The translations under genes were made by a program, and so were the position numbers. A stretch of 29,976 bases of DNA from a virus. The notes beneath the pieces were generated by a model. It worked only from the letters and a program-made list of their open reading frames with translations, had not been told where the DNA came from and made no database searches. The stretch lies in the IMG/VR virus record IMGVR_UViG_3300045988_110429, positions 1 through 29,976 of that record. One strand, written 5' to 3'. How positions within the stretch are numbered: the stretch's first letter is position 1; every line of letters begins with the position of its first letter. Shown here one piece after another: positions 1 through 29,976 of the stretch.

Positions 1-119
1 AACAAAAATAGTAACTGATGGGATAAACCTACAAAATACATTTAAGCCTGATAGTGAATATGTTAGAATAGCTTTTACAAATAATGCAGTTATAGAAGAT
101 ATAGAAATCCCAAATATAC
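1..119. repeat. Terminal direct repeat: positions 1-119 are identical to 29858-29976, the overlap of a circularly closed contig with a 29,857-bp unit
   Basis: Compared the first and last lines of the window base by base; the match continues to the final base of the window. Confidence 0.9.
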
Positions 120-2401
120 AACTAAAAAAAGGCTCTGTTGCAACAAGATATGCGCCATATGGAAATATACAAATAGTAGAAACTGGAGATAATTTGTGGC
201 AAACTTATAGTAATACAACACTTAATGGAATAACATTAACACAGAAAAATAATGGTAATATATTATTGAATGGTACTGCAACAAGAGATACATTTTTGAG
301 AATTACTTTAAATAAATTTATAAATGAAGCAACAACTTTAAGTTGTAATTATAAATCAGGAACTATTAAAGGAGCAAGTGTTTTTGTAAGAACTAGAACT
401 TCAAAACTTATATTAAATCATTCAATAAATATAGGCCCCGCAACGACAACTGGAATAAAATTAGAACATAAAACTGCGGAAAATTATTATCAAGAAATCA
501 CTATACAAAAGGGTGCTATGTTATCAAATGTCTTATTAGAAGTGATGTTTTTGAAAGGCACTTATAATGAAACAAATTTACCTGACTACGAACCTTATAA
601 AGAAGAAGTAGTAAACATAGACCTAAAAGGGAATGAATTATGCTCTTTACCAAATGGAACTAAAGATGGATTAATAGTAAAAGATGGTAGAGCAAAGATA
701 CCTAAAAAAATAAAAGAGGTTATTTTAGATGGTAGTGATGATTATAATTGGGGTAGAGATGTTGTTCTAGGGGTTACTAGGTTTTATAAACGTCTTAATG
801 GAGCAATAACTACTTCGGGAAGGCACGAAATATTAAGTAATTATTTCAAATTTTCTAATAATGGACATGAAGTTGGTATTGGTTTTGTGTCATCAGGTCT
901 ACTATACTTATATCCAAAAAGTGATATAACTACTATTGACGAATTTAAAACTTGGTTATCTACTCATAATACAATAGTCCAATATGAATTAGAAACACCA
1001 GAGGAAATAGATTTAGGAGAAATTACATTACCTAATACTTTAATAGGTCAAAATAATGTAACATTAGATGCCACTCTTGAAACAAATATGGAAATATCTT
1101 ATTATTATAGTAGTTATGATTTATTATTCGCAGGTGTAGTTAAAAAGACTGGGAACATAAGTTTAAATCCAAGATATCCACATTATGCCGATATACAAGT
1201 TTTAGACTTTAAAACATTCTTATCAGAGGGAGAAACATTAAACTTTGTTATAGATAATAAAACCATTGGACAAGCAATTGATATGGTAATAGACGCTATT
1301 AAGAGCTATGGCTTTATTAAAGGAAATATAATGCTTGAGGATATAAACGAAGTAATCGGAGCATATTCAACTGATAAGAAAACTGCTTATGATGTATTCC
1401 AATATTTTAGTGATATAACTAACTCACGATGGTTTACAAGAATGATAGATGAGGACACAGTAGCAATTGACTTTTACGATACTGATAAATTACCTGTTAA
1501 GCCTAAAATAGAATATACGGAAGATTGGTTCTGCAATAATTTAATAGATGATATGTCTTACTCAATAAAGACTGATGATTATAGAAATAAACAAATATTA
1601 TTGTCAGATGAAGTCTTTGGTAGCACGCCATATAACGACTTATTAACGTCAAATGGTTATGATACTAGTTACACTACTACTGGAAAGATTGCAAGCCTTA
1701 CAAGTGCTAAAATCGATGGTAAAAATGCTACTTTTACTACTGAAGCAAATAAAGAGGGTGGCGTAGAAGCAGATATCTATTATAAACCAGGAGAAGTTGG
1801 AATAACGACAAACAACCAAATAGGAGCAGGTAAAGTTATAGAAATAACTTATATTCCTCTAGTAGAGGGTCGTGAAATAATAATAAATGATGAAGAAGTA
1901 AATAGAATAGGTTCACAATTAAATAGAAATGGTGTTATATCACGTTATGAAAACCGAAATGATACAACATCAAGTGATGAATTAAGACAAATAGGTCAAA
2001 CTTATATAAAATATAAAGGTAAAGCAGAAGTTACTCTTAAAATAACATCAAGGAAAAATATCTATAATATAGGAGATAAAGTACAATTTGATGCACCATT
2101 AGAAGATTTATCTACTGAATATATGGTTAAGAAAAAAACTACTAAATATATCGTAACGGCTAACCAATTATTTTATGATTATGAATTATCTAGTTCATTC
2201 AATAGTGAGAGTGAAATAAACTATTTTGATAACCAAAGGTCTAAACATAAAGGAAATTTATCAGAGGGCGACTACATAACAAGAGATATAGATATTACTA
2301 ATAGTGCTAATATAATATGGCACGATACAAGTATAGATGAGATATCCATAACAGGTAATAATATATTGGATTGTGCTTTAGATAGTCCATTTACTGATTA
2401 G
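1..2401 (+). CDS. Large tail protein, 3' portion (distal-tail/Tal-like). The same ORF starts at 29259 and reads across the circular junction, giving 999 aa in total
   Basis: The frame is open from window position 2 and is in frame with the ATG at 29259 through the 119-nt overlap. It lies directly downstream of the tape measure gene. The track ORF 194..2401 is the in-window tail end. It is rich in repeated beta-type N/T/G segments. Confidence 0.6.
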   Translation, partial: TKIVTDGINLQNTFKPDSEYVRIAFTNNAVIEDIEIPNIQLKKGSVATRYAPYGNIQIVETGDNLWQTYSNTTLNGITLTQKNNGNILLNGTATRDTFLRITLNKFINEATTLSCNYKSGTIKGASVFVRTRTSKLILNHSINIGPATTTGIKLEHKTAENYYQEITIQKGAMLSNVLLEVMFLKGTYNETNLPDYEPYKEEVVNIDLKGNELCSLPNGTKDGLIVKDGRAKIPKKIKEVILDGSDDYNWGRDVVLGVTRFYKRLNGAITTSGRHEILSNYFKFSNNGHEVGIGFVSSGLLYLYPKSDITTIDEFKTWLSTHNTIVQYELETPEEIDLGEITLPNTLIGQNNVTLDATLETNMEISYYYSSYDLLFAGVVKKTGNISLNPRYPHYADIQVLDFKTFLSEGETLNFVIDNKTIGQAIDMVIDAIKSYGFIKGNIMLEDINEVIGAYSTDKKTAYDVFQYFSDITNSRWFTRMIDEDTVAIDFYDTDKLPVKPKIEYTEDWFCNNLIDDMSYSIKTDDYRNKQILLSDEVFGSTPYNDLLTSNGYDTSYTTTGKIASLTSAKIDGKNATFTTEANKEGGVEADIYYKPGEVGITTNNQIGAGKVIEITYIPLVEGREIIINDEEVNRIGSQLNRNGVISRYENRNDTTSSDELRQIGQTYIKYKGKAEVTLKITSRKNIYNIGDKVQFDAPLEDLSTEYMVKKKTTKYIVTANQLFYDYELSSSFNSESEINYFDNQRSKHKGNLSEGDYITRDIDITNSANIIWHDTSIDEISITGNNILDCALDSPFTD

Positions 2402-2411
2402 GAGGTATAAT

Positions 2412-4304
2412 ATGACGCAAGAATATAAAGAAGCATTATTAAAGTATCTAACTGGTACAATTAAAGAAGAAGATGAAAGTGGAAACTTGGGTAAAATAAT
2501 TGCTTATTATGAAAATATAGATAATGTTGCTAATAATCTAAAAACATATTTAGATACTAATTTAGGTTCTGCTTATACGGTCGTAGATGTATTACAATCT
2601 GAAAGTTATGATAAGTATTTACTTTATGGTTCAAGAAGAGTAAGTGGTACAAATTATGGATGGATATTAATAACAGATAGCAAATATAATCCTATTAAAT
2701 TAATTACTCATTATCAAACGGGCACTACTGACGAATTCTTATTAGGTAGGTTTTTAAGACTTGAATTAGATGAAAAAAATCAGGTATATGGTGTTGATTA
2801 TTATCCGCAAACACAAAAATATAGATTTATAATGATGAATAATATATTAGCAACCGAGGAATTAGTTTTAAGACAATCTTATAATTTACCTGATGAAATA
2901 TCAGGAATGACTGGATATCAGGTAACTAAAAACCCAACAAGTGCAGTATATTTAATTGCAGGTATAATATTTCAAGGTAATATTAATCAACCTAAAGTTG
3001 CTAAATTAACAGTTAATGTCGGATCTGAAAATGAGTGGGTATATTATGAATACGCTGGTTCATTGTTAGGAGCAGAGGGAAATTTATCAGATATATTCGC
3101 TAAATGGGATAATGATAATGTTCAATTTAAAATGAGTGCATTTAGTGAAAGCCAATTATTAATTTATTATAGTTTTTATCAAGACAATCAAAACTTAATT
3201 GGTTCTGAATTATATAATATTGGCGAAAATTGGATAACTTCTACAATACATAGTTCATCATCTATAATAGCAGATGAAGATACTTATTATTACGGAGTTC
3301 ACGCTACTGCTGATGGCGAAGAAGTAATGGCTATCTTTGAAATAAAAAACAATATTCAAAGTTTTGTATGGGCATTCCCACTTACTGGGTCTACAACGAG
3401 TGATACTAACTTAAATATTAATTTAAGAATATTAAATGGTACATTATTTTATCTTGCTACACTTCCAGGCAGTGAAACAAATAAATATAGTAAATTGCAA
3501 GGCTTATATAGAGAGAATGTAGTAGATACAAATACCTATGTAGCCGAAAATTTAGATTTGACGTCTTATTTATCTTTCTTCACAGTATTAAATGTATATA
3601 ATTTATACATAGTAAATATTCAACAAGATAATACGTTATATTATGCAAAAGTATTATATAATCCTGCAATTAACTTTAGACCAAATTCAACTGGTTATAA
3701 TAATCCAAATGACTTAAAACCTTTATCAATGAGTTTATTTCAAGGTAATGATATTCTATTTAATAGAAGCCTTTATAATCTAACTATAAATGGTTCAATT
3801 GCCACGGCAACTATTGAAGTACCAAACACTATGTTAAATAATATAAATATAAATAAAGAAAATCTAATAGGTAATCATTACTTACAAATCACTAACAATA
3901 CAGATAGTATTACAACGAATGAATATGAAACATTACATATAAATTCAATAAATACTTTATCTATGATAAATGAGGATACAGGCGTTACAAATCCACAAGG
4001 TGCGTCAAGACTAAATTTATCAGTTAATAATAAGCAAGATTATACTCAAACTATTGCAGATAAATTAAAATTCAATTATAATGATAATAGTAGCAGTATA
4101 ATAAAAATAGACGTACCTAGTCAAGTTGAAATAATAAACAATATGGCTATATACACAATAGATATATATATTCCAAGTGATAAGACTGTTAGTAACATTC
4201 AATTCATAAGTGATGATGAAACAACAGTTTATCAAACAATAGATAATCTTACATTTGAAAGTGGTAAGGCTTATACCTTAACTCAAATGTTAGAAGTAGT
4301 TTAG
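2412..4304 (+). CDS. Tail-associated or receptor-binding protein candidate (630 aa)
   Basis: GGAGG RBS 7 nt upstream of the ATG. Sits between the large tail protein and the fibre gene. N/T/S/Y-rich beta-type composition typical of host-recognition proteins. No specific family recognised. Confidence 0.4.
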   Translation: MTQEYKEALLKYLTGTIKEEDESGNLGKIIAYYENIDNVANNLKTYLDTNLGSAYTVVDVLQSESYDKYLLYGSRRVSGTNYGWILITDSKYNPIKLITHYQTGTTDEFLLGRFLRLELDEKNQVYGVDYYPQTQKYRFIMMNNILATEELVLRQSYNLPDEISGMTGYQVTKNPTSAVYLIAGIIFQGNINQPKVAKLTVNVGSENEWVYYEYAGSLLGAEGNLSDIFAKWDNDNVQFKMSAFSESQLLIYYSFYQDNQNLIGSELYNIGENWITSTIHSSSSIIADEDTYYYGVHATADGEEVMAIFEIKNNIQSFVWAFPLTGSTTSDTNLNINLRILNGTLFYLATLPGSETNKYSKLQGLYRENVVDTNTYVAENLDLTSYLSFFTVLNVYNLYIVNIQQDNTLYYAKVLYNPAINFRPNSTGYNNPNDLKPLSMSLFQGNDILFNRSLYNLTINGSIATATIEVPNTMLNNININKENLIGNHYLQITNNTDSITTNEYETLHINSINTLSMINEDTGVTNPQGASRLNLSVNNKQDYTQTIADKLKFNYNDNSSSIIKIDVPSQVEIINNMAIYTIDIYIPSDKTVSNIQFISDDETTVYQTIDNLTFESGKAYTLTQMLEVV

Positions 4305-4349
4305 AAAGGAGATAGATAATATGAAACAAAAACTAAGGAGGTATGTACT

Positions 4350-4862
4350 ATGCCTTTAATAACGTATGCTGATAAAGTTCAATTAAATAACAACCCTGAT
4401 ATACCCGATAATCAAAAATGTATGGCAAAAGATATGAATGAAATTAAAAGTGCTATTAATACTGGTTTATTAAATCTAATCTACCCTGTTGGTTGTTATT
4501 TTGAAACAAGCGATAATGACTTTAACCCAAATACTTCTTGGGGTGGAACTTGGGTATTAGATAGTGCTGGTAAAGTAACAGTGGCAAAAGATGAAGATGA
4601 CACTGATTTTGATACATTAGGAAAAACTGGTGGTAGTAAAGAATTGCAACAACATAAGCATAATGGATTAGCTTGGTTAGGCGATTTTAGTGGTCAAGCG
4701 ATTACATTAAATACTGGTAGTGGTGGAGGATATGCACTATCTTATAGTAGTAATATAAATTCAGCTCAAAAAAATTATATACAAACTGCAAATGCTGGTA
4801 CAGGCGATAGTGGTAACTTACAGCCATATATAGTAGTTAATAGATGGCATAGGACGGCATGA
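4350..4862 (+). CDS. Tail fibre protein with a phage tail collar-like motif (170 aa)
   Basis: AGGAGG RBS. N-terminal ITYADKVQLNNNPDIPDNQK matches the conserved N-terminus of Gram-positive phage fibre proteins. The TLGKTGGSKELQQHKH segment resembles the tail-collar motif G-t-GG-s-e-h-L...H.H. Confidence 0.5.
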   Translation: MPLITYADKVQLNNNPDIPDNQKCMAKDMNEIKSAINTGLLNLIYPVGCYFETSDNDFNPNTSWGGTWVLDSAGKVTVAKDEDDTDFDTLGKTGGSKELQQHKHNGLAWLGDFSGQAITLNTGSGGGYALSYSSNINSAQKNYIQTANAGTGDSGNLQPYIVVNRWHRTA

Positions 4863-4886
4863 AACTTTGTAGAAAGGAGAATAAAA

Positions 4887-5108
4887 ATGAACGACACACT
4901 AATTGTACTAATATTTGGATTTATAGGAACATTAATAACAGTTATGACACCTATTATTAAATTAAATAGTTCAATAACTAAATTAAATGTAAGCATAGAT
5001 AATATAAATTCGAGTTTATTAGAAAACAAAAAAATAAACCAAAATCACGAGAAAAAAATTCAAGACCACGAGATAAGATTAACAAAATTAGAAGTGAAAG
5101 AGAGGTAA
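4887..5108 (+). CDS. BhlA/UviB-like holin-like protein (73 aa)
   Basis: N-terminal TM segment LIVLIFGFIGTLITVMTPII followed by a charged coiled-coil tail. RBS GAAAGGAGA. Lies immediately upstream of the holin and lysin. Confidence 0.5.
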   Translation: MNDTLIVLIFGFIGTLITVMTPIIKLNSSITKLNVSIDNINSSLLENKKINQNHEKKIQDHEIRLTKLEVKER

Positions 5109-5112
5109 TATT

Positions 5113-5313
5113 ATGAAAAAATTCTTAAATTGGCTTAAACCCGCAGGAATTAGAGCAATTAGAACTGTTGCTCAAACAATGATAGCTACAATCGGAACAA
5201 GTGCAGTTTTATCTGACGTTGATTGGAAAGTTGTAGCAAGTGCTAGCATTTTAGCAGGACTATTAAGTTTATTAACAAGTATTGTTAATTTACCAGAAGC
5301 AAAGGAGGAATAA
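5113..5313 (+). CDS. Holin of the SPP1 / phage_holin_4_1 type (66 aa)
   Basis: Two hydrophobic segments: IRAIRTVAQTMIATIGTSAV and VASASILAGLLSLLTSIV. Charged C-terminus. Directly precedes the endolysin. Confidence 0.65.
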   Translation: MKKFLNWLKPAGIRAIRTVAQTMIATIGTSAVLSDVDWKVVASASILAGLLSLLTSIVNLPEAKEE

Positions 5314-5315
5314 TT

Positions 5316-5429
5316 ATGGAAGAATTAAGAGAAGAAGATATAATCGAATTAACAGAAGAAGAAATAAAAGAAATAGAAAATATTGATACTGATGCTGGGA
5401 AAGGAGATGAAGAAGATGGGGAAGAGTAG
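5316..5429 (+). CDS. Small, very acidic 37-aa ORF that overlaps the lysin start
   Basis: AAAGGAGGAA RBS 6 nt upstream of the ATG. The peptide is MEELREEDIIELTEEEIKEIENIDTDAGKGDEEDGEE. It may equally be a translated leader with no function of its own. Confidence 0.25.
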   Translation: MEELREEDIIELTEEEIKEIENIDTDAGKGDEEDGEE

Positions 5430-6192
5430 TTTAGCCACTATCTTCGTTCCTGCTTATTCAGGAAACTATACTCAAGGTAGAAGAGGAAATAAGATAAGTA
5501 AAATTACAGTGCATCATATGGCTGGTGTAATGTCAGCAACACAGTGCGGTGCATTATGGCAAAGAAAAGGACGTAGAGGCTCATCTCATTATGGTATAGG
5601 TAATGATGGTGCTATTGGTAATTATGTAGATGAAAATAACATTGCTTGGACTGATAGCAACTGGAAATCAAATTGTACATCTGTTACAATTGAAACTTCA
5701 AATAATGCTCGTGGTGGAGATTGGACTGTAAGTGATGCAGCTTTAAGTTCATTAATAAAATTATGTGCTGATATTGCTAAAAGAAATGGATTAGGTACTT
5801 TAGTGACTGGCAAAAACTTAACTTGGCATAGTATGTATACTAGCACTACTTGTCCTGGAAATTATTTAAGAAGTAAAATGCAATATATTGCTGATGAAGC
5901 TAATAAAATAAATAATCGTTCTGTTGTAGTACCTATTCCTGTAAAGAACACATTCTTACCACCAAGAGGTTACTTTAAACGTGGAGATAATGATGTCAAC
6001 GTAGGTAAAATAGCTTCATTTATGTATAAAACATTTCCTAGATATACCAAAAGAGCAGCCTTAGGAAATTTATATGGTCCAAACCTAATTGCGAGTATAA
6101 AAGAATTTCAAAGAAGGACAGGTTTAGTAGATGATGGTTGTACAGGAGAAAAGACTTTAGCTAAATTAGTCAAATATGGTTTTAGATACTAG
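5416..6192 (+). CDS. Endolysin: N-acetylmuramoyl-L-alanine amidase (Amidase_2 / PGRP fold) with a C-terminal PG_binding_1 domain
   Basis: Contains the Zn-ligand pattern HHMAG...H...C (TVHHMAG, WHSMYTSTTCPG). C-terminal LGNLYGPNLIASIKEFQRRTGLVDDGCTGEKTLAKL is a peptidoglycan-binding repeat. I chose the ATG at 5416 (GGAG 9 nt upstream) over the track start at 5383. Confidence 0.85.
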   Translation: MGKSSLATIFVPAYSGNYTQGRRGNKISKITVHHMAGVMSATQCGALWQRKGRRGSSHYGIGNDGAIGNYVDENNIAWTDSNWKSNCTSVTIETSNNARGGDWTVSDAALSSLIKLCADIAKRNGLGTLVTGKNLTWHSMYTSTTCPGNYLRSKMQYIADEANKINNRSVVVPIPVKNTFLPPRGYFKRGDNDVNVGKIASFMYKTFPRYTKRAALGNLYGPNLIASIKEFQRRTGLVDDGCTGEKTLAKLVKYGFRY

Positions 6193-6208
6193 TTTCACGT
6201 GAAACATA

Positions 6209-6236
6209 AGAGATAGAAATATCTCTTTTTTATTTT
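6209..6236 (+). terminator. Rho-independent terminator after the lysis cassette
   Basis: AGAGATA-gaaa-TATCTCT, a 7-bp stem with a GAAA loop, followed by TTTTTTATTTT. It is preceded by the 14-bp palindrome GTTTCACGTGAAAC. Confidence 0.75.
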
Positions 6237-6268
6237 GTAAATAAATTGAAAAAGTTTTCAAAAAAGTA

Positions 6269-6296
6269 TTGACATATCCCCCGAAAAGAGTATAAT
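6269..6296 (+). promoter_or_regulatory. Sigma-A promoter P1: TTGACA-16-TATAAT
   Basis: Perfect -35 and -10 hexamers read directly from the sequence. It sits at the head of the early small-ORF array. Confidence 0.7.
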
Positions 6297-6320
6297 AGTA
6301 AGTGTTAGGAGGAAGAAAAA

Positions 6321-6413
6321 ATGAAAAAAATTGTTTTAAAAGGCAACTTAACTGAAATAATTAATCAGTTAAAAGAATTACAAAAAACAAAAAAATATGT
6401 AAGGGAGATATAA
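6321..6413 (+). CDS. Small 30-aa ORF
   Basis: AGGAGG RBS 9 nt upstream of the ATG, and it is the first ORF after P1. The hairpin GTAAGGGAG...CTCCCCTTAC overlaps its stop codon. Confidence 0.3.
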   Translation: MKKIVLKGNLTEIINQLKELQKTKKYVREI

Positions 6414-6449
6414 AACTCCCCTTACATTAATAAAGAAAGGAAGATGAAT

Positions 6450-6686
6450 ATGTATATTGAAATGAAAGAACAAACAATAAAAGATATTGAACTTATTACA
6501 GGAGAAACATTTAATAGAAAAGATAAGCTAGTAGATATAGAAGAATTAAAAGATGCAATAAAAGATTTATTAGTTGAATATGATAAACTTCAAGAACAAC
6601 TAGAAGATGAAAAAGAACAAAGAGATAATTATTATAAACCAATAAGTGAATATGAAAATATAGGAATGGATGAAAGGGACTTTTAA
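6450..6686 (+). CDS. Hypothetical early protein, acidic and predicted coiled-coil
   Basis: Track ORF 6444..6686. The second ATG has better spacing to the AAAGGAAG RBS. Confidence 0.5.
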   Translation: MYIEMKEQTIKDIELITGETFNRKDKLVDIEELKDAIKDLLVEYDKLQEQLEDEKEQRDNYYKPISEYENIGMDERDF

Positions 6687-6687
6687 A

Positions 6688-6930
6688 ATGGAAGATAAAA
6701 AGGTATTAGCATTTATAAATAAAAATTATGAAGAAAAACATAAGGAATTTGTTAAAAATAATAAAAAGAAAAGAAAAAAAGAAATAATATGCACTCTAAT
6801 ATGGTTTTTAGCCTGTATAAGCCTTGTTTATGTGTTAGGTAGTGTAATTAATCACGAAACCTTAAAAAACGTTAATACGTGTCTTAAAAATGGGAATACG
6901 AAAGAATATTGTTTAAGGGTAAACCAATGA
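6688..6930 (+). CDS. Hypothetical small membrane protein
   Basis: One TM segment, IICTLIWFLACISLVYVLGSVI. I chose the ATG with the AAAGGGA RBS. Confidence 0.45.
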   Translation: MEDKKVLAFINKNYEEKHKEFVKNNKKKRKKEIICTLIWFLACISLVYVLGSVINHETLKNVNTCLKNGNTKEYCLRVNQ

Positions 6931-7211
6931 AATTAGATATATTACTTAAATATGCAATGTTAAATATAAAATATAAAAGACTTAAAAGAGAAAGTAATAT
7001 TCTTCAAAGGGATTTCGATTATGTTTTTGAAGAGAACAAAATATTAAAACAAATAAATCGAAAAAGATACGTAGAACAAGCTAAAAGAATGCAATTTTTA
7101 ATTAAACGTGAAAACAAACTTCAAGAAATAGAACAATTGGCAAGTTTACCAAAAAGAGATACAAGAAAAATTCTAAAAATAATTATGGAAATAGAAAATG
7201 GGGGTAAATAA
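6927..7211 (+). CDS. Hypothetical basic protein
   Basis: Track ORF 6909..7211. The internal ATG has an AAGGGTAAA RBS. Confidence 0.45.
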   Translation: MKLDILLKYAMLNIKYKRLKRESNILQRDFDYVFEENKILKQINRKRYVEQAKRMQFLIKRENKLQEIEQLASLPKRDTRKILKIIMEIENGGK

Positions 7212-7214
7212 AAA

Positions 7215-7430
7215 ATGATAGTTAAAGTTTATAAAATGAATATGTTAATTAAAAACGAAATAAAACCAATTAAGATGGTATTACTAGATGATTATAACGA
7301 GTTAAACCAAAGGATAGAAAAAGCTTCAAATAAAATAAATAATATGTTTGATAGAGGCGATGCCAACACAATAGTAGATGATTTATTAGAATTAGATAAG
7401 ATACTTAAAGGAAGTGATAGTAATGGATAA
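7215..7430 (+). CDS. Hypothetical protein (71 aa)
   Basis: GGGGGT RBS. Packed tightly against its neighbours. Confidence 0.45.
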   Translation: MIVKVYKMNMLIKNEIKPIKMVLLDDYNELNQRIEKASNKINNMFDRGDANTIVDDLLELDKILKGSDSNG

Positions 7431-7752
7431 TGATACACTTGGAGATTACTGGAGAGACGTTAGCCCAATATTAAAGCAACAAGCACGAGAAAAAAGAGAA
7501 AATTGTTTTAATGATAGATTGGAATATGCTAGAAGCCAATTTGAGGAAAATGATATTCCTTATAAGTTATGTAATGAGAGTATAGGACATTTTAATTTAT
7601 TAGATAACAAAGGAAAAGTATTAATGAGCTTTTGGAGCTATACGGGTAAACTATATATTCCAAGCACTGGATTTAGTGATAATGTGGGTATTAGAAATTG
7701 CATAAGAAAATATAAGAAAATAGTGGGAAGTGAAGTAAATGAAGAAAGATAA
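7423..7752 (+). CDS. Hypothetical protein (109 aa)
   Basis: Track ORF 7414..7752. ATG at 7423 with an AAGGAAG RBS. Confidence 0.45.
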   Translation: MDNDTLGDYWRDVSPILKQQAREKRENCFNDRLEYARSQFEENDIPYKLCNESIGHFNLLDNKGKVLMSFWSYTGKLYIPSTGFSDNVGIRNCIRKYKKIVGSEVNEER

Positions 7753-7978
7753 TTGTAAATTATATAAAGAACAAAAACATACAATATATGAAATTCAAAA
7801 CGCAATAGGTGTTTCAAAAGATATGTTATATAAATACGCTAGAGGATATAGAAAAGTATCTAAAATGAAATTAAAAACAATATTAGATATAGCAATGTAT
7901 GAAAATATAGAACCCAATAAATTATTTAGAAAGATGTGTTATTGGGAAAAAACAAGGAGCAAACGAAATGAAAAATAA
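7739..7978 (+). CDS. Small HTH DNA-binding protein, XRE-like
   Basis: TIYEIQNAIGVSKDMLYKYARG forms a helix-turn-helix. Confidence 0.45.
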   Translation: MKKDNCKLYKEQKHTIYEIQNAIGVSKDMLYKYARGYRKVSKMKLKTILDIAMYENIEPNKLFRKMCYWEKTRSKRNEK

Positions 7979-8255
7979 GATATTAATAAAATTGATTTGT
8001 TGTTATTTGCTAACTGTAACATTCGTATTATTCTTATCGTTGATTATATCATCTAATAAGTATGAAGATGATATATCTGATTTAAGAATTGAAAATAAAA
8101 AGTTGCAACATCAATTAAAAACATCATATAATACGATTGCTGATTATAAAGAAAAACATCCTGAATGTGAGTATTACATATATCCTAGTGGAGATGACTT
8201 TGTAATAGATGGTCAATTATATGAGAAAGTAGAGGGATATGAGGTTTATGAATAA
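7968..8255 (+). CDS. Hypothetical membrane-anchored protein
   Basis: N-terminal TM segment ILIKLICCYLLTVTFVLFLSLII. AAGGAG RBS. Confidence 0.45.
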   Translation: MKNKILIKLICCYLLTVTFVLFLSLIISSNKYEDDISDLRIENKKLQHQLKTSYNTIADYKEKHPECEYYIYPSGDDFVIDGQLYEKVEGYEVYE

Positions 8256-8430
8256 ATTAGAAGTTGGAATGTATGTAAGAACTAAGGATGGAATAATTAC
8301 AAAAGTAGATTACATAGATGATGAAACAATTTATTTTGATAAAGACATTTATAGGTTTTATGGAGATGGCATTGATTTTTTAGAAAAAGATAATTTAGAA
8401 AGAATAAAAAAAAAGCAAGCTTTGACATAA
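8239..8430 (+). CDS. Hypothetical protein (63 aa)
   Basis: Track ORF that overlaps its neighbour. Confidence 0.4.
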   Translation: MRFMNKLEVGMYVRTKDGIITKVDYIDDETIYFDKDIYRFYGDGIDFLEKDNLERIKKKQALT

Positions 8431-8459
8431 TCGATTTAATAGAAGAAGGAGATATATTA

Positions 8460-8696
8460 TTGCTATTTGATAAAGAATATGGAAAAGAATATAAAGCTGA
8501 AGTGGTGGTAGACAGTGAAAATTTCACAGCAGTTGTTAATTATGAACAAAATAATTTATTAATTTTAGAATATGAATTAATAACTAATGAACACATAGAA
8601 TTATTGAAAATTTTAACCAAAGAACAATTTGAAAGTATGAGTTATAGAATAGGAGGACTAAACAATGAAAGAAGAATTTATCGAAAATGCAATTAA
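8460..8696 (+). CDS. Hypothetical protein with a TTG start
   Basis: Track ORF. A GGAGA RBS lies upstream. Confidence 0.35.
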   Translation: MLFDKEYGKEYKAEVVVDSENFTAVVNYEQNNLLILEYELITNEHIELLKILTKEQFESMSYRIGGLNNERRIYRKCN

Positions 8697-8910
8697 AGAT
8701 AGTGTTGGAAAACTAGTAAGTGCTAACGTTGAAAACGCCATCGAAGAGAAAATAAAAGAATTTAGAGAAGAATTAGAATATAACAAAGATAGATATATAG
8801 CCGAGGTTATGAAAGGCATCAGAATATATCAAGAACAGGAAATAGGAACTAGAACTATGAATTATAAGATAATATTTGAAAACGTTACAATTTTAAAAAA
8901 GGAGGACTAG
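8665..8910 (+). CDS. Hypothetical protein (81 aa)
   Basis: AGGAGG RBS. Confidence 0.45.
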   Translation: MKEEFIENAIKDSVGKLVSANVENAIEEKIKEFREELEYNKDRYIAEVMKGIRIYQEQEIGTRTMNYKIIFENVTILKKED

Positions 8911-8913
8911 ATT

Positions 8914-9348
8914 ATGAATAAAGATGTATCACTTAAAAGTGATTTAAAAACATTTAATATTGATATTGATGATATTGAATTTAACCCACATTTTTTTGAA
9001 ACACTACAAGAAGCAATAGATAAAATGAGAGAAGAAACTTTATCAAAAAACTTGGAAGTTGTATTAAATAACAATTTAATAAAAGCAAGATATAAACCTA
9101 CAAATTATAGAACAATTCTAGATTGTAGAGTTTCTTATGCAGACTTAGAAAAATCAGTATCATTTATTGTAAGACCTGACGAAAAGCCTAGTTATGAATG
9201 TTTAGAACAACAATGTAAAAGGCAAAAAGAAGTAATTGATAAAGTATATGAATTAATTAAACAACATATAAGAAAAGATGGTTTTTTAGAATTAAATGAG
9301 TGGCAAACTAGAGACTTGCTAGATATATTAAAAGAGGTGCAAGAATGA
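8914..9348 (+). CDS. Hypothetical protein (144 aa)
   Basis: AGGAGG RBS. Confidence 0.5.
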   Translation: MNKDVSLKSDLKTFNIDIDDIEFNPHFFETLQEAIDKMREETLSKNLEVVLNNNLIKARYKPTNYRTILDCRVSYADLEKSVSFIVRPDEKPSYECLEQQCKRQKEVIDKVYELIKQHIRKDGFLELNEWQTRDLLDILKEVQE

Positions 9349-9536
9349 TTAGTGGTGCAAGTGAAGAAGAATTAATAGAAGCAATTGGTAGGGCTGATGT
9401 TTTATTAGAATTTATGCCAAAAATAAAACAACTGCAACAAGAAAATAAACAACTAAAAGATAACTGGAATAAGTTAAAAGAATATATATATATAACCAAA
9501 TACCAACGGATAAAACGGTTCTTACTAAACATATAA
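9345..9536 (+). CDS. Hypothetical protein (63 aa)
   Basis: AGAGG RBS. Its start overlaps the upstream stop. Confidence 0.4.
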   Translation: MISGASEEELIEAIGRADVLLEFMPKIKQLQQENKQLKDNWNKLKEYIYITKYQRIKRFLLNI

Positions 9537-9587
9537 AAATATTTGAAGTATTAGATAAAATGCAAGAAATAGGAGGAAGTGATAGTA

Positions 9588-10034
9588 ATGATTAGATTAG
9601 TAAAAATAGTTGATAATAAATATGTTCAAATAGAAGAATATAGAAATCCAAACATCTGTTTCGATACAAATAAATATAGTGATTTTGAAAATTATTGTAC
9701 TTTAAGAGAAACATTTGACCCTTTTAGAATGTTCTATGAAAATCAAGAATTACAAGTGCAACTATTAAGTAATACTTTACAGTTAAAGGAATTAAAGAAA
9801 CAACTTGAAGAAATAAATAAAATGATAGAGAAATGTGGCTTTGTAAATATAGAACAAGTAATGCTTAATTATTGTGGCTTATTAACTCAACAAAAAGAGT
9901 TTATAAAGTATTTAGAAGATGAAATACAAAAACTTAAAGAAAGAGATATTTATCAGCCGTTACAAAGAATGGCTTTAGCAACACTTGAACATAATTTACA
10001 AAAATATAAAGAAATAATAGGAGATGATAAATAA
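9588..10034 (+). CDS. Hypothetical coiled-coil protein
   Basis: Track ORF 9579..10034. ATG at 9588 follows AGGAGG. Confidence 0.5.
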   Translation: MIRLVKIVDNKYVQIEEYRNPNICFDTNKYSDFENYCTLRETFDPFRMFYENQELQVQLLSNTLQLKELKKQLEEINKMIEKCGFVNIEQVMLNYCGLLTQQKEFIKYLEDEIQKLKERDIYQPLQRMALATLEHNLQKYKEIIGDDK

Positions 10035-10273
10035 TGAAAAGTGCTAGAGAGTTATTTGAAGAATTAGGATATGAATATTATGAGGACGATGGATTTAATT
10101 GTTATAAAAAAGAAAAAAGAAGATTAATTGAACCGGACTATATATCATTTGACAGACTTGAAAGAGAAGTTTTTATGTCAAACAGCAGTAAAAATAGCAA
10201 CGGTGCAATATTAGATATGAAGCTATTACAAGCCATAAATAAACAAATAAAAGAGTTAGGATGGAACAAATGA
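10034..10273 (+). CDS. Hypothetical protein (79 aa)
   Basis: GGAGA RBS. Start overlaps the upstream stop (ATGA). Confidence 0.45.
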   Translation: MKSARELFEELGYEYYEDDGFNCYKKEKRRLIEPDYISFDRLEREVFMSNSSKNSNGAILDMKLLQAINKQIKELGWNK

Positions 10274-10452
10274 TATATTACTTTATAGGTTTAAGCATAA
10301 TATTAGTTATAAAATTATGTGGTGTAATTAAAAGAAATAACATACTAGAATACAAGTACAAAGTAGCAATGAATAATTTGTTAACTATGGCTAAAGTAAT
10401 GAGCGACCCTAGATTAATTGAAGAGTTTGAAGAACAAGTTAAAAGGATGTGA
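10261..10452 (+). CDS. Hypothetical small membrane protein
   Basis: TM segment IYYFIGLSIILVIKLCGVI. Confidence 0.4.
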   Translation: MEQMIYYFIGLSIILVIKLCGVIKRNNILEYKYKVAMNNLLTMAKVMSDPRLIEEFEEQVKRM

Positions 10453-10456
10453 TACT

Positions 10457-10792
10457 ATGGACTTATTTAATGATATTCAAGATTTGATTTTAAGATTGAC
10501 AAAAAGCATTAACATATTAGCAAAATACGGAAAAGAATTTTCTGAAGCAGAAAGAGATTATAAAATTACATTAAGACAAGAAGCTTTAAAATTAAGAAAT
10601 GATGAAAATATGCCAGTTACATTAATTAATCAAATAATATATGGCGTGCCAGAGGTAGCAAGCAAGCGTTTTAAGAGGGATGTAGCACAAGCAATGTATG
10701 ATACATCTAAAGAGAACGTAAACGTCTTAAAATTGCAATTAAGGGTGTTAGAGGGGCAAATGCAAAGAGAATGGAGCAATAAATATGAATAA
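10457..10792 (+). CDS. Hypothetical protein (111 aa)
   Basis: Track ORF 10418..10792 begins with a TTG. ATG at 10457 with an AAGGA RBS. Confidence 0.45.
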   Translation: MDLFNDIQDLILRLTKSINILAKYGKEFSEAERDYKITLRQEALKLRNDENMPVTLINQIIYGVPEVASKRFKRDVAQAMYDTSKENVNVLKLQLRVLEGQMQREWSNKYE

Positions 10793-10934
10793 AGATGAAA
10801 GAGAACGTGAAAAAGAATTAAAATACCTTATACATTTACGTAATGAAATTATAAAGGAAGCCAAAAAAGAAATATTAATATATCGTGATGAATTAAATTC
10901 TTTAGGGAACTCAAAAAAGAAAAGAAGAAAATAA
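10785..10934 (+). CDS. Small basic 49-aa ORF
   Basis: Read by hand: MNKDERERELKYLIHLRNEIIKEAKKEILIYRDELNSLGNSKKKRRK. It ends inside the terminator hairpin. Confidence 0.3.
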   Translation: MNKDEREREKELKYLIHLRNEIIKEAKKEILIYRDELNSLGNSKKKRRK

Positions 10935-10950
10935 TCTTCTTTTTTATTTT
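10923..10950 (+). terminator. Rho-independent terminator at the end of the early array
   Basis: AAGAAG-aaaataat-CTTCTT followed by TTTTTTATTTT. Confidence 0.55.
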
Positions 10951-10954
10951 ATTA

Positions 10955-10983
10955 TTGACATTTATTAAATTATGATATATAAT
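10955..10983 (+). promoter_or_regulatory. Sigma-A promoter P2: TTGACA-17-TATAAT
   Basis: Perfect consensus read from the sequence. Lies upstream of the HTH and replication genes. Confidence 0.7.
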
Positions 10984-11012
10984 CATAATAGATAAGAAAG
11001 GTAGGTGGAAAA

Positions 11013-11222
11013 ATGTATTTAATGAAAGAGAACGAAATGATTAAAGTTATTAATCAAAGTGCTATGGCAAGAGTTATAGGACTAACTCCAGCAACAATTA
11101 ATAGAATATTTAATCGAAAGCAGACTTGCTCTAAATTAGTTGCATATTGCATTACCAAGTTTTTAGATTACAACAAAAGCATTGAAGATTTATTTATAAA
11201 AATTAACACGAAAGGAGAATAA
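11013..11222 (+). CDS. XRE/Cro-like HTH transcriptional regulator (69 aa)
   Basis: QSAMARVIGLTPATINRIFN forms a helix-turn-helix. First gene after P2. Confidence 0.6.
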   Translation: MYLMKENEMIKVINQSAMARVIGLTPATINRIFNRKQTCSKLVAYCITKFLDYNKSIEDLFIKINTKGE

Positions 11223-11223
11223 T

Positions 11224-11853
11224 ATGCAAAGAGATAGTTTTATATTTTATAGAAGTTTTTATGAAGCTATAAATGACTTACCTGAAAAAAGCCAATTAAA
11301 AGTTTATAAGGCTATTTGTGAAATGAGTTTAAATTTTGATGAAATAGATTTATCAGGGTTAAGTTTAACAATATTTAAATTGATAAAACCACAACTAGAA
11401 GCTAACAACAAAAGGTATACAAATGGGTCAAAAGGCGGGGCACCAAAAGGTAACCAAAATGCAACCAAAAAGCAATCAAAAAACAACCAAAAAACAACCA
11501 AAAAACAACCTAATAATAATGTAAATGAAAATGATAATGAAAATGTAAATGATAATATTAATACTAGTAGTAGTAATAATATATATAGTTATTTGGAAGA
11601 TAATTTAGGTAGAACTTTGAACGGTGCTGAAATAGAATTGGCTACTGCGTGGGCTAATGAATATGACTGGGAAAAAATTGAATACGCTATAAAAGAAACT
11701 TTGATAGCAAGAGCTAATAATCTTAAATACACTGATGCAATTTTAAGAAATATAAAAGATAAAAGCAATGATGAATTGTATTCAAAAACAAAGGAGGAAG
11801 ATGAAGAAGAAATTGAAATGCCAGATTATGATTGGTTAAATGAAAGTGATTAA
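11224..11853 (+). CDS. DnaD-like phage replisome organizer (replication initiator)
   Basis: N-terminal FYRSFYEAINDLPEKSQLKVYKAICEMSL matches the phage replisome-organizer N-domain. C-terminal LEDNLGRTLNGAEIELATAWANEYDWEKIEYAIKETL matches the DnaD / DnaB_2 domain. A low-complexity K/N/Q linker carries the DNA iterons. Confidence 0.7.
   Translation: MQRDSFIFYRSFYEAINDLPEKSQLKVYKAICEMSLNFDEIDLSGLSLTIFKLIKPQLEANNKRYTNGSKGGAPKGNQNATKKQSKNNQKTTKKQPNNNVNENDNENVNDNINTSSSNNIYSYLEDNLGRTLNGAEIELATAWANEYDWEKIEYAIKETLIARANNLKYTDAILRNIKDKSNDELYSKTKEEDEEEIEMPDYDWLNESD
11449..11590 (+). repeat. Candidate replication origin: 11-bp iterons (A/G)CAACCAAAAA in 5.5 copies, followed by an AT-rich stretch containing two copies of AATGTAAATGA(A/T)AAT
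   Basis: The tandem repeats were read directly at 11449-11510 and the AT-rich repeats at 11519-11570, all inside the organizer gene, as with the lambda O ori. Confidence 0.5.
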
Positions 11854-11867
11854 AATAATTAAACATA

Positions 11868-11896
11868 TTGAAATTTAATATTAAATATGGTATAAT
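11868..11896 (+). promoter_or_regulatory. Sigma-A promoter P3: TTGAAA-17-TGgTATAAT, with an extended -10
   Basis: Read from the sequence. Lies upstream of the recombination operon. Confidence 0.65.
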
Positions 11897-11902
11897 TATA
11901 TT

Positions 11903-11990
11903 GTGTGATGAGGTAAAAGTAGATTTATTGATGCGAGCTAGCCTTATCACACGTAAGAACTAATTAGCTTGTATCAATAAATCTATTTTT
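11903..11990 (+). promoter_or_regulatory. Structured leader with two interleaved inverted repeats and a U-run
   Basis: Arm A, GTGTGATGAGG (11903-11913), pairs with CCTTATCACAC (11942-11952). Arm B, AGATTTATTGAT (11921-11932), pairs with ATCAATAAATCT (11973-11984), followed by ATTTTT. The arms interleave, so the two structures are alternatives. Confidence 0.4.
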
Positions 11991-12007
11991 AGTTAGGAGG
12001 AAGAAAA

Positions 12008-12661
12008 ATGAAAGGATTTGAAAATTTAAGTTCAGAAGTAGCAAAGGACTTAATAGAATTAGTAAATAATATTAAAGGGCTTGAAAAAAGTTCTAAAGTA
12101 GAATATAGTGTTCAAAACAAAAAAGGAGAGTGGTCTAAAAAATCATTTAGTTATGTTCCACTAGACAGCATATTAAATAAAATAAAAGAAAATAATAATT
12201 TTGCTTTACTTCAACCAATAGGAATTGATGATAATGGAATAAATGGAGTTAAATGTATTTTAATACATAAAACAGGACATATATTTGAAACTAATACATA
12301 CCCATTCAGAGATAATGAAAGTACTAAAATTCAAGATGAGGGTGCGGAAATAACTTATCGCAAAAGATATAGTGTAGGTGCTTTTTTGGGAATGGCAACT
12401 GAAGAAGATACTAACGGGAATGACCCAGAAGCAAGTAATAGTGAAGAAAGAAAAGCAACACCAAAGCAAATAGAAATATTATTGAGAACTTATAAAGACG
12501 ATAATTTAACAAAATTATTAGAATTAAATAAATTATCAAAAATAGAAGATATCACAATGCGTAAGGCTAGTGAATTAATTCAAAAAAATATAGAAAAATC
12601 AAAACAAAAAAAAGAGGAGAAAAATGAAAATGAAAAACAAAATGACAATGAAAGAATTTAA
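12008..12661 (+). CDS. erf: ERF-family single-strand annealing protein (recombinase)
   Basis: GAEITYRKRYSVGAFLGMATEEDTNGNDPE matches the ERF signature G-A-ITY-RRY-L...LGI..EDDDG. AGGAGG RBS. Followed by a nuclease gene. Confidence 0.65.
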   Translation: MKGFENLSSEVAKDLIELVNNIKGLEKSSKVEYSVQNKKGEWSKKSFSYVPLDSILNKIKENNNFALLQPIGIDDNGINGVKCILIHKTGHIFETNTYPFRDNESTKIQDEGAEITYRKRYSVGAFLGMATEEDTNGNDPEASNSEERKATPKQIEILLRTYKDDNLTKLLELNKLSKIEDITMRKASELIQKNIEKSKQKKEEKNENEKQNDNERI

Positions 12662-12791
12662 AGAAAAATATGAAGAGGCAGCTATGAAAGTATTGGAGAA
12701 CCCTGTTGAGGGACTAAAAGGGGAAGAAAAAGTTAGTGCTAAAACACAAATAACAATAATATTGACAGGAATGCTTTATTCCACCAATTAG
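12642..12791 (+). CDS. Small 49-aa ORF
   Basis: Read by hand: MTMKEFKEKYEEAAMKVLENPVEGLKGEEKVSAKTQITIILTGMLYSTN. It overlaps the end of the ERF gene. Confidence 0.25.
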   Translation: MTMKEFKEKYEEAAMKVLENPVEGLKGEEKVSAKTQITIILTGMLYSTN

Positions 12792-12821
12792 AAAAAGAAT
12801 TATTTGGGGAGGAATAATAGA

Positions 12822-13139
12822 ATGGAAAATGAATTAATGATAATAAATAACAATGAAATAGAATTAACAAAAGAGGGAATTAAATTTATAAAAAAAGTTC
12901 AAAAAGCAAAAGTTGAACTTGCCAAAATGGAACAACAATTAAAAGATATGTTTCAAGAAGAAATGGAAAAGAACAACGTAAAAAAATATACAAGTCCAGA
13001 TGGAACATTTAAAGCAACTTATTATGGAGAAACTACAACAAATAGATTTGATAGTACAAACTTCAAAAAGGAAAATGAAGAACTTTATAATAAATATTTA
13101 GTTCCATCTACAAGAAAAGCATATGTCAAATTCAACTAA
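12822..13139 (+). CDS. Hypothetical protein (106 aa) within the recombination module
   Basis: Track ORF 12804..13139. ATG at 12822 lies 9 nt after GGGGAGG. Confidence 0.5.
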   Translation: MENELMIINNNEIELTKEGIKFIKKVQKAKVELAKMEQQLKDMFQEEMEKNNVKKYTSPDGTFKATYYGETTTNRFDSTNFKKENEELYNKYLVPSTRKAYVKFN

Positions 13140-13713
13140 ACTAGAATTTGATAAAGAAACTCATACATACATAAAAGACGGAATAATTCTGACAAGCGTG
13201 ACTCAATTATTACAAGAGTTATTCCCCTTAAAGTATGAGAATGTTCCAAAGGAAATACTTAATCAAAAAGCAGAATATGGTTCTTCTGTTCATAAGTTAA
13301 TCGAAATAATTGAAAAGAAAAAGCCAAAAAACCCACTGGGTTATATTAGAAGATATTATAAGCCAAATATCTATCAAGAAGAAAGTTTAAAAGACTATTT
13401 GAATATAAAAGAACAATTCAAAATAGAAATAACTGATAGTGAAAAAATGTTATCATATAAAATGCTATATGCAGGTACATTAGATTTAAAAGGCTATGTG
13501 AACGGAAAAAAGGCTATTATAGATATTAAAACAACATATAATATTGATGAATTATACGTTAGTTGGCAAAATAGTTTATACGAATTAGCAGATGAACCAG
13601 TAGAAGAATTATATTGCTTATGGTTACCAAAAGGACGTTTAGGTAAATTAATAAAATTGGAAAGAATAGAAAAAGAATTATTATATGGCTTAATAGGAGA
13701 AGAAAATGAGTAG
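13123..13713 (+). CDS. RecB-like PD-(D/E)XK nuclease (candidate exonuclease partner of ERF)
   Basis: Motif order reads GTLDLKG (D), IIDIKTT (E-x-K), then WQNSLY (QxxxY). Adjacent to the ERF gene. Confidence 0.55.
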   Translation: MSNSTKLEFDKETHTYIKDGIILTSVTQLLQELFPLKYENVPKEILNQKAEYGSSVHKLIEIIEKKKPKNPLGYIRRYYKPNIYQEESLKDYLNIKEQFKIEITDSEKMLSYKMLYAGTLDLKGYVNGKKAIIDIKTTYNIDELYVSWQNSLYELADEPVEELYCLWLPKGRLGKLIKLERIEKELLYGLIGEENE

Positions 13714-13945
13714 ATATAGTTTTAACCAAGTAGATTTAGTTTTAGACCATTTGAAAAGAAAAGATCACATAACAACGTGGGAAGCATTTGAGTTATATGG
13801 AATAACGAGATTAAGTGCTAAAATTCATATATTACGCAAAGAAAATTATAAGATAACAAGCGTAAGTACTACAAGAAAAAATAGATATGGGCATATATGT
13901 ATATATAGCACTTATACGTTAGAGGCAGATAATGACGAGGCGTAG
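13706..13945 (+). CDS. HTH_39-type helix-turn-helix protein
   Basis: ITTWEAFELYGITRLSAKIHILRKENYKI matches the phage HTH_39 pattern. Confidence 0.45.
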   Translation: MSRYSFNQVDLVLDHLKRKDHITTWEAFELYGITRLSAKIHILRKENYKITSVSTTRKNRYGHICIYSTYTLEADNDEA

Positions 13946-14459
13946 TAAATTTTGTGAGTTTGACAAAGAAGCTAGAAAATTAATTAAAAAGCGTGATAAC
14001 AACGAATGTGTAATATGCCATAAAAAGGGTGCTTTACAGATTATGCACATATTTCTATCACGTGCAAAGGGTGGTAAAGGTTGTAAAGAAAACGGATGTC
14101 TAGGGTGTATTAAATGCCATAGTATAATGGATAATCCAATTGGAGATAAACAATTAAGACTTTCAAAACAATATCTAGAATATTGTAAAAAATACTTGAT
14201 TGAAAAAGAAAATATAAAAGACGTAAAAGTACTTATTGAAGATTTAAAATTTAAAAAAGAAAAATATTATGAAGAAAAAATAACGAACGCTTTAAAAGAA
14301 ATTGACTTACAAAAAAATAAAATTAATAGATGTAAACATTGCAAAATGTTAATCAAAAGTAATTCAAATAATAGTTCTATACCTAACTACTTTTGTAAGT
14401 ATAGAAAAATAAGATTAAGTAAAAATAATAAAGCGTGCAAATCATTTGCAAAAGAATAA
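13932..14459 (+). CDS. HNH endonuclease
   Basis: ECVICH...MHIFLSRAKGG...ENG..LGCIKCH follows the HNH pattern C-x2-C ... H-x...GG ... N ... C-x2-H. There are additional C-terminal CxxC pairs. Confidence 0.6.
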   Translation: MTRRSKFCEFDKEARKLIKKRDNNECVICHKKGALQIMHIFLSRAKGGKGCKENGCLGCIKCHSIMDNPIGDKQLRLSKQYLEYCKKYLIEKENIKDVKVLIEDLKFKKEKYYEEKITNALKEIDLQKNKINRCKHCKMLIKSNSNNSSIPNYFCKYRKIRLSKNNKACKSFAKE

Positions 14460-14502
14460 AAAATATGATATGATATTCATAGTAAGATAGGGAGGTTAAG
14501 AA

Positions 14503-14685
14503 ATGAGTTTTTTAAGAAAAATCGAACGTAACAAAGAAAAACAAAAACAAAATGATATAAAGAAAACATATGACAAAAAGCCAAAAGGAATATGTCCACG
14601 TTGTGGTAAACATAGTTTATTTATGACAAATAAAGATGGCGAAGTATTTTGCATAAGGTGTGACCAAATAGTAAAAACAAATTAA
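14503..14685 (+). CDS. Small zinc-ribbon protein
   Basis: CPRCG...CIRCD forms a C-x2-C-x16-C-x2-C motif. AGGGAGG RBS. Confidence 0.5.
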   Translation: MSFLRKIERNKEKQKQNDIKKTYDKKPKGICPRCGKHSLFMTNKDGEVFCIRCDQIVKTN

Positions 14686-14840
14686 GAAGATATCAAAAAA
14701 ACTAGAATTCATCTTCCAATTATTGTTAACTTAAATAAATAATTTTTTTTATTAAAAAACTGTAACACCAATCTTTTATATTTTTTATAAATCCTAAACT
14801 ATTATAATGGTATGAGTTTGTTCTAGTGGGTTTGATACCA

Positions 14841-14869
14841 TTGACTTTTAAAGTAGGAAAGAGTATAAT
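14841..14869 (+). promoter_or_regulatory. Sigma-A promoter P4: TTGACT-17-TATAAT
   Basis: Read from the sequence. The -35 overlaps the 3' arm of the 8-bp inverted repeat AATGGTAT (14806-14813) / ATACCATT (14835-14842). Confidence 0.6.
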
Positions 14870-14875
14870 ATAATT

Positions 14876-14950
14876 ATGGTGTTAATGACGCACCAAATAT
14901 AATAAATTTAGTTTTCTTGTACGATTTGCAACCCTAGAGGTTGCTTTTTC
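14876..14950 (+). ncRNA. Candidate small RNA of about 75 nt (P4 to terminator)
   Basis: Predicted layout is a 5' hairpin GGTGT-taatgac-GCACC, then an AU-rich single-stranded stretch, then the intrinsic terminator. It carries no ORF longer than 8 codons. Confidence 0.4.
14928..14950 (+). terminator. Rho-independent terminator
   Basis: GCAACC-ctaga-GGTTGC followed by TTTTTC. Its 3' arm is the -35 of P5. Confidence 0.55.
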
Positions 14951-14969
14951 TGTATATATATGGTACAAT
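14941..14969 (+). promoter_or_regulatory. Sigma-A promoter P5: TTGCTT-17-TGgTACAAT, with an extended -10
   Basis: Read from the sequence. Confidence 0.5.
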
Positions 14970-14995
14970 TAATTTGTAGAAAGTAGGCGTGTGGT

Positions 14996-15130
14996 ATGAA
15001 AACAATAATTACTATAATATTAGCAATCGTTATAACAATAGGCTTATTATTGTTTAATATCGTTTGCTTTTTTTTACAAGAAGAGGAATATAAACGAAGA
15101 AAGGATGGAAAGAGCAAATATGACGTATGA
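14996..15130 (+). CDS. Toxin-like membrane peptide (44 aa): one TM helix plus a charged tail
   Basis: Hand translation gives MKTIITIILAIVITIGLLLFNIVCFFLQEEEYKRRKDGKSKYDV. It is absent from the track because it falls under the 60-aa cutoff. Its stop overlaps the start of the next gene. Confidence 0.4.
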   Translation: MKTIITIILAIVITIGLLLFNIVCFFLQEEEYKRRKDGKSKYDV

Positions 15131-15605
15131 ATTTAAAAATATTAGCACAGACAATTACGAATTACATTATAACGCTAAAGATGGAAGCCAAAAAGTAATA
15201 CCTTTTACAAGGTCAATAAGTATGGCTACTAAATTACAAGGAATAACTGCACAAGCAAGACTTAAAATGTTTAAGGAATTAACTGCACAAGGTATGACTA
15301 AAGATGACCTAGTAGTTAAACACGATATGGGTAATGGAAAAGTTACATATGATGAAAGTAATTACCAAGCATTTGAAATGGAATACGTAAGAGAACAAAG
15401 TGCAATAGCAATCGATGAAATAATAAAAGAATGTTTCAAGATGGATTTAATGAATTTATTCAGTGATATGGGAGTTGATGTATACGCAACTGACCAAAAG
15501 ACTGCAAAAGAAGTTGAAATATTTACACAAAAATTCTCAACAATAATAGCAGGCAAAGATAATCAGACACCCAGTGTCGGAGATAAACAACAGTTATCAG
15601 AATAA
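15105..15605 (+). CDS. Hypothetical protein (166 aa)
   Basis: Track ORF. The internal ATG at 15120 follows a GGAAAGAG RBS and may be the real start. Confidence 0.5.
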   Translation: MERANMTYEFKNISTDNYELHYNAKDGSQKVIPFTRSISMATKLQGITAQARLKMFKELTAQGMTKDDLVVKHDMGNGKVTYDESNYQAFEMEYVREQSAIAIDEIIKECFKMDLMNLFSDMGVDVYATDQKTAKEVEIFTQKFSTIIAGKDNQTPSVGDKQQLSE

Positions 15606-15957
15606 AAATAATTCACATAGAACTATATTTTGTTTTGCATATCAAGACGACCTAGACCAATCTTATGCGTTTTATTGTGCAAGATATGAGAATATAAAAT
15701 ATGATGAATTTTTAAAGTTAGGTTTATTTGAATTTAAGAAGAAGCTAGCAAGCATTCCTAAAAATGAACCACTTTATGATATAATAAAATCAAGAACTAT
15801 TAATTTAAGTTCTATAAAGAATAAAGACGAACGTAAATATTGGCGTGAATTAAAAAAAGTAAATGAAATACCGCAAATATTTATTAGTACAGATGAGGTT
15901 TTTGCTGAATTAAAAACCAAAACAAAAGAAACAAAATACATAGGAGGAAATCAATAA
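15574..15957 (+). CDS. Hypothetical protein (127 aa) with a GTG start and no internal Met
   Basis: Track ORF. It overlaps the upstream gene by 32 nt in the +1 frame. I translated it by hand and found no ATG in frame. Confidence 0.4.
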   Translation: MSEINNSYQNKNNSHRTIFCFAYQDDLDQSYAFYCARYENIKYDEFLKLGLFEFKKKLASIPKNEPLYDIIKSRTINLSSIKNKDERKYWRELKKVNEIPQIFISTDEVFAELKTKTKETKYIGGNQ

Positions 15958-16370
15958 TGAAAAAAGATTTAATTGAATTTAATAAAAACATAACTAAAAT
16001 AAATAAAGAAATTGCAAAATACCAAGATGAAAAAGGAAATGTAGCATTATTTAATATAGGTCAATTAATGTGTGGATGCGAGTATATGGAATTAGATGAG
16101 CCAATGTACAAGAAAGCGTTATTTGAAAAGATAATTGATAAAGATCTTGAATGCAACGAAATAGAGATTACAAAAGTAGTAGATAAATCAACAATTACTG
16201 GTAATAAAAAAGACCAAGGAATTATAGTTGACAGTAAGGTAAAAGCTAAACAAGTATGGATTGTTAAGAATGGTTTAGGACTAACTAAATCATTTAACAA
16301 CAAGGAGAAAGCTTTAGAATTAGTTAATGAATTAAATAATAAATATTTAGAAATGGCAGAGGTAAAATAA
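15957..16370 (+). CDS. Hypothetical protein (137 aa)
   Basis: AGGAGG RBS. Start overlaps the upstream stop. Confidence 0.5.
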   Translation: MKKDLIEFNKNITKINKEIAKYQDEKGNVALFNIGQLMCGCEYMELDEPMYKKALFEKIIDKDLECNEIEITKVVDKSTITGNKKDQGIIVDSKVKAKQVWIVKNGLGLTKSFNNKEKALELVNELNNKYLEMAEVK

Positions 16371-16564
16371 TGAGAGAAGAAGCAAACGAACTAATGAATG
16401 CCATTTATAAGGAAGAAACTCAAGAAAAAATTGCTAATACGAGAAACGCTTTTACCGATATTGCAACTTATATACTTGAAAATTTGAAAGATAGCAGAGA
16501 AAAAAAGTTAAGCAATGACAAAAATAGAAGAAGCTTGTATGTGGGCAATAAAAGGCATCACTAG
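16370..16564 (+). CDS. Hypothetical protein (64 aa)
   Basis: GAGG RBS. Start overlaps the upstream stop (ATGA). Confidence 0.4.
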   Translation: MREEANELMNAIYKEETQEKIANTRNAFTDIATYILENLKDSREKKLSNDKNRRSLYVGNKRHH

Positions 16565-16587
16565 AGAAAAATAGATATAATTAAGTT

Positions 16588-16887
16588 ATGAATTTAGATA
16601 AAAAAATAAAATTATTAATTATTATTATTAATAGATTAGGAGTAGAAGTTAATTACGAAGTAGTAACTAAATATAGTAAAATATTTGATAGTATTAAAAG
16701 TGAATATTTTCTTAAGTTTTGGAAAAAGAAAAAATACAAAGATAAAAAAACTGGAGAGGACAAAGAAAAATATTATTGTGAAACAAAATCTTTCTATAGA
16801 ATAGACCAAGTGGCTAAATATCTATTAGCAATAAAAGAAAGCAAGGAGGAAGAAATGAATGGAAGAAAAGAAAAAGCAATTAAGTGA
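16588..16887 (+). CDS. Hypothetical protein (99 aa)
   Basis: Track ORF with a weak RBS. Confidence 0.4.
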   Translation: MNLDKKIKLLIIIINRLGVEVNYEVVTKYSKIFDSIKSEYFLKFWKKKKYKDKKTGEDKEKYYCETKSFYRIDQVAKYLLAIKESKEEEMNGRKEKAIK

Positions 16888-17314
16888 AAAAGATATTATA
16901 TTCTGTGAAGAATATATAAAAACTATGAATGCTAGTAAAAGTTATAGTTTAATTCATCCTACTTGCAAATATAGTACTTCTAGAACAGAGGGAGCGAAGC
17001 TACTTGCAAAGCCACACATACAAGAATATCTTCAGGAAAGATTTAGCAATATCAAAAATAAAAAAATAGCAGACGCTAATGAAGTATTAGAATTTTTAAC
17101 AAATACCTTACGAGGAGAAGTTAAAGACCAATTAGGGTTTGAAACTGCGGTAAAAGATAGAATAAAAGCAGGAGAATTATTAGGGAAAAGATATTCATTA
17201 TTTGAAGAAGAAAAAAACAAAAATAATTCATCACAAAGTGCTCCTCCAGTAATTAAACTAGAAGTAGTAGATAATAGTAAATTGGAGAGTGTGTTATATG
17301 AAGATAAGAAGTAA
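16859..17314 (+). CDS. terS: Terminase small subunit (Terminase_2-like)
   Basis: LSEKDIIFCEEYIKTMNASKSYSLIHPTCKYSTSRTEGAKLLAKPHIQEYLQER...ADANEVLEFLTNTLRGE matches the TerS pattern L-t-kQ-FC-eY...Na..A...gys...a...g-LL. AAGGAGG RBS. Confidence 0.7.
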   Translation: MEEKKKQLSEKDIIFCEEYIKTMNASKSYSLIHPTCKYSTSRTEGAKLLAKPHIQEYLQERFSNIKNKKIADANEVLEFLTNTLRGEVKDQLGFETAVKDRIKAGELLGKRYSLFEEEKNKNNSSQSAPPVIKLEVVDNSKLESVLYEDKK

Positions 17315-17654
17315 CAAGTATCACAACACCAAAGTTATCTATAATGGAATAAAGTTCGATAGTAAAAAAGAAAGAGATAGATATATTAATTTAAAACAAC
17401 TTCATAGTTTGGGGCAAATAGAAAGCCTAGAACTACAACCAAAATTCTTATTACTAGATACAATTCATTATAAAGGCAAAACATACCCTAAAACCTATTA
17501 TAAAGCCGATTTTAAGTACTTTGATAATGAAAAAGGTAAATATATCATAGAAGATGTTAAAAGTCCTATAACGGCAAAAGACAAAGTATATAGGCTTAAA
17601 ATAAAAATGTTATTAACAAAGTATCCTGATATAGAATTCGTTGAAGTAATATGA
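17298..17654 (+). CDS. DUF1064-like protein, a PD-(D/E)XK nuclease-fold family
   Basis: KYHNTKVIYNGIKFDSKKERDRY...LELQPKF and YKADFKY...IIEDVK match the DUF1064 pattern. Track start 17289 is a GTG. ATG at 17298 follows TTGGAGAG. Confidence 0.5.
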   Translation: MKIRSNKYHNTKVIYNGIKFDSKKERDRYINLKQLHSLGQIESLELQPKFLLLDTIHYKGKTYPKTYYKADFKYFDNEKGKYIIEDVKSPITAKDKVYRLKIKMLLTKYPDIEFVEVI

Positions 17655-18046
17655 TATAATTAATGTAGTGGAAAAAAGTAGCTATCTTCATAGGTAGCTT
17701 AGAATAGATATAAGAGCGAGCGTTAGGGCGGCTACGAAAACGTAAATCGGAGAGTAATTACCTCCAGAACGGTAGTCTATATCTATTCTATGGTGTCTAT
17801 AAGGCACGAAGAAATGCCCTAGAAATAGGGGAGTAACTTATACGCTGTATTTGTTATTCGAGATTGTTATATAACATTGCATTACCTTTAACAGGTAGTG
17901 TCTAGTGATATAAGACAGGTCTTTTAGTGTTAAACATAATAGTTTATAGGTATATCTATTTGATAGCACTTTAAACATAAAACCTATTTTTACCGTTATA
18001 TCATTAGACAGTATCTATTAAAGATACAAAGAAAGGAATTAAAATT
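17655..18046. other. Non-coding, locally GC-enriched structured region of 392 nt
   Basis: There is no ORF on either strand. An extended -10 promoter, TGaTATAAT, sits at 17652-17660. A GC-rich segment GAGCGAGCGTTAGGGCGGCTACG is present. TATCTAT occurs three times direct and once inverted, and GTCTATA twice direct. Several hairpins are present, including CCCTAgaaaTAGGG and GTATCTattaaAGATAC. Confidence 0.5.
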
Positions 18047-18490
18047 GTGGCTAGAAAGAAAGAAAAAGAAGAATTAGAAAATAAAAATCAAGAAGAAACA
18101 AATGTAGAAATAACAGAAGAACCAACTGAAGAAGTAGAACAAAGTTCAGACAACCCAGTTGAAATTGAAGCAGATAAAAACATAGAAAAAACTGTAGAAC
18201 CATCTGTATCAGAAGAACCAATAGAGAACACAGTAGAAGATATTGAAACTATGGATGAATTAGAAATTCCTATAAAAAAAGAAAATATAGAATTGATATC
18301 AACAGATAATAAGCCTATCAATAACAAGGTAAAAGATGAACCTATGAGTATTCCTGACAAGTTCGTTAAACAACCACCAAAGAAACCTAATGAAGAAACT
18401 AAAATAAGAATGTGTAAAGGTAGAGTTTATAAACCATTAGGAAATGGATATGGTATGTTTTCAGATGATGGGTCAGTATTTAAAATATAG
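18047..18490 (+). CDS. Highly acidic protein (147 aa) with a GTG start
   Basis: The N-terminal 100 aa or so are dominated by E and D. The C-terminal 40 aa are basic (KQPPKKPNEETKIRMCKGRVYKPLGNGYG). AAAGGAA RBS 9 nt upstream. Confidence 0.5.
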   Translation: MARKKEKEELENKNQEETNVEITEEPTEEVEQSSDNPVEIEADKNIEKTVEPSVSEEPIENTVEDIETMDELEIPIKKENIELISTDNKPINNKVKDEPMSIPDKFVKQPPKKPNEETKIRMCKGRVYKPLGNGYGMFSDDGSVFKI

Positions 18491-18499
18491 GAGGCAATT

Positions 18500-18736
18500 A
18501 TGGAATTTATAAAGATAAATAAAGATAGATATTTAATAAAAGATAGTAACAATATCATAGTATCTGCAAAAGAAAAATTAGAATTAGAAAAAAAAGAATT
18601 AATCATAAAAGATGTACAGAGTAATGAATGTCAAGCAGAAACTACTCAAAAGATAGTAAAAATAGATAGGAAGTTAAAGAATGGAAACAAATCTAAAACT
18701 AACACTATCGAAGAAACAAAACCAGCTACTGAATGA
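18500..18736 (+). CDS. Hypothetical protein (78 aa)
   Basis: AGGAGG RBS. Confidence 0.45.
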   Translation: MEFIKINKDRYLIKDSNNIIVSAKEKLELEKKELIIKDVQSNECQAETTQKIVKIDRKLKNGNKSKTNTIEETKPATE

Positions 18737-20057
18737 TATAATCAGTCCTAACAAGACTGAAATATATGTATTAGGTAGTACACAGAGTGGTAAAACATTT
18801 GATATATGTCTAGCCACTTTAATGTATGCACAAGCGTTATATAATTATAACCCTAACGAAACATATTTTGGGTCAATAACAGGATGGAGTCTTGAAACAT
18901 TAAAAGGTAATATACTAGAGCCTACGAAGAAATTCCTCGAAGATATGGGCTTGAAGAAAGACAAAGATTATATATTAAAATGGCAATCAGATGATAAGTA
19001 TTTAGAAATATATAATATAAGATTTTATTTCTTTGGTTTTAATAATGCGTTGTCATTCAACAAGATACTAGGTAAACCTTTAATATTTGAATGGATAGAT
19101 GAAAGTGCAAGAATTTACTCGCAAGATAATTTACGTGAACCATTCAATGAATTTCCAGGTCGTCAAGTAAGTTATGCTAATCATCCATACCGAAAGACAA
19201 TACATTCATTTAACGTTGAGGGTGGAGATAATCATCCATATAAGCACGATTATATAGATGGCAAACCAAATGCTATACACTACACCTTTTATCCGTATGA
19301 TAATCCTAAAATCAATACAGAAGAAGCAATGCGTAATGTATTAGAAATGTTTCCACCAGGTAATTTAAGGGAACAAAAGATATTCTGTAAATGGGTACTT
19401 GCTAGTGGTAGAGTATTTACTAAAATAAATATAATAAATAATCTTGATGGTTATATGTTCCGTGAAATAGGAGTAGGAATAGACTATGGTTCTGTTCACG
19501 CCACTGCATTCGTGCCAATAGCGTTAGTTTATGATAAAATTAATAAGCAATGGAAAATAATACGTTTGGAATGCTATTATCATAATCCTAATGAGGAAAA
19601 AGATAATCCAACGACAGAATATTTTAGCAAACAATTAAGATTATTCTTATTGTATTTAAAACAAAGATATCCACACGTTCCAATTACTACAATGGTATTA
19701 GATAGTGCAGCTGCTCACTTTCATAATAGATTAGTAGCCGATAATATACAACACGATTTAACAAACAAGAAAAACTTGACAGTTAATGAGGGTGTTCAGT
19801 ATATGCAATCAATGTTTTATAAAGAATACTTATTAATATATAAAAAACGTTCAATAAAACATTTCAATGATGATGGAACGCCAATATATAGTGGTAAAGA
19901 TGAGGGAGTTTTGGAGTTAGAAAGTTATAGATATGACACTGTAAAGAGTGCCAAAACAGGGGTAGATTGTTATGTAAAAGAATTTGATGACCATAACGAC
20001 GCTTTAAGATATATTCTAATAGAGTTTAAAGAGAGTAATAGAGCCCCTACTGTATAG
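18681..20057 (+). CDS. terL: Terminase large subunit (PBSX / Terminase_3-like)
   Basis: Walker A motif VLGSTQSGKT. The nuclease domain contains GVGIDYGSVHATAF. AGGAAG RBS. Confidence 0.8.
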   Translation: METNLKLTLSKKQNQLLNDIISPNKTEIYVLGSTQSGKTFDICLATLMYAQALYNYNPNETYFGSITGWSLETLKGNILEPTKKFLEDMGLKKDKDYILKWQSDDKYLEIYNIRFYFFGFNNALSFNKILGKPLIFEWIDESARIYSQDNLREPFNEFPGRQVSYANHPYRKTIHSFNVEGGDNHPYKHDYIDGKPNAIHYTFYPYDNPKINTEEAMRNVLEMFPPGNLREQKIFCKWVLASGRVFTKINIINNLDGYMFREIGVGIDYGSVHATAFVPIALVYDKINKQWKIIRLECYYHNPNEEKDNPTTEYFSKQLRLFLLYLKQRYPHVPITTMVLDSAAAHFHNRLVADNIQHDLTNKKNLTVNEGVQYMQSMFYKEYLLIYKKRSIKHFNDDGTPIYSGKDEGVLELESYRYDTVKSAKTGVDCYVKEFDDHNDALRYILIEFKESNRAPTV

Positions 20058-20065
20058 GAGGAGTA

Positions 20066-20269
20066 ATGGAAATTAAATGTAGGTCTAGCAAGACATTTTT
20101 ATGTGACATAGATATAGAAAGTTACTATGCCAACTTGAAAAAGATGGGAATTGACATAACAACACCTATTAAAATAAAATTCGCTTGTAGAAAGTGCAAA
20201 ATGGTTGAAGAATATGAGATATATCCCACTCATTACATTCATACCAAAAGTTATAAAAGAAAAAATTGA
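20066..20269 (+). CDS. Small Cys4 zinc-ribbon-like protein (67 aa)
   Basis: C5, C13, C41 and C44 form the ligand set. AGGAGG RBS. Confidence 0.45.
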   Translation: MEIKCRSSKTFLCDIDIESYYANLKKMGIDITTPIKIKFACRKCKMVEEYEIYPTHYIHTKSYKRKN

Positions 20270-20294
20270 CATTATATTAAATTTATGGTATAAT
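20266..20294 (+). promoter_or_regulatory. Sigma-A promoter P6: TTGACA-17-TGgTATAAT, with an extended -10
   Basis: Perfect consensus read from the sequence. The -35 overlaps the stop codon of the upstream ORF. Confidence 0.65.
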
Positions 20295-20337
20295 GTTTAT
20301 GCTAAATAGAAAGTGCAAAAAGTGTGTCAAACATAAG

Positions 20338-20377
20338 AAGCATAGAGTTAGTGATAACTTTATGCTTTTTATTTTTT
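20338..20377 (+). terminator. Attenuator-like hairpin with a U-run in the P6 leader
   Basis: AAGCATA, a 16-nt loop, TATGCTT, then TTTTTATTTTTTAT, about 40 nt downstream of the predicted start site. Confidence 0.4.
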
Positions 20378-20397
20378 ATATAGAAAGAGGCTATGAT

Positions 20398-20709
20398 ATG
20401 AGATTTAAAAAAAACATTATTAAGTTAGTAAATAAAATTAAAGAATTTGTTCAAAAGAAAATACTAAAAAGTGATAAGTGGAAGTTATTCTTATACTTGA
20501 ATGGTCAATGTGTAAGTAAAAGATACATAAGTGCAGATTTTGCACCTATGAATAAGTTCTATGTAATAAAAGTAAAACACGCTAAACATTTAATAGGAAC
20601 TAATAGAAGCACTCAATTAGTAGTAAGAAGTTATAAATATAAAATGACGGATGAAGCTAAAAGAGAAGCTCATATAGAAGTAATTATTTATGAGGGGAGT
20701 GACATTTAG
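20398..20709 (+). CDS. Hypothetical basic protein (103 aa) inserted between terL and portal
   Basis: ATG at 20398 follows an AAAGAGG RBS. The track ORF 20293..20709 reads through the leader. Confidence 0.5.
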   Translation: MRFKKNIIKLVNKIKEFVQKKILKSDKWKLFLYLNGQCVSKRYISADFAPMNKFYVIKVKHAKHLIGTNRSTQLVVRSYKYKMTDEAKREAHIEVIIYEGSDI

Positions 20710-22073
20710 TGAACAACAAAATACGTTTAAAATCGGCGTATAATGTGTTAGAAGCACCATATATTAGAGTTGAAGCTACAGTTACACAACCAGGTATAAC
20801 TAATGGTAAACCTAATATAAGGAGAGAAACAAAATATATAATAGCTCCGAGTGGTAAGAAGATAGCTACATACATTGTTAATCAAGTGTTTGGTAGTGAT
20901 TTAGTTACACAAACCGAGGGGCTTAATATAAACTGGCTTATGCCTACTTTAAAAGAAAGTTTAGAGTTAGCGGTTTATGAACAAGAAAGCTTCATATTAA
21001 TACATAAATTCGACGATAAGATATATCTTGAATGTATCAAGAAATCAGATATACACGATTTAGTTCAGAAATTCGATAAAGTAATAAGTGGAACGATAAT
21101 ACAACAATATGATGGATTAGAAGAAGAATATGAATTACATCGCAATATAAAAATAGACAATGGCGTTACATATATGACCATGGAAGCCTATAAACTAGAT
21201 AGCAAAGGTAAATTGATACCTATTGATATAAATGTATTTAATTTAAGGACAGGCAATGAATACTTGTCAAAGTATGTATTACCTTACGAAATATTAATCA
21301 ATATAGACATAGGTCAAGACTTCTTCAAGGATAGTAAAAAGTTCTTAAATGAAGAAATGCGAATATTCAATGTCTTTGCTGATGAGATAGAAAAAACTAA
21401 AACTAGAATAGTAACTACTCAACATTATCAAAGTGGGGACATAGTAACAAACTGGACACCTGCTAATAATCATTACAAAGTAGATACTTTAACAGTTGGA
21501 GAGTTACAAGACTATTTCACATTATTACCTGGAGATAAAGAGCATCAAATGTTTGAATTCTTACAAGGTAATATAAGAGTAACTGATTATATGAATTCAT
21601 TTAAGTTCTGCGATTATCAATGTATACAAATGGCTGGCTTAAGCCCTGCATCATTTGGATATGAAAAAGATACATACCAAAACGTTGATAGTGTAGACTT
21701 AAGCAAGAATAATTCAGATATGACTGTAGAAGCAATTAAAACTCAAATAGAACCACAGATAAACAAATTGTTAGAGAATATAGTTAAAGCTCAACAAAGC
21801 AATAACATTCAGATTAATTTATTACCTAGTGAACTAAATTGGGACTATGGCTTAAATGAAAAACTAACTGATATGAAGAAACTTCAAGTATTAAACAGAG
21901 TGCAATCTGTCGGAAGTATTCCTTATTCAGTTAAAGCAAAAATCATAACACCAATATTAAAAAAATTAATAGATGATGATTATGATAATGAAGATAAATT
22001 AAGCGTAGAAAAATTAATTGAAGAAAACAAGAAAGAACAAGACGCTATGAAAATTGATTATGGCGAGGTGTAA
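20709..22073 (+). CDS. Portal protein (SPP1 gp6-like)
   Basis: About 450 aa, GTG start with a GAGGGGA RBS. It is followed by the MuF-like gene, the canonical order. Confidence 0.75.
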   Translation: MNNKIRLKSAYNVLEAPYIRVEATVTQPGITNGKPNIRRETKYIIAPSGKKIATYIVNQVFGSDLVTQTEGLNINWLMPTLKESLELAVYEQESFILIHKFDDKIYLECIKKSDIHDLVQKFDKVISGTIIQQYDGLEEEYELHRNIKIDNGVTYMTMEAYKLDSKGKLIPIDINVFNLRTGNEYLSKYVLPYEILINIDIGQDFFKDSKKFLNEEMRIFNVFADEIEKTKTRIVTTQHYQSGDIVTNWTPANNHYKVDTLTVGELQDYFTLLPGDKEHQMFEFLQGNIRVTDYMNSFKFCDYQCIQMAGLSPASFGYEKDTYQNVDSVDLSKNNSDMTVEAIKTQIEPQINKLLENIVKAQQSNNIQINLLPSELNWDYGLNEKLTDMKKLQVLNRVQSVGSIPYSVKAKIITPILKKLIDDDYDNEDKLSVEKLIEENKKEQDAMKIDYGEV

Positions 22074-22076
22074 TGA

Positions 22077-23054
22077 ATGAAAAAAGATGAAATATCAGAG
22101 ATGATTAATAAAGAGGTACAAGACTATACAAATATATCTTATGCGTATCTAGACGCCGTTAAAGTATTAGTCTTTACCTACTTGTTACAAAAAATAACGT
22201 ATGAAGTATTCAGAGAAAGCCTAGAAATATTAAATAAACAATATGGAGTAAAGCTTATCAAACGTCAGAATACAGGTTATAAGAATGTCAAAGATAAAGT
22301 AATCAAGACTAATAAAAAACCAATAACCAAGAAAAAAATCAGTTTTTCAAAAGAAGTTTTACAAAACATGATTTTTAAACTTGATAAAACAAGCCAAACA
22401 AAGGCAAAAGACAAGTATGTAAGGGTAATTAAAGACTTCTATAAAACAACGCTTAAAACGGCTAAAAAAGAGTATATAAACATAAATGACTATTTAAGTG
22501 ATAAAGTAAGCAATTTTAATAAAGTAGAAAAAGTAATTCCTTACTTTAATAAAGATGGAACAATAAGAGCATATCACGATATATCAAGCTATAACTCAAT
22601 GGTATATAACACTAATCTAACAAGTGAAGCTTGGAATTCTACTATGAAATATTGTCAAGATGTAGGAACTGATATAGTTTATGTTGAACCTCATCCGTTT
22701 AGTTGTCCTTTATGCCAAGAATGGCAAGGAAAGTTTTATAGTTTAACTGGAAAAACTCCAGGATATAGAAATATTGAAGTAGCATATGCTGGAGGACTTA
22801 AACATCCTAATTGTAAGCATAACATAACAACTAATGTGGGGCAAAAGGAAACTGATGATTATAGTTCTGATGAATGGAAAGCAAGATATGAAGCAAGGCA
22901 AAAAAAACAAGCGTTAGAACTAAAAAGAAGAAGATTAAAGACCGACCGAGATATTTATAAAAAATTAAATAACTATGAGGAGGTTGATAAAATAAACTCT
23001 AAAATTAGAACTTTAAATAGTGCTATAAAAGAGCAAAAAGAATTAATGAAGTAA
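22077..23054 (+). CDS. Minor head protein of the phage Mu F / SPP1 gp7 family
   Basis: Contains PHPFSCPLCQEWQGKFYSL and HPNCKHN in the conserved C-terminal region. Position matches the family. Confidence 0.7.
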   Translation: MKKDEISEMINKEVQDYTNISYAYLDAVKVLVFTYLLQKITYEVFRESLEILNKQYGVKLIKRQNTGYKNVKDKVIKTNKKPITKKKISFSKEVLQNMIFKLDKTSQTKAKDKYVRVIKDFYKTTLKTAKKEYININDYLSDKVSNFNKVEKVIPYFNKDGTIRAYHDISSYNSMVYNTNLTSEAWNSTMKYCQDVGTDIVYVEPHPFSCPLCQEWQGKFYSLTGKTPGYRNIEVAYAGGLKHPNCKHNITTNVGQKETDDYSSDEWKARYEARQKKQALELKRRRLKTDRDIYKKLNNYEEVDKINSKIRTLNSAIKEQKELMK

Positions 23055-23151
23055 TTATAGACCAATGGCGTTGCAAGTCTTAAAACTACTAAATGCCGTG
23101 TCGACACACTAGCACTTTACTTTTGATGATAAGGTAAAGGAGAAAAAAACT

Positions 23152-23700
23152 ATGAAAATTGATTTAAGTAAATACTTAAAAAACAAAGACGTTCAAATCA
23201 CTAATGAAGATTTTGACTTGGACGCAATGGAAAAAGAAATCTACAAAGGATACACTAAAAATAGTGATATCAAAGCACCTGATTATTCAGGATACGTAAA
23301 GAAAGAAGATTTTGACAAATTGCAAACTGATTATAATACTATGGAAAATAATTATAATACAACAGTCAAAACATTAAGTGATACTAATGACAAAATGGCG
23401 AGAGTATCTTTAGAAAGTAAGCTTGTTAGAAAAGGCTTTAAGGAAGAAAACTTTGATGAGGTTGTTAAATTAAGAAATAGTTTATATGCTGATGAAAAAG
23501 ATGACCAAAAAGCAGTTGATAGCATAGCAGAAAGATTTAAGAATACGTATTTCGCTCAAGAAAAATCTAGCACACCATTTACACCTGCACCAAATGAAAA
23601 TGGAGGAGTAAACGGCGGAAATAATGGAAGTCAAGGTAAAGACATAAAGATTAGTCGTAGTACTTCTATTAAGGATTTAATGGTACCTGTAACTAAATAA
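23152..23700 (+). CDS. Scaffolding protein candidate
   Basis: Acidic and helical, 182 aa, lying between the MuF-like and capsid genes. AAAGGAGAAA RBS. Confidence 0.45.
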   Translation: MKIDLSKYLKNKDVQITNEDFDLDAMEKEIYKGYTKNSDIKAPDYSGYVKKEDFDKLQTDYNTMENNYNTTVKTLSDTNDKMARVSLESKLVRKGFKEENFDEVVKLRNSLYADEKDDQKAVDSIAERFKNTYFAQEKSSTPFTPAPNENGGVNGGNNGSQGKDIKISRSTSIKDLMVPVTK

Positions 23701-23740
23701 TTTTAGTTAAATATAGAGAAAGAAAAGGAGGAATAAGATT

Positions 23741-24895
23741 ATGAATTTTACAGGAGTAAATCTAGACTTACAAGGTCTAATGAAGAGAACTTATGCTAAT
23801 TTACTTTATAATTCACAATTTTATAAGATGTTAAACAGACGTTTCTTTGAAGTAGGACGTACTGGTACACCAATAATTGAAGTTATAAAACAATTAGACA
23901 CAAAGTTAAACGTTAGAAATAACGTAGAAATCGCACAAGGTGGTTTAACAAATGAATTAGCCACTTACAACTCAATAAAAGTTGATTTAACTGAATTACC
24001 TATGGATTATTCATTCAGAATTAGTCCAATAGTAATGGGTTCAGGAATTGAAAGAGCAATCGAGGGACAAATCGAATTAAAAGAAAGCCAAATTTCTAAA
24101 CAAATCGATGTATATGGTTTTGGTAAATTAAATACTAAAATTACTGGTCCTGCTGATGGTTCAATGGCTTATACTGATGGACAAATCACTAAATGGGCTC
24201 CATCAAATGGAACTGAAACAATCGAATTAGTTAATGATTTAAAAGCTAAATTATTCGATAGAGATATCTATGATGGATACCTATTAGGTTTACGTTCAGA
24301 CGCTTATGCTTATTTCATTTCAAGTTTGACTTCAATCTTAAAATATGAAACAAGAGCAGGTGTTGAGGGTGTAGACATGGGACAAGTAGCAGAAGCATAC
24401 GGAGTATCAGTATTCCAAATCAATGCTAATGTTCTAAAAGACAAAAATAAAGAAGACACTGGTGTAGTTGGTTACTTTGCTAACGAAGTTGGTACAGTTG
24501 GAGATACTTTCTGGTCATCATTCGCACAATATAATGGTAACTTCCCAGGATACCCAGGATACTTTGTAGTTGAGGGAAACGTAATGTTTGGTGCTGAAGT
24601 TGTAAGACCTGAAGCAGTAATTAAATTAGTTGAAAGTGTTCCAACAGTTAGTGCTGGTTCATTTGATGCTGGTAAGGTTGGAACAGAATATAATCAAACA
24701 ACACCATTCGCTGGTACAGAAGTTGTTAAATATGAAGCTGGTGGACTTCCTGCTGGATTATCATTAAATGCAACATCTGGAGCAGTTACTGGAACACCAA
24801 CAGAAGCAGGTTCATTCAATGTATCAATCTATGGTGTAGATAAATATGGTAATTATTCTAATGCATTCAGTGGAACTATTGTAATTGCTGAATAG
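23741..24895 (+). CDS. Major capsid protein with a C-terminal Ig-like domain
   Basis: Sits in the MCP position after the scaffold and has a strong AAAAGGAGGAA RBS. C-terminal GGLPAGLSLNATSGAVTGTPTEAGSFNVSIYGVD looks like an Ig-like (Big) domain. Confidence 0.6.
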   Translation: MNFTGVNLDLQGLMKRTYANLLYNSQFYKMLNRRFFEVGRTGTPIIEVIKQLDTKLNVRNNVEIAQGGLTNELATYNSIKVDLTELPMDYSFRISPIVMGSGIERAIEGQIELKESQISKQIDVYGFGKLNTKITGPADGSMAYTDGQITKWAPSNGTETIELVNDLKAKLFDRDIYDGYLLGLRSDAYAYFISSLTSILKYETRAGVEGVDMGQVAEAYGVSVFQINANVLKDKNKEDTGVVGYFANEVGTVGDTFWSSFAQYNGNFPGYPGYFVVEGNVMFGAEVVRPEAVIKLVESVPTVSAGSFDAGKVGTEYNQTTPFAGTEVVKYEAGGLPAGLSLNATSGAVTGTPTEAGSFNVSIYGVDKYGNYSNAFSGTIVIAE

Positions 24896-24914
24896 TTAGA
24901 AAGGAAGTGAGAAA

Positions 24915-25295
24915 ATGCAATTTTTCACAAAAGACGAGTTTTTAAGTAAATATACTGAATACTCGAGTGCTGATATACCAACTTGGCAAATAGAAGCAGT
25001 ATGTGAGATGATTTTCTCACAAGTAGGCTTAAGATACAGGGACGCAAGTTGGAATGAAACAAGCGTCCCTTTGCCTATTAAAAATGCTTCTATGGAGCAA
25101 ATGAGATTTATGTTAACCCACGATATACCTTTTATTGATTATGATAAAACTATAAATGCAGGTAATATGAGTGCTGATTTAAAGACTGATTATTCTACTT
25201 TATCATTGCGAATACTTGCTAATAATGGTTATCTATATAGAGGAAGTAGAATGTCTGACAATATGGGATTAAATATACCTTTTGGAGAATGTTAA
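24915..25295 (+). CDS. Head-tail connector protein (gp6-like)
   Basis: First of four small genes between the capsid and tail tube genes. Confidence 0.4.
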   Translation: MQFFTKDEFLSKYTEYSSADIPTWQIEAVCEMIFSQVGLRYRDASWNETSVPLPIKNASMEQMRFMLTHDIPFIDYDKTINAGNMSADLKTDYSTLSLRILANNGYLYRGSRMSDNMGLNIPFGEC

Positions 25296-25296
25296 T

Positions 25297-25632
25297 ATGT
25301 TTTTAGTAAATGGTATGCGTGCTACATTAAGACAATTCAATAGAACTAATGATGATAGTGTCTTTGATGACCAAAATTATAAAGATGTTCCTATTATGTG
25401 TTGCCCTTATGATGTAGAACAAGCAATTAGATACGGAATATATACAGTTCCAGAAGCAAAAGGCTATTATCAAGTTCCACGTTGGGTAGATGTTAAGCAA
25501 GGCGACCAAATAATATTTCACGGTAGAAGAATTAAAGATAAGAATTTCCAAGAACAAACTCATACGGTACTAGAAGTACAAGAGGGTTGGTTATTCAATT
25601 CTGTTGAAAATAAAATAGCAGTGGTAAAATAA
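25297..25632 (+). CDS. Head-closure / head-tail joining protein candidate
   Basis: Track ORF 25282..25632 begins with a TTG. ATG at 25297 follows GGAGAA. Confidence 0.4.
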   Translation: MFLVNGMRATLRQFNRTNDDSVFDDQNYKDVPIMCCPYDVEQAIRYGIYTVPEAKGYYQVPRWVDVKQGDQIIFHGRRIKDKNFQEQTHTVLEVQEGWLFNSVENKIAVVK

Positions 25633-25994
25633 TGAGTAATACATATCAGTTCAAATGGACACCAGGAGCACAACAAAAGCTCTTGAGTACTCCTGATAAG
25701 ATAATGTACGCATTTGCAAGACTCACACTTGATAGAACATATCAACATATACCATTATCTAATAAAGTTAATAGTGGAAGATTAAGAACATCTTCTATGG
25801 CTTATGGTGTAAAAGGTTCTAATGGCGAATATTCAATAGGCTCTAGAACATCTTATGCTAAATATGTATGGAATATGGGAAGTGGCACTAATTGGTCTAC
25901 TCCTGGTACATATGGTAAATGGTATGAAAAGACTTGCAAAGAATTAAAGAAGAACTTGTTATCTGTTGCAGTTAAACAAAATGAATTGAAATAG
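25632..25994 (+). CDS. HK97 gp10-like tail component
   Basis: PLSNKVNSGRLRTSSMAYGVKGSNGEYSIGSRTSYAKYVW matches the gp10 pattern vP-dTG-LR-S. Confidence 0.5.
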   Translation: MSNTYQFKWTPGAQQKLLSTPDKIMYAFARLTLDRTYQHIPLSNKVNSGRLRTSSMAYGVKGSNGEYSIGSRTSYAKYVWNMGSGTNWSTPGTYGKWYEKTCKELKKNLLSVAVKQNELK

Positions 25995-26002
25995 GAGATA
26001 TT

Positions 26003-26464
26003 ATGACACAAAAAGATGTTGAAAGAAAACAATTAATTCTAATTGATTATTTACAAGAATTGGTAAATAATTATGCTACTGAAAATTGGAAAGTAAAAGC
26101 CGAATACTCCACGAATGATAATGATAAAAGAGTAATCACAGTGCAAGAACAAGATGGTAATAAAGCCGTATTTTACGGCGATTGCACGCCATTGTTCAAT
26201 TACTATATGATTGATATATATGGGTTATCAATACAAGAAAATAAAAACTTATCACTTATGATAGGAAGCCTTATAGGTAAGAATATAATAAGAGATGTAA
26301 AAAATAAAGATGATGATGGAAACATCGTTAATGAAAAATGGCAATTAATGTTTATGCAATGGGTTAACCCTCAAGCGATAGAGTATTTAGATATCAAAAG
26401 AGTAGGTTATAACTCAACGCTAAAATGTGTTGTTAATAAAGTTTATGAAAATAAGGAGGGATAA
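26003..26464 (+). CDS. Tail terminator / tail completion protein candidate
   Basis: Sits immediately before the tube protein. Confidence 0.4.
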   Translation: MTQKDVERKQLILIDYLQELVNNYATENWKVKAEYSTNDNDKRVITVQEQDGNKAVFYGDCTPLFNYYMIDIYGLSIQENKNLSLMIGSLIGKNIIRDVKNKDDDGNIVNEKWQLMFMQWVNPQAIEYLDIKRVGYNSTLKCVVNKVYENKEG

Positions 26465-26465
26465 T

Positions 26466-26936
26466 ATGAACTTTTTCACAAATAACAGACAAGTAATTAA
26501 AGGCTTATCTTTAAATACTGGAACTAGTGCAGTACCTGAGTATACAGAAGTTTGTACTACTACTGAAGTAACTCTAGGAACCGACCTTGAGCAACAAGAC
26601 TTCTATACTTTCTGCGATGCAATTCAAAGAAGTTTAATAACTGGTGTTGCAATGAGTATTGAAACAACTGTTAAATTAGACATCAATAACAAAGGTATCC
26701 AACAATTAATAGGTATGATACATACTTTATTAAAGGATGGAGATATTGCTCAATTCAATAATCAGACAGTTCAATTTGAATTATTAACTGGTGTAGAAGA
26801 GGGAGCATTAACTTATACTAAATATACAGTTCCTTGTGTTCTTAACTTTAGTGAACTAGGTGGAGCAAGCGAAGACGCTTCAGAATTTGGTTTAACTATT
26901 GTTATAAATGGTAAAGGTACAGTTGTAGCAGGATAA
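26466..26936 (+). CDS. Major tail (tube) protein (156 aa)
   Basis: Strong AGGAGGG RBS, a strong terminator directly downstream, and it is the last gene before the TMP. Track ORF 26427..26936. Confidence 0.55.
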   Translation: MNFFTNNRQVIKGLSLNTGTSAVPEYTEVCTTTEVTLGTDLEQQDFYTFCDAIQRSLITGVAMSIETTVKLDINNKGIQQLIGMIHTLLKDGDIAQFNNQTVQFELLTGVEEGALTYTKYTVPCVLNFSELGGASEDASEFGLTIVINGKGTVVAG

Positions 26937-26942
26937 CCTTTA

Positions 26943-26979
26943 AAGGGTAAGGGTATAAAGCCCTTACTCTTATTTTTTT
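26943..26979 (+). terminator. Rho-independent terminator after the major tail gene
   Basis: AAGGGTAAGGG-tataaag-CCCTTACTCTT, 11 bp with one G-U pair, followed by TATTTTTTT. Confidence 0.7.
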
Positions 26980-27006
26980 AGAAAAATAAAGAAAGGAGAT
27001 GAGTTT

Positions 27007-29262
27007 ATGAATGGTGGAGAAGTAATATTTACTTTTAAAGGTAATACTGATGATGTTGAAAAGAAAACAAAAAGCCTAGGAACATCTTTAGGCACTTTAT
27101 TAAAAGGCAGTGTAGTTTTTAGTGCAGTTCAAAAAGGTATCAATACAGTAAGCCAAAGTTTGGATGGCGCTATATCACGTGTTGATACGTTAAATAACTT
27201 TCCAAGAGTAATGTCAAACTTAGGAATAGATGCTAAAGCAAGTGAAAAATCTATAAGAAAATTAAGTGATGGCATTACAGGTTTACCAACTACTCTAGAT
27301 AGTGCAGTATCAGCAGTGCAAAGATTTACGACTGCTAATAATGATGTTGAAAAATCTACAGATTATTTCCTTGCATTTAATAATGCCGTGCTTGCTGGTG
27401 GTGCAAGTGCAGAAATACAAGCCTCAGCATTAGAACAATTATCTCAGATGTATGCTACTGGTACAATAGACGCTCAAGGCTGGAGGTCTGTTATGACTGC
27501 TATGCCTGCTCAACTTCAACAAGTAGCAAGTTCAATGGGATATACATCAATGGCAGTAGGTGGAGATTTCTATGAAGCTTTACAAAAAGGTAAAATTTCT
27601 ATGGATGATATGATGCAAGCTATGGTTAAATTAAACACCGAGGGTGTTGGAAATTATGCAAGTTTTGCTGAACAAGCCAAAGGGGCAACTAATGGTATTG
27701 AAACCTCTCTTACTAACTTAAAGACTGCGGTAACAAGAGGTGTAGCAAATGCCATTGATACTCTTAATAAATCTTTAGAAGAAAATAATTTACCTAATAT
27801 AAGTGAAATAATACAGATGTCTGCGGAAAAAGCTGGTAAAGCATTGGCAAAAATAACTGATATTATAAAACAAATAATGCCTTATGTTGCTCAAGCATAT
27901 CAATGGGGTCAAAAACATCAAGGCTTATTAAAAACTCTTACTGGTGTGGTATTAGGGTTTGTAGGTGCTTTTAAAGTAGCAAAATTGGCTAGTTTTATTA
28001 GTAAATCAAAAGAAATGGCAACTATTATTAAAGTAGTAGGTGGAAGCTTCAAAGTTTTAAAATCAGTAATTACAGGAGTAACAACAGTAGTAAAACTATT
28101 AGGCATGGCAATAACTGCAAATCCGATAGGAATAATAATCGCCGTTATAGTTGCCGTTGTAGCTGCTTTTGTATTGCTATGGAACAAATGTGAGGGCTTT
28201 AGAAATTTCTTCATAGGAATGTGGGAAGGTATAAAATCTGCATTCGGTACAGTTGTAGATTGGATTAAACAAAGAGTAGAAGACATAAAGAGTTTCTTCA
28301 CTGAAACAATACCAAACGCATTTAATAACTTTGTATCATTTTTAGCAAGTATACCTGAAAAAATCAAAGCATTTATTGATAAGATACCTTATTACATAGG
28401 TTATGCAATAGGTTGGGTTATTGGTAAAGGAATTCTACTCGCTGAAAAAATAAAAAATTTCTTTACTGTTACGATACCAAACGCAATAAATACATTCTTA
28501 ACTAATATTACAAATTTCTTTACGGTTACAATACCAAATTTAATAAATAATTTCATAGAATTTGTAAAAACATTGCCCGAAAGAATAGCAAATTTCTTTA
28601 CAAACATTTGGAATAAGATAGTTGAATTTGGACAAAATGTATGGACTTGGGTTACTACTAAAGTACCTGAAATAATAAATAATATAGTTACTTTCTTTAA
28701 AGAATTGCCAGGTAAAATATGGACTTGGTTACAAAATACAATAACTAAATTTGGAACATTCATATCAAACTTAAAAACGAAAGCAGTTAATGGGATTAAA
28801 AAAGTTGCAAATAATATAGTTAATGGATTTAAAGAATTACCTGAGAAAATAAAAAATGTTGGTAAAAACATAGTAGAGGGCTTATGGAATGGTATCAAAA
28901 ACGCAAAAGACTGGGTACTTAAAAAAGTTAAAGGTTTTGCAAAAGGTATCAGTGATGGTTTAAAAGACGCATTAGGAATACATTCGCCATCAAAAGTAAC
29001 CTTTGAAATGGGTGTATTTATGGACAAAGGTTTCATAAATGGTATGGAAGATATGCAACCTGAAATTCAAAAAACAATTGATGGTATGTTTGACTTATCG
29101 CCAAGTTTATATGGTAATACAAGTGCTAACTTAAGCCCTAACGTTAGTTTAGTGGTTAATAACAACATAGAACAAGACCCACTAGGACAAATGGTTTCTA
29201 AAGTGAAAACATTCAGTGGTGGGGCTAAAAATGATTATAATTGGGGAAGTGGTTTATCATGA
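27007..29262 (+). CDS. Tape measure protein (751 aa)
   Basis: N-terminal tape-measure-type helical domain. Central TM segments PIGIIIAVIVAVVAAFVLLW. C-terminal tandem FFTxTIPNxIN repeats. Lies after the MTP and before the tail tip gene. Confidence 0.85.
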   Translation: MNGGEVIFTFKGNTDDVEKKTKSLGTSLGTLLKGSVVFSAVQKGINTVSQSLDGAISRVDTLNNFPRVMSNLGIDAKASEKSIRKLSDGITGLPTTLDSAVSAVQRFTTANNDVEKSTDYFLAFNNAVLAGGASAEIQASALEQLSQMYATGTIDAQGWRSVMTAMPAQLQQVASSMGYTSMAVGGDFYEALQKGKISMDDMMQAMVKLNTEGVGNYASFAEQAKGATNGIETSLTNLKTAVTRGVANAIDTLNKSLEENNLPNISEIIQMSAEKAGKALAKITDIIKQIMPYVAQAYQWGQKHQGLLKTLTGVVLGFVGAFKVAKLASFISKSKEMATIIKVVGGSFKVLKSVITGVTTVVKLLGMAITANPIGIIIAVIVAVVAAFVLLWNKCEGFRNFFIGMWEGIKSAFGTVVDWIKQRVEDIKSFFTETIPNAFNNFVSFLASIPEKIKAFIDKIPYYIGYAIGWVIGKGILLAEKIKNFFTVTIPNAINTFLTNITNFFTVTIPNLINNFIEFVKTLPERIANFFTNIWNKIVEFGQNVWTWVTTKVPEIINNIVTFFKELPGKIWTWLQNTITKFGTFISNLKTKAVNGIKKVANNIVNGFKELPEKIKNVGKNIVEGLWNGIKNAKDWVLKKVKGFAKGISDGLKDALGIHSPSKVTFEMGVFMDKGFINGMEDMQPEIQKTIDGMFDLSPSLYGNTSANLSPNVSLVVNNNIEQDPLGQMVSKVKTFSGGAKNDYNWGSGLS
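28291..28602 (+). repeat. Tandem repeats of about 56 nt inside the TMP gene (AATTTCTTTACnGTTACnATACCAAA)
   Basis: Copies are at 28457-28484 and 28513-28540, with partial copies near 28291 and 28591. They encode the FFTVTIPN motif. Confidence 0.6.
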
Positions 29263-29976
29263 TAAAAATGTATATAAATAATGAAGAAGTAGTCAGCAAT
29301 AAAGAGTTTACAATAAGTGAGGAAATGTTGGCTACTCCCTCTACTGTTTTAAATAATTGTTATCCTGCTTTGTGGGAAAACACAAAAGATTATGTAAGTA
29401 AATTTTATTTTCCTAAAGATTATTCTAAATGTATAATAGGAGATGGAGAATTTGAAAAAGGAAGTCAAAGAAACATTATAAAAAAAGTAAATGGTATAAG
29501 TCCAAGTTTTGAAACAAATATAACAAAACCGTGGGAAAGTTTAACAATAGATGGTAATAGTTATCAAGCTACAAGTACAGATCCAGTAAGCCCTAGTCCA
29601 GACTACCCTAGTGAAATAGAAAATGTAAAAGGTAAGAATTTGTTAGATAATAAAAATCCTAATTATATAGTTGGTGCAACTTGGAAACCTACAGAAACTG
29701 GCGGAAAAATTTCTGCTTCTACTACGTGGAACTGGGTAGGCTGGAACCTTAAATTAAATATGGATAAACAATATACATTTAGTTATGGAGCACGTAATAG
29801 TAAGAATATTTATTTATATATACGTACTTATACGGATGCTACTTATTCTACTATAAAAACAAAAATAGTAACTGATGGGATAAACCTACAAAATACATTT
29901 AAGCCTGATAGTGAATATGTTAGAATAGCTTTTACAAATAATGCAGTTATAGAAGATATAGAAATCCCAAATATAC
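29259..29976 (+). CDS. Large tail protein, 5' portion. The ATG at 29259 overlaps the TMP stop (ATGA), and the ORF continues through the window end and wraps to 2401
   Basis: I hand-translated 29259-29976 with no stop. It is in frame with ORF 194..2401 through the 119-nt terminal repeat. Confidence 0.6.
   Translation, partial: MIKMYINNEEVVSNKEFTISEEMLATPSTVLNNCYPALWENTKDYVSKFYFPKDYSKCIIGDGEFEKGSQRNIIKKVNGISPSFETNITKPWESLTIDGNSYQATSTDPVSPSPDYPSEIENVKGKNLLDNKNPNYIVGATWKPTETGGKISASTTWNWVGWNLKLNMDKQYTFSYGARNSKNIYLYIRTYTDATYSTIKTKIVTDGINLQNTFKPDSEYVRIAFTNNAVIEDIEIPNI

Follow-up and report, generated by a model that had tools for sequence, protein, structure and literature searches.

In lambdoid phages a short RNA arises at the PR'-tR' unit as a by-product of antitermination control, and one such RNA, the 74-nt StxS, is derived from PR'-tR' and acts in trans (PMC7547250). 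A different arrangement is described for Gram-positive siphophages, where proteins of the Ltr super-family (RinA, ArpU, LtrC and others) bind 7-nt direct repeats that are present in two to four copies and lie just after the activator's own gene, upstream of the late (terS) promoter (PMC3753634). The unit that we describe here, a promoter (P1) followed by an intrinsic terminator (T), is of a kind already known (PR'-tR'/6S/StxS-like) but is found in an unrelated and uncharacterised phage lineage. It has in common with lambda PR'-tR' a strong host-type promoter directly before the late genes and a terminator within ~60 nt, here read from sequence alone, and it shares with PR'-tR', 6S and StxS a short RNA of ~75 nt (predicted here) and a position right after the last early/middle gene. 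The comparison with PR'-tR' and Q also extends to a near-consensus promoter immediately before the late operon, followed in <200 nt or so by an intrinsic terminator. Unlike at PR'-tR', a second candidate promoter (P2) lies beyond the terminator and the terminator is lineage-specific in its slot; and the virus, which is of a low-G+C Firmicute type, shows no similarity in sequence to lambdoid phages.

The window, by which we mean the whole stretch of DNA that was analysed (29,976 nucleotides), is a complete JGI contig representing an uncultured phage of ~30 kb with 27% G+C, the host of which is likewise uncultured. All of its ORFs are on the + strand, and G+C ranges from 25 to 35%. Megablast of the window gave no match among GenBank phages and terL is only ~25% identical to its counterparts in cultured phages, which leaves the phage without a characterised relative for comparison. 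Relatives were fetched with the 161-aa protein of Table 1 as anchor, whose protein-database matches cluster at 90% identity or more, with the next matches at 57% or less. These relatives are 30-34-kb gut-metagenome contigs, some of which are binned with genomes of uncultured Bacilli or 'Tenericutes'.

The last gene of the early cluster encodes the 60-aa zinc-ribbon protein (pI 9.7), and the gap of 310 nt that follows it houses the P1-T unit. On the far side of the gap are the membrane peptide gene, a 53-aa homologue of which occupies the same place in the related lineage L009, and the gene for the 161-aa protein, which heads a run of genes reaching to terS with small genes between. Positions 14806-14995 are the control region that joins the replication and recombination genes to the terS-terL-portal-structural block. 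Distant relatives share the order of HNH-like gene, (zinc ribbon), gap, (peptide) and homologue of the 161-aa gene.

Table 1. Features of the window, with the stem arms of hairpin H in related lineages (positions are those of the window).
Feature	Coordinates	Strand	Details
Endolysin	5383-6192	+	
Small early genes, ~20	3' of endolysin	+	
HTH protein, then DnaD-like loader	between early genes and Erf-like gene	+	
Sister unit 1	11868-12007	+	Promoter 11/12 plus TG; 28-bp hairpin 11911-11990 and U-run; RBS of Erf-like gene
Erf-like annealing protein	start 12008	+	Then exonuclease, wHTH
175-aa HNH-like protein, then 60-aa basic zinc-ribbon protein	zinc ribbon 14503-14685	+	
Hairpin H	14806-14842	+	8-bp stem AATGGTAT/ATACCATT, 21-nt loop; extra U-G pair 14805/14843
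Promoter P1	14841-14869	+	TTGACT 14841-14846, 17-nt spacer, TATAAT 14864-14869; 11/12 match
5' hairpin of P1 transcript	14877-14895	+	GGUGUU, 7-nt loop, GCACCA; begins at +2
AU-rich linker ('seed' of the first-pass annotation)	14896-14927	+	~15% G+C; essentially unstructured by folding
Intrinsic terminator T	14928-14951	+	GCAACC, 5-nt loop, GGTTGC, U5; stem-loop 14928-14944
Candidate promoter P2	14941-14969	+	TTGCTT 14941-14946, 17-nt spacer, TACAAT 14964-14969; TG 14961-14962; read from sequence, promoter script
44-aa membrane peptide	14996-15130	+	First gene of block; called as gene in all near-identical relatives
161-aa protein (MTYEF...)	15120-15605	+	Second gene of block; start 15120 used in 30 cluster members
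terS	16859	+	
terL	18681	+	
Sister unit 2	20266-20399	+	Promoter 12/12 plus TG; motif AAGTGCAA; 18-bp hairpin 20333-20372 and U-run; RBS; ATG 20400
Portal	20709	+	Structural genes after
H stem, window			AATGGTAT / ATACCATT
H stem, L012			AACAATGT / ACATTGTT
H stem, L009			TTCTATGT / ACATAGAA
H stem, L001			AAAACTAT / ATAGTTTT
H stem, main cluster			GAAATTAT / ATAATTTC
H stem, L031			TTATATTGT / ACAATATAA
H stem, L062			AAGTGTTAT / ATAACACTT
H stem, L065			GGCAC / GTGCC
H stem, L108			AAGTAAATAT / ATATTTACTT

Matches of at least 11/12 to the promoter consensus number six on the + strand of the whole window, compared with 1.5 expected from Markov shuffles (P ~0.005), and are located at 6269, 10955, 11868, 14841 (P1), 20151 and 20266. 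Five of the six are in or at the edge of intergenic gaps and head gene blocks, the exception being 20151, which lies inside a 67-aa ORF; matches of at least 9/12, in contrast, show no excess (63 vs 62.6 in shuffles). The two early-block promoters, 6269 and 10955, have AT-rich terminators upstream (6208 and 10919) and an RBS directly downstream. At the other three block-heading sites (11868, 14841 and 20266) a stable hairpin and U-run are present 10-60 nt downstream, and the next gene block follows.

The first-pass annotation of this locus had described a consensus promoter followed about 60 nt later by an intrinsic terminator, no credible ORF between the two, and an RNA laid out as a 5' hairpin, an AU-rich single-stranded part and a terminator hairpin, and each of these features was found (Table 1). 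Transcription from P1 is predicted to start at ~14876, and 58 bases separate P1 from T. In the 5' hairpin 14877-14882 pair with 14890-14895 (-6.6 kcal/mol, z = -2.7); T folds with -8.4 kcal/mol (z = -3.4), a value that 0 of 200 shuffles equalled, and the whole RNA, a 77-nt stretch, with -15.8 kcal/mol (z = -2.3). No + strand ORF of at least 20 aa is present between 14686 and 14988, and the sole reading frame between P1 and T consists of eight codons from an ATG at the predicted start, without an RBS. The P1-T unit thus described probably makes an RNA of ~75 bases.

T is a modest terminator, with a 6-bp stem and U5 in the window. It is the sole + strand terminator-like site reported by the scanner in 10-20 kb, and the first credible + strand terminator after the operon at 12008-14685; its - strand copy has no U-run, and T is therefore predicted to be unidirectional. 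The annotation had also noted that the 3' arm of T serves as the -35 of the next promoter, and this overlap is real for the TTGCTT hexamer of the candidate P2. With 9/12 matches plus TG, P2 is on sequence alone no better than chance matches, and the TG of its extended -10 is lost in three of 13 relatives. P2 is located beyond T and before the late genes, and its polymorphism pattern fits a promoter.

Twenty near-identical contigs (~97-99% identity) were retrieved via the 161-aa protein and correspond to 13 distinct sequences, which together with the window make 14 distinct genomes. Neither hexamer of P1 has a segregating site among these (0/6 in the -35 and 0/6 in the -10), whereas 6 of the 17 positions in its spacer do. 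The RNA body (14876-14949) has a single segregating site in 74 positions, the U-run and P2 spacer have 6 in 19, and the P2 -10 together with the 26-nt leader has none in 32. Expressed per 100 positions, variable sites number ~32-35 in the two promoter spacers that flank the RNA body and 3.7-8 in the neighbouring coding sequences. No indels occur in either the P1 or the P2 spacer among the 14 genomes. Invariant hexamers separated by a spacer that is fixed in length but free in sequence are the signature of real promoters and, judged by these genomes, the polymorphism pattern says that the P1-T unit is functional and under selection.

The 5' hairpin and the T stem-loop are invariant in all 14 genomes. 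The one variable site of the RNA body, 14919, is in the linker and is G in the window and A in all 13 relatives; the window is likewise the outlier at 14950, where all 13 relatives have T, such that their U-run is U7 and that of the window U5. Measured against the 120-nt spacer upstream, the variation in the RNA body (one site vs ~3.7 expected) is not significantly different, and with one substitution among them the 14 genomes are too similar to show any covariation in the RNA body.

Outside the ~97-99% identical genomes the RNA body is absent, including from ~15 lineages that are more distant but share the gene order. A BLAST search with 14870-14995 against 1.38 Mb of related loci returned only chance 13-14-mers and the two loci that the 17-mer had retrieved, and an exact 17-mer of the 5' hairpin has two chance matches in IMG/VR, both in unrelated coding sequence. 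The 5' hairpin, linker, T and P2 constitute a ~95-nt lineage-specific insertion between P1 and the peptide gene, which in L009 is present without the insertion. A conserved hairpin, H (see below), is followed or overlapped by a strong promoter in L012, L009 and L014, and no terminator separates this promoter from the first late gene directly after it. Relative to H, P1 is placed just as the promoters of L014, L062 and L065 are, which makes it by position the counterpart of an mRNA promoter. L012 (contig 126185), the nearest intermediate relative, is without T and the RNA body and keeps the other two leader terminators, indicating that the attenuator at this slot is a recent, lineage-specific acquisition. 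In L064 the same slot independently carries a promoter, a hairpin with U6 and an RBS, in this order.

The other two leaders, at 11868 and 20266, have the same order of promoter, hairpin and U-run. The hairpin of the unit at 11868 is near-perfect over its length (-35.7 kcal/mol, z = -6) with a U-run that abuts the RBS, and this design is kept in L204 with compensatory changes. The unit at 20266 is upstream of the portal gene and its hairpin has a folding energy of -19.6 kcal/mol. For this unit ten relatives were fetched by portal homology (56-86% portal identity), and the hairpin and U-run are present in all ten and a scored promoter in seven; compensatory changes are seen in 10 of the 15 stem pairs, and an AAGTGCA leader motif and the T-run are invariant. 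The conservation of the 20266 and 11868 units indicates that this phage family uses promoter-proximal terminators as leaders before later blocks.

We also considered whether the AAGTGCAA region of the portal leader encodes a small Cys-x-x-Cys peptide, and rejected this because of a 1-nt insertion in L189 relative to L187 and an early stop in L186. Two leader motifs were similarly dismissed as shared elements: neither AAAGTAGR (10 copies vs 5.4 expected) nor AAGTGSAA (8 vs 3.5 expected, most of them inside genes) is convincingly enriched.

Hairpin H, which adjoins P1, is the one part of the gap to show conservation between lineages, and was found in ~20 distinct lineages, many of them uncultured gut phages. 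In the window its loop consists of two 7-nt direct repeats in the arrangement GAGTTTG (14814-14820)-N7-GGGTTTG (14828-14834), and its 3' arm shares 2 nt with the P1 -35. Across lineages the stem is 8-10 bp in length and differs in sequence in almost every one (Table 1), and the loop is 21-23 nt with the form GAGTTTG-N7-9-GAGTTTG. Among 16 distinct sequences all eight pairs have changed on both sides, 93% of cells are paired, a figure that falls to 39-55% on sliding the partner, and the observed covariation score is not attained by any shuffle. There are three single-sided stem changes (in L045, the L016 group and L155), all of which give G-U on the + strand and none A-C, which weakly favours H acting as a + strand RNA. 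In the window the covariance model detects a single copy, which scores 54.8 bits, compared with 14 for the runner-up. H has no family match in Rfam, nor is there one at gathering score for the window, a 501-nt region or 10 related loci, where the best sub-threshold hits have E >1.

H also occurs in phages with other flanking genes, in each case where a gene block begins: it precedes a 113-aa ORF in L068 and is located between SpoVG-like and recombinase-like genes in L160, and between genes for a LexA-type wHTH and a ParB-methyltransferase in L179. An RBS is present 15-25 nt after H in these three lineages as well as in the main cluster and L108, and several lineages have a U-run immediately after the H stem. 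In the main cluster the end of the zinc-ribbon gene contains a good promoter (TTGCAA, 17-nt spacer, TGcTATAAT), which opens a 175-nt leader that includes a long-range stem (GGAGAACAAG...CTTTGTTCTCC), followed by H, a U6 run and the RBS, and H must here be part of the mRNA. The long-range leader stem of L031 is GGAGAACATC...GATGTTCTCC.

Several simple roles for H were examined and rejected. It does not serve generally as a sigma-70 promoter, because its TTGAYA is a -35 in L012 and L009 only and in the main cluster the spacer would have a length of 14 nt. There is no support for a cos or pac site either, as the contig ends of the relatives are scattered rather than located at H. Nor is a classical activator site supported, since the spacing between repeats and promoter is neither constant nor in helical phase.

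The locus does resemble the Ltr systems in that the early cluster ends with a gene for a 60-aa protein of high pI (9.7) and that two 7-nt GAGTTTG repeats precede the late-block promoter. Unlike in the Ltr systems, however, the 60-aa protein is a zinc ribbon matching no Ltr family, and no protein encoded from 12804 to 16564 has a RinA or ArpU match; the zinc-ribbon gene is also missing beside H in L001, L108, L068, L160 and L179. The repeats here are within a covarying stem, pointing to a hairpin in RNA or single-stranded DNA, and the distance between them and the -10 of the downstream promoter varies from 4 to 30 nt among lineages, with no fixed geometry. A further difference is that P1 is near consensus (11/12), and should thus need no activator. 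The covarying stem, the variable distance and the lack of an Ltr homologue argue against simple Ltr membership for the H repeats, and H would be better explained as an RNA site of the nut or put type, or as a terminator under protein control.

We take H to resemble nut boxB, put, EAR and LoaP-type sites in that a conserved loop on a freely covarying stem heads a long late operon and precedes terminators (14928 and 20333). As with such cis-acting antitermination sites, presumably, H lies in many lineages within the mRNA leader, 15-25 nt before the RBS. A loop of 21-23 nt with two direct repeats is, to our knowledge, unlike those of lambda nut boxB, HK022 put, EAR and the LoaP leader hairpins. 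The window also departs from cis-acting antitermination sites in that its H is upstream of the P1 start, such that read-through transcripts of the upstream operon would alone carry H, meeting T ~90 nt further on.

The presence of three promoter-then-terminator leaders in one genome, together with the late-promoter slot that P1 occupies, leads us to read P1-T as a leader rather than a free-standing sRNA. We hold with about even confidence that it is a late-block promoter with a promoter-proximal terminator, similar to PR'-tR', and that the short RNA is its terminated leader. P1 would correspond, in this lineage, to the host-type (sigma-70/sigma-A) promoter found right after H in relatives, and T would stop most P1 transcripts, as well as read-through from the upstream operon, at 14945-14951, yielding a terminated leader RNA of ~75 nt. 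Expression of the late genes would then come from read-through of T, either because T is leaky or because read-through is promoted by an antitermination factor or RNA element, with a possible contribution from the weaker P2. The logic would be that of PR'-tR', in which a constitutive promoter and an immediate terminator generate a short by-product RNA.

Several observations sit less easily with the leader reading. If P2 is real the late genes can do without read-through; even L012 lacks T and the RNA body in this slot; and T, with its 6 bp and -8.4 kcal/mol, is modest. The neighbouring proteins include no recognised homologue of Q, N, LoaP/NusG or RinA/ArpU, and just upstream, where a Q-family antiterminator was sought, the only matches in Pfam, PHROGs, NCBIfam and PDB comparisons are to an HNH-like domain, a wHTH and a zinc ribbon.

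The first-pass annotation had instead interpreted the unit as a classic trans-acting sRNA, an autonomous gene in which P1 and T make a stable ~75-nt RNA whose AU-rich linker pairs with host or phage mRNAs. The features shared with phage and prophage base-pairing sRNAs are a discrete unit of 70-80 nt (for the RNA predicted here) with its own consensus promoter and intrinsic terminator and no ORF, and a 5' hairpin at +2 with a 3' terminator hairpin would suit a stable Gram-positive sRNA. The low variation of the RNA body relative to both the promoter spacers and the coding sequences is in keeping with such a gene, P2 would spare the need for read-through, and StxS offers a precedent for a PR'-tR' by-product that acts in trans (PMC7547250). 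However, no homologue is present in the 1.38 Mb of related phage DNA or, by exact 17-mer, in IMG/VR, the RNA is absent below ~97% identity despite the kept gene order, its conservation does not significantly exceed that of the 120-nt upstream spacer, P1 is in the late-promoter slot, and the two sister units of the same genome are conserved leaders and not sRNAs.

The annotation further suggested comparing the AU-rich seed with phage and host 5' UTRs, in particular that of the 14996 peptide mRNA, and no phage translation start was found to pair above shuffles. Duplex energies were determined for the seed and for the whole RNA with 55 phage translation-start regions and shuffled controls; the best value for the seed is -14.6 kcal/mol, compared with a shuffled-best mean of -15.8 kcal/mol, and 70% of shuffles are as good. 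With the start region of the 14996 peptide the whole RNA gives -19.0 vs -18.6 kcal/mol for shuffles, 43% of which are as good, and pairing of the RNA 5' end with the peptide start through an inverted repeat (I2, 74% complementary over 23 nt) was rejected as no better than shuffles. Unlike known base-pairing sRNAs of phages and prophages, the unit has no seed conserved across diverged relatives and no phage target above chance. A trans-acting sRNA is a possible interpretation of the P1-T unit that gained no support from the tests run on phage sequence, and we regard it as unlikely. A terminated leader could nevertheless have a secondary role in trans, as StxS acquired.

A second alternative is that T serves mainly to end the operon running from the Erf-like to the zinc-ribbon gene and P2 is the true late promoter, the short RNA being functionless. 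Polymerases from P1 would then run into T and terminate over the P2 -35, so that P2 stays occluded for as long as P1 is active; P1 might be switched off by, for instance, a factor at H, which is conserved and overlaps the P1 -35. Terminator-then-promoter pairs bound two early blocks of this genome in just this way (6208/6269 and 10919/10955), the upstream operon is followed by no other + strand terminator, the -35 of P2 is the 3' arm of T, and the -10 and leader of P2 are invariant around a hypervariable spacer. But P2 matches at only 9/12 positions, three of 13 relatives have lost its TG, and the invariance of 14964-14995 may merely reflect the RBS region. The 4-30 nt between H and promoter also misfits the fixed geometry of a DNA operator, and the invariant 5' hairpin and linker would be left unexplained, and an operon boundary with promoter interference seems to us improbable. 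It is far less credible still that these are promoter- and terminator-like strings without function in 27% G+C intergenic DNA, since although matches of at least 9/12 are at shuffle level and AT-rich DNA abounds in -10-like hexamers, those of at least 11/12 are enriched fourfold with five of six at block heads, T combines a z of -3.4 with a U-run, and invariant hexamers flank variable spacers of fixed length, as in real promoters.

Returning to the reading of P1-T as a late-block leader, what is newer is its context, in which three leaders and a new covarying hairpin motif occur without a recognisable antiterminator. A broader proposal, which we advance as speculative and rather doubtful, is that the leaders at 11868, 14841 and 20266, the covarying (GAGUUUG)x2 hairpin and the invariant AAGUGCAA motif of the leader belong to an undescribed antitermination programme that times middle and late transcription. 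H would serve as an RNA site comparable to put or nut, either self-acting or bound by a small zinc-ribbon protein or a host protein, that drives read-through of T, and the 75-nt RNA would be the terminated leader, possibly recruited in trans like StxS. The phages using such a programme would form a widespread, uncultured family infecting gut Bacilli and having no recognisable Q, N, Ltr or sigma factor.

When a promoter-hairpin-terminator unit heads an operon, it should be read first as a leader or attenuator, and by-product RNAs of this type are a source of phage sRNAs such as StxS. H with its two GAGUUUG repeats is a clean and testable new structured element. Next to nothing is known of how transcription is timed in the uncultured phages that abound in gut Firmicutes, and if the terminators described here are regulated, this phage family would time its late genes by antitermination without a known antiterminator, and both the factor and its RNA site would be discoverable.

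One conserved hairpin, carrying two GAGTTTG repeats in its loop, is present in a single copy per phage in the window and in fifteen further loci (coordinates of this and other features are tabulated below; L numbers denote related loci of uncultured phages), and it always lies where the gene block leading to the packaging genes begins. It is absent from Rfam. The 7-mer GAGUUUG also begins AGAGUUUGAUC, the universal 5′ sequence of 16S, a match that is possibly coincidental. In L035, a more distant relative with a canonical HNH gene upstream, a different direct repeat, two copies of TGTCGTAA, occupies the place of the hairpin (~2330–2500).

In the main cluster of related loci (L013, L015–L034, L038–L041, plus L031) the hairpin is part of a longer leader. 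Its promoter lies where the zinc-ribbon gene ends, and a long-range stem, GGAGAACAAG...CTTTGTTCTCC, comes between this promoter and the hairpin. The stem encloses a variable insert of 60–100 nt, and its L031 version, GGAGAACATC...GATGTTCTCC, is compensatory relative to that of the main cluster.

Downstream in the window is a 166-aa ORF (15105/15120) whose distant homologues begin MKYEF. In its 90% cluster of 32 members, most of those listed are called as 161 aa, with an ATG start at 15120 (MTYEF...). With this start the gene overlaps that of the 44-aa peptide by 11 nt. The peptide is absent from most relatives, and a 53-aa version is conserved in L009.

Features of the window and their counterparts in related loci
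Feature	Window	Relatives	Organization
GAGTTTG hairpin	14806-14842	L001, L003, L009, L012, L014, L016, L031, L062, L064, L065, L068, L108, L155, L160, L179	8-10-bp stem, freely covarying; conserved loop GAGTTTG-N7-9-GAGTTTG
Main-cluster promoter		175-190 nt 5′ of 161-aa homologue	TTGCAA, 17-nt spacer, TGcTATAAT
44-aa peptide gene	14996-15130	L009 2314-2475	First gene of block; one membrane helix, charged tail
Recurrent element	17690-17815	L001 2505-2665; L037 170-450 (two copies); L062 2420-2545; L094; L146	Within 392-nt gap 17655-18046
Erf-like leader	11868-12007	L204 ~870-1000	11/12 promoter, then 28-bp hairpin (z = -6)
Portal-block leader	20266-20399	L186-L195	12/12 promoter, leader, terminator-like hairpin, ribosome-binding site
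AT-rich intrinsic terminators	6208-6227, 10919-10944, 26943-26971		Mark bounds of transcription blocks

A second recurrent element, which has no match in Rfam, has conserved ends, TATAGGTAGCATAGA(A/G)TAGATATAT ... ATATATCTATTCTATGGTGC, a small hairpin, and a variable interior of 40–110 nt. The A/G of its 5′ arm lies opposite a constant U, and this alternation of A-U and G-U is as expected for an RNA helix. Copies in L001 and L037 fill the slot held in the window by the promoter-terminator unit preceding the late genes.

Promoter-terminator leaders also precede the Erf-like gene and the portal block. In the former, the U-run after the hairpin adjoins the ribosome-binding site, and the apical loop CCTTATCACAC is complementary to the 5′ leader GTGTGATGAGG, as are their L204 counterparts (CCTGTACAC and GTGTACAGG); this complementarity points to a pseudoknot or some alternative fold. 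In the portal-block leader an AAGTGCA(A) motif is invariant and a small hairpin covaries, and both precede an 18-bp terminator-like hairpin with a U-run. This architecture is kept in ten relatives, with a scored promoter in seven, and resembles a regulated attenuator. The most likely start of the ORF listed as 20293–20709 is ATG 20400. Two of the block-bounding terminators, at 6208 and 10919, were missed by a standard scan because each has fewer than three G-C pairs, and a consensus promoter follows each (at 6269 and 10955, respectively).

Near-identical genomes (L045, L049, L052–L055, L058, L059) are distinguished by insertions of HNH_3/NUMOD homing-endonuclease genes, by Erf-for-RecT swaps, and by swaps of the genes lying between the 137-aa protein and terS, with variation located between the wHTH and HNH-like genes and also near terS. 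Judged from these genome comparisons, the population is highly mosaic.

Follow-up and report, generated by a model that had tools for sequence, protein, structure and literature searches.

Phage T4 encodes two small RNAs other than tRNAs among its tRNA genes (species 1 and 2, from rnaC/rnaD), for which we know of no function. In a eukaryotic virus, murine gammaherpesvirus 68, the TMERs are tRNA-miRNA-encoded RNAs that depend on the Pol III and tRNase Z pathway. YrlA and the other bacterial Y RNAs, found in bacteria as well as phages, are modular molecules in which a tRNA-like domain is attached to a long and conserved stem (Chen et al. 2014, PMC4201824). The ROOL RNAs are larger, with a length of about 580 nt, and contain pseudoknots and multistem junctions (Weinberg et al. 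2017, PMC5737381). Here we analyze a non-coding gap next to the packaging genes of a viral genome and put forward, as the likely explanation of its content, that it constitutes a small non-coding RNA island, in which a conserved phage RNA cassette is present as two tandem modules (M1 and M2) and as one collapsed remnant.

The window analyzed comprises the 29,976 nt of the IMG/VR record IMGVR_UViG_3300045988_110429. The gap (17655-18046) is bounded by the stop codon of a DUF1064 gene (17654) and by the GTG start (18047) of a gene encoding a 147-aa acidic protein. A preliminary description of this sequence had taken the gap to be free of open reading frames (ORF), and it does contain solely minus-strand ORFs of 31-46 aa. 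Recoding of a stop codon is rejected as a way of hiding an ORF here, since each of the six frames contains several TAA as well as several TAG codons and one stop reassignment cannot conceal a gene. The reported enrichment in GC also holds (0.319 in the gap and 0.38 at 17700-17899, against 0.287 for the whole window), and the GC-rich block and three hairpins pointed out in that description are present. The same is true of its short repeats: TATCTAT occurs three times in direct orientation (17780, 17953, 18012) and once inverted (17704), which amounts to four copies within 392 nt where the whole 30 kb contain 30, a local excess of about ten-fold, and the GTCTATA pair (17775 and 17795) accounts for two of the four copies in the window. 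The statement that the genome is otherwise packed end to end does not hold, as 14686-15104 (419 nt) and 6193-6443 (251 nt) are gaps too. As plus-strand RNA, the gap is predicted to fold at -108 kcal/mol (z = -5.66 against shuffles), compared to z = -3.4 for its minus strand and z = -1.5 for the other large gap at 14686-15104. It contains two long inverted repeats, the arms of which are similar to each other.

The cassette follows a simple plan, in which a hairpin of 8 bp (H1) precedes a 13-bp stem (S) bearing a variable cargo at its tip, and a 2-nt linker leads to a second hairpin of 6 bp (H2). M1 (17680-17807, plus strand) is a complete three-way-junction cassette of this kind, designated type A and read as H1-S-cargo-S'-H2. 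Its H1 (AGCTATCT-TCAT-AGGTAGCT, 8 bp; 17680-17699) is followed by the 5' strand of S (TAGAATAGATATA, 17700-17712), which pairs with the 3' strand at 17778-17790 (TATATCTATTCTA), and the module closes with H2 (GTGTCT-ATA-AGGCAC, 6 bp; 17793-17807). The last seven nucleotides of the 5' strand, AGATATA, correspond to the acceptor 5' strand of a tRNA in relatives, and the 3' strand comprises the acceptor 3' strand TATATCT, followed by a discriminator-like A and the first part of the trailer; the acceptor boundaries would thus fall at about 17706 and 17785. The arms of M1 fit the family consensus, with 22 of 25 positions paired, its geometry agrees with that of alignment A3, and nhmmer recovers its 5' half at E = 6e-6 and its 3' half at E = 3e-8. 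Between the strands of S lies a GC-rich cargo of 65 nt (cargo X, 17713-17777), which holds both the GC-rich block and the GGAG..CTCC hairpin noted earlier and is not called as a tRNA by either ARAGORN or Rfam. An exact search for the GC-rich block returned no matches and a later search with another part of the cargo returned four; near-identical copies of cargo X sit in the same frame in L087, L129, L130 and L150. On the 3' side of the cargo there is a canonical intrinsic terminator (hairpin and U-run) in L150 and hairpin-forming sequence in L087 and L129.

A spacer with small hairpins, CCCTAGAAATAGGG (17817-17830) and GAGTAAC..GTTATTC, separates M1 from M2 (17808-17879). M2 (17880-18027, plus strand), the representative of the M2-type modules, reproduces the architecture of M1 with a different sequence. 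Its H1 (CATTACCT-TTAAC-AGGTAGTG, 8 bp; 17880-17900), the two strands of S (TCTAGTGATATAA, 17901-17913, pairing with TTATATCATTAGA, 17996-18008) and H2 (GTATCT-ATTAA-AGATAC, 18011-18027; the third of the hairpins described earlier) pair in the type-A register at 8/8 positions for H1 and 6/6 for H2, and its 25-nt rod arms pair at 23 of 25. A 19-mer from the H2 region, CAGTATCTATTAAAGATAC, has 64 exact matches in viral contigs. The cargo of M2 (82 nt, AT-rich; 17914-17995) matched nothing in Rfam or in a tRNA search, and an identical cargo is found in the phage contig L165. Comparison with type-A arms suggests that a vestigial module lies inside it, at 17943-17969, where TTTATAGGTA directly abuts TATCTATTTGATAGCAC; we infer that the beginning of a 5' arm has been joined here to a 3' arm, leaving a collapsed module.

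Two exact-pattern scans collected 88 distinct type-A and about 58 distinct M2-type modules, the latter with the 19-mer from the H2 of M2, and a 17-mer from the 3' arm of M1 matched more than 119 viral contigs. The modules come from 15 metagenome-assembled genomes (MAGs) and from uncultivated phage contigs of gut and rumen, of which there are well over 100. Cargo length ranges from 16 to 241 nt in type A and reaches about 340 nt in the M2-type set. Both M1 and M2 display the features that define the family: an H1 of about 8 bp that has an A/U-rich loop and AGGUAG as its 3' strand and runs directly into the 5' strand of S; an S of 12-13 bp with distal GAUAUA/UAUAUC that encloses a variable cargo; and, after a 2-nt linker, an H2 of about 6 bp of the form GURYYU / ARRYAC with an A/U-rich loop. 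They lie on the plus strand, like all neighboring genes, with M1 placed 223 nt before M2; across the family, type A is located 5' of the M2-type module in 23/23 close co-occurrences, at spacings of 223-930 nt. The junction between the DUF1064 and acidic-protein genes is a non-coding gap (109-727 nt) in each of the 14 related IMG/VR loci that reach across it. Modules make up a mosaic there in 13 loci and are absent from L001, whose gap measures 109 nt. L005, L006 and L009 conserve the initial 22 nt of the gap (17655-17676).

Compensatory substitutions are found in each of the three helices. The 88 type-A modules pair at 20-24 of 25 positions (87 of them at 22-24) where chance candidates pair at 15-19, and 85 of them, normalised as mini-modules and read as three-way junctions, have 90.5% of their cells paired, a value matched by 0/500 shuffles, although exact-pattern ascertainment and the choice of best-pairing partners inflate such percentages and the apparent conservation. 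Changes on both sides were seen in 22 of the 27 pairs of these mini-modules. Compensatory changes affect all eight H1 pairs across the family, S is 97% paired with both-side changes in 11/13 pairs, and in H2 the change from CU/AG to UC/GG is found in 26 sequences. Full pairing of H1 (8/8) occurs in 34/85 modules against 0/85 in a displaced control, and full pairing of H2 (6/6) in 52/85 against 6/85. The M2-type set, in which S and H1 are free of ascertainment, is 96.5% paired compared to 70% in shuffles, with 18/21 pairs changed on both sides. G-U combinations far outnumber A-C ones in H1 (100 vs 32), in H2 (95 vs 4) and in the M2 set (119 vs 8). A covariance model of the mini-module (R1) did not bridge cargos of 65-82 nt, splitting M1, missing M2 and picking up a terminator at 6191-6251, and alignment of the M2-type set with MAFFT did not keep the register; as R1 cannot bridge the cargos, covariation was counted on normalised mini-modules and with our own script.

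The two arms of a module may alternatively pair with each other as a rod, a predicted form that is thermodynamically competitive with the three-way junction and that could be an RNase III substrate. As a rod, M1 would have its two conserved G residues, 17697 and 17793, opposite one another in a G.G mismatch. As separate observations, H1 resembles the boxA antitermination sequence and contains ACCU/AGGU, a Mini-III recognition sequence.

Scanning with Rfam, a check proposed in the preliminary description, returned no gathering-level match in the window for any Rfam 15 family, ROOL, GOLLD, phi29 pRNA and the known riboswitches and ribozymes included. Gathering-level scans extended to 11 related loci, 14 module loci and 15 MAG loci matched tRNA (in the cargo of L024 and in neighboring genes) and nearby ROOL, and no family corresponding to the modules; scans of three gaps at E up to 10 gave chance-level matches only. 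BLAST searches with the gap, the surrounding 7 kb and the consensus arm found no relative among 50,697 deposited phages, and the family is thus known from uncultivated sequences only. A 2023 survey by Fremin and colleagues reportedly lists 10,006 anonymous phage RNA candidates. Most likely, the family is widespread yet undescribed and has no entry in Rfam 15.

Several relatives connect the cassette to tRNAs. With S as the acceptor stem, the cargo of L024 scores 46.8 bits against the Rfam tRNA model, and ARAGORN recognizes tRNA-like cargos starting from the acceptor position of S in L018, L024, L025, L045, L071 and L116. In these relatives the distal 7 bp of S and the A that follows constitute the acceptor stem and discriminator, so the family looks tRNA-derived. 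Neither ARAGORN nor the Rfam tRNA model finds a tRNA in the window, where both cargos are not tRNA-like. The genomic context of the modules elsewhere is oriented. Their nearest ORFs lie on the same strand in 135 cases and on the opposite strand in 21; a canonical tRNA gene occurs within 300 nt of 20/87 modules, and those within 1 kb are on the module strand in 22/22 cases. A terminator is found within 70 nt downstream of 16/81 modules, against 2/81 in a control window. ROOL RNAs adjoin modules in L140 and L148, and HNH, terS or terL genes commonly lie just downstream of modules. Cargos behave like conserved, exchangeable domains, with cargo X kept in five phages and another cargo appearing in two different frame types.

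Around the modules, the extended -10 promoter-like sequence TGATATAAT reported earlier is present on the plus strand at 17652-17660, where it overlaps the DUF1064 stop codon, and it is a candidate start for the transcript of the island. Across the family, modules show no enrichment of promoter-like sites on their upstream side, any promoters of their own being hypothetical. At the other end (18032-18049, plus strand), a Shine-Dalgarno-like AAAGGAA precedes the GTG codon of the acidic-protein gene, which lies 19 nt past the H2 of M2. We propose that M1 and M2 would be transcribed on the plus strand, probably from 17652-17660 with a putative start near 17667 and with read-through into the packaging genes, and that stable RNAs of about 130-150 nt would accumulate or arise from them by processing. 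The scaffold would provide stability or processing signals and the cargo would do the work, a part presumably played in M1 by its GC-rich domain of 65 nt. The cargos may, for instance, mimic tRNAs or serve as decoys for those host enzymes that are directed at tRNAs. The suggestion in the preliminary description that a promoter and structure might denote an ncRNA is supported as regards a structured RNA following an extended -10 sequence, and revised in that we find two units of about 130-150 nt instead of a single one of roughly 350 nt.

The preferred interpretation of that description was that the gap is a packaging site, pac or HNH-dependent cos, with TerS bound to phased TATCTAT and GTCTATA repeats. 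The setting is suggestive: the gap lies a short way upstream of terL and near terS (16859-17314, a Terminase_2 match upstream of DUF1064 that had gone unrecognised), short repeats are locally enriched, and modules in other phages often neighbor HNH and terminase genes. An HNH gene is indeed encoded at 13932-14459 (PHROG HNH), but it lies upstream of terS at a distance of 2.4 kb, with at least five ORFs in between, and not immediately beside a cos site and terS as in HNH-dependent cos phages. The repeats turn out to be strands of covarying helices, with compensatory changes and far more G-U than A-C mismatches, and gap length in related loci (109-727 nt) leaves no phasing, which also counts against a packaging site. 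Nor do the modules follow the terminase. The window and L009 have modules in common and TerS proteins that are alike only over the last 27 aa, their N-terminal parts being unrelated, so that no co-variation with the DNA-binding part of TerS or with terminase type is seen; elsewhere modules co-occur with unrelated terL families and are also found beside tRNA and ROOL genes in MAGs. Conversely, L001 has a TerS 100% identical to that of L009 and a TerL 85% identical to that of the window, and shows no module in its 109-nt gap or within 6 kb on either side. A relative with an identical TerS and no modules does not support a pac or cos role, and we regard the packaging-site reading as highly improbable. 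A different way of tying the gap to the packaging genes, which we consider unlikely but the most serious of the alternatives, is that the modules act within the mRNA as a cis-acting leader of the packaging (late) operon, with M2 in particular serving as a processing site, 5' stabiliser, antitermination element or switch for the acidic protein and terL. The 19-nt distance from M2 to the GTG with a Shine-Dalgarno-like sequence in between, the few modules elsewhere that abut a Shine-Dalgarno sequence and start codon, the type C module of the same architecture that is always directly 5' of the homologous gene in the relatives L002-L015, the frequent HNH, terS or terL genes downstream of modules and the mutually exclusive three-way junction and rod, close in energy, all accord with this idea. 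Moreover, no clear canonical plus-strand terminator was found in the window after M1, after M2 or in the spacer between them, and M1 and M2 may thus be just part of a longer mRNA leader here. Against it, the downstream gene is inconsistent across phages and 20% of modules are followed by a terminator within 70 nt, while many precede tRNA genes or further modules; L165, with the cargo and frame of M2, has a different downstream sequence, and L001 expresses this operon although it has no module.

Two further explanations would deny the modules a function as RNA. They could be selfish palindromic DNA, MITE-like or hairpin mobile elements with terminal inverted repeats of about 25 bp, which the arms resemble. 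The presence, absence and shuffling of modules among close relatives, the occurrence of one arm set with different interiors and of one interior in different flanks, the collapsed copy at 17943-17969 and an insertion in the H2 loop of L011 with TTATAA on both sides are all compatible with mobility. Yet the orientation bias with respect to genes (135 vs 21) and tRNAs (22 vs 0), the invariable position of type A 5' of the M2-type, the restriction of G-U type mismatches to one strand, the compensatory changes in H1 and H2, beyond the inverted repeat, and the use of S as an acceptor stem for tRNA-like cargos are at odds with a purely DNA-level element; module edges bear no target-site duplication, and no transposase gene recurs among the neighbors. 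We therefore deem mobile DNA improbable. The other explanation, that the modules are decaying tRNA genes, non-functional relics of a phage tRNA island, draws on the tRNA-like cargos of some relatives and on the collapsed copy, and would account for the fact that most cargos, including both in the window, are unrecognisable as tRNA. It appears very improbable to us, however, because the scaffold, with its hairpins that lie outside the supposed tRNA, is kept by compensatory changes in well over 100 phages and because cargo X, which is not a tRNA, is conserved nearly base for base in five different phages.

Within the RNA-island interpretation, a broader hypothesis can be advanced tentatively, as a possibility that we hold to be rather doubtful: the family would be a previously unnamed class of modular carrier RNAs of gut and rumen phages of low-GC Bacillota, with a three-way-junction scaffold derived from a tRNA acceptor and swapped cargos acting in trans. 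The cargos would be tRNA-like bodies or small GC-rich folds, such as that at 17713-17777, and would be exchanged among phages by recombination at the conserved arms. Their targets might be host tRNA-directed or RNA-directed machinery, with roles such as decoys against tRNA-cleaving defences or partners of ROOL-type RNAs. If the RNA-island interpretation is correct, a widespread RNA family would be added to phage biology, with an unusual design in which a conserved scaffold related to the acceptor stem of tRNAs carries swappable inserts, beside tRNAs and ROOL in the non-coding RNA islands of gut phages, which are still poorly understood. With their defined ends, defined fold and conserved cargos, the modules would provide testable objects for the role of tRNA-like and ornate RNAs in phages. 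The analysis also indicates that repeats on the side of a terminase gene call for comparison with relatives or for mapping of termini before they are annotated as pac or cos.

The comparison with described systems places the modules apart from each of them. They share with phage packaging sites, such as SPP1 pac and HNH-dependent cos, the setting of repeat-bearing non-coding DNA near terminase genes, but they do not co-vary with TerS or TerL and are dispensable in a close relative. Correia elements and other bacterial MITEs are likewise multicopy elements with inverted arms of about 25 bp around a variable interior, and fold into a hairpin upon transcription; in contrast to their insertion in either orientation with target-site duplication, the present elements are orientation-biased, exhibit RNA covariation that extends into flanking hairpins and can enclose tRNA-like bodies. 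The TMERs, as well as engineered tRNA and three-way-junction display scaffolds, fuse a tRNA-derived part to other RNA domains, and in TMERs the tRNA-like part confers processing or stability, a parallel that implies no homology. The T4 species 1 and 2 RNAs are similar in being small RNAs of a tRNA cluster, co-oriented with the tRNAs and with some tRNA-like features, and differ in having neither a repeated H1-S-H2 scaffold nor interchangeable cargos nor any relation to the modules in sequence or architecture. Identity with YrlA can be rejected, given the opposite topology, the lack of an Rfam match at E up to 10 and the lack of the GNCGAAN0-1G motif; no Ro (TROVE) gene was seen among the neighbor proteins that were scanned. 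In YrlA, T and D arms flank a closed acceptor-like stem-loop and the molecule ends in a Ro-binding stem on the anticodon side (PMC4201824), whereas the ends of the present family flank the acceptor stem. With ROOL and GOLLD the modules share a niche, the non-coding RNA islands that lie by tRNA genes in phages and prophages of gut and rumen Bacillota (PMC5737381), which the modules occupy with a scaffold of about 65 nt plus cargo where ROOL deploys about 580 nt.

The gap at 17655–18046 is bordered on the left by the stop codon of the DUF1064 gene (17289–17654; PF06356, E = 4e-22) and on the right by the GTG start of the gene for a 147-aa acidic protein (18047–18490). As the preliminary description had proposed, it contains no gene: its only ORFs lie on the minus strand and span 31–46 aa, and each of the six frames holds several TAA and TAG stops, which rules out a gene hidden under a reassigned stop codon. 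The claimed GC enrichment also holds (0.319, and 0.38 for 17700–17899, against 0.287 for the window), and the extended -10 element (TGATATAAT, 17652–17660), the GC-rich block, the hairpins and the repeats were all recovered as described, with four copies of TATCTAT (three direct, one inverted; 30 in 30 kb) and GTCTATA at 17775 and 17795. Other parts of that account need correction: genes do not fill the rest of the genome, which has two further gaps of 419 and 251 nt; the HNH-like gene (13932–14459), invoked there in support of a cos site, lies 2.4 kb from terS; and terS (Terminase_2, 16859–17314) is located upstream of DUF1064. As plus-strand RNA the gap folds at -108 kcal/mol (z = -5.66 versus shuffles), compared to z = -3.4 for the minus strand and z = -1.5 for the gap at 14686–15104. 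The latter (419 nt, GC 0.25) is probably not empty: it has a good intrinsic terminator (GCAACCCTAGAGGTTGCTTTTT) and, downstream of this, a ~36-aa hydrophobic ORF (MKTIITIILAIVITIGLLLFNIVCFF...).

Two long inverted repeats with similar arms dominate the gap (17690–17712/17778–17800 and 17883–17913/17996–18026). Once comparative data are added, they resolve into two putative modules of one design, each comprising a hairpin (H1), a stem (S) enclosing a variable cargo, a 2-nt linker and a second hairpin (H2). In M1 (17680–17807), H1 (17680–17699) reads AGCTATCT-TCAT-AGGTAGCT, S pairs 17700–17712 with 17778–17790 around a GC-rich, 65-nt cargo (17713–17777), and the linker TG leads into H2 (17793–17807; GTGTCT-ATA-AGGCAC). 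In M2 (17880–18027), H1 (17880–17900) reads CATTACCT-TTAAC-AGGTAGTG, S pairs 17901–17913 with 17996–18008 around an AT-rich cargo of 82 nt, and the linker CA precedes H2 (18011–18027; GTATCT-ATTAA-AGATAC), downstream of which lie a Shine-Dalgarno-like sequence and then the GTG start. Each feature singled out in the preliminary description is part of a module: the TATCTAT copies are S strands, the H2 hairpin of M2 and a vestige at 17943–17969; the GC-rich block and the GGAG..CTCC hairpin fall within the M1 cargo; and the hairpin GTATCTattaaAGATAC is H2 of M2. The vestige, inside the M2 cargo, looks like the beginning of a 5′ arm joined to a 3′ arm, and hence like a candidate collapsed third module.

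The same junction was analyzed in 15 IMG/VR contigs with TerL 76–90% identical to that of the window, 14 of which span the interval between the DUF1064 and acidic-protein genes (L007 begins within the latter). A non-coding gap of 109–727 nt, far less conserved than the flanking genes, is present in all 14. In 13 of them it is a mosaic of blocks that folding and a hairpin scan identify as long hairpins of the module kind, numbering one to four per gap and belonging to sequence types A (that of M1), B, C and M2; in these gaps the final block always lies directly upstream of the ribosome-binding site of the acidic-protein homologue. The remaining gap, in L001, has no module.

Several further differences were observed within this lineage. 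The L011 gap carries, relative to L003, an insertion of ~115–120 nt in an H2 hairpin loop (gap positions 427–541, locus 3921–4035), with TTATAA on either side and inverted ends of its own (ATATAAAAG...CTTTATAT); a nested module and a mobile insertion are both possible. At L001 4370–5073, a 164-aa ORF (METIICDNCKKEF...), which looks like a homing-endonuclease-type insertion, interrupts the 5′ end of the DUF1064 gene, with a duplicate of DUF1064 codons 1–25 upstream of it. Proteins in the TerS position (window 16859–17314; L001 4021–4395; L009 4311–4685; L002–L015) display at least three to four unrelated N-terminal parts in otherwise close relatives and a constant stretch of the last ~27 residues (...IKLEVVDNS.LESVLYEDKK); this looks like a DNA-recognition part swapped onto a constant tail, presumably the part contacting TerL. 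A conserved 78-aa ORF (18500–18736) runs into the start of terL (18681–20057) in another frame, with an overlap of 56 nt, an arrangement kept in all relatives at ~70% identity, and has no Pfam or PHROG match. Finally, the terL ORF of L010 and L012 (6001–7602) encodes 533 aa versus 458 aa elsewhere, and its similarity to the window's TerL ends at residue 441, making a C-terminal replacement or a frameshift possible.

The modules extend well beyond this lineage. The 17-mer of the M1 3′ arm (TTCTATGGTGYYTATAA) has matches in over 119 viral contigs, drawn from numerous samples, and around these matches conservation reaches well past the search pattern. When each match was joined to its best-pairing upstream partner and scored over 25 positions, pairing was bimodal, with 88 distinct modules at 20–24 (87 of them at 22–24) and the remainder at 15–19. 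Type-A arms are near-constant (TTATAGGTAGCATAGAGTAGATATA and TATATCTATTCTATGGTGCTTATAA) and enclose mutually unrelated cargos of 16–241 nt. A 19-mer from the H2 of M2 matched 64 contigs, yielding ~58 distinct M2-type modules with cargos of up to ~340 nt. In all 23 cases where both types co-occur, they share a strand and type A precedes M2-type, at a spacing of 223–930 nt (223 nt in the window). The type-A arm is also present in 15 MAG contigs (human gut, Hadza gut, rumen, yak), whose labels, the only indication of hosts, are uncultured “Tenericutes”, Bacilli, Clostridia, Christensenellaceae, Ruminococcaceae and Coprobacillus; a BLAST search of 50,697 deposited phage genomes returned no member of the family. 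The M1 cargo recurs nearly base for base in four loci with different flanks (L087, L129, L130, L150) and the M2 cargo in L165, showing that cargos are conserved units in their own right. A 68-nt cargo (..GGTTAGGTTCGCC..TTTCTAACAGGCTAAC..), which occupies the last module in L002–L015 (e.g. L012 gap positions 197–326), is framed by type C in the L002 group but by M2-type in L158, L183 and L191, and this sharing of one cargo by two scaffold types of different phages shows cargo exchange between frames.

The comparison shows a conserved, strand-specific scaffold of three RNA-type helices with exchangeable cargos, located in phage ncRNA islands and independent of the terminase. A module can fold as a rod, in which the arm bases pair with each other and leave a conserved G.G mismatch, or as a three-way junction, in which they pair with sequence just outside the arms to form H1 and H2. 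For partner strands picked by best pairing, in sets ascertained by two exact patterns and with shuffle statistics inflated by kinship among sequences, the three-way junction is 90.5% paired across 85 normalised type-A mini-modules (3′ arm fixed by the search pattern), with two-sided changes at 22 of 27 pairs; none of 500 shuffles reached any of these measures. Sliding the partner out of register lowers pairing to 29–56%, and compensatory change is essentially absent from the basal part of the rod, the 3′ arm again being fixed by the pattern. H1 is paired at 8/8 positions in 34 of the 85 modules, against none in a control flank offset by 20 nt, and H2 at 6/6 in 52, against 6 in the control, with several fully compensated haplotypes (e.g. 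GCAAU/GUUGC, GCUGG/CCAGC, GUUGCC/GGCAAC, GCCAUC/GGUGGC). In the M2-type set, where H2 alone was fixed by the pattern, H1 and S are 96.5% paired versus 70% in shuffles, with two-sided changes at 18 of 21 pairs. Non-Watson-Crick pairs on the plus strand are overwhelmingly G-U rather than A-C (100 vs 32 in H1, 95 vs 4 in H2, 119 vs 8 for the M2-type modules), and the geometry (8 bp, 12–13 bp, 2-nt linker, 6 bp) is constant over four sequence-distinct types. The two folds have similar energies, so that modules may switch between them. The mini-module covariance model was unable to span variable cargos; it gave a weak false match at 6191–6251 of the window, a hairpin and T-run directly 3′ of the amidase (endolysin) gene that is probably a terminator.

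Some cargos are linked to tRNA. The type-A cargo of L024 scores 46.8 bits (E = 1e-6) with the Rfam tRNA model, its acceptor stem and discriminator (AGAUAUA...UAUAUCU-A) being the distal 7 bp of S and the next A. This tRNA-like gene (9015–9138, minus strand) has normal acceptor, D and T arms and a 67-nt insert in the anticodon region, and is enclosed in a type-A module. ARAGORN calls tRNA-like cargos starting at the same acceptor position of S in six loci (L018, L024, L025, L045, L071, L116), representing at least four unrelated cargo families; those of L018, L025, L071 and L116 are “tRNA-Val-like”, with inserts of 46–50 nt. Cargos bearing a T arm also occur in M2-type frames (L180, L197). By ARAGORN and Rfam, the majority of cargos, among them the two in the window, are not tRNA-like.

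The usual site of the modules is the border between replication/regulation genes and packaging genes. Their nearest ORFs lie on the same strand in 135 cases and on the opposite strand in 21, the commonest neighbours being HNH endonucleases (PF01844), two terL families, terS-like HTH proteins and DUF1064. A canonical tRNA gene occurs within 300 nt of 20 of 87 modules, against a locus-wide density of 0.04 per kb, and all 22 cases within 1 kb are co-oriented. On two MAG contigs labelled Ruminococcaceae and Clostridia, a ROOL RNA (RF03087; L140 2126–2729, 151 bits; L148 3259–3838, 168 bits) is immediately adjacent to modules of types A and M2 and to several tRNA genes, in agreement with published work linking ROOL and GOLLD to tRNAs and prophages (PMC5737381). 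Of 81 modules, 16 have an intrinsic terminator no more than 70 nt downstream (2 of 81 for a control window), a few modules directly abut a Shine-Dalgarno sequence and start codon, and promoter-like sites are not enriched upstream.

The preliminary description had favoured a packaging site marked by phased repeats. Those repeats are helix strands under RNA-type selection, in a family common to phages with unrelated terminases, and a cos/pac role is not supported. The window and L009 both carry M1-type and M2-type modules (best blocks 54 nt at 98% and 37 nt at 97%) despite TerS proteins that match only over the last 27 residues; the modules thus do not follow TerS. L001, whose TerS is 100% identical to that of L009 and whose TerL is 85% identical to the window's, has no module in its 13-kb locus and a gap of 109 nt. 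The seven-fold variation in gap length excludes phased binding sites, and the comparison as a whole indicates that the gap modules are most likely not a packaging site. A MITE-like selfish element would account for the inverted arms, the presence or absence of modules among relatives, the exchanged interiors, the collapsed copy and the TTATAA bordering the L011 insertion. It leaves unexplained, however, the orientation bias, the fixed A-then-M2 order, the one-strand G-U pattern, the compensatory changes in hairpins reaching beyond the inverted repeat and the use of S as acceptor stem; with no recurrent transposase among the neighbours and no target duplication found, the modules are probably not such elements. 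Nor are they probably decaying tRNA genes, given that the scaffold is maintained and that non-tRNA cargos are conserved in five phages. The main alternative is a cis-acting leader of the late operon, acting in processing, stability or antitermination. The last module is indeed fixed just before the acidic-protein gene in the window's lineage, but in other phages terminators follow the modules, tRNAs lie nearby and the downstream genes vary, and we regard a leader as unlikely.

Under the preferred reading as a scaffolded small RNA, transcription of M1 and M2 would proceed rightwards, with the extended -10 element at 17652–17660 as the probable promoter; L005, L006 and L009 conserve the beginning of the gap next to this element. 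No clear terminator follows the modules in the window, so transcription would run on into the packaging operon. The scaffold would define a stable, perhaps nuclease-delimited unit of ~130–150 nt with the cargo as its functional part, and cargos would be swapped between phages by homologous recombination at the conserved arms. Because of cargo origin and neighbours, tRNA mimicry or decoys are a reasonable guess for cargo function. The ncRNA search suggested at the outset found no Rfam 15 family matching the modules. Fremin et al. 2023 (PMC10690425) report 10,006 anonymous candidates, tRNA-like and palindromic ones from IMG/VR among them, and the module motif may be one of these. YrlA resembles the modules in combining a long stem with a tRNA-like domain, but its topology is the opposite and it has a Ro partner. 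The T4 species 1 and 2 RNAs and the TMERs of gammaherpesviruses are functional analogies, not relatives. We place the modules with the phage tRNA-related small RNAs and rate their modular design as unusual.
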